From positions 434,001 to 498,000 of the forward strand of contig JBBPEB010000034.1 of NCBI GenBank assembly GCA_039096225.1: a stretch of DNA of 64,000 bases. The letters are read 5' to 3'. Under the pieces are notes generated by a model. It did not search any database, was not told where the DNA came from, and was given only the letters and a program-made list of their open reading frames with translations. Position 1 is the stretch's first letter. Every line of letters starts with the position of its first letter. This DNA is from Blastocystis sp. Blastoise (Eukaryota > Protista > Bigyra: Opalinata). A program made the position numbers and the translations under genes. Positions 1 to 64,000 of the stretch are shown here, one piece after another.

Positions 1-350
1 GAATAAATGACTATGTGAAATACTATATATATTATATATAATATATAATATATAATATATTAAAAGTATACTAATAAGCCGCTATCAGTAAGATGAATCC
101 AACAATTAATAGAATAACATGATTATAAGAGAATTCTATATATATATGAAAATAATAAATATATAAAAAAAATATAATTAATAATAAAAATACCATGTGT
201 AATAGAAACATCAACGTTAACAATAAATGGTTCAGAATTTTGAATTTTGAATAAAATAGCACCAACAGGAGATATATATTGTAATTCAGCACCATTTTCG
301 TCTTTGAATGTTCTTTCATATTTTGTATCTACAGTGCCACTGTGTTTCTC
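1..350 (-). CDS. Partial multi-exon membrane-protein gene running off the left edge, possibly NEMP/TMEM194 family
   Basis: Three GT-AG-joined exons (~349-192, 134-73, 22-1) give ...SEPFIVNVDVSITHEFSYNHVILLIVGFILLIAAYYISHSHLF, a TM helix followed by a motif resembling the NEMP 'LSxSxxFYY' segment. The 5' exons are unresolved. Confidence 0.35.
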
Positions 351-925
351 TTATATCTCTATTAAAATTATATAAAAAAAGTAAATTAAGAACTATTTAA
401 GGTTAAAGAAAATAGAACTAAAATAGATTTGAGATCCTGTTCAACTTTTTTTGGATATAAGGCGTACTACCAAATGTGGCTAAACAAGAAAAACTCTGCC
501 TACCAGTGTGTGGTTTGAAGAAACAAACTTTTTTGTTTGCTCTATGTCTATTATATATATATAAACTAAGTTGTTAACAATGTTTTTGCAAACACATATT
601 AAGATTCAATATCAATAAATATAATTTCTTATGATATATCTATTATTTTGAGCAAATATTCTATGAATACAGAATTATTATGAATTCATAATAAACATAA
701 AATAATACACTTTATAAATATTTGAATACATTTATTACCATTATTTAAATTATATTTAACTACTAATGATATTTAATAATTTCAAAATATACCAATGTTT
801 TTATTTATATATAAAATTTGTAAATACGTTAATAAATATATTAAAAAATTATGAAAAAGAAATGATACATAGATAGCATAGTATAAAAAAGTAGTACAGA
901 TAAATAAAAAAAGTATTTACTCGAT

Positions 926-3900
926 TTATTTTAATTTATAAAATACATGATTCTCTTTAATAAATGCCGAATCATTCAATTGTTGTTTATATATATTCCT
1001 TTTTTCATCTGAAATATCATAATCTATATAATGTTATTAATACAAATAACTATATGTATACCCAACCAAAAAATAAATTCTTTCAATTTTGGAATCTTTC
1101 CAATAGTTATAAATTTAATAAGTTTGGATAATTGTTCTTCATCATAAATATCTATAAAACACAAAATAGTATATAAAATAATGATAAATGTACATAATTC
1201 TAAGCTTCTTATATTTTGAGTTTTATTTTCATTTATACAATCTAACAGCAATTTTATATCATATATACTCATCATTTCATCTAAACAAAAGTATAATACT
1301 TTAATAAGATATATATACTGTCTGTACTAATAATTTTATCTATAAATGAATTACTATCATATTTACATCGAGGAATAGAAGTATCAGGATTATAAGTATA
1401 AGAGGAGTCATCATATGTGTCTATAGAAATATAATATTAATGAATTTGAATAAAATCATTATTACAGACATACTATAAAAAACAATGGTACTTAATGATG
1501 GAAAGTTATTATTATGAATAAATTTAAATAACTTTTTAATAAAAGAACAAGAATATTCTTCGTTACCAGAGTAAACTATAGATATATACAATATCTAGTT
1601 TTAAAATATAATTATATAATAAAAAAAAATATGTGCAAATCATGATTTGTAATATATAATATCATGGTTATCATTATTATATACAAAACTTAATATATTT
1701 TAATTGATGGAAATTATCTGTAGTGAGTACTTGATAAAAACTATTGTCTAGTATGCCATTAATACCTAAATATATATTCATAAAAAAATCATGAAATGTA
1801 TAATAAAAAATAATAAAAATATTATATCTAAATAATATATATACTTAGATTTAATTGAGTTGTATTATGAAAGCAACCCTTGTGAACTAATCGATTTATA
1901 AAAGACATAGTACAACCTAATAAGAATAGTTTACAATAATTATATAAATTATCAAAACACATAATTATATATATAAATAATTACCTTGTATTGTAACAAT
2001 AAAAGCCTTAGGAATTAATTTCTCCATTATATTTTCATATGCAGTTAAATACTCAGATGATGAATCTTTTTTAATACGTACTATATATATATTTATATGT
2101 TTTATAATATAATATACAATTAATCGTTAATCCATGAATAGTATTAAACTTATTATTATTAAAAAGAGTTGATATCCATGTTAAATATTCTATACTTTTA
2201 TTCTTATCAACTATAGATAGTATACAAAATTGACTAATATATATATAGAAAGAATATACATGAGACATTTAATTGATTCAAGTATTGTAATACATTACTG
2301 TTTAAGAATCTTTCTAAAGAATTTCTTTTATCAACTTGATATGGATCATCAGAATATGATATGCTACCTATAAGTGAATATATATTAATATTTATATTAT
2401 GTACTAACATTATATTTATTAAATATAAATAAATACTCGTTAACGTAATATCTAGCCAATTAATATTTTGTTTACAATTTACAAAATAATCTAATTTTTT
2501 AATATTTTCAAAATCAGAATAACGAACTATATAAAATATAATATACAATATATAATAATTAAGAAAACATTATAATATATAGTCTATACTATAAAGATAA
2601 TCAAATGAAATAAGATTTTTCTCTAATAATACATTTAGATATGGAAAAGTATAAATCCAATAACCTATAAAAAAGCAAATAAAAATTATTAATAATATAT
2701 ATTATATAATAATCATAAATATATTTATATAATACTTTTACAAACATCATTTATATCGATATGAATTGAGTAAGTACACGCTAAATCAACTAAATCAACT
2801 ATTTCCTTATTCACCAAGAAATTATCATGTATATGAATGGTATCAATGATAGATATTAAATTCTCTGGAAATATAGACTTGAAATTGTCAGTATCTAAAT
2901 TAAGAATAATAAGTTATTTATTAATAAATTAATATACTCATTCTACATCTGTAATTGATAATATGTAATTTTGGGAAACATTCTTTCTTTAGTAAAGATA
3001 ATTGGAAACGTTCTACATATATAAATAATATTTATTCTATTATTATATATACCATAATTATAATCATATATGAGTTCAATAACATTTGGAAATACATGAC
3101 TTGTAATTAATTTGTAAAATAGATTATAATCAATTTCATTTGTCAATTTTTTAACTAAATAGAATAATAATGATAATAATAATATTTTAGAAAATACTCG
3201 ATTCAACATTTAATACAGTTAAAGAATCAAAAACACCTTTTTCAAATAATTTCATAATAACTCTAGCCTGAGATTTTAAATATCTGACTAGAATAAAGTA
3301 TTTAGTTTATTATATATATATATATATCTACATTTATCTAAAATGATTTTTGAAATAGAACAATATGAAGAAAGACTTAATAATTGTGACATACCATATT
3401 CTGAAGATATTTTATCAATACTATTTTACATATTAGATAAATGTATAAACATATAATACTATATACAATAATTTTTTATCATTTGTTTTATCTATATATA
3501 TATAATAATAAATTATATGATTTTATATATATATACCATCATATTTTATACTGACTTCATCATCTAATGTATATTCATCTTCTGTTTTACTTATTTCTAA
3601 CTTTGAATAATCTTTTGTATATATAGCTTCATTAACTATATATTTATATAATTTAGGTAATTCATTCTTTTCTCTTTTTTTATTATAAGAATCAATCAAA
3701 TCATGTGAATAATAGATTTTATTAAGATCTAAAGAAGAAATCTTATTATATTCATTCATTTCTGATTCAGTGTAATACTCATATTTTATAGATTTATTTT
3801 TTTTATAGTTAGATTCATTAAATAAGTGAATATATTCCCTTATATATTCATCAGTGTTTGGATTTAATAATAGTTCAGTTTTTTTATAATTTGTAGTTAC

Positions 3901-4055
3901 TATATAGTAAAAAAATAAATATATATATATTATATATACCAATTATCTTTAATTCTTCTAATGAAGGGAATATCTCTTTAATATATTTTGGACATATATA
4001 TTCTAATGGAATGTTCGATGCATAATCATCTATATATATAGTGGTATTTTCTTAT

Positions 4056-4116
<61 letters not shown>

Positions 4117-4740
4117 TCAATCTCCACTTCAATAACATTCATCATTTTAAAAAGTAATGAATAATATAATAAATCATCTTTTTGTTGTTGACTAAATAAT
4201 CCTAATAAATAATATATTATTTTGAAAATATTATATAATTACTTTGTATATATATTTTTTTAACATTTGAACTAAATAAAATCATAGGAATTTGTAGCTT
4301 ATTCTCGTCATCAAAATAGTCATATACATCATATGAATTTTCTTTTAAATAATTAGCAAATAGCTGCTTAACATGAAACAATAAATCACTTTGCTGTTCA
4401 TTACTAATCACAGCAGGATATTCAACAAGCGTACAATAAATATCATAACTATCTCGCAGATTTAAAGAAGAAATATCCATGTTTTTGTCCATCAAAAAAG
4501 AAATCACTTTTTCAATATGAAAAGGAAGTATATCTAAATAATAACTACCATCCTCATATTTCTCAGAGTGTTCTATAATATCATAAAACGGTAATTGCTG
4601 ATATTTCTCAATAAATTCTTTAGAAATCCATAATTTCGTTTCATCTTGAAATGAAAATAAATCTAGAAAAGCAAATAAATATTTCTTAGTGATATTTAAA
4701 TACATTTATTATCAGTTAAATGAAAATTGGTGTCTGACAT
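926..4740 (-). CDS. Multi-exon BTB/POZ-like + degenerate LRR-like protein (lineage-expanded family)
   Basis: ATG 4740, short intron, then YLFSFQDETKLWISKEFIEKYQQLPFYDIIEHSEKYEDGSYYLD (BTB-like). Later exons carry FPxLxxL-type motifs (IFPSLEELKI, GKIPKLKEF). Last exon ends HVFYKLK* at 926. Confidence 0.65.
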
Positions 4741-6271
4741 GACTCACTTTCAACTAAAATGATAAAATAATAATATACTCTTATGCTTAAAAGATACCTT
4801 TTATATGAATAATTAATAAATACTTAAAAATATGTTGTAATCAATAACATATACGATGATTCATTGAGATAAGCAAAGCATAAAACTTGCAACTTTTTTT
4901 GAATATTTTTCCTGAAAAAAAAAGAAAATTGAACTATTTTCTTATAAATATCCATGATTCTTTTTCAGTCATTTTTAGATCTTTTTCTATAATTTTTTTC
5001 AGAAACAACTCATTATTCATTATTTCCGCCTTATTATTCATTATTTTTGAAAATAAAAATTCAATATATGCTTATGTTCAAGTCTTGAATGTATATTTAC
5101 ATTATACTATCAAAAAGAGTACTAATTATATTTATTAAATTATCAAAATAGAGTAAATTCTTATCGGTGATATCAAAATAATATGGTTAGATATAGCAAA
5201 TATCAAATAATTACAAATTATTCATTTTTAAATTCAAATTGAGATAGATGATCACACTTTTATGTTTATCTATTCATTTAAACGTCTTTAAAAGTTGGAT
5301 TATGAATCTATGTTTATGGAAAATATATTACTAGATCTGAATTCTTCTATTCTGAAATGAAATCACATTAAAATAATATACTTTCTTCAATAAACTTCTT
5401 ATGATGTTCAAAATTATTGCTACATATGTCTATCAAAGTTACAATCATTTTAAGCATTATTCAAGCATAAATTAGTATATATTAATTGAGCTATATGAGA
5501 AATAATATCTTTTATTTATACTTTTATTAAATAAAATATCATTAAATGTACTTATTATATATTTAAATATAAATAACATGAAAAAAGGGAACCTACTATA
5601 TTCTTTATATTTTATTTTTATTAAATTTTGTCAATAACAATTCATATTAAAGTATTCTTAATATTTTACTATTTTTTTATTGTTTCCATTTCTTATATAT
5701 ATATCCATCAAATCTATTGACTATTCTATGATTATCAATATGATTTATAAATAAAACTATATTCTCTATGTTATCATAATAAAAATGAAACTCTTAACTA
5801 GTTGAACTATCACTAAATAATTTATTAAGTATTATTCTATTTATAATATAATCATATAATCATTATTTTTACTAGTTGTATATATATATCCATTCCCATT
5901 TTATTTAATAATATTTTCTTTGATAAATATCATAATAATACATAAGAAAAAAATGTTTTTTTGGCATTAAAAAGTCTCTCATAGTATTTATACATATATT
6001 ATACATAATCCTAAGTTTCATTATAATAGGTTTTGAATTAACAAGAGAAGTTTTTAATAAAAATGATCTAAAAATATTTTACACTGAATATTATCAATGA
6101 TTAACTTTTTAAAAACAAAACTCACGCATAATATTATTAAATAAATAAATGCAGAAATAAATACTAATACAATAAATATATAATAAAAATATATATAGAT
6201 AATCAAAAATATATAAACACATAAAAATTTAAAACAAAAAATAAACAATTAAAATTTAATAAACATAAGAA

Positions 6272-9200
6272 TTACACAGATTTTAATACTTGAGTATACT
6301 CATTAATAAGAATATCATCAAACATATCTTCCATTTTTTGTCGAATAGTACCACTAGTACCATTACTTTGAGAATCTACTAAAAAGTCTTCATCAAATAT
6401 ATAATTATTACCTTCAACTCTTCTACCATCAAAAACATTATTATCAATTTCTTCTCTTAATTTATTTGCACTTAATAATATTTTATTACTTTTAATAGGC
6501 ATAAAATGTACTTTAACATTACGTTTAACAATAATATCACATATTTTATGATACTGTTCATTCAAATCAATTCCATTAAAGGGATATACTAATTTACATT
6601 TTGGTAATAAATTATGCATAGGATCTCCACCACATAATAATAATATATGAGTATAACCAGGTAATTTATCAATTTCTTTTAATGCTTCTATTAAACCACC
6701 ATTCACGTCTTTACAATTTGAACAACAACCATTACAAAAACCATTTCCTGTTCTTTTTTTATTATTTAAAAAGTCATCAGAGAAATCATTTGGTTTACTC
6801 ATTCCACTTGAAAGAATTGATAATTGATCATCATAATTACTATATTGAACAACTTGATAACGAATAGAAGCATTATTCTTTCCCAAAATTTCATTACGTC
6901 TTTCATCTAATTTCTTTAATACATTGCCAAAGAATTGTTTTGTACTATCATAATACTGATGTTGATTACCAGATGTGCATATAACAATAGATACAACTAA
7001 ATTTGTAGGTGATTTTATATCTCTCCTTTCACATTCTTCTGTCTTTATATCTTGATCTGTAAAAGAAGACATATCTACTTTAGTATAATAATCAGGTATT
7101 TGTTCATTACTAAGATCAGCTGCATGAGATTCATTAGTTTCATTCAAATAATCATCAAAACTAAGTGACCAAATAACTGCATTACTTATCCAACGAGCAG
7201 TACCATCACTTGACCAATCACTATATAACTTACTAGCTGCTGTATCTATTACTATTCTACCATAATTCTGATATGCATCTTTTATCATTACAGCAGCATG
7301 ACCATTTTGTTCTCTTGCAAATGTTTTAAAACCACAATTAACTAATTCATCTTCATCAATATTTGCTAATGTTACACCTTCAAATATTTTATTTAAACCA
7401 TAATTAATAGGTAATCTACATTCTTTATTAAACAAATCTTCACCAATAGGAACAAATTGACCATAACCTGGATCTTTATCATCATCTACTTCATCTATCT
7501 TCTTCTCATAAATCCAACCACGTCCATCTATCTTCTCTTCAGTATCACATAATTCACTTATATGATAAGGACCATCTTCATAATTAAAGAATTTACAAGC
7601 TTCAAAATCTAATGGAGAATTCTCTAACATAAACATAATACCACCACGATGAGCATGGAATATATGTAAACATTTTATAAAACTATTCAAATAATTAAAA
7701 TCACCTTGATGTTCTGGATCTCCTAAAACACCATCACCAGGACTACATGTAATAACTACACTTCTATATTTACCTGATCTTAATCGATCCATAGCATCAA
7801 AATAATCATATACTATATCTACTTTAAATCCTTTCACTTTTAATTTAGCTACAGGTCCTTTCTTTAAATTATCAACAGTAACATCAGGATCAACTTGATT
7901 TCCTTGTTCATCTATATTATTAGGTCTAGCAGTATATAAAACAACAAATAATACATTAAATTGATCAAAAGCACCATCTCTACCTAAATCATCACTTGAA
8001 TCATCAAAATTTTCATCCTTCTCTAATTTAACAATTCTATAATTATTATTATTACCAGAATAAAAATCTAAAAACTTAGCACGTCGTTGATATTCACCAA
8101 ATTCATCAATAATTCTCTTTATATCTGCTGGATGGAAAACATCATTGAATTTATTTTCTAATAAATTTTCATAATATATAGTATCACACATATAATTACA
8201 TATAGTATTAGGATTAGTAGTAGGTGTATGCATATTCTCTAAAGCAGTAGGAAGTTGATGTATATCACTACACCATATAAAAGAAGGGAAAATATTCTCA
8301 TAATCTACTATACTATATCCAATACCTATTCCTATAAAAGAAGTTTCACTACTTATAATCACATTCTTAATTTCTTTACGAGCTATTTCACAAGAAATAC
8401 CATCAGTAAATACAAATTCCATACTTGAATAAGGACGACTATTACATACAGAAGTAGCTTGTTTTATTACTTGATCAATACATGTAGAAGGAGTAGGAGA
8501 AGAGAAATGTTGAAATAAAGAAGAAAGAATTGTATATGTCCAAATTTCATAAGATTGTAAACCTGTTCCAATACAATAACATTTATCTTTTGCTATCCAT
8601 ATATCTACAGCTGATACAGATAATTCACTTAAACATCTTATAAATAATAATATAGTATGAATTGAATGACGAATATTTAATATATTAAAAGAAGAACATT
8701 TACAATCTATTATTATACTAATAGAATAAGCACGAATCTTACCTCCTGACTTCTTCTTAAATAATTTACCATTACCTGTTTTAGTTATCAAGAAATTAAT
8801 ATAATTTCTTAAATGAATTGATGTACCTGTAACAGAAGCAATCCAAGAAGTAGCTTTATTTGGAGGAATTATAGAATTATTCATAGAATCATATATTAAT
8901 TCCTTACTAATAATACTACTCATTTGATTCAATATTAATTTATTTCCTCCATTAGGAACATGTTCTAAATCTGTTTGAGCAACAGAAGGAAGAATAATAG
9001 TTTCTCCTGTTTTTTGGAATAAACTAACTACATAAGGCATATCATAACATTTGTCAAGTTCTGATAAATGAGATATCTTATCATCCTTTATATCTTGTAG
9101 AGGAATAGATAATATAGATAATAAATCGATTTCTTTAGAATTCACACTATTTTGACTTGGATATACTACTTCTAATATATCTTTATTTGATTCAAGTAAT

Positions 9201-11391
9201 TCAGATGAATAAAACATATTTAACAATGAATCAGAAAGTGGTTGAGAACGTAAAGAAGCTATGTTTGATACATTCATCATATTCTCTTTAAAATTGTTCT
9301 TTAATTGATCATTCATTTCATTCAAAAGTACTTCAGGAAGTCTTTCATCTTGTATTAAGCCATCAGATTGTATATGGAATAAAAATAAATGTTGAAGATG
9401 ATTTGTAAAGAAACTAGTAATTTCAGGTAAATCACTTAATAATTGTTCAGAATAACCATCAGATAATATAAAGAATGATTGACTTAGAAGATCTTTAGAA
9501 GGTTGTTCAAAAGCAAATAAATCTAATGGTGTTGAAGGTATCTTTTTCACTTTTTCTAAATCATAAATAATAGAAATCTTTTCATATAAATTATCTTTTG
9601 TTGGTATTAATTTAAATGCCTGTGAACGACCTCCTGTACAATATAGAGAAGTTGGTATACCTAAACAATCACAAATAAGTAATAATAAACAACCTATAGT
9701 ACTTCTTAATCTTGATTTATTCACTTTATGACTAAAATTCACATCACATATCAAATTCACTCGAGGAATATATTTATTCTCTCTCTTTTCACTCTTACGT
9801 ATACTATTCACATAATATGATAATATACCTTTATAATTAACCAATATAAAATCTATAAGATTTTGATTTCTATTAATAGCTTCTATATTAATTTGTTTCA
9901 AACGATCTTCATTTGATGATGTTATTTTAACTAAATCTAATATATTCTTTCGAGACATTACATCTTTAAATAAATTAGATAAAGACATAGATCTAAACTC
10001 TTGTAAAATCTTTTTAATATCTTTTATCTTAATTTTAATTTCTTTAGGATCATCTTTTGAAAACAATTGCTTAATTGAGTCTTGTGTTTCTTCAGGTGTA
10101 CTATTAATAGTATTATCACATAACAAATCACCTATATTTATATAGGATTCTCTTATTTTACAAATCTCTTTAAATTTACTTAGACTATTTTCTATTTCTT
10201 CATCTAATTCTTTAAATAAAGACATATATTGTTTAATTTTATTCTGTTGAATTGAAAGAGAATTAGAAGCTTCAAAAGAAAGTTGATATAATTCTTTTGC
10301 TTTTGAATGATCATTAGTAACATCTTGATAATAATCATCTAATGCTTCACATTTCTTCTTTATATCAAATAATTCTTTCAAAAATAAATCTATATTCTCA
10401 TCAGCAACTTCTTCAAGCTTTGAAGAGAAATATGAAGAAGGATCTGCAGGACGATGAGGTATAGTATTATCTATATATATATATAATAGTTTTGACTTAT
10501 TGAATAGATTATAGTAAACTGCTATTTAAATAAATCAAATAATTATGTATTTACAAATTATTATTGGATAGAAAGTAATATATAATAATATTTCTTTTTA
10601 AATACAAAAAATTACTTAATATATATATATATATATACCTAAAGTTAGAGATGATAAAGATGTGGACAAGGAGAACGATCTTTCATCTATATATATTATA
10701 TAATTTAATAATAATAAATATTTTTCTAAATAATGTAAAAAAGCTTTTAATATCTAACAAAATAATAAAATAATTGAAAATATACCTTAAAAAGCAATAC
10801 AAATTTGACATGTATTGCTTCTTGTGGAGTACATTGACTTTCATCAACTACATGATTATACCACTCTAATTGTATAATATATCCTGATCCATGTTCCAAA
10901 GAAAGAGAAGCAATCTATAGAAAAAAATATAAATATTTGTATATAAGAATATATAATTATAGTTAAATAGCTATAATAACTAATATTAAAATAAGAATTA
11001 TTAATATACACATTGTTTATCAGATTCGCTCTGTTTTGACATTGATTTCATTGGATAAAGTTCTTGAATTTGAGGATTCGTATTTAGAAAAGTTTCTTGA
11101 CTAGTATCTAAAACAATATAAATCGGTTCTTTTAATTGTAGCAATTCTTGCATAATAGAATCTTTGTTGATCGATGGTGAACCAGATGCATCAATACTAT
11201 AATCGAGTTGAAATTCTTCGGGAGTCCAGTTCTATATTGTTAGATTATGAGAATATTTATAAACAGAAAAATACCATGTATCTTGATAAAAACATCGTAG
11301 CTGTTTCATTGTTCGCAACGTTGGTTAATGCATATTCATATTGTGTTGTTTCACAGTTACACGTAAATTGGTATGCAACTTGAGGATTCAT
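6272..11391 (-). CDS. Large multi-vWA-domain protein (midasin/CobT-like vWA, GATase-like middle domain, C-terminal vWA)
   Basis: Single ~4.2-kb exon 6272-10470 holds the 1369-aa ORF. PPNKATSW..GTSIHLRNYINFL..GKLFKKKSGGKIRAYSISIIID resembles the midasin C-terminal region, and there are vWA-type FILSDG and FVFTDG strands. Small 5' exons start at ATG 11391; the phase of one 5' junction is unresolved. Confidence 0.7.
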
Positions 11392-14172
11392 TCACACAAA
11401 AAAATATACAATAAAAATAAATATGATTCAATAAACAATTTTATAAAAAAAAAAATTGGCTGTTTTCTAGTAGATATAAGCAACTGAAAATTCGAGTATT
11501 TTCTTTGGTGTCTATGACGCGCTTTTATCCTATAAGAATATTTGATTAATAAAATAATATTATTATCTAATCAATTCGTCTAAATCATAAAAAATAACTT
11601 ATATGGTCTCTTTGACTGTAGAATTTATACAAATGTAGTAATAGTTACTATTAAAAGACCACGACAAAATACCAATAAAAACTCACTATTATTTGTTTTT
11701 TATGTTTGTGTTATCGTCGACAGAATTATGAAGAGAATATTTACAAGCAGATCATATCAGATAAAGAAAAGAGATAATTCTATATTCTTTTAGACACAAA
11801 CCAACTAACTTGAGACATTTCCCACTTTAGACACAATTTGACGAAGTTATTATATTTCAGCTAGATTCCATATTGGGGGTGCATAGAATGGCTCTAAATT
11901 TAAGGAACCATAGATTTTATTATATTCAGATATTTTATTATTTCTAGTAAATATCATTGACATTATATTATTATTGATTTTGATCCACAGGATAATCATT
12001 TGCCTAAAGCACTTCATCTAGCTAATCTAAAGTACATTAATAGCAAGAATATTTAATATAATCAAGAAAAGCATAATAATAGTTTTGTTCTTTGTGCAGA
12101 TCACATTATAAGGCATTCAGAGAGTTGAAATTACTTGAAAATCTTCTATATAAAATATAAAAATTTTCAATTGAAAGAGTAATCTGTATGAAAGCAGATA
12201 TATTCATGTAAAACCATTATGTATTTCATTATTCTCATCAATGACTTTGAATTCAAACAAGGGAAAGAACCTTATGGAAGGAATAACTAGTTTTAAATGA
12301 TCAAACAAAAGAAATGGAATTATCACGGAGATCTGTTTGAATTGAGTCAGATTTTGAGAATTTTCTAAACATAAAAAATATCTTTAACTTTTTGTTTATT
12401 TATGTAGATTCTGCTTAATACAGTTTTATAATAATTAGATGCATTAAATTAAAATATAAGAATTGCTTTAAAAAAGGATGATGCGTTTAAATGAAACCTC
12501 AGAGAACAATTATAACGAAACTATTACGTATTTCCTTATTTAACTTATATTTATATATTATAACATATATGAAGTGTGTTCTCATATGTATTTTAATAAG
12601 AAATTTAAACAAATGGATGAATGCGTTACTAATTAACATTTATGTCTTTGATGACGTTCTATTTACAAAAGCAATCTATATTTCTTCATTTATACAAGTG
12701 TTTATACTTATATCCATTACATATTCTCTATTAAATTGCTTTTTATTATGTTTTCAAAATAAACTCTTATGTTTTTCTTATTTTATATGAAATTATTGGT
12801 CTATACTAGTTACTCTTAGCGTTAAAGGTTCTTGAAAGACCTGATACACAAAGAAATACATATTTAATTCTACTTTTATTCTTAGTAATTTTTCAACTTT
12901 TTGAATCCTATATATCTTTTTTATATTTATTATTATTTAGTTTTTCATAGTAATTACTCTGTGTCCATATTTTATAAATTATCTTTAATTTTAATTACTA
13001 TTTTTTTCCTCTTTATCAAAATTGTTCCTAAGGACGAATATGTCTTTCACAAAAGTATGAATTATTACATATCTTCAAATAGAATTATTCAAAAACATTT
13101 TATGAATGTATTATATAAATATAGTTCCTTAAATATATTAAATGTAGTTAAATGGCAATCAATAAATTATATATTATAATAGAATATTAAAAAAAAATCA
13201 AAAGATAAAAATAAAAGAAACTTTTAATCTTACATTTTCTTTTTGATATTTTATTCTAGTGTTCATAACATTCTTTTTAACAGAGTATTTTATATGGTTG
13301 ATTGATAAGACTATTCATATTATTATCTCAACTTTAAATTTTATTCAGAATATCTGTTTTAATTGGAAAATTGCTATCTCTAGTTATATAACAAAACTAG
13401 TAGTTATTATAGTATTATATAGATATATTATCCTTTATTTCAACATATGAAAACTTTTTGATTTTATTTATTATATAAACATGTTTCTTTAATAGAACAC
13501 GTTCTTTTATTTTAGTAATATTTAAATTCTTATTTTTTTTTCTATTTATTTAGAAACGTTTTACGTTGATAAGATGATATAGCACCATATATAGTATATT
13601 GTTCCAGTATTCCATTATTTATATAATTCTCCCAAGTTATACTAATGTGTAATGTTTTATTTTTACATTAATTGAAAAAAACAATCATCAAAATTATGCA
13701 CATTGAAAATAATTGTTCATATATACTATATTATTACTACATACAAGATAGTGTTGTTATAATATATATGAAACAAAAAAAGCAAAACAAGTTGTCCTCA
13801 ATTCTCTACTGAATACTGTAAATAGTATTTTATTTGTATTATCATCTTTATAATACTCTTTTTTTAAGATATATTCTCGTTTTTTAATGTCAATAATTTT
13901 TATGATTAATATCTTTATCATTATTATCAAGTAAACATTGTATTGATTAATTCTCTAAACTAGTTATATAAAAATATAAGTATTTTCACTTTTTCTATAG
14001 ATTATAGAATGATTAATAAAAAGAATTAAAAAAATATTTATTATCCAAGTATTAAAAGTATATATACAAAAATAAAAGATATATCTATAATTTCATGAAA
14101 ACAAAAAAGGAAATCAATATATATATGGTATAAACACAAGTATAAGATAACAATTAATTTGATATATATTAT

Positions 14173-15739
14173 TTATGTTCTTCCCCATACTTCATAATCC
14201 TCTACTATAAAATAATTAGACCTATTAGCATCATCAGTATTGACAAATAAAGATGATTTTTGAGGAGTATTCACTACATCATAATATTCTGCATCACAAA
14301 AAGACTCTTTATCATTATGGCATTCATCTGATATTCCAATGTCGCCAACACGTCCAAATATAGGGCCACCCCACAAAACAGATTCTATACCATATTTCTC
14401 TTCACTACCAACATAATCATATTTTGTAGGTGGAATATTATGCTCATTACTTAATGCAAATAAAAACTCTTTTGAATGAAGTTTATATACTATAACATGA
14501 ACAATCCCAATTTTGATCTGTATATCCTCCAAATATATTTTCATGTTTTCTATGACCTATATGTTTAATTAAAATTACTGTTTCTCCTTGTTTATCACAA
14601 TAATCATGAAATTCTTTGGAAGAATAATTATGTTCACTTGCTCTATATATAATATTAAAATAATTATAACTATAAAATAATTAACAATAAAAATATATAT
14701 AAATATATAAATAATAATTTCCATTTCTTTTCGTTACCAAGCCAATTCACTAATGGCTTCTCAAGTTCTCGATTAATAATAGTCGATTCTTTGAACCATC
14801 TTCCCATTATTGCTTCTCTCGCTTCTTCTTTTCCTTGATCACTAAATAAATCAATCATTTCTTTCTCAAATAAATCTTGTTTAATAGTACTAATCTTATC
14901 TTCTTCTATATCTATAATTTTATTCTTTATATATTCATTAATATATTCAATATATTCATATATCTTATCTATATATAAATTATCATCTATATGATTATAA
15001 TCAGCAAATCCATTATTATAATTCATTATATAATTCTTCCATAATCCATTCTTTACTAAATAATCTTTTATAATCTTATCTTTATTTCCATTAATAATCA
15101 ATTCTATTTCTTCTTCTTTTTCTATTTTCTTCTTCTTTGTATCTCTTCTTTCGTTGCGATTGATTAATTCTATTGGTAATATTAATCCACAATATTCAAA
15201 TAAATCTAATATTTCTAATTGTTCTTCATAAGAAAAACTATCAAAATCTTTTTTTTTCCATTCAAATAATCTAATAAATAATAAGCAGAAGCTTCATTTC
15301 CTCTATAATCTAGATATATATTACCATCAATATCTCTTGATTCTTCTGAAGACGCTTCATATATATATGAGTAAGGAATTGATTGAATAATACTCTTTGA
15401 TATTTGAAATAAAGAACCACTATTTGTGAAACGAATAAAATCTTCATCATTATCCTTTTTTCTATAATAATTACCATTTTTAGTAACACTATCTCGACTA
15501 ATCTCATCAAGAATATTTGACGAAATCGAAGACTCATTGATTTGATCATCTCTTTTTGTTTCATAATAATCACGAAAAATGTTCAGAATGCTCTTAATCA
15601 ACGTATCGGAATGAATATAAAGTTTTGATATTGACGAACAACAATCAACAAAAGAATGTAACAGTTTTCCACGTATAACTATATCTTCTTCTAGTTGCCT
15701 GAGACAATCTGTATTTATATTTATTTGTTCCATCAACAT
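14173..15739 (-). pseudogene. BTB/POZ + TLDc domain gene, disrupted
   Basis: BTB (FIRFTNSGSLFQISKSII..GNIYLDYRG) and TLDc (WKLLF/RASEH..FHDYCD..IFGGYT..W..EFLF..GPIFG..VEDYEVW) motifs. Frameshift in the A-run at ~15250, no GT donor after WKLLF (~14710), second frameshift at ~14490. Confidence 0.7.
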
Positions 15740-16281
15740 TTTAAGCGAATATTGTGAAAATATAGCAATTAAAAATTTTAAAAAATTTTGAAAAGGAATT
15801 TTTACACAGTAGGTGTCCCAAGTGTTTTTAAAAAAATATTTTATCAAAAGAAAGTCAAATAATTATATGAAATTCGTTAAATAACTGTATTGATATTCAT
15901 TTTTTGTGGTTTTTATAATTATTAGAGTATTAATTATATTCATTTATAGAAGCTTTATAGACATGCTATACATATATAAAACGAATAAAATATATAAAGT
16001 ATATATATATATCCTCAAAAAATATAAAATCAATATTGACCTAAATTATTTAATATATAGATATAGAATATATTCATTTTATCCTATTACATCTAAGAAT
16101 TCTATATAAAGTCAAATATGAATAACAGTAGCATAAATATCTTATACACAATATATATATATATATAACAATAAAAAAAAATAGCATAAAACAAACAAAC
16201 AAAAAATAATACACATAAAATAACAACTATAGCTTTTCATACTGAATAGATCACTTTGTTTACAATTATTAACCAAGTTAT

Positions 16282-16690
16282 TTACCATAATAAATCAGCA
16301 TCAAATTCATCACCAAGACTTTCTTCAGTTTTCTTCACTTCATAACGTTTCTTCTTTCTGTCTTCTTCTTCTTTGATCTTATCTCTGATTTCTTGTAACT
16401 TATTCTTACCTTTAGATTTCACATCGGATAATTTTATCTTATCACCAATTTGTGAAACTGCTTTGTATGCAGCAATTGATTCTATGTTCTTCCCTATTTC
16501 TTTTGTGACTTTTTTGTCTGTTATAGAAAAAGCTACAGCTTCTGGCTTCTTTGCAGCAATAACATATTTTTTAGGAACATGAACCTTACGTGGTTTCTTT
16601 GTTTTGACTAATTTCTCCTTCCCTCCAGTATCCTTACCTCCCTATATTCAATAAAATCAATACAAACTATATTATTAATACTTGAGCCAT
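16282..16690 (-). CDS. UPF0390 / Leydig cell tumor 10 kDa-like small basic protein
   Basis: ATG GCT CAA, intron, then GGKDTGGKEKLVKTKKPRKVHVPKKYVIAAKK..KKVTKEIGKNIESIAAYKA...DLLW*. The MAQ start and IAxKK / IxxxIExxxAxKA motifs are typical of the family. Confidence 0.65.
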
Positions 16691-16841
16691 CGATTATTTA
16701 AAAAAATAAAATAAATTTAATTTTGATCAGAATTCATGAATAATATTCAGTTTCCTTCGATTAAAACTAAAATAAACAAGATAATTTAGTTTTTATAAAA
16801 CATTTGTATTCCATTATTATTCTGCTTATAAACTGATAGAA

Positions 16842-17007
16842 ATGGCATCTGAGATATATAGCTACTCATCTTACGTTGTTGGAATAGTTATATTAGTTAT
16901 TGGAGTTATTATACCTGTAGGGTATGTTAATTAATACTATAAATACTTATTTTTTATATAGATACATGTATGCTAAAACTTCTTCAAGAATATTACGAAA
17001 AGATTGA
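16842..17007 (+). CDS. 41-aa single-pass membrane microprotein, two exons
   Basis: ATG 16842, 40-nt GT-AG intron 16922-16961, TGA 17005-17007. Product: MASEIYSYSSYVVGIVILVIGVIIPVGYMYAKTSSRILRKD. Confidence 0.55.
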
Positions 17008-17225
17008 GTTTCTTATATGAATTCTTTTTAATTTTTATTGCATTTTCTTATTTTTCACTTTTTATATTGTTTCAATGGTTTTATTTAAATGTAATATATG
17101 TTTTTGTGAATGTATTTTTCTAATAACTAAAACAAAAGTATGATCTTGAACAATTAATCAACAATAACACAAAAAAAAGAGAACAATGAAATTCAAACAT
17201 ATATAGAATACTGTGATTATTTATT

Positions 17226-17543
17226 TTAATTATCATGAATGATACTATCCCAAATTTCATTCAATTTATTAGAATAACGAGGAACAATCCATGATAAAAC
17301 TTCAATTTTCAAGAAATTTGAAGAACTCTTCCATTTTAATAGTAATTGCTTTTTATTATTAATCTTATTAGACATTAACATTTGTATAAGTATCAGTACT
17401 TTTTTAGAAGTAGAATTATCAATAATAATCTTAGGATTATTAATATAATAAGGAAGTAATGATTTAAAAGGTTCAATAATAGAACCAGTTAATAATAAAT
17501 ATGCAAACCATTTATAATAATCTTGACCTTCAAGATATTCAAT
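17226..17543 (-). pseudogene. Orphan terminal exon encoding a DHX37/Dhr1-like C-terminal domain
   Basis: Acceptor cttatag, then an open 105-codon frame: IEYLEGQDYYKWFAYLLLTGSII...LLLKWKSSSNFLKIEVLSWIVPRYSNKLNEIW..*. This resembles the DHX37 C-terminus (RYKHFARFLLEG..WKKNPKYLLAEYCEWL). No upstream helicase exons are present. Confidence 0.55.
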
Positions 17544-17660
17544 CTATAAGATATATATATTTTATAAATTCATAATAAGATATATATATATAGTGTTATA
17601 ATTAATTTCATATTCATAATAGTTTCTTATATATATATATGTAATCAGTGATTCTTATAG

Positions 17661-17900
17661 GATAAAGTGAAAATTTTAATTACGAATGGTTCATTCCCAG
17701 ATTTAAAAGAATTATTAATTGAATCTCTTAGTATATATTATATACATATTCAATGAATACATTAATACTAGTAATTTTTTTTATTTATATATAGTTGTAT
17801 ATATTCACTCTAATATCTTTCAATTGATTGAACATATAAACAAATATAAAATTCATATTTAAAGATACTTTCATTTGATGAAGACAATTCTAAGTAATCT
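17661..17900 (+). pseudogene. Decayed fragments of the BTB/LRR-like family
   Basis: Splice-flanked exon DKVKILITNGSFPDLKELLIESL resembles LIKFITIGKIPKLKEF of the 926-4740 gene. The next fragment is frameshifted. Confidence 0.35.
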
Positions 17901-18236
17901 CATTCTATTCTATATAGGTTTATTAGTATTTTATATTCATTGTATATCATTTTTATTTTCAATAATATATAATTTCATTTTTAAAAGAATTTGTTTTCAG
18001 AATATGATATTAGTGTATCGTTTAATGTATAATAACAAAATATTTGATGAAAAGTAAATTAAAATAATAATTTTTTATTTTTTTAATATTTATTTTGAAG
18101 CAAAGAAGAATAAAATCTTATGATATAGGGAATGATGGATTAATAAAGATCTTCTAAATACACATATAATAGCATAATTATCTTTGATATTAACTCGCAA
18201 GTCATAAAATCTCATTATATCCTGTGATATTATACC

Positions 18237-18270
<34 letters not shown>

Positions 18271-19818
18271 CAATGAAAATGTATGTATTTTATGTATTTC
18301 TATATAATAATGAAAACGAAATATAGGACATATCGATAGAGAACTGTTAATTGTATATATACTAGTTTTCCCAGGTATATAAAACAAAATAAAAACGATA
18401 TATTTTCATTTTTAAGAGTTTCTATTGAACCAATATTTTATTTTATGAACATTTACTATTGATGTATATATAACTTAATATATAAATCAAATTATACTAT
18501 ATATATCATGAGATACATTATTAGCATGAATAATATGAAAACAAATGTAATAATGAAGGTAAAATACATATATATATTTAAAAAACTATTTTTTCTTTAA
18601 ATAAATTCATTATATAGTATTAATAATGATATAATCAGTTACATTAACAACTAATAAACCGATGAATAAAATGGTTTTAATTCAATATACCCTTCATTGA
18701 CTTGTAAAAAGATAAAAACAGTATAAACAATACCAGAATAATTGATTCATTGGGATATCATTAGTTATGTATATGCAAAATAAATAATAAAGTTTATTAA
18801 TAATCATAGTTACATTTAAATGATTTTTGAATCATATAGTTTATAATTAGAATAAATATTCTTAATAACTAATTAAGTAGAATTCTTTATTAGTATGTAT
18901 TACTTATAAAAAAGTATATACGATAATATTGTTCAAATAGTTCAAATACCTATTTGATTTCTTCATCATGTATAGTATATCTAACATATTCTAAAATGAA
19001 TAGAGTTTCTACTACAGACCCCATTCTTTTATTTTAATATTTCTACAGATATATAAAGATTTTAATAGCTACAAAAAAACTAATAATTATCATGTTATTA
19101 GTATATATTAAGATAATGGAATCATGACTATTTTAGGAGAGGATGCTATCATTTATATAATCATATCGTAATATACTTACTCTACACAGAAAGTCAAATA
19201 GTCTTATATAAAATCAACCAATAAATAGTCAATGAATAAAAATTTTAAAATACATAAATAAAGAATGAAGTTGAAAGCTTCATAGCAAGTAAAAGAATAT
19301 TGATAGTATATACATCTAAAATTCCATTATATATAATGATTTCTTTTCAAATTGAAGCATACAAATAATAAAGTATTCAATTCTCTATAGTTTCTCTTTG
19401 TTCTTATATAATTCTATGTACCTGATTCTGTTTTAATCTTTGAAGCTGAAAAATAAAAATGTTATTCAAATTAGCAGAAGATACTAGCACAAAGCTTTCT
19501 TGTGATTATCTAGATTCATCAAATAGGCATAAAGAGCATGATTCTATACTTAAACAGAGGTTAAATTAAATACTAATATACATGAACTCAAGAAATATCA
19601 CTTATAAAAGAAATATACATTTTCAAGGACATAGAGGACTCAGATTTATACATCATCACATTCATCTGTCATTAGTAATTGAATAAAACAAAAAACAAAT
19701 CGAATTCGATTTCTGAAACGGGTTTAGAAAACTTTCAGTTTGGTTGTGTTTCTTTTCCTTTTTGTGTCGACACATACGTATTTCTCCTTAGATAATAATA
19801 GAAGAGACTAGAATAATA

Positions 19819-20819
19819 ATGTTTCAGTCAAATAAGGTTGTGGATGATACAGTTCCGTTAGTAGAAAAGCCTCAAGATACAAGAATTACATGTGATGAGT
19901 TGATGCAAGGTGACTGTATAGTTTCGGGTGATCTTGAAAAGATGGGATATTATTGGAATATGAGTTGTCTTCCTCAATGGAAGCCACGATTCTGTGTTGT
20001 GAAAGGTGGATATTTATGGAAATATCCTCATAGACACGTATATATATGCATCTATATTGTATTATTCAATTATTGTTTCATTTTTATAGGGAACTGGATT
20101 CAAAGGGTATTTTCATCATCATATTTTTTTATAAAATTATACTTCTCTCATTATATAGTTGTCCAATTCCTTTAGAACATGTTCAATATGAAATTGTTGA
20201 TTCCGTTCCTGAACGAAATGTTTTAAAAGTATTTTTTTTAGTTTCAATAAGATAAATATATATCTGTTTTTCTTCTTAGATATATATATGTTTTTTTTCT
20301 TCTTAGATATATATATGTTTTTCTTCTTAGATATATATATGTTTTTCTTCTTAGATATATATGTTTTTTTCTTCTTAGATATATACATTATCAAAAGAAT
20401 GGTATTTCAGATTTTCCAATGAACATGATTTAAATCATTGGATAGATTGTATGAAGAAGTATATTTATTATTATTATTATATATATAGAATTTATTTATT
20501 ATTATATATAAAGTTTGTTTATTATTATATATAAAGTTTGTTTATTATTTTATTATATATAGAGTATGTTTATACATATATATAGAGAACGAGAAATGAT
20601 GATTAAAGTGAGAATGGGTCATCTTCACGTAGATTCTATTACTGAAAAGGCTATGAATGTATATATATTAATATATATATATTATTCTATATTATTATCT
20701 AAATAATATCTTGTTTCTATTATTATTCTATATAGATAGGAGATAGAGAATATGAAAAACGATTAGAACATATGAAGAAACAAGAACCAGATGTCTCTCA
20801 AGTACCTCAACTCTTCTAA
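19819..20819 (+). CDS. PH-domain protein
   Basis: Spliced product contains SGDLEKMG..QWKPRFCVVKGGYLWKY..PIPL..KEWYFRFSNEHDLNHWIDCMK (PH signature) and ends VPQLF* at 20819. Confidence 0.8.
20262..20385 (+). repeat. Five tandem copies of a 24-27-bp unit containing the 3' splice site
   Basis: TTTTCTTCTTAGATATATAT units with the AG ending at 20279, 20306, 20330, 20354 and 20378. Confidence 0.85.
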
Positions 20820-21719
20820 TTCTTATCTGATTTATAAATAAATAAAGAATTCAATATATATATATTATATCATTTATGACTCAAAACTTTTTCAATATTA
20901 TTTATTATTCAAATTTTTATGCACTATAATATATGTTTTATCTCTGTAGTTGACCTTTTTTCATATATTCTGTACTATGTGAAGTATATATTGTTTTGTT
21001 CTTATGAATGGTATAGATGATTCTATTATTTGTCATGTAGTTTCTTCATGTTATTTTCACTTATATATATATATTTTTTAAATTAATAATAAAATTTATT
21101 ACACTTTGAAATGAATAATATTTATAACTTATTTGTAGGCATTCATTTTGAAATATATTCTTTGTAGAGTCAGTGTAAGTATCGCATTTGCATTATCTTT
21201 TATTTGAGTATGAATAACTCACAAAATATATTATTTGTAAACCCTTTATATTTAAATAATCAATAAAAATGCATGTATATAGCAAATTTCACAAAACTTT
21301 TTCATTTCATAGAATCAGATCGTTGTCTTCTATCAGCTGCTATATTTGAAATACTCTTCTTTATTATTCTAAGTTATCATAGAAGTATAAATATGACGTT
21401 TTTCAAATCATTTGACAATTAAAGTCAATACAATTGACTAATTTTATAATAAATTCTATCTGACAGCTTTCATATTGCAATATTCATAATAACTGAGCAA
21501 TAATACTTGTATATAAAAACAATTTTGAATGCCAAAATATTTGGATAAAAGAAATGATTATTGAGTTGAACAGAGAAAGTACACTGAAAGTTAAAATTGA
21601 TTTTTATAATCATTTTATAAAATATGTTCAGTTAGGAAAGTAAAAAATAATATGATTCTAAAACTAAAGAAATTCTTTTCGTTTTCTAAATTTCGATTTT
21701 CTAATAAATTACTTTTGAA

Positions 21720-24029
21720 ATGTCTACTACTTCTGAAAAGCAATTACTCTTTTCTGTCATCAAATTCCTTGAAGATTTATCTTTAAAGAACTCGGATAGC
21801 ACTGAGTCTATGAATGTTTGTATCCAATGCTTACAAGATCAATTCAATATCGATGTTCATGATCCTGATCAAGTTCGTCAACTTGGTGTTTGTCCTAGCT
21901 TATTAGAACTCTTTACGAAAGTACATGCTTTTGAATATTAAATAATCATGTTTTTACTTACATATATAGAATTATCCTGCTCAAGAAAGTGCTAATCCTG
22001 AACTTGCTGGTATTTTTACATATCTAAAAAATCTTCTAATTATTATAAAATAAATAACACTTTTTATAACTATTCTTTAAATCTCTAAAACGTTTTTTAG
22101 CTATTTTTAAATATATAAAATGCTTTTTTTATAGTTATTTCTAACGTTCGATATAATCTATAGAACTTGAATCGGATTCTCGTTTCCAACAATTCATTAA
22201 TAATCTATTAAATAAAGGATACTTTAAAGGAACTGATATTCACGATTTTATTAACAAGGAAAGATTAGAAAAGGCTATATTAAAATTCAAAGAGAAATAT
22301 GGTAATACTACTACTTCTCCTGTTTCTATACCTACTCAAAATGAAGAAAAAACTGTTGTATATAGAATTCATATTATTATAAATAATCACATGATTTCAT
22401 ATTGAGTTATTATTATATTTTATGTTTTTTTAAAAAGAAAATAAATTTATATATGATTATTTATATATAGACTGAAGAAGAAGAAAATCAAGCTGAATCT
22501 CTTAAAGAACAAGGTAAATATATTATATATATATATATATATTAACATAATATATATATATAGGTAATAATTGTTTAGTTCAAAAAGATTATGATGCTGC
22601 TATTAACTGTTATTCTCGTGCTATTTATATAAATCCCCGTGGGAAAAAGTCTCATATTTATTATGGTAATAGAGCTGCTGCTTATATGTATTTAAAACAA
22701 TATGATAGTGCTATTGAAGGTATATATATATATATATTATTATATGGTTTATATACTTTAAAAAAATGTTTTTTAATTAGTATATAATATGTATATAATA
22801 AATAAATGATATATTAATATATATTATGAATAGATTGTAAGACTTCTATTGAGCTTTGTCCCTCTTATATACGTGCTTATACTCGTTTAGCTACTATATA
22901 TATAACAAATAAAGATACTTCAAAAGCAAGAGAAATGTAAATATATATAGTTTTTATTTCTTGTTAATAATAGTCTATATATTATTATGGTGATACATAT
23001 ATTCTATGTATTCTCTATATATAGTATTTCAAAAGGACTTGAAATTGATCCTAATAACAAAGGTCTTCTTGACGGTCTTCAAACAATCAATAATCAAGTA
23101 TAGAATTATTTATATATATATATATTATTAATATTTTGTGACTTAGATATGTATTCTTTTTTAATTAATATTTTGTGATTTCAATATGTGTATATAATCT
23201 ATCTTTCTATCAATATATATATTATTTCTGTATAGTCTTCTTCATCTGATACTAATCCTTCTTCTAATGCTTCTTCTAATGCTTCTTCAGGACTTGATTT
23301 CTCCAATATTGCAGGCATGCTTAGAGACCCTAATGTACAACAAGTATATATATATATTATTATTATTATTTCTTTATTTTTTATTATTTTTTTTTCTGTT
23401 AATAAAAGTTTTTTTCTAGTATATGTATATATTTACTTTTTCATTTTCTATTATATAATACCTTTTAAAGAATATTTAATATATAAAATGTTTTTTTAAA
23501 TATGTTTTCTAAAGAATCTTCAAGGAATTGCCTCCTCTTTATTTGGTGGGAACTCTTCTTCAAATCCCTCTTCGAATCCCTCTTCAGAAAATACATCTAC
23601 GAATAGCACTAATAATACTCCTAATAATATTCCTAATAATAACCCTAATAACACAAATAGTAACCCTCTTGGAGGTCTTTCAGGTCTTCTGAATAATCCT
23701 GAAGTCATGAATATGTATATATATATTTATAAATATTACAAATTATTTATTTATAAATATTAACAAATATATATATAACAAATATTCACAATATATATAT
23801 TAACAAATGTATATTTATAAATATTAAATATATATATATAATACTATAAAATAAAATGAGTATACTATTAATCTACTATATATATAGGGCTCAGAATTTA
23901 ATGAGAGATCCTCAAGCTATGAATAATCTTATGGGAACATTCGGATCTCTCTTTGGAAATAGAGGAGGCAATAGTAATAATGATAATAATAATAAAGATC
24001 AAGATGATACACCTAGCTACTATTCTTAA
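21720..24029 (+). CDS. SGTA: Small glutamine-rich TPR co-chaperone (SGTA/Sgt2)
   Basis: N-terminal dimerisation motif (KQLLFSVIKFL..ESMNVCIQCLQDQF), three TPRs (AESLKEQGN..YDAAINCYSRAI..IYYGNRAAAY..AIEDC..PSYIRAYTRL) and STI1-like LNNPEVMNMAQNLMRDP. Stop at 24027-24029. Confidence 0.88.
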
Positions 24030-24481
24030 TTGTTCTAATATTATGTTGTAATACTATAAATTTCTCACTATAGAAAAATACTGTTTTGTTCATTTATTAT
24101 ACCATATTAGCAAATTGATTTTTTTTTTTCATTTTCTTTTGATAAAGAAAATATGTGTCACATTCTATTATTAATATCTCATTTCATAATCATAAAAACT
24201 ATTATTTTCCAATATAGTAGCAAACAATTTTGTTTAATCAACTTTTCTAAATAGCAATACAAATTGTGAGAAACATGTTTATATCATTCACTTTTAAAAA
24301 CAAACCATATTCATTCTAAAACATATCATATAACAACAAAAAACAAAAAAATAAAAAGAATGATTCATTCAGCAGAATTCAACTATGCTTATTCAAAAAA
24401 AAACCAAAATCTGTTTTTTTTTTATCTTTTTTAAAAATAGTGGCTGATTGAATTACGTTATTTTCTGTACAAGTATAAGAA

Positions 24482-29603
<5,122 letters not shown>

Positions 29604-30318
29604 TATATATATAAGTTTTATTTTTTTTTTATTCAAATTTAATTTACATTTATACTATCATTTATTTCTATTTTCTTTTTGGTTTTTTCTCAGTGTATAT
29701 TATAATTTATTAACGTTATTTAGTTCTATTCTTGAAAATTATTCTAACTTTTTTAATTATCGAAGCTTTATATGTGTATGAAACCAAAAATGTTAAAACG
29801 TTTACAAATAAACTAAATGTTAGAATTCTATATGTAAATATTATGGATAAAAAGCTTATAGCTGCAGAAGATATTTATATTAGGAAAATGATTGCATTTA
29901 AATAATAAAAAACGAAAATGTTGTAAAAAACGTTGATTAACTTGGTAAACTGATTTTAAATATATGTTTTCGAATTATGCATATTATTATTCTGCATTTT
30001 ATATTTCATGAAAGTGAGAAATAAAAATGATCGAACATTAGAATTGATTATTTAATTACTATAATATTCACGCCAAGTTTGTCTTGGTACAAAACGAGTG
30101 TTAAGAATAAATAAAATCATAGACAGATAGCAGAAAACGAGTTTGACAAGATATTTAAATAAAAACAAAACAAAAATATTATTTTATATTTTTGCGTATT
30201 CTTCGAGTGATATTTCAGGTTATTTCACAAATTACAATAGAATTCATAATTCATTAATTTATTAGTCTAATCATACTTCATACTCTTTGAAATTGAATAT
30301 TTGTGCTCGATAGTGATT

Positions 30319-32036
<1,718 letters not shown>

Positions 32037-32386
32037 CTATATGTATATATTATATATATGTATTGTTTAATTTCATATACATTGAATTTTATTTTTTATT
32101 TATTGGTACAATGAAAATTTTAAAGGTTTATGTCCGTAAAGAAGTATTAACTTTGTTTTTGTTGAGTATATTTTAATTTAAGTAGAAAATAATAATAAAT
32201 ATAATGAATAAAAAAACTAGAAAACTAGAACATCAATAGATTATCATATTAAAGACACTCAGACAAAGAAAAAATAGAAAATAGAAAACATATAATGAAT
32301 AAAAAAGAAAAAATGAGAAAAAAATATATTAAAAAATTAATACTAAACATAAATAAATAAATGGATATAAAAATAAAATAATAATA

Positions 32387-33012
32387 TTAGTTCTTTTTGA
32401 TATCGAGTGCGTCATTAGCCGCTTTTGTGACATGTGTATATATAGTATTATAATGCTGACTACTACATATAGTGAAAGGACTGTCTTCTAAAACACTACG
32501 TAGATCTTCAGCGATAATCGCGGTTATCTCATTATTACCCATAGCTTTTTCTATATATGTAGATAATAAGATAAATATAATAAATATAATAAATAAAATA
32601 AATATAATAAATATAATAAATATAATAAATATAATAAATATAATAAATAATAAATAAGATAAATATAATAAATAAAATAAATAAGATAAATAAATATATA
32701 ATAAATATATAATAAATAAAATAAATATAATAAAAAATATAAATATACCTAATGTGGATATATTATCTTTCGACATGGATTGTTCTTTATATTCATATAT
32801 ATCATTTGTTTCACGTTCTTTCGGATGTATATTGATATGATTATTAATAGTACTATTCTTGCGATTGATTGGAGGAGATTTAATGACAGGTGTATCTATT
32901 GTTATTTCTGTGACAGAGAGTGCGTCATCATTTAATAAGCTGGGTCTTTTCCCTTGGTTTTCATTCTTTATTGATCGAGTAGGAGAAGTAAGAAGAGAAG
33001 AATCTTTTAATA

Positions 33013-33047
<35 letters not shown>

Positions 33048-36000
33048 TTATCTTTATCTTTATTATTAACTAAATTATTATTATCTTTATCTTTATTAAT
33101 ATCAATTAATTTTTGTTGTTTCTGTTCTTCTTCTTTCATCCATAAAGTGATGAAATCATTGTACGTATTCATGGAGTTTAAAGAGAGTGTTCTAGAGAGA
33201 GGATATATATTTCTTCGTTGCTTTGTATAATCATAAGCTCGTTCTACTACATGACGTATATATTGTCGAATCCCTTCAGTAAGAGTAATCAAAGCTTTTT
33301 CAGATACACCTATATTATAACTCTTTGAATATTTTATATATATTGATTTAATTGTTTCTCCATAGAGAATACATATACGATCCCATTTCTTAGATTCACG
33401 GTAATCTACAGAATATTGAGAACGACGAGATACAAAATCAGTATCATTTGATAGTCTCTATTTTATATATATATATATATGAATTAATAGAATAATAAAT
33501 ATAAAATAAATATATATACTTTTTCTAATGTTGATACTTCACCTGTAAGACTATTATTATTTTCATATTGTTTTGAAAAAAGAGAAATATAACCAACATC
33601 TATAAATAATAAATAATAAATAATAAATAATAAATAATAAATAATAAATAATAAATAATAAATAATAAATAATAAATAATAAATAATAAATAATAAATAA
33701 TAAATAATAAATAATAAATAATAAATAATAAATAATAAATAATAAATAATAAATAATAAATAATAAATAATAAATAATAAATAATAAATAATAAATAATA
33801 AATAATAAATAATAAATAATAAATAATAAATAATAAATAATAAATAATAAATAATAAATAATAAATAATAAATAATAAATAATAAATAATATACATTTAT
33901 TTTCATTTGTTTCTTTTTTGATATCTTTCGATAAGATTACAGTAGATCGACTTATAGGTAAAGTTTCTTCTTTGTCTTCTTTCTCTATTCGAGTTGTATT
34001 CTTTGAACGTTTTCCTGTTATATTATTATTCTGATTATTATTCTGATTATTATTATTCTGATTATTATTATTGTTATTCTGATTATTATTATTATTATTA
34101 GATATAACAGTATTATTAGTATTTCCCATAGTATTATTATTATTATTATTATTATTATTTGATCCAATATTTTGATTAATAATTCCAGTAATAGTATTAG
34201 AAGGAGTTCGTTTCTTTACGGTATTTGTCTTAGTCTTCATAGCTGGATAAGTAGATATAGTAGTACTATTAGATATATAATTCGATGGATAAGAAGATCC
34301 TTTCATTGTATTAAAACCATATACTTGATTTGGTTTAATCATAGAAGAAGAAGTAGAAGAAGAAGAAGGAGATACTATTTTAGGATATACACTATTATTA
34401 ATAGTAGTATTATTAATACTATTTGTATTATTAGTAGTAGTATTTGGATAATAAGGATAATTACGAGGATCATTCACAGAATTTGTAGATTGAATATTTC
34501 CTTGTATTCTAGAATTTATAAGATCTGAAGTATTACTAGTATTATTATTCATAATAGTATTATTAGTATTATTCATTTGATTCATATTATTATTAGTATT
34601 AGTATTAGGAATAGAAGAATTTATATTGATTGCTTGTTGATTATTTGTTGTTGTTACTCTATTAATAGTTGAATTATTATAATTCATATTATTTGTATTA
34701 TTATTAGTATTATTCATCATAGTACTATTATTTATATAAGTATTTTTATTAATATATTGTGAATTATGTGTTGAATTCGTACTTCGATGTGAAGATACAG
34801 AAGAAGCTCTTGTTCTTATAGCAGGAGTAGATAGAGATGGAGTTGTATTTATTGTTGATGTATAAGGACTAGTAATTATAGGAGTATTAGAAGCTATAGA
34901 AGGTGTAGATGTATTTATATAAGACATATCTTGAGAATTCACTTGATTATTCTGTGGATATACAGAAATTGGATTTATCATCATTGAAGTGTTATTAGTA
35001 TTAGTATTAGTATTATTATTAGTATATGTTTGAGAATTATAAGAATAAGGAGGAACACTATTAGTATTAGTATTATTATTATTCATTTGATTTATATTAT
35101 TATTCATTTGATTCATATTAGTATTAGTATTCATTTGATTTATATTATTATTATTCATTTGATTCATATTAGTATTAGTATTCATTTGATTTATATTATT
35201 ATTATTATTCATTTGATTTATATTATTATTATTATTCATTTGATTTATATTATTATTATTATTCATTTGATTCATATTAGTATTCATAACATTTGATGGA
35301 GTATTGACTGTATTCATATTTAGTTGCATAGATCCATTCATTTGATTATTATTCATTTGATTATTATTAATATTATTATTCATTTGATTAGTATTATTAT
35401 TCATTTGATTATTATTAATATTATTATTATTATTATTCATTTGATTATTATTATTATTATTATTCATTTTATTATTATTGGATCTACTATAACTAGAATA
35501 TATCGTTATAAATAAAGTACATAACTGCTGCTTCTCCTGATCATTCAATTGAGGGAAACTACTACATGCAGCACAACCCTATATAATTATTAGAAATAGA
35601 ATAATAATTTTGATAAAAAAAAAATAATAAAACAATACAATAATAAATATAATACAATAATAAATATAATAAATAGAATACAATAATTAACACAATAAAA
35701 CAATACAATAATAAATATAATACAATAATAAATATAATACAATAATACAATAATTAACACAATAAAACAATACAATAATAAGCATAATATTAACAAAATA
35801 CTTGACATTTCATTATATGTATTAATTGTGGTTTTGAATTATCTATTTGTTTACCACAACCTTTACATGATAATAAATGATTATAAATATTATATTGTTC
35901 TTCTAATTTTCTATATATATATATTGAAAATACAGTTAATTAATTTTAAGAATAAATATAATATATATAATATACTGAGGAATAAATTTACAATATGGAC

Positions 36001-36514
36001 AATTAGCATCTTTTACGGTTAGATGATCTTTAAAATGTCGAAAAATGGAACACTGACAAACATAATTCTTAATAATTGAATTGTCATGAGGATAAGTATT
36101 AAGATATGCACCTGTACAAATAAATTAAAGAGAATATTCAATCATATTTTAAATAAATTAATGAGATAATATTAAAATATAAAATAATGATGAACATAAT
36201 TAATAAAATATATATATATATAAGCATACGATACATTAGACAAACACAGATACATGTCGAACAATTCTTTTGATTTTGTCCTTGATTATGAGAATCCTAA
36301 AAGAAATAGAAAAAAGAAATGATCACAATAATAAGATACTGTCCAGAAGTGAAGTGACATCTGATGAATCAGTCGAACAAGATCTGAGATATTCTGACCT
36401 TTTGATGTTGAAACTAGTATACAATACTGTTTCACTGCTTCAACAATGGATTGATATGTATTATTCTATATTCATCTATAAGCATGATGATATCTTTAGC
36501 CATACGTTATTCAT
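32387..36514 (-). CDS. TAF4-like protein with Cys/His-rich (TAZ-like) N-terminus and Asn-rich low-complexity middle
   Basis: ATG 36514. Exons encode HFKDHL..NCPYC, HLLSCKGC and HIMKCQGCAAC, then a long N/NQM-rich region. The C-terminal GVSEKALITLTEGIRQYIRHVVERA..QR (histone-fold-like) and IIAEDLRSVLE (cf. TAF4 VNLRDLIFCLE) suggest TAF4. Confidence 0.55.
33602..33891. repeat. Intronic 7-bp (AAATAAT)n tandem array
   Basis: Perfect heptamer array; it produces the spurious YYLLFII ORFs. Confidence 0.95.
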
Positions 36515-37070
36515 TATTCGTTGTTGTATGCTATATAACAAGAAATAAGAAAATCAAAACTTTCTAATCAAATGTATAAAATAGTTACGAATAAATGTGA
36601 CGGTTCAATAGAAAAATTATTTTTTCGATCCTATTATAAAAACTAGTTTTTGTTTTGTTTTCTGGACAATTAGAGACATAATAATATCTCTTTTTATGAC
36701 AACAATGCAGAACTATACATATTGAAGATCGTTTTAACTTATAACATGTCAATCCGTTAGTTGATTAAGATAAAGAGTATTTAAATATGTAGATAATAAT
36801 ATATTCGATGTTTTTTACTATTTCTAAGAATATAAATATTAAAAAAATGAAATAAAATTAAAACTTTATTAAAACTTTTAGAATTTGATTTTTAAAAAAA
36901 TAATAAAACATCTAAACACAACTTATAACAACAAAATATACATATATCAAACATCAAGAAAAATATTAAGACAACAAAAAAAATAAATAATAAAGAAGAA
37001 GTAAAAAAAAAAAAGAAAATAATGAAAATAGTACTTTATATATAATAAAACCATAATATAATGATCATAT

Positions 37071-37762
37071 TTAATGTATTCTTTGACCAAGTGGAATAGA
37101 ATATTGTTGTTTCTTTTTATTTGCAATTTTTCTATTAATTTGTTTTGAGAATCCTTCTTTAGGTAATTGACCTCCTTCTTTAAGACCAAAGAATTTTACA
37201 TTTCTTCTTGGCTTATTATTATATTTATTATTATTACGATTATTATTATTATTATATCGTTGATTGAATCGTTTATTATTATATTTTGGTTTTTGTTCAA
37301 TTTCATTATCACTTGGAGCCATTTCATTATCTGAATCTATTTCTTCATTATTATTATCTTCTTCTTCATCATCATCATCATCATTATTATTATCATCATC
37401 ATCATCATCTTCTTCTTTATTATTATTTTCTAACATTTCAAAATCTTCATTAAGATCATCTTCATCATTATTATTATCTTCTTCTTCATCTATTTCTTCA
37501 TCATTATCATCATTACCATTTTCTTTACCTTCTGTAGATTGAATAGTCTTACGACCATGAGGATATAATCGCTTAAATTCTTCACTATTTTCATCAATTG
37601 TAAATTCATTCTTTTCAAATAAATCCTTAAAACGATCATCTTCAAGTAATTTTGATTTTCCATTCTATAATTAATATTTATTATAAAATTAAATACTCAT
37701 ATATAGTTTTTTTTGAGTATATAATATGAATATATAATATATAATAATAATATATAATAATA

Positions 37763-37794
<32 letters not shown>

Positions 37795-39843
37795 AATACT
37801 TTATCTTGTTCAATTTCATCAATTAATTCTTGATTAACCTTCTTTACCTTCTTACGAATATTAATTCTTTCTCCTTTCTTTTCATCAATAATCTTCTTTC
37901 TTTGTTCTTTCTTCCATTCACTATAAGCAAATGGCTCAGCTACAGATTTCACACGTTGATATAAACGATTATCCATAAAGAAACCATGCATATATGCCTA
38001 TATATATATAGTGTTTAATTACGTAATATTATTATATATGTATTAATAGTGTCTATAATAATAATAAACATAAATAATAATAAAAATAAATAATAATAAA
38101 AATAAATAAATATAATAAATATAATAAACATAATAAATATAATAATAAACATAATAAATATAATAAATATAATAATAAACATAATAATACATACTTTAAG
38201 TAATTCTGTACCAATAAGATTTTCTAATCCTAATTGTGTTAATTCAGTACGTGTAACAAATTTATAATCTTCAAAGTTACTACTTTTAGCTTCAGTCATT
38301 TCTTCTGTTAAATTATCTAAGAATGAACACCATTTAGGAGCTTCTCCTAATTCAGGTATATAATAAGACATAACTTTAGGTTGTTCACAAGCAACACATA
38401 ATAAACCACTATTAGGATAATGACAAAAATGATTAATATCAGCAGGGGTTTCTATATTCACAAGAGATTTATTCGTCTATAGAGTATATAGTATTATATA
38501 TATATTATTTTTTATATGTATTCTATAGAATAATAATAATAATAATAATAAAAACTATATTAACAATAAAAGAAAAACTTAACAAAAATATATACATATA
38601 TATACCTTATAATTCCATAATTTAACAACTTTACGATCACTACTAATAATAAAATCTTTAGTAAATTTAATACCTGTAATAGGTGTTTCATATTGATGTG
38701 TAATAGTTTGAAATGGATTCGGACTACGTAAATCATATAGTTTTATTACACCGTGATTACTACCTATTGCTATACTCATACCATCAGGAGTATAACGAAA
38801 ATAGGTCACTTCTTCTTTATTAAATACCTATATATATATATTAATTGTCGTTATTTTTATCATTTATTAAAATAAATAATATAAAATAAATAATAAAATA
38901 AATAATATAAAATAAATAATAAAAAAAATAATAAAATAAATAATATAAAATAAATAATATAAAATAAATAATATAAAATAAATAATATAATATAATATAT
39001 ACATTAATATGTCCAGCAATTTGTCTATCTCTAGGATCCCAAGCTTCAAATACTCCATTATCTCCTCCTACTCCTACTAACTGATGGGTTGGACATATAC
39101 CTAATTTATTAATACCTGGACATTCTGATTGAAAAGGAGATACAAAACAACCTTGTTCTAAATCTAATCTATATATATCATTTGAATTACCACCTATTAA
39201 TAACTCACATGTCGCCTATATATATATATAAATAATATTTTATTAAATAAATAAATATTTAATAAATATAAAAATAAAAAATAATAATATTAAAATATAT
39301 ATATATACTTTATTATAAGTCATATCTCTTCCAAATTTTGGTATTCTAGTTTTATAATGAAAACCATATTTTGCATGTATTTCTACATTACGATCAGCTT
39401 CCAATATAGCTATTTTACTAAAGTCATCACTTAAAAACTAAAAAATTATATAAATAATAATAATAAAAAATAATTATAATATATTTACTTGGAATTGAGT
39501 GATTTCACTATCAATACCACGCATAAACTTTTGAGATAATTGACTCAATTCAAAACAACGTATTGAAGGAGGATAAGAACCTAATGAATTTTTAAAAAAA
39601 TAAGTTATTATATATAAAAACAAGTATATATATACCGGAAGCAAACATATATTGACCATCAGCAGTTAATTTCACCTTTGCAGCAGCACTATTAAATTCA
39701 AAACCTTGAATAAGCTCAATTCTTGAACGATATGATTCATCTTTAGCTAATTCCTTTCGTTTTTTCTTGCTTAGAAAATCAGGAATAGGTTTACCACAAG
39801 AAAGATTATAGACTTTAACACCATTTGGATTAATAATTTCCAT
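37071..39843 (-). CDS. NOL10: Nucleolar protein 10 / Enp2 (WD40 + NUC153)
   Basis: NGVKVYNLSCGK.P.FL, RIELIQGFEF, GSYPP.IRCFELSQLS, YYIPELGEAPKWCSFLDNLTEEM, YMHGFFMD.RLY and DDRFKDLFE..F.IDE.SEEF. Confidence 0.95.
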
Positions 39844-40553
39844 TCTTCTATATACGTTGAAGAAATATTGTGCTTCTATAGTTTTGTATAAATAAAAAGC
39901 CAGAAAAATATATTTTTTTAGTTTCATGAAATTTTTAAAAGAAACCAACGATTTTATGAGATTCCCATGATTCTCATATGTGTGTGGCATTCTTGCTTAA
40001 TGTATTTTGTTAGGATGGTAAAATCTGTTTTAATTTTATCCATAGTATTCACTTAATAAGAGTTAATTCCATGAAACATTTATAGAATTCTACTTATGAA
40101 ATGTGATATTTTTGTATAATATTTCTTTAATGATGTTTGTGAAGACATTTGGATTTATTATTTGTGATTTCTTCATTATTCTTATTTATTTGATGATGGA
40201 TGATGTGAAGAGAATGGTGCATTGCTGAAAAGTTGATATTTAAAATTCATTAATGAAATGTTAGTGAAAAATGTGATTTGTTCTATTTATTTTAATAGAA
40301 AAGGTTAAAAGATATTTATGATAGAAATTAGAATAGTTTATATTTGTATATTAATAAATTATTATTTTCTATAATTGAAGTATACAGCATTGAAAATGAC
40401 AAATCAAAGTAAAAACATAAAACTGTTGAAGGAAAAATGAATAATGCATTCACACAAGGAATATATATAAATAAATAAATAAATAAGAGAGTGAATAAAA
40501 ACATTTTTAAACGTTTAAACTTTATATGAAGAGTATATGTTAATAAATATATA

Positions 40554-42284
40554 CTAATAATCACCAAATTGAACTCTCTTTTCAGTGAAACTAGAATAAA
40601 TATACTAAATCATTTTATTTACTATATATATATACCTTTCAATACTTGGTAAATCAGAAGTAGATCGTTTTAAATGTGAATACTATATATTGAATATATA
40701 TATTTAGAATATTATATCATGAATAGAGATAATATATATTATATTTAATAGATAATAATATATTAAGATATTGCATATATTTATAGAATAATATAACATA
40801 TATTATAATATAATATATATACAAGTATTTGTGCTGATCCATCAGGATCAATAAAATAGAATTCTGTTTGTTTATTTGCTTCATCTAATAGTTCTTTTAC
40901 TTTAGCAAGATTTGAAGTTTCTTTTAATATCTATATTATTCATTATTAAATAATATATATAAAATAATAAGAATAGGACTGATAATGATTATAGTTATAA
41001 TATATATAATTATAATATATATATATATACATGTGTAGCTCTTTCTTTCCAATCCTTATAATGTTCAATGGAACCAGGAATATATGAAGAAGTATCTTTT
41101 GGTTTATATATATAGAATATAGAAATAATAATATAAACAATTTATACACAAAATATTATATTTATTATGATAAGAAATCATTTATAATTATATCTATATA
41201 TATACGTTTATTATCAATAGGATTCATTAATTTGATTTGTTCAGATATAAATGAATAATCAGGAGAATCTTTAAATGATAATGTTTCTATATGTTTAAAC
41301 TATACAAAAATAAAATTATTTTTTAAAAATTATGAAAAAAATTAGTACTAAAAGAATAATAAAAAGTTTAAAATCAACTAAAAAAAATAATAACAATATA
41401 TATATTTATATACAATTTTAATAAAAATATCTTTGTAAGGTAAATTCGTTAATTTATTGATTTCTTCTTCTAAATTATTAATAAATTTTCTTTTTATTTC
41501 AACAGCTAATTTCTTATTTGAAACTGACTCATTTCTCCAAGGTAATCCCTATATATATATAGTATTCTTTTAAATAATAAAATAAAACATAATAATAATA
41601 ATAAGAATAATAAACATAATAAACATAATAATAATAATAATAAGCATAATAATAAGAATAATAAACATAATAATAAGAATAATAAACATAATAATAATTA
41701 GCATAATAATAATAATAATAAACATATAATAAGCATCCACAAACAATATCAATAAACATAAAGAGAACGCTATACATATCATCTCTTCTTCCTAATTCTT
41801 TTTCTAAATGTGAATTTGGTGATGCATATAACGTTGTACCACGAAATTGAGCTTTAGGACGAGCTATATATATATATATATATTATATATATCATTAGTA
41901 TACATTATATAATTATAAATATTATATATTATTTATAATAAAAAAATATAAAATCAATATATATATATTTATAATATAATTAAAAAAAAATAAAACTATA
42001 GAATACCTTCATAAATTAAATCATCTTTTTTCCATTGTCTACACAAACCAAAATCAATTATATATATTTTATTTTTAAGCATTCCTGTTCCAAATACAAA
42101 ATTACTAGGTTTTATATCTCTATGAATATAACCTGTATCATGTAATTGTTTTACACAACTTAATACCTATTCATAAATATATATATAATATTTGAGTATT
42201 TAAGAATACAAAAAAAAAGAATAAAAATAATATTCGATAATTAAATAAAAGATCACTTAATTCATTTATAATTTATTTTAAATG

Positions 42285-42324
<40 letters not shown>

Positions 42325-42868
42325 TTGAAGTATAATACTAGATGCAGTTCTCATATCAAATTGATGATTAGGATAAGTATCTTTTACTTGAGATATACTT
42401 TTACCTAATATTTCCATTACTAAATAATCATAACTTGGATTTGATCTATAGAAAAACAAATATTTATAAATATATAAAAAATATTTAATCTTAGTAATAA
42501 TTTAAAAGATACTGAAAATCGATCCATTTGGCGGCACACGAATAAGGTTGCATTTCTTTCAATATAGAACTCTCTGTTTGTAAAACCAATTTTAATCCAG
42601 TATCTATAGAGAATATAGCATATTTATATGTTTAAATTCGATAAATTCATAAAACATAAATAGAATCAACAATTACTTCGATGCTCAACTTTAACAGCCA
42701 CAGTAGTTGGATCAACTGCAGTTCTTGCGGTATATATTTCACTGTATGTTCCCTATAAATTTAATAAACACTGCATAGAATTAATCAACTTCATACTTTT
42801 CCTATTTTATCAAGAAGAATCCATTTATTATCAAGGACAGATCCAGGACGAATAGGAGGAACACTCAT
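40554..42868 (-). CDS. Tau-tubulin kinase / casein kinase 1 family Ser/Thr kinase
   Basis: KIGKGTYSEIY, VAVKVE, YLVMEILGKS, GYIHRDIKPSNF, IIDFGLCR, AQFRGTTLYASPNSH..ELGRRDD, GLPW and PDY. Confidence 0.9.
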
Positions 42869-43688
42869 TATCTATTTTATTATTTGAATTTTTTAAGAAT
42901 ATTGGATTTCTATTTTCAAAAAAAGGGCTTTGATGAAACAATTAGTTTTTTCATGTATTTTTGTTAGTAGAATCATGGTAATTTTCTTTCACATTTAAAA
43001 GATCATTTTATCCATTTGTAAATAATTAGTTACTGTTCAATTCGATAATATAATATTGCTTTCATGTTGTTATTATAAAGGGATGAAATTCATTCCTAAT
43101 AAAAACACAAAAAGATCATGGAATGTAAACTTAAGTCATTAGTTGTTCATAATATTCGACTTTTTAAATTATACATATATATCTTGCAAATAATATAATA
43201 AAAATGATTCATTTTAAAACAAACCATACTCATTTATGATGATACTTTAAGCTTTTATTATAAATTAAGTCATTAACTAACTTTTTGTGTTTCCGTATTT
43301 CATTTTATTCAAGGCATTTTATGAAAAAAAAAACGAAAAATAAAATGCAAGTCATGAATTCCTTCTCAAACATTGCTCTTCTACTTCTATATGATAAATG
43401 CAATCGAGAGAAATCATATTTCAGCCAAATAATAAACATGTAACGAAATTAAAACGAGTATTTGACTATAATTAATTGAGTATGTCTTAGAGATTTCTTT
43501 CAATGTTATTATTCCTACAATATTAATATGTTATAGTCTATTCTAGAAGATTTAATTTGAGTAATGGGTAAACAAAGAAATTGCTTGCTGGCAAAACATA
43601 TTCTTTCTAGAAATTTCCGTTTTTCCAAATACGCCATTTCCATATAATTATTCACTTAATCACTATACTTTTTTTTATACCCGACAAT

Positions 43689-43726
43689 AACCAATAAAAT
43701 GTCATAAACCATTGAATAGCCAATCA
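43689..43726 (+). promoter_or_regulatory. Tandem CCAAT boxes upstream of Argonaute
   Basis: AACCAATAA (43689) and AGCCAATCA (43718) about 29 bp apart, ~170-200 bp before the ATG. Confidence 0.3.
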
Positions 43727-43895
43727 AATCCGTCAATAGCATCTCTTATGGAGTTACTTCGGTTTCTTCCAGAAAACCCGACACTTTTTTTGAGACATCG
43801 CTGTTTTGCATAACTTTATTGTTTTGTGATATCAACAATTTCGTTATTTTTGAAAAGCTCTCTTTTTCACCACTATACACTAATACTAAGCAACA

Positions 43896-46543
43896 ATGAA
43901 TACCACTCAATGTTCAATTTGCAAAGAATTCAAGCCTAATTCTTGTTTTTCGAAGAATCAACTAAGAACCCAACATAAGTGCCAAGACTGTCTTGCTGGG
44001 GGTGCTCGTATACATATAAATTTACATATTGTTTAAGTCTTTGTTACTTTTTTTATAAACTTTGATCAATTATTTTTTATATTTTATTATATTTTTTCTT
44101 TTGTAGCTGCTCATAATGAGTCCAATAAACCTCAGGAAGTTAAAATTCCTGGAATGAATCTTAAAGTTCAAGTTCCTCCAGGAATGTCTGCTCCTAAAGT
44201 TCAAGGTCCTCCTGGAATGAATGCTGGTAAGAAACAAGGTCCTCCTGGAATGTCTGCTCCTAAAGTTCAAGGACCTCCAGGAATGTCTGCTCCTAAAGTT
44301 CAAGGACCTCCTGGAATGTCTGCTCCTAAAGTTCAAGGTCCTCCTGGAATGTCTGCTCCTAAAGTTCAAGGACCTCCTGGAATGTCTGCTCCTAAAGTTC
44401 AAGGTCCTCCTGGAATGTCTGCTCCTAAGAAACAAGGACCTCCAGGAATGTCTACTCCTAAACCAGTTCAATCTGTTCCAGCTCCTAAGCCAGCTCCAGC
44501 TCCAGCTGGTCCTCAAGGTGCTTGGGGTAAACCTAGAAAAGCAGCTGCTGCTACTCCTGCTGCTTCTAATTTCCCTGCTCCTATTAGTAGATCTTCTGCT
44601 GGTCCTGCTCCTATGCCTGTTTCAAGACCTGCTTGGGGTCCAAATCCATCTTCTTTATCAAATATGCCTAAAGCTGCAATTGGTAAACAAGGTCCTACTA
44701 TATCTCCTGTAGTAAGCTCAAATCAAGCCTCATTATCTTTATCCAAAGCTAATGATGCTTCATCTGCTCTTACTCAGAATAATAGAAATGTTGTTGGTCC
44801 TGTAATACCTGCTCCTTCTGAATCAAATGCTGAAGCTATTCAAGAACTTGTTGTTGGTGAAAAACAAGAAAAAACTTATGATATTGGACCTTATATGGAT
44901 GGTTGTAGACCTACTAAAAAACATGGTACTAAAGGTAAAATTACCAAAGTTGCATCTAACTTTTTTAGGGTTAAACAAACAAAAGATTTAACATTTTATC
45001 AATATGATGTAGTGTATAATGTAAAAGATAAAGAAAATAATTTTAAGAAAGTTGCTCTTCCAGCTGATAAAGCAAAAATATTATTTGAAACTATGAAAAG
45101 TACACCTGATTATTTATCTAGAGTTGGTGATCGTTATTTATTTACTGATGGTAAAGCTATTGCTTATTCTTTATTGAAATTTCAATCTTATGATGCTTTA
45201 GTATGTATTCTCTATTTTATTTTATTTATTAATTATATATATATATATTTCACGTATAGATTAGTATGAAAGAAGGTGATAAGAGTCGTGTTTTTAATAT
45301 AGTTATTACTATTACCCCTAATGTAATTGAAGTCAATAAAGATACATTAAATAAACCAGATAATGCTAAAGTATTACCTCCTATGGATATGATGCATATC
45401 TATAAACAAACACTCACTAAATCTTATTTTGGTCGAAGTGTATATGATGCTCGTTTAGGTAGTACAGTATTAGGTGCAGGTGCAGAGTTATTATGGGGTT
45501 ATTCACAAGCATTCCGTTATTGTGAAGATGGTTTATTTAATATTATGGAACCTACTGCTAGTCAATTTCATATGGGAGGTCCTCTTATGGATCTATGTAA
45601 TGATGTATTTATTTATATTTGTTTTTTTTTTTTTTTTTATATTTATTTTTTTTTTTTTATTATTATTATTATTATTTTATGTTATATATTATATATTATA
45701 TAGATTTTATTTACGGATATAAAAGTAGTAGGTAAATCTTGTCCTCCAGGTAGAAATTGTTCTTTAGAACCAAGACAAATTGAATCTTTAAAAAGTGAAT
45801 TGATTACTTTAAAGGTAACAACAAAACATTTAGGATATGAACGTAAATATGGTATTACTGGTATTTCTAATGTTGCTGCTGATAAAGATATGTATGTTAA
45901 TTTTATTTTTATTTTTATTATTATTTTTTTTTTTTAATAATTACAATATAATAACCTATATATATATATATAGGTTTGAGATAGAAGATGCTAATGGTAA
46001 TAAGAAGAAAGTATCTGTAGCTCAATATTTTGCTCAACAATATGGTATTCGTTTACGTTTCCCTGGTTTACCTTGTGTACAAAAACAAGATTGTAAATTA
46101 CCTATAGAAGTATGTAATGTACCTGCTGGTCAAAGACGTACTCAAAAAATGAATTCGAAACAACAACAAATTATGGTTAAGGTATTTATTATTATTTTTT
46201 TATTTTATTTTTTATTATTTTTTTTTTTTTTTTATTATATATTATTATTATTATTATTATATACTATATAGAGTAGTGCTATTCCTCCAGATCAGCGTAA
46301 AGAGAAGATAATGAATTATGCTAGAGGTCAAGATTATCAAGGTAATGGATATTTAGATGCTGCGGGTATTAGTATTGATAAGAATATGACTCCTGTACCT
46401 GCTCGTGTTTTAGATGATCCTACTTTAATGTATAAGAAAGGAACAAGAGATGAAGCTATTCGTGCTAAAGATGGTCAATGGAATCTTAGAGATGTTCAAC
46501 TCTATAAAACTGTTCCTATTGTAGGTTTATTTGTTATTATTAT

Positions 46544-46582
<39 letters not shown>

Positions 46583-48247
46583 CTTTTTTTTTTTTTAATA
46601 TTTTATTATATATATAAAATCCTAAATAAATAAATTAATACTATAGAAATCCTGTGGTTTACTTATATTAAATGTGCGTCGTGGTCGTCCTACACGTTAT
46701 GATTCAAATATAATTAAATCATTTTTAACAGGATTAAAATTTAGTGGTGTAGTTATCGGTGCTGATTGTTTAGCTTCTTTAGATTTACGTAGTGAAACAA
46801 ATGGTGATAGTTATGATACTATTTATAATGGTTTAATTAAAGAATATGAACGTTGTAGACGTGGTCGTTTTGGTGCACCTCAAATTATATTTGTGTTTAT
46901 GCCTACTAAAGATAGTACTATGTATAGATCCATTAAGAAAGTTACTGATAGTATTTTAAGTGTTCCTTCTCAATGTCTTGTTTGGGAACGTAATTTTAGT
47001 TCAGATCGTGGATTATCTCCTCAATATACAGGTATTTATTTTATTTATTATTTATTTTTATTTATTATTATTATGATTTTTTTTTTTTTTTTTTATAAAT
47101 CTTAATAAATACATTTAATATATCCACTTTTTCAAATAATTATAATCATAATAATATACAGCTAATGTTGCCTTAAAGGTAAATACTAAGTTAGGTGGTA
47201 TGAATACATTCTTACAAAATGATAATCGTCTTATTGTATATATATATATATATATATATATAATAATAATATAGTTATTAATATATATATATATATATAG
47301 TTCAGTAAGAATACAATGATATTAGGTGCTGATGTAACACATCCTATGAGAGGAGAAGCTGATGTTTCTATTGCTGCTGTTGTAGCTTCTGTTGATCCTC
47401 ATGCTAGTATATATATTGGTGAAGCTCGTTGTCAAAAAGCTAGACAAGAAATTATTTCTGATTTAGAAGAAATTATGGTTAGTTTATTAGGATCTTATCA
47501 AAAATATAATAATGGTAAACTTCCTGAAAAATTAATCTTTTATAGAGATGGTGTTGGTGATGGTCAATTTGGAATTGTTTTAGATCAAGAAATACCTCGT
47601 ATTTTTGAAGCTTGTAAATTTTACAATTATAGACCTCAACTTACATTTTTAATTGTTCAAAAACGTCATAATGCTCGTTTCTTCCCTCTTGATCGTAATT
47701 TCACTTCTAGAACAGGAAATGTACCTGCAGGTACTGTTGTAGATACGAATATTACTGATAGATGGGCATTTGATTTCTATCTTAATTCTCATAATGTTTT
47801 ACAAGTATATATTTATATATATAATATATTAATTATTATTATAAATATTATATATATTTTAATTGTTATTTGTTCTTATAACTAATATATATAAATAGGG
47901 TACTGGTCGTAGTGGTTATTATACATGTATTTATGATACTGTTGGTTTTAATGCTGATGATTTACAAGAATTAACATATCGTCTTTGCTATTTATTCTGT
48001 AGAGCTACAAAATCTATTAGTGTTTGTGCTCCTGCTCGTTATGCTCATCATCTTGCTTTTAGACATAGAGATATATTAGGCGTTGCCGATGGGGGTCGTA
48101 GAGGGTATTTATATATATTTATATATGTTATAAAATATTATATTTTATTTAATAATAAATAATTATCTATTTTTTTATAGTGATAATCTTAGAATTCAAA
48201 GTGTTAAAATTGATAAAACTATGTCCACAAAGATGTATTTCGTTTAA
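43896..48247 (+). CDS. AGO: Argonaute (AGO clade, slicer tetrad DEDH) with N-terminal Stc1-like zinc finger and PPGM repeats
   Basis: GTKG.ITKVASNFF (N domain), VSVAQYF..YGIRLRFPGLPC..LPIEVC (PAZ), GQWN, YRSIKK..SQC..NVALKVNTKLGG.N (MID), GADVTHP / RQEII / FYRDGVG / YAHHLA (PIWI) and terminal MYFV*. Exon 1 (43896-44007) splices in frame to 44107. Confidence 0.95.
44175..44462 (+). repeat. Coding 33-bp tandem repeat, 9 units (PPGMSAPKVQG)
   Basis: CCTCC(A/T)GGAATGTCTGCTCCTAAAGTTCAAGG(A/T) units with synonymous variation and two divergent copies. Confidence 0.95.
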
Positions 48248-48516
48248 AAGTACTATTGTCGTTCTAGTCTTGTGTTAACGGCTTTTTTTTTTAATAAGTA
48301 ATTATTGTTTTTATATGTTTTAATTCATTTTTTTTGTGTTTCCTTATTTTCATTTTATTAATGATCTTAAAGAAATATAAAGTTTATGCATTATTATGTT
48401 GTTTATTTCTTTTTGTTTAGTTTATGAAAAATATGTTATAAATATACTTATTTTAGAAGAAAAAAATAAAAATAGAATTTCTTCAAGTAATAAAAAATTT
48501 AAATTATTTTTTGATT

Positions 48517-48589
48517 GTCCGTGTAGTGTAATGGCTAACACATTGCTCTCCGGAGGCAAGGATTGTGGGTTCGAGTCCCACCTCGGACG
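48517..48589 (+). tRNA. tRNA-Arg(CCG)
   Basis: Cloverleaf: acceptor stem GTCCGTG/CTCGGAC (one T-T mismatch), D-arm GTGT/ACAC, anticodon arm TTGCT-CTCCGGA-GGCAA, T-arm GTGGG-TTCGAGT-CCCAC, G73 and a downstream T-run. Confidence 0.92.
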
Positions 48590-49225
48590 TATTTATTTTC
48601 TAGATTTAAAATGAATAGTAGTGTATATGCACTTACAAGATGTTTTATTTCATTTTGACGGAATTCAAAGCATCTATTTTTATTTTAAAATGAGTTATTC
48701 ATGCTAAAAAGAGATTTTAAATGAAAATGATCAACATTACTTTTTTTAATGATCTTTTTAATGATTTGATACTATATAAGGATAATATGGTTCAATTCTA
48801 TTTGTAAATTTAATGAAATAGCAATATTCTGTTTGTAAATTAGAATTAGATATGTTTATTGAGATAAATATATCATAAATAATTATTAGGAAATAATTAG
48901 TTTGTTTTGGAGTTACTTTGAATATGCAAGATGATTTTTAAAAATGAGTTTATATTCAATTGAAACTTGAAAATGGAAAAAACAATAAATATACATATAT
49001 TTAAACATTGAGAAAATAGAGATAACCAAAAAAAGAGTTGAAATGAAGCTGAAAAGAGTCATAATTATACAAGATAATAAAGAATAGTCACAATTTGCAA
49101 AAGTGACTAAAAGAAATGAGTTAATATATTCATCTATATACTAAAATAAACTTAAATGTTCATCTAAAAAAAGAGTAGAAATACAAAAATATATATATAT
49201 ATTTATTATTTATAGATCACTCAAT

Positions 49226-49689
49226 TTACCAAAATTTTACTTTTATCTTTTTATAATACATAATATAAGCAACTAAAGTAATAAATACCATATAACTATA
49301 GAAAAATGAAAAATAGAAATAATATTTTATTATAGAAAATGATAGTTATTGATTTGATTATTAATAGTGTAATAAAAATGATATATATATATATATATAC
49401 CAAATAAGAATAAGATAAGCTTGCCATGTAGGAACAATAATAGTTTTAAATAAATAATTAATTAAACCAGTACATACATTTGCCTATATAGATAATAAAT
49501 ATTATTATAGTTATATTATTAAAAAAAATTATATATTTATATATACAAGTAAGAAAATGAATAATTGGTTATAGTTAATAGCTTGATAAAAGATGGGTAT
49601 ATATAAATTTTCAACAAGAATATTTACAAGAAGTGCTAAACCTGCATAAGTACCGCCACAAGCGACAGTTAATAAGACATAGGCAGCAT

Positions 49690-49730
<41 letters not shown>

Positions 49731-52123
49731 GATTTAGTAAAGAAACTCTAACTATAAAAAAAATATTTAAAAAAAAATTGAATATCATAAAATTAGTTTG
49801 GTATCAATTATTATTATTATTATATTATATGACTATTATTATTATTATATACCATTCTACGTGAAGATACTTGAATATGATCACTAACCCAAAAGGCAAC
49901 TAACCATAATGTAAGCATAACAGCAAAATGTTTTACAGTAAACATAATATATTAAAGAAATATTCATTTATTCATTTTATAATAATAACTTAATATATAT
50001 ATATAGAGGATATATAAAACGTTTCCATTCAGGTCTAGTTCTTTCCTTATTAAATTCATTTCCTAATAATAATCCTGCTAAATATATACTAAAATAACCT
50101 ATATATATATTATTATATTCTATATATAAGTTGTTATATTCTATATATATAAATGATTATATTCTATATATAAATGATTATATTATATATATATATAAAT
50201 GATTATATTCTATATATAAATGATTATATCAATATATAAATAATTATATTATATATATATACCAAAACAACTCAAAATTCCTTCTTTATTCATATCAAAT
50301 AACGTTGTACGATTATCATTTAATAAATATCTATATATATGTTGATATATATATATATCATTCAATAAATAAATAAATATATATATATATATTTATATAT
50401 ATACTCAGTTCCTCCATGAAGAAGCCAATATTGGTAACTAGAAAGAATAGTAATAATAGATATCCAGACAATAAGTCTATTTCTTAAGAAAGTTGCACAA
50501 ATAGCACTAAATATAGCTACTAATCCTAAAGTAAAAAAGAAGTTCCAATGAACACCATATTCAGTCACTACATGCTGATATCCAAACTCTATATATATAT
50601 ATATATATATTATAAATGAACTATAATAATTTAATAAATAAAATTTTTAAAAAGTCTATGTAAATATTATTTTATGAGAAAATTAGAATAATTATTTATA
50701 TAGACTATAATCTATAATAAAGCACATACCATACACAAAAAATAATCGTAAAAATCCAAGAATAAGAAGAGGAGAAACAGAACTCAATGCAGCTTTTACT
50801 GCTCTATAAATATAGTAGTATAGAATATAAGAATATGTATAATGCTATATAATAAAATATAAGAATAGTTATAATAATATATAATAGAATATAAGAATAT
50901 TTATAATACTATATAATAGAATATAAGAATATTTATAATAATATATAATAGAATATAAGAATATGTATAATAATATATAATAGAATATAAGAATATGTAT
51001 AATAATATATAATAGAATATATGAATATTTTATAATACTATATAATAGAATATACATTATTATATTATAAAATAATAATATATAATATATAATAGTATAT
51101 ACTTCATTCCTCCTTTATATCTTAACTGTCTTGATACCATTCCGCTATTAATCACAAATATACCTACGCCCATATCCATCTATATATATATTATATAATC
51201 ATATATATATACATTATATATATTCATTATATATTATAGTATATAATCATAACATATTATAAACATAAAATATATATATATATACCAACGAACATCCCCA
51301 ATTTAATGTTTTAGCAAGACGACGTGGGAAAATAGGGAAATCAACAGCACATATAGCAAGTACACTATATATATTAAATACATAATTAATAATTAATAGT
51401 AAGAATAAAATTATTTAGTATTCAGTTATACACAAAAATATATAAATACGTTAATCCCATAGTGATACCACGAAACATGGTGAAATATGATTTTTGTTTA
51501 TCATTAAGTGAAATGGGTTGAAAATATGGAGATTGACCTGCCATTTCTCTTTGAGTTTGAGATATAGGATGTCTATAGAATCATAATAATTTAAATAAGT
51601 ATAGGATGAAGCAAAGAATAATCAAAATAAGATTTTTATAAAAAAACTGTAATCATACCGTCTTAAATATTCACCAATAAGTAAACAGAGAATCACACAA
51701 GCTCCTAGAATCCAATAATGAGATTCCATACAAGTTTCTGCAGCTATATTCACACATATAATCATTGAAAAATCCAAGAGGAAGAGATTTGTAACAGATT
51801 TCCAATCACTACCACATAAAGGAATCTAAATAATAGTAATTTTAATTATAAAAGATCTGAGTATACCACAAATAGAAGAAATAAATTAAGATATAAATTA
51901 AAAGAAAAAACTGACAAATTCAGTCAAAAAAAAAGCTTACATTTAACTTAATGAACAAATCAAACACAAGTTGATATAAGAAATAAAATGGAATAGCTAT
52001 GTAGATAACAAGAAGTGCCTCAGCAAGTGAAGGTTGAGCAGTATTCAATGCAAATATTTCTTTTGCTTTCTTATAGTCCGTATTTATCAATTCTAAAACT
52101 TCCTGAGAAACTTGCTCTACCAT
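49226..52123 (-). CDS. PIGW: GPI inositol acyltransferase PIG-W/Gwt1
   Basis: FRGITMGLT..AICAVDFPIFPRRLAKT..WG.SLMDMGVG, YQHVVTEYGVHWNFFFTLG, NKEGILS.FGY, SRRMGNAAY, AINYNQL.IFLLANVCTGLIN and IKVKFW*. Confidence 0.93.
49938..50013 (-). other. U12-type AT-AC intron in PIGW
   Basis: Minus-strand donor ATATCCTCT at 50013, branch-like TTTCTTTAAT (49960-49951) and acceptor AC. Splicing restores EWKRFI-VKHFAVML. Confidence 0.75.
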
Positions 52124-52714
52124 TCTAATATTATTCGAAATAATATTTGATTCAAAGATAAGATCCTATTTTTTTAAGAGATGAAACTCTTTTAGTTCTT
52201 TTAGTAAAAAAAAAGATGTATTTTTTAAAGGGTCCATGCTGACTAGGAATCGAAGAATTCTACAGAAGAAATAGTGATTAACGAAAGATAGATGCATCAT
52301 TGAATGATCCTAAGATTTATTGGATAAAAAAGGGTTGGTCTGAGAAATAAGCCAATGATTTTTACAATAAAGAATGGAGGGGCCTCAATGAGAAGAAAAA
52401 CTGGGTACATCCAAAAACTGACTTTATTCGAATAGAATTTTTTCAACAAATAAAAAAGTGACTATTTAATAAAAAGAGAAACAACCAATACAAAGGAAAA
52501 CAACAACAATTCTTTTTGTTGATTGAAGATCAAAATTCATTCTTTTATGACTATTGAACAATATTACAGAAGATAAAATATAGAAAAGAAGAAGAAATAA
52601 AGAAATACGATAAAAGACAAGAAATGTTGATGACGAAACAGAATGAATTGAATGAAATAGAAGACAATAAAGAGAATTTATTAAAAAAAGATACATAGAA
52701 ATATAGTTATTTAA

Positions 52715-54487
52715 CTAATCTTCTTGACAGATGGTAATAAGATTTTGGATATTTTCTTGAGAGACAGAATGAGCATATCCCATTCGTTTAATAAAGAGTA
52801 TTGTATTCTAAAATTAAAAGATATAGATAGAATTGTTTTTATATATCATATAAATGAAAATAGTTACAGAATAATGAATAGAAATATACATTTTTATCAC
52901 ATTTGAACTGTTTCATATTAAAAATACAAGTATTCAATTGACTTAAAATTATTTGATGTTTATATTGTTGTCCACTTTCATCAAGATGTATCTGGACATA
53001 TCTTAGTAATTCTTCACGTACTAAAATATTTAAAAAATATAGATTATATATATAGAAATGCTTTATATATATATATACTTGATGAAAGCAAGAATTCTTC
53101 CCAAAATCCATAATCTTGCCAAATCGGATGGTCTGATAAATCATCAGAAATCTCATGTTTTTCTATATATAATAATATTGTTTATATATTTATTATTATT
53201 ATTTTTATTTAAATAGATACATATAATTAATATATATATATATAATTATATATAGTATACCCCCATTAAGGTAATAAAAATAGGATTGACTTAAAATCAT
53301 GATGTTTTTACCTTGTTTAATATCTTTTGATCTATATATCTCATCTAATAATAACTTAAATATATGTATAAATATCGGATAATGGCTTCCTATCTATAAT
53401 ATATATATATATATATAGTATTATTCAAAGATTAATATATAGATAAAAATTTATATAGATAAGAAATGTTGTAAATATAATCATATTATTATTTTCAGTA
53501 TCTTACATAAAATTGATATGTTAATAATAATAATAATATTAAAAAAATAAATAGTAATAATAATAAAAATAATATCTCAAATAATAATCTTAATAATCAT
53601 AATTAAAACAATAATAATAATATTTCAAATACACTTTTCCCTTTTCCTCGAAGATCGGTTAATGCCTGTATAAGTATATTTCTACCTTCTCTATTTGTTG
53701 TTAATAAATAAAGTGAACCAGAAACATTATTATTCTTATAAAAATTCATCTGTTGATATTCATTAGATTTCTCTATTTCCGCGGTTATGTGTAAATCTTT
53801 AGAATTATATTCATTGGAGATTAAGTGTATATCAATATCATTTTGATATAGAGAATCACATAAAGAACAACTCTCGGAAATAGTCTCTGAAAGAGTGTCT
53901 GAAAAATCGTCTGAAACAGTTTCAGCCAGTGAAGAACAAGACGCCGTGTTTGAATATGTATTTTGTATTTCTTTATTTATAGTAGTATATATATCTATAT
54001 CTGTTTCTTCCTCTGAATCCGATAAATCATCTATATATATATATATATATATTGAATTAATAAAGTTAATATTCTTCATGGTATAAAAAATTCTTAGTAT
54101 ATATATACCATTATTTATACGAACATCACTTGTTTCTGGTATATATAAAGATGATTGTAAATGAATCGAGTTATTCAAATGAATATTATCTTTAGAATCA
54201 CATTCTAATAAATTTAATAAATAATTATATATAATAATATTTATAGTATTATAGTCTCATAGTATTTATTATATACTTATATGCAAATGTATAATCATCA
54301 GAATGAGTAGTCACTATATATATATTGTTATATATATTGTTATATATATATATACATTTTACTTCTTCTGTATCAATACGAGGGTCATACCATCTATATA
54401 TATATATATATATAGTTATATATATACGCAATATTTGGTATTTGAGTTTGTTCAGGTTCTTTCTTTAAATCCCATTCTCCTTCTATA

Positions 54488-54518
<31 letters not shown>

Positions 54519-55096
54519 GAATACCTTTAAGAATAGAATCAACAATTTGATTATGAATATCTAGTCGAATACCTATATATATACATTTATATATATATAT
54601 ATATATAATTCATCATTATGCTATATATAATTATATATACGTGAATCTCCACTTAGAATGACGCTACCCTGTGTCATCTCTGACAAAGAATCTGTCAATA
54701 CAGATATATATGTCTGAAATACAATATAATTTAGTGTTCAATTAAATGATTTATTATATATATATAGTTATAATTTTATGTACATAAAAAATATATATAC
54801 ATATATATACTAATAATAATATATAGATAATAATAATAATAATATATATATATATATACTTCATCCATTTTTTTAAGTGTTTGAATAACTTGCATAAAAA
54901 TAAGATCTTTTTCTTTCTCTAGCAACATATACCATTTCTGAAGTGAATTTAAATAAGAGTGTTGAATATTCATATATATAGACACACGACTCTCTAGGGA
55001 TAATGCAGTCTCCTTTATAACTCTAAAGATAGGGGAATCAGAGAATAATAGGGGTTTCAACATATGTAGATATATAATATATATATTATGATGTTG

Positions 55097-55130
<34 letters not shown>

Positions 55131-55181
55131 GCAGGATCTTGTTTCATAAGAAGAGCTAGAGATGGAGATATACTGTCTTTA

Positions 55182-55220
<39 letters not shown>

Positions 55221-56876
55221 TTGGTTGTTTATCTTCAAAAATTAGTTCACTTGTTTGAATAATATCATTCTATATATATATATATAAAAAATAACTATAA
55301 ATTAAAAAAATAATATACCACTTTTCTAGTTAGTTTATTATTAACAGAATTAATTATTTCTTCATTTTTCCGACATATTTTAATTAAATTTTTTAATTTA
55401 TAATAATAGAATTCGATGAATAAAGGAAGACGTATATATATCTTATGAAATATAAGCTTACATTGTTCATAATACACTATTTTATTACATATAGACTTCT
55501 CAACATGAGATAAACTCAACTATATATATATATGAGAAAAGGAAAAAAGAATAATATACAAAAAGAATAATATACATAATAATAACATTAAAAGAATAAT
55601 ATACATAATAATAACATTTAAATAATAATAACGATAATAATAACATAAAAATATTTAAAAAAAATAATAAACATCTTAATATATACAATATAAAACAGCA
55701 GCTATAATAAACAAAAATAATAATAAATATAAAAATAAATCATTAATAATAATATACTCCAAGAAGTGATTGTTCTTTTGTTTTTGGAAGAGAGTCTTTT
55801 GTTTTGATTAATTGATGTATATATAGATCTTGCTGTTTTTCTATATTACTAATAAGTACGCGAAAGTCATTTAATTGTTTATAACCATCTTCACAATCTT
55901 TTTGTATACGATTTAATGGAAAAGATGTTATACTATATATATAGAGAATCAACAATAGATATATATGTATATCTATATATTTATATTATATATATATATA
56001 GAGAGAATCAGAAATATATATGTATATCTATATAATTATATTATATATATATAGAGAGAGAATCAGAAACAGATATATATGTATATCTATATAATTATTA
56101 TATACATAATGATATATCAAGAAAAATATATAAACACATTCATATCCTTTATAATAAACTATATATATATACTCATATTCTTGCCATGATTCATCTAAAA
56201 AGCCAAATTTATTATTATTTTGGTATCCCTCAAATATTTCTTTCATCGCTTCTTCATGTGCAAATATATGATCATCATATTCTAATAATTCTTTCATATA
56301 ATGATGATAATCAATTGTTGCTTTGTTACGAATAGATAATGACTATATATATATTATTAAATTAACTAGAATATATATATAAACTTTTCCATATTGTGAT
56401 CTCCAACGTAAAGATTCAACAATTTTCGTATATATACCCATATATACATATCTATACAATAAAGAGAAGCATTAAAAATAATTTTCATTAGTTTATAATC
56501 ACATAAGCATACGTGGGAGCAGCATAAGACATGGCAAGATGCTTCTCATCAGTTAAATTGAGTAACGAGAAAATAGATATAGCTTTCTCAAATGATTCAT
56601 AAGCTCTATCATATGTTTTTCTTAACGAATACAATATTCCTATACAAATATAACGTAGATCTTGATCAAACATACCCAAATATGTATGGCAAATTGCTTC
56701 ATATCTTAAAAATCCATTCTCAACAGAATAGCATAAAGCTTTCAAAAATAAAGGAAGCGCTTTGTTACTTGCTATAATGATTAGCTGTAGCGATAATGAA
56801 TTTAAAATATACATGACTTTCTAAACTTTTCTTCTGCAACTTGTATTAAATGAAATACCTCCTCAGGAGACATCAT
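52715..56876 (-). CDS. TPR + coiled-coil (F-BAR-like) + SBF2/DENN-associated-like domain protein (may be two genes)
   Basis: N-terminal TPRs (EAICHTYLGILY..YDRAYESFEKAISI), a helical middle and C-terminal HPIWQDYGFWEE..IILSQL..NMKQF. The junction near 54210-54280 could not be spliced in phase. Confidence 0.5.
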
Positions 56877-57077
56877 CTAAACAGAAAATGAAAGATACCC
56901 AAAAAAAAATATTTTTGAATTTTTTGTTTCTTATTTTTTATATTATAACTTTCTTCAGATTTACAATTTTTATATTCATGTATATTTTTGTTTTGTAAAC
57001 CTCATAGCATATTACATAGGATTTCATTAACAAAACAACTTTATAACATATATATATAGTTAATGACACCTTTTTAA

Positions 57078-57756
57078 TTATAAACTGTTGAATATTTTGT
57101 CGCCACTTTGATTTTTCATTCTTTCAAATAAATCAGAATCTTTCTCTTTTATCATTTTCAAAAGATCTTTCATTATATTGGGACAAGCAATTGTGATCAT
57201 TTGATAAATTTCTTCAAAACATGCTTTTTGATCTAAAGAATAGAGGATATCATGGTAAATTTGTAGTATGAACATGAGTAATAATTAGAAAAGCATAAGA
57301 TGAATCATAGGGATTAGAATTAAACAAAATAGAAAAAAAAAACTTACCATTAGCATAATAAGCATCAGGAACATCTTCTCCTTTTCTACCAGGGACATAA
57401 TCAGTAAGCATCTTGACGACTGCGTGATCACTACCTTTTGAACTTCTACGATAATCATTGATATCTTCAACATTACTCGAGTCCATAGCAACAATAAGAT
57501 CGTAGTCTTCGAAATCCTTCTTTTGGATTTGTGACCCACGTAAATCAGAAATATCTAATCCGTGAGAACGTGCACAACGCTGACCACCAGAATGAGGAGC
57601 TTGACCTACATGAAAAGAACAAGTTCCACAAGAATAAACCTTGATCATATCAGATAAATGAAGGTTTTTTACATATTCTCTCATAATACCTTCTCCAAGA
57701 GGAGATCTACAGATATTTCCTAAACAAACAAATAAGATTCCTGCTTCAAATATCAT
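57078..57756 (-). CDS. Low-molecular-weight protein-tyrosine phosphatase
   Basis: ILFVCLGNICRSP P-loop, DLIVAMD and DVPDAYY. One intron (~57233-57348). Confidence 0.92.
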
Positions 57757-58715
57757 GATTTTCAACTATTTATAAAATAATATAATAATTATAAAAAAAA
57801 GAATAGTGTTGACTCTAAAATAACTAATTCTCAAGGAAAATTTATAAAGAGGTTTTTCCTGCTTATTTTAGTATTTAGTACTCGTTATGTTATATTTATT
57901 GTTGAAAAGCAACATAGAAGAATGAAAGGCTTTGCTTATTAGGATACTATAAGTTCTCACTATAATAATTTCATTTTTCCAAAAATGAATTATATATTTA
58001 TTCGATTCTTGGTGTGTTCTAGATAAATATGATAATTTGGAAATGATCAGTATGAACAACTATATAATTTTATTGACAAATGTTGTTATTCAAATTCTTT
58101 TTATTGGTTTGAATTAAATTGATGAACGAATATAAATGCTATGAAGAATAAGAAGTTGCTAGAATCTTGTGAAATATAAAAAAAAACGAAAAATTAATGA
58201 AGAAACGACAATAATTGCAAGTACATAAAAAGACAGTATTTGATGTGATAATATGCTTTTGTAAATAAAAGAATACAATGATCTTATATCAAAATGATAT
58301 TGAGTATACGAGAAAAGTGATTGTATTCATAAGAATATAGATACATATGGTTATATAAGGTTATAGTATTCATATGTTCATTATATATCACGGTATATAA
58401 ATAGTTTTAAATATATTCATAAGCAAATGAAAGCATACATACTTTAAAATATTTATTTCAAGATCATTATTTGTAATAAATAGTATGAGTATAAATATAT
58501 AGAGTTTAAGAATATCACCATAATTATCTGAATATGACTGAATATGCATAAAAATGATATAATGCCATTATCACACTGTTTCATAAAGAAGAAAAGTTAA
58601 AAAAAAAATACACATAAAATATAGTATTCAACATTCAACGAAACATGATATTTTTATATAACAAAACAATTATATATATAACATTTTTATTAACACAGAT
58701 TATTCTTATTTATTT

Positions 58716-60147
58716 TTAAAGTGGTTTTCCTTGAATAGCCTTGGATGCTATGTCCATTAATTCATAAAAATCATACTATAATAATAATATATAATTCATA
58801 AAAAAAAGAATAATTTTATAATATAAATAGAAATTGAGTTTTTAATGTCAATTTATATATATGTATTTATATACAGTCTTATATATAGCCCATTGGGGAT
58901 GCGTTGACCACATAGCAGCAGGATAAGAGATAGAAGATATACCATGCTTTATATAGTATATATTATTATATATATTATATATTACATAAATTATGATATA
59001 TTGTTATATATATTAATATATTCTATTCTCATAATATTAAAAAAAAATCATATATATATATATACCCATATTCTTGCAATAGACCTACTTGTTAAAATAT
59101 TAGTACCAATTCGTTCATCATGTAAAAATGACTACATATATTTATATCAATTTATATAGATTATATATACTTTAGCTTCTGCGTATATTTGTTTTTCTAT
59201 CGGTTTTGTGGATCTTATAAACCACTCAATTCCATTGGGAATCATCGAAGTAAAACCTATATAATATATATATAATATATAAGATTATAATATATAATAT
59301 ATATTATATAAGATTATAATATATAATATATATTATATAAGATTATAATATATAATATATATAAGATTATAATATATAAGATTATATATACAATATATAA
59401 TATATAATACATACATGAATAATGTTGAAAGGAATGGTCAATATAAATCATATTATTATTAATTATTAATGGAATATCATATTTGAAATATAAATCAATA
59501 TATTCTAAGAATATTGTTTCTATATATATAGTAGTCTAGATCTATTTCTATTATTCGTATATATACGTTTAGCTTCCAAATTTTGATTCCATTGTTCATA
59601 ATAATCACGGGAATCACATAATTTTAACAATACATACATTCTTATAAACTTTTCCAATTGATTCTATATATATAAATAAAAGTTATTTATTCTTTTTATA
59701 TACTTTTTCAATAGTTAATAATTTCTCTTTAAGATATAAACATAATTGATCAACATCCAATTCTTTTCTATCCCTATATATAATAATAATAATAAAAGTG
59801 TTTTATATATATATAATAGAATCAAAAATTAATTTATATATATATATATATATACTTTAGATATTTATAGATATAAGCAACATTACTGTATTGACACACA
59901 ATTAGTTTCTCCTTTTCAAGTCTTGTTAATTCTGATTGTATTTCCACGGGAGAACGTCTCATTATAGAAGCAATATCATATATATTTATGATTAACTCAT
60001 CATTAGCAGAACGACCAAATTCAGTTTTATAAGCTATAGATATAATGTATATATATATAATATACTATACAATTAAAAGATTGAATAGAAAGTGATTCTT
60101 CATCACGTTTTTTTGTAATTAAAAATGAAATAAGCCATGAATGAATC

Positions 60148-60213
<66 letters not shown>

Positions 60214-61657
60214 TATATATACCTTCATTAAAGTACCTCGAATAGCTTTTACTGAAACTTTATTCATTCCTTGATATATATACTGAATATATCCTTGTTT
60301 ATCCAGTTCAATTAAGATCGTGCTTAACACTTCTGAACTGATATCGTAATTATAAGTAGTTGTACTAATATCAATACACTGCAAATTTTTAATTTTTGGA
60401 TTATAGGAATAAACATCTTCATTTTCATCATTTTCTTCAAAAACTGCAGGGAATTTAGTATTAAATATATCATTTATAAGTTTATATATATTCATATATT
60501 CGACACCATTCATAAAAATAGAAGAATATCTATTTATATTGTATATAAATGATATAAATAATATAAATAATATAAATAATAATATAATATAATTAATATA
60601 TATCTATATATATCTATATAGATCTATATATACAATGAATGTAGATCTTCTAGTGTGTATATACATTGTGTATATATATTAATATTCTTATTTCTCCCTC
60701 CTCTCCCTATTTCCTGTATATAGTTCTCTATACATGAAGGAGCATCCCAATGGATAATACCCTATATATATATATATATATATTATCATTAATAATAATA
60801 AATAGAATAACAACATAATAATAAATATAATAATAACAACATAATAAATATAATAATAACAACATAATAAATATAATAATAATAATAATAATAATAAAAT
60901 AAACATACTTCAATATCTCCTTTATCTATTCCTAACCCAAAGGCGATAGTCGCGATTATTATACGTATTCGACCACTATAGAACTGACCCTCTATTTTTG
61001 TACGAGAATCACGTGACATTCCTGCATGATATGGAGCACACTACATATATTCATACAATATTATATATATATATTATATATAATAATAATAATAATAATA
61101 ATCGATATAATAATGTATAGCTTACAATGAATGTATATATAATATATATATATACATTAATTCCTTGTTCATGTAAATAACTTGAAAGTGCTTCTGTTTC
61201 TCGTCGATAATTGACATATATAATTATACTCTTCTTCTTCTCATACCAGGGAGACTTTAAACTACGTAATAACCACGAATATCTATAGGATTACATAGAG
61301 AATAATATATTATTGAGAAAAAAAAGTATACAAGAAACTATATGTTTATATATATATATATACTTATCATCAAGCATAGACATATATATCTTTATATTAG
61401 GTCTTCTCCATCCTCCATTATATATATTTCCCATGGGAATTTGAAGATTTTCACAAATAGACTATAGAGTTTTATTATTCTTTATAATAATACATTTATA
61501 TACTTGAATATCTCGTGATGACGCAGTTGCAGTTAAGCCAAAGAGGGACACATGAGGGATATAACGAGCTTAAAATGAATATATATAATAATATATATAA
61601 TGCAATTGATATATATATATATATTTATTTTTTTATTACAAATATCATTATATAATC

Positions 61658-61696
<39 letters not shown>

Positions 61697-62760
61697 TATA
61701 TAAATACATGTAAAAGATTGTATTTTCAAATACATAGGTCTAAAATTATAACTCCAGCTGGAAATACAATGTACTTCATCGATAACTACATATTTTATTC
61801 GTGATTTTACATTAGGATACGAGAGAATCTTCGTAAATAATCGTGAATATAACTTTTCTGGAGAAATAAATATTATATTTAATTGATTTTGCTCTATTTG
61901 TTTATATAATTGAATTAATTGCTTAGATGTTGTAGTTGATGACAAAATAACAGCAGATAAACACGGGGGAAGAGAAGAAATCTGATCTGTCATTAAACTA
62001 ATTAATGGAGAAATAACCACGGTTATACCTATTATAAAATAGAACTAGTAATAGATATAGATATATATATATACAGTTATAGAGAATAGTAGGTATTTGA
62101 TAAACAAGAGATTTACCACCTCCCGTTGGAGCTATTAATAACTATATATATATGTATATTTATGTATATATATATATATATATTAATAGTAACATATAAT
62201 AACATATAATAAGCATATAATAATAATAATAATAATAATATAATAATAATAATATATAATAAGCATATAATAATAATGTATATATACCCCATTATGTCCT
62301 TGTATCATTTCATTAATTGCCCATAATTGTCCTTTTTTAAATGTGTGTATATTAAACACATGAGTAGCTATATAGTATACTTTCTTCTTCATATTATCAT
62401 CTATACTCATATTCATATTGATGTCTTTCTGTAATTCTATATTATTATCTATAGTATTCTCTATAGTATTATCATCTATAGTAACATCTATATCTATATA
62501 TTTATCTTCATATTCTTCTTCATTATCATCAGTCTCCTCAGAATTCCCGCGGTTATATTCATCACTTTCATCAAGAGTAGTTTCACTATCAGAATCATTT
62601 ATTGGATAAAACGAATCATCTTCTATTTCTTCCAGATCCCCGTGGGAAGTCTTTGTGTTTTCTGAATTCGTGATAGAATTAGGAATAGTTTTTATTAGAG
62701 GAGAAGCATTAGTATTATTATTTAACTCTATTATAGGTGTTGAAGATATATTTGTAGCGA

Positions 62761-62795
<35 letters not shown>

Positions 62796-62797
62796 TG

Positions 62798-62885
<88 letters not shown>

Positions 62886-64000
62886 TTATTATTATTATTA
62901 TTATTTAAAGAATTCGATAGGTCATAGTAAACATTCTTTTGAAGTCCTTCTTGGATGGATAATCCCCATGAATATAATCGATTTATAAGCTCTTCTTTCT
63001 TACCTCCAACGGGAATATGATATCGATGTAAGAGACGTTTTAATGCCGCATTCTATATAATAATAAATATATATATAATAATAATAATAAATATAAATAT
63101 AAATAATAAATATAAATAATAAATATAAATTATAAATATAAATAATAAACATAAATTATAAATATAAATTATAAATATAAATTATAAATATAAATTATAA
63201 ATAATTTAAAATATTAAATATAAATATATATAATAAATAATTTAAAAAATTAAATATAAATATAATAATAAATAATTAAAATAATAATAAATACAGTAAG
63301 TAAGTTCCATTGCGTTTTATATATATCTAAAATATTCATTTCTTTTGAATTTTCTTCATTAAATAATTTTGTGACTCCATCTTCTAATTCATCAGCCCAT
63401 TGGAAAAATTGACAACGTCCCTCATTCCAAGCTAACGGACAACAGAAAAATTCACGATTATGATTACGATTATGTTTTTTAACTTTACATAATTTTGCAG
63501 TTAATCCATGAGAACAAACAGGATATGTTGATGATAATGATAGAATAACCGCGGGAGTAGAGATAGATGTTTCTAGAGAGATAATTATATATATGTTCAC
63601 ATATATTATTTTTGAATAAAATAGAAAGAAAAAGAAATTATTGGTGAATATATATATATATATAGAGGAAAAAGAATATGAATATAAATAGTAATAGGTA
63701 TGTTATACGTGTGATAAAATGAATAACTATTAATGAATAATCATAATAATATAGTTCATAATATATATATATATCTAATAGACAGAATATTGATTTTTTA
63801 CATAGATTAATATATAACATTATATATATACTCATTTCTTTAATATGATCAATACATGCTAATATTTGATCACCATCTAATCCTTTACGCATAGGAATAT
63901 TACCGCGGTTATTCGATGAAATTGTATCTTCTTTATTTTGTTCATAGTCACTTGTTTGTGAATAAAAGTTGACTTTTGAGTCTAATGTATTTCTACGTTT
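58716..64000 (-). CDS. RECQL4: RecQ helicase RECQL4-like with GRF zinc finger and SAP domain; 5' end lies beyond the window
   Basis: APTGGGKSLVYQ, VISPLISLMTDQ, IDEVHCISSWSYNFRPMY, GLTATA, YHAGM, ATIAFGLGIDK, YIQEIGRGGR and the RECQL4-type C-terminus ARIWHGISS.YPA..W. GRF: CSHG..VKK..N.NREFFCC..RCQFFQWAD. SAP: LKRLL....G.K.ELINRL. Confidence 0.88.
62762..62905 (-). repeat. Coding (AAT)n poly-Asn tract in RECQL4
   Basis: (TTA)n on the + strand inside the exon following the SAP domain. Confidence 0.8.

What the first reader, a model, noticed from the sequence alone, without database searches (positions are those of the whole stretch)
43896..48247. Argonaute fused to a Stc1-type zinc finger: candidate one-polypeptide RNAi-to-chromatin link
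Seen: a 112-nt first exon missed by the ORF track (ATG 43896, GT 44008, AG 44106) splices in frame onto the Argonaute ORF. It encodes MNTTQCSICKEFKPNSCFSKNQLRTQHKCQDC, i.e. C-x2-C-x3-K-x4-FSKxQ-x6-C-x2-C. Known: this matches the signature of the Stc1 zinc finger (Pfam Stc1). In fission yeast, Stc1 is a separate adaptor that binds Ago1 through its zinc fingers and recruits the Clr4 H3K9 methyltransferase complex. The PIWI tetrad D-E-D-H is intact. Inference: a Rosetta-stone-type fusion in which the finger is tethered to a slicer Argonaute by a long flexible linker, hinting at nuclear RNAi/heterochromatin targeting or finger-mediated autoregulation in this protist. I am not aware of a described Stc1-Ago fusion. 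Caveat: only one finger is present, and no acidic CLRC-binding tail is evident.
Basis: partly seen in the sequence, partly recalled or inferred. Interest (0 to 1): 0.88.

Follow-up and report, generated by a model that had tools for sequence, protein, structure and literature searches.

The report
Argonaute carrying a Stc1-type zinc finger
A tortoise-gut Blastocystis has an intact Argonaute gene whose small first exon adds one zinc finger of the type that fission-yeast Stc1 uses to bind Argonaute; this natural fusion has not been described, but it lacks the Stc1 part that recruits chromatin enzymes.

Summary
An 11-exon gene (43896-48247, +) encodes a 1143-aa Argonaute. My model is identical to the public protein KAK8789888.1 of Blastocystis sp. 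'Blastoise' (strain Rus-B), whose annotation pipeline favoured RNA-seq-supported introns.

Exon 1 encodes one complete C4 zinc finger. Three methods put fission-yeast Stc1 first:
- Pfam: Stc1 is the only hit (22.1 bits, below the 24.8 cut-off, second half of the profile only).
- PDB profile search: 2LUY is the top hit.
- Predicted fold: 2LUY is the top hit (probability 0.98, TM 0.73).

The finger aligns to Stc1 finger 2. It keeps basic residues (K13, K28) at K100 and R116, whose mutation breaks Ago1 association in yeast. The DEDH tetrad is intact.

The fused piece is the Ago-binding half of Stc1. The tail that recruits the Clr4 complex is absent, so this is not by itself an RNAi-to-chromatin link. 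The same genome puts a second single finger of this type on an ASCH-domain protein. No orthologue was available to test conservation. I rate it a new variant of a known kind, of moderate interest.

The parts
43896..44007 (+). Exon 1 (112 nt, 37 codons + 1 nt): start codon and a complete C4 zinc finger (C6, C9, C29, C32) of Stc1 finger-2 type, with K13, FSKNQ (18-22) and K28
   Evidence: Pfam Stc1, 22.1 bits, E 2.3e-4, profile 51-83/84; alignment to 2LUY; fold; motif unique in window; present in public protein
44008..44106 (+). Intron 1 (99 nt, GTATAC...TTGTAG, 14% GC)
   Evidence: same donor/acceptor style and size as introns 2-10; the public model uses it
44107..45200 (+). Exon 2: disordered Pro/Ala/Gly/Ser-rich linker with nine 11-aa PPGM repeats and two AWG motifs, then the start of the ArgoN domain
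   Evidence: ArgoN; 100% match to P0001 residues 39-402; repeat and WG positions
45260..45604 (+). Exon 3: end of ArgoN and linker L1
45704..45891 (+). Exon 4: first part of PAZ.
45974..46181 (+). Exon 5: PAZ
   Evidence: PAZ, 52.6 bits
46272..46520 (+). Exon 6: linker L2 and start of MID
   Evidence: ArgoL2, 45.9 bits
46647..47031 (+). Exon 7: MID and start of PIWI
47162..47235 (+). Exon 8: PIWI (NVALKVNTKLGG motif)
47301..47804 (+). Exon 9: PIWI core with D896, E935, D968, H1049
   Evidence: (Piwi, 170 bits)
47899..48104 (+). Exon 10: end of PIWI
   Evidence: Piwi, 53 bits
48181..48247 (+). Exon 11: C-terminus ...KMYFV and TAA stop

Best explanation
This is the one slicer-competent Argonaute gene found in a tortoise-gut Blastocystis (strain Rus-B, 'Blastoise'). 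Its protein starts with a single, self-contained C4 zinc finger homologous to the second finger of the Stc1 family. About 265 disordered residues (nine PPGM repeats, two AWG motifs) tether the finger to a canonical N-L1-PAZ-L2-MID-PIWI body with an intact DEDH centre.

Shown: the gene structure, the identity with the public annotated protein, the domain content, the catalytic residues and the finger's closest kinship to Stc1.

Inferred: the finger is a protein-contact module working on or next to Argonaute. In fission yeast this finger is the part of Stc1 that associates with Ago1, and the two residues whose mutation breaks that association are kept here as K13 and K28. The most likely mode is that the tethered finger docks on an Argonaute surface, its own or a neighbouring molecule's, or on an Argonaute-associated partner. 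That would tune loading or slicing, or cluster Argonautes on a target. It cannot be a complete RNAi-to-chromatin bridge, because the Stc1 tail that recruits the Clr4 complex is absent.
For: Gene and splice:
- Exact coordinates, in-frame join and a typical intron.
- The model is identical to NCBI KAK8789888.1.
- That annotation came from STAR (at least 3 reads per junction), Stringtie, Braker3 and Mikado tuned to strictly RNA-seq-supported introns (PMC10690189).
- Run X1 holds 0.67 of the sampled words. About 0.66 is expected if only exon-internal words are present, so the gene appears in spliced form. A polyA gut metatranscriptome holds 0.50.

Finger:
- Stc1 is the only Pfam family hit by exon 1 (E 2.3e-4).
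- A profile of the two Blastocystis fingers ranks 2LUY (S. pombe Stc1) first of 177,635 PDB sequences and aligns the whole of finger 2.
- The AlphaFold model has pLDDT 79. Its best Foldseek match among 350,542 chains is 2LUY: probability 0.98, TM 0.73, rmsd 1.1 A over 34 columns. The next hit has probability 0.30.
- The nearest named ESM-Atlas clusters carry PF12898, one of them from diatoms.
- K100A and R116A in S. pombe break Ago1 association. They map to K13 and K28.
- The Stc1 family was already reported in stramenopile algae.

Association: only two Stc1-type fingers were found in the 33-Mb genome, and one sits on one of its two Ago/Piwi genes. With roughly 6,000-8,500 genes, I estimate chance at about 6e-4.

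Slicer: D896, E935, D968 and H1049 are present.
Against: - I saw no junction-spanning read.
- Pfam Stc1 stays below the gathering score: 22.1 bits for the exon alone and 15.0 bits in the whole protein, against 24.8.
- The PDB sequence and fold E-values are about 0.06, so they are top-ranked but not significant on their own.
- Only one of the two fingers is present.
- Exon 1 has a different codon make-up from the rest of the gene: GC3 0.32 against 0.10, and no 37-codon window of exons 2-11 reaches 0.32 (binomial p 1.3e-4). This could mean recent acquisition, a 5' codon ramp or weaker translation.
- No orthologue exists in the databases. The nearest Argonautes are 35-37% identical and none has the finger, so conservation is untested.
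- The same finger type heads an ASCH-domain protein, which argues for a general module.
- What the finger binds is pure inference.
Confidence: 0.68

Rival explanations
1. One reading: the fusion makes Argonaute a one-polypeptide link from small RNAs to heterochromatin. The finger, or the linker, recruits an H3K9 methyltransferase complex in the nucleus.
For: The finger is Stc1-type. The genome has a Pre-SET (SUV39-type) hit over the Pfam cut-off and nine chromodomain hits, so H3K9-methyl machinery probably exists. An unchecked scan note reports a Trp-repeat plus SPOC protein elsewhere in the genome.
Against: In S. pombe the finger domain mediates Ago1 association, and finger mutants still recruit CLRC when tethered. 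From my own knowledge of He et al. 2013, which is not held in the library, CLRC is bound by the disordered C-terminal region. No such acidic tail exists here; the linker is Pro/Ala/Gly/Ser/Lys-rich. I saw no clear nuclear localisation signal. No tandem-finger Stc1 was found in the genome.
Confidence: 0.12
2. Exon 1 is not translated as part of Argonaute. The model is an annotation artefact or a minor isoform, and the working protein starts at the ATG at 44154 (M53).
For: The codon make-up of exon 1 differs sharply from exons 2-11. I obtained no junction reads. No other Argonaute has such an exon.
Against: The public model comes from a pipeline tuned to RNA-supported introns. The exon encodes exactly one complete finger, from a start codon with A at -3, and joins in frame through a typical intron. 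A four-cysteine Stc1-like motif in frame by chance was seen in 0 of 200 shuffles. GC3 of 0.32 is ordinary for other genes in the window, which range from 0.18 to 0.36. The ASCH gene has the same layout, with a finger in a small first exon.
Confidence: 0.12
3. The finger is a generic small C4 zinc ribbon that only resembles Stc1. It binds nucleic acid, or some partner unrelated to Argonaute biology.
For: All Stc1 scores are sub-threshold. The ASCH-gene finger also scores weakly against DUF4428, a double zinc ribbon and FYVE. Atlas neighbours include phage NinD-type ribbons. Both carrier proteins (Ago, ASCH) are RNA-related, so an RNA contact is conceivable.
Against: Three different methods independently rank Stc1 first. 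The match covers the spacing, the K, the FSKxQ box and the basic residue before the third cysteine. Its position on an Argonaute is what the yeast biology predicts.
Confidence: 0.15
4. The finger acts like GTSF1/Asterix does for animal PIWI proteins: a small zinc-finger cofactor, here supplied in cis, that speeds target cleavage.
For: GTSF1 is a tandem zinc-finger protein with a disordered tail. It accelerates slicing by PIWI proteins and has been compared to Stc1 in architecture. This Argonaute keeps DEDH.
Against: GTSF1 fingers are CHHC and unrelated to Stc1. There is no evidence that Stc1-type fingers affect catalysis.
Confidence: 0.08

Closest known systems
Schizosaccharomyces pombe Stc1 (Pfam PF12898; PDB 2LUY)
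   Same: The finger has the Stc1 finger-2 layout, C-x2-C-x3-K-x4-FSKxQ-x6/7-C-Q-x-C. It has K at the K100 position and a basic residue at the R116 position. Stc1 is the best sequence-profile and best fold match in the PDB. Both are functionally tied to an Argonaute.
   Different: Stc1 is a separate 25-kDa adaptor with two fingers and a disordered tail that brings in the Clr4 complex. Here one finger is covalently joined to the Argonaute, there is no such tail, and the score is below the Pfam cut-off.
Canonical eukaryotic AGO-clade Argonautes (e.g. S. pombe Ago1, chytrid and mucoralean Argonautes)
   Same: Full N, L1, PAZ, L2, MID and PIWI set, DEDH tetrad, C-terminal ...MYFV.
   Different: A 300-residue N-terminal extension with a zinc finger and PPGM repeats. 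Only 35-37% identity to the nearest homologues and a very long branch outside the fungal clade. None of 119 homologues has the finger.
GTSF1/Asterix, zinc-finger cofactor of PIWI proteins
   Same: A small zinc-finger module plus a disordered segment that works through protein contacts with an Argonaute-family protein.
   Different: It has CHHC fingers of unrelated origin, is a separate protein, and belongs to the animal germline.
GW/WG 'Ago-hook' adaptors (Tas3, GW182)
   Same: The linker holds two AWG motifs (residues 177 and 214), the kind of motif adaptors use to bind PIWI domains (scan note s1-735350).
   Different: There are only two motifs, placed on the Argonaute itself and not on an adaptor. 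Their function is untested.

Membership tests
Stc1 domain (Pfam PF12898) | Score at or above the curated gathering cut-off (24.8 bits) | tested here: not met
   22.1 bits (E 2.3e-4) for exon 1 alone and 15.0 bits (E 0.039) in the whole protein. Only profile positions 51-83 of 84 are matched.
Stc1 domain (Pfam PF12898) | Tandem, LIM-like pair of zinc fingers | tested here: not met
   A single C4 finger. No second finger lies in the 1 kb between the start codon and the divergent kinase gene. No tandem Stc1 was found anywhere in the genome.
Stc1 domain (Pfam PF12898) | Finger signature C-x2-C-x3-K-x4-[FY]SKxQ ... C-x2-C | tested here: met
   CSICKEFKPNSCFSKNQLRTQHKCQDC aligns column by column with Stc1 finger 2, CTACQQTKGINEFSKAQRHVLDPRCQIC.
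Stc1 domain (Pfam PF12898) | Basic residues at K100 and R116, needed for Ago1 association in S. pombe | tested here: met
   K13 and K28. The numbering offset was checked against C83, C93, K100 and R116 of the 2LUY chain.
Stc1 domain (Pfam PF12898) | Fold like the solved Stc1 finger | tested here: met
   Model pLDDT 79. 2LUY ranks first of 350,542 chains: probability 0.98, TM 0.73, rmsd 1.1 A over 34 columns. E is 0.06 because the domain is so short.
Stc1 adaptor (functional sense) | Disordered C-terminal region that recruits the Clr4 complex (CLRC) | tested here: not met
   The finger is followed by a Pro/Ala/Gly/Ser-rich PPGM-repeat linker and the Argonaute body. There is no acidic tail.
Stc1 adaptor (functional sense) | Physical association of the finger with Argonaute | not testable with these tools
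   This needs pull-down or two-hybrid assays.
Eukaryotic AGO-clade Argonaute, slicer type | N, L1, PAZ, L2, MID and PIWI domains in order | tested here: met
   Piwi 294 bits, PAZ 75 bits and ArgoL2 41 bits are above their cut-offs. ArgoN (29.8), ArgoMid and ArgoL1 are just below theirs but in the right order.
Eukaryotic AGO-clade Argonaute, slicer type | Catalytic tetrad D-E-D-H | tested here: met
   D896, E935, D968 and H1049 fall in the conserved catalytic-tetrad columns (two invariant, two at least 90% conserved) of a 64-sequence alignment.
Eukaryotic AGO-clade Argonaute, slicer type | Small-RNA loading and target cleavage | not testable with these tools
   Biochemistry is needed. No RdRP or RNase III Pfam hit was found in the six-frame genome search, although a scan note reports a divergent Dicer-like gene.

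The most novel reading that the evidence does not exclude
The partnership between Stc1-type fingers and Argonaute is ancient and general, not a fission-yeast speciality. In Blastocystis the Ago-binding finger has been captured in cis. It docks on Argonaute, its own or another copy, to gate or cluster the enzyme, possibly as part of nuclear, chromatin-directed silencing. The second finger-bearing protein (ASCH domain) would then be a new Argonaute partner.
Probability: 0.2. Interest if true: 0.8.

Novelty: new variant of a known kind. Interest (0 to 1): 0.58.

Why it matters
Stc1 is known only as the adaptor that couples RNAi to H3K9 methylation in fission yeast. How widely its finger works with Argonautes is unknown. 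A natural covalent fusion of this finger to an Argonaute, in a stramenopile far from fungi, is Rosetta-stone evidence that the finger-Argonaute partnership is old. It also offers a simple system to map the contact surface: one polypeptide and two candidate residues, K13 and K28. It further shows that at least one Blastocystis lineage keeps a slicer-type Argonaute. The genome paper does not mention this, and no human-subtype Blastocystis protein appeared among the homologues listed.

Tried and rejected
- **Reads.** After that I sent no DNA of 45666-45713 to any search tool. The public protein P0001, which includes three residues encoded at 45704-45712, was used by its id.
- **Joined model.** The joined exon model was never typed or sent to a tool. 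It was assembled only inside scripts to check the frame and to compare it with P0001. Pfam was run exon by exon.
- **Metagenome scans.** With exon 2 it found no relative in metagenome contigs. An exact 30-nt exon-1 pattern also found nothing there.
- **Protein searches.** The search for homologous proteins with exon 2 gave no hit in its length band. With residues 1-45 of P0001 it found only the protein itself. The representative search with exon 2 returned the protein itself plus low-complexity matches to the PPGM repeats.
- **PDB.** phmmer of residues 1-60 against the PDB gave nothing.
- **Complex prediction.** Complex prediction of finger plus zinc against the Argonaute body gave no verdict, score 0.00. 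This is no evidence either way.
- **Own locus.** The look-up of encoding contigs for P0001 found it not on record, since the own genome is left out.
- **Gene transfer from gut fungi.** The T/A-ending codons and the chytrid top hits suggested this. I rejected it: the protein sits on a very long branch outside the fungal clade.
- **Upstream exon for finger 1.** I found none. The upstream gene is a divergent kinase starting at 42868.
- **Literature.** He et al. 2013 (PMC3666757) is not held.
Full report
**Organism.** The window is contig C26:434001-498000 of a 33.3-Mb, 34-contig genome. A protein 100% identical to exon 2 was found in the representative library (P0001, 1143 aa). It is NCBI KAK8789888.1, 'hypothetical protein WA158_006668 [Blastocystis sp. 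Blastoise]'. The genome paper (PMC10690189) names this strain Rus-B, from a herbivorous tortoise. It belongs to a clade with 21-23% GC genomes and longer introns than human Blastocystis.

**Observation.**
- The sequence shows ATG at 43896, a GTATAC donor at 44008 and a TTGTAG acceptor ending at 44106.
- Exon 1 is 112 nt and joins exon 2 in frame.
- I derived ten GT..AG introns of 59-130 nt and 3-14% GC. The resulting 3432-nt reading frame ends ...KMYFV-TAA.
- This model is letter for letter the public protein.
- Exon by exon, Pfam gives Stc1 for exon 1, then ArgoN, L1, PAZ, L2, MID and Piwi for the rest. On P0001 as a whole: Piwi 294 bits, PAZ 75 bits, ArgoL2 41 bits.
- In an alignment with 63 homologues the catalytic D896, E935, D968 and H1049 are in place.
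- The finger motif is unique in the six-frame translation of the window and absent from 200 shuffles.

The evidence is therefore indirect.
- Run X1 holds 0.67 of the sampled 31-mers of 43600-48300. I calculate 0.66 for a spliced transcript carrying all eleven exons and 1.0 for DNA. A polyA gut metatranscriptome holds 0.50. The gene is therefore expressed and spliced, but these shares cannot resolve exon 1 on its own (0.65 expected without it).
- The exon encodes exactly one complete finger, starts with A at -3, and uses splice sites like the other introns.
- One thing against: exon 1 has GC3 0.32, while exons 2-11 have 0.10 and no 37-codon window there exceeds 0.22 (binomial p 1.3e-4). Other coding segments in the window have GC3 0.18-0.36. 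It is therefore the Argonaute body that is unusually biased, and exon 1 looks like an average gene. That fits a later-acquired exon or a 5' codon ramp as well as it fits weak translation.
- I put the reality of the fusion at about 0.85.

**Is the finger Stc1-type?**
- Stc1 (PF12898) is the only Pfam family that exon 1 hits at E up to 10. The score is 22.1 bits, E 2.3e-4, on profile positions 51-83 of 84, which is the second of the two fingers. That is under the 24.8-bit cut-off, and it falls to 15 bits in the full protein.
- A profile of this finger and a second one from the same genome ranks 2LUY, the solved tandem finger of S. pombe Stc1, first in the PDB (E 0.064). It aligns to both Stc1 fingers, and fully to finger 2.
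- With the chain offset fixed by C83, C93, K100 and R116, the yeast K100 corresponds to K13. R116, the residue before the third cysteine, corresponds to K28.
- Bayne et al. 2010 showed that K100A and R116A leave Stc1 stable and still able to recruit CLRC when tethered, but disrupt its association with Ago1/RITS. They also found family members in stramenopile algae.
- An AlphaFold model of residues 1-40 has mean pLDDT 79. Its best Foldseek match in the PDB is again 2LUY (probability 0.98, TM 0.73, rmsd 1.1 A, 29% identity), well ahead of PHD fingers at probability 0.3 or less.
- The nearest named ESM-Atlas clusters also carry PF12898 (scores 0.88 and 0.85, leads only).
- None of these is significant alone, because the domain is about 30 residues long. 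They agree, however, and I put homology to Stc1 fingers at about 0.8.
- Strict membership fails on the Pfam cut-off, on the missing first finger and on the missing tail.

**Context in the genome.**
- The Stc1 profile finds only one other place, C33:1175063-1175158. There a small first exon encodes MEFELCSKCLICKDKNSFTKSQWKSKDLKICKDC plus an acidic run, and splices onto an ASCH domain.
- The finger is thus a reusable N-terminal module.
- With two fingers, two Ago/Piwi genes and some 6,000-8,500 genes, I roughly estimate the chance of one finger landing on an Argonaute at about 6e-4.
- The second Piwi gene (C17) has an RGG-rich N-terminus, reads FYRECIG where YRDG is expected, and has no finger.
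- Pre-SET and chromodomain hits exist.
- RdRP and RNase III profiles found nothing in the six-frame search. Exon-split or divergent genes can escape this search, and a scan note reports a divergent Dicer-like gene.

**Relatives.**
- The nearest Argonautes are only 35-37% identical. They are chytrids, Mucoromycota, Plasmodiophora, green algae and an oomycete.
- No Blastocystis or other opalinate protein appears, and none of the 119 homologues has the finger.
- A search with residues 1-45 at Argonaute length finds only the protein itself.
- In a quick tree the protein sits on a very long branch (1.9 changes per site) outside the fungal clade. The fungal top hits therefore reflect slow fungal evolution, not transfer.
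- Conservation of the fusion could not be tested.

**Mechanism.** In Stc1 the fingers hold Argonaute and the tail holds the methyltransferase complex. Here the Argonaute-holding part is fused and the chromatin-holding part is missing. The fusion is good Rosetta-stone evidence for a finger-Argonaute partnership, but it does not make a chromatin link. My best reading is that the finger is a tethered protein-contact module acting on an Argonaute surface or on an Argonaute-bound partner. The 265-residue flexible linker would allow contact in cis or between molecules, and its two AWG motifs are a second potential Argonaute-binding element. Regulation of loading or slicing, or clustering on targets, is the likely outcome. 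A GTSF1-like stimulation of slicing and a nuclear role remain possible. The complex prediction gave no verdict and is not evidence.

**Known or new.** The protein is public but unnamed, and its precomputed Pfam list lacks Stc1. The genome paper does not mention Argonaute or RNAi. Literature searches for Stc1-domain fusions and for Blastocystis Argonaute found nothing relevant. I class it as a new variant of a known kind.

Noticed in passing
window 43896-44007 versus 44107-48247: Codon make-up changes sharply at intron 1. GC3 is 0.32 in exon 1 and 0.10 in exons 2-11, while other coding segments in the window have 0.18-0.36. The Argonaute body is the outlier.
   Followed up: partly
L002:1459-1608 (-) = G000:C33:1175063-1175158 and downstream exons: A second single Stc1-type finger sits in a small first exon. 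It is followed by an acidic run (DADEDEE) and splices onto an ASCH (RNA-binding, PUA-like) domain protein.
   Followed up: partly
L004 about 5650-9650 (-) = G000:C17:834650-838650: The second Piwi-family gene has an RGG-rich N-terminus and reads FYRECIG in place of the catalytic YRDG. It is probably slicer-dead and has no zinc finger.
   Followed up: partly
whole genome G000: The six-frame Pfam searches found no RdRP and no RNase III domain. They did find a Pre-SET domain over the cut-off (C32:683826-684262) and nine chromodomain hits.
   Followed up: partly
window 44170-44470: Nine near-perfect 33-nt tandem repeats encode PPGMSAPKVQG. Both tryptophans of the linker lie in AWG (residues 177 and 214).
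   Followed up: partly
window 42868-43895: A divergently transcribed kinase gene starts at 42868 on the minus strand. The shared 1-kb intergenic region becomes GC-richer (0.32-0.34) over the last 300 nt before the Argonaute start codon.
   Followed up: no
P0001 versus database: No Argonaute from human-subtype Blastocystis or other opalinates appeared among the 120 homologues listed, out of 396. The tortoise-isolate protein is on a very long branch. This suggests loss of this gene in the streamlined human lineages.
   Followed up: partly
window 48520-48590: A tRNA-like sequence lies about 270 nt downstream of the Argonaute stop codon. I saw it while reading the sequence and did not run ARAGORN.
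   Followed up: no
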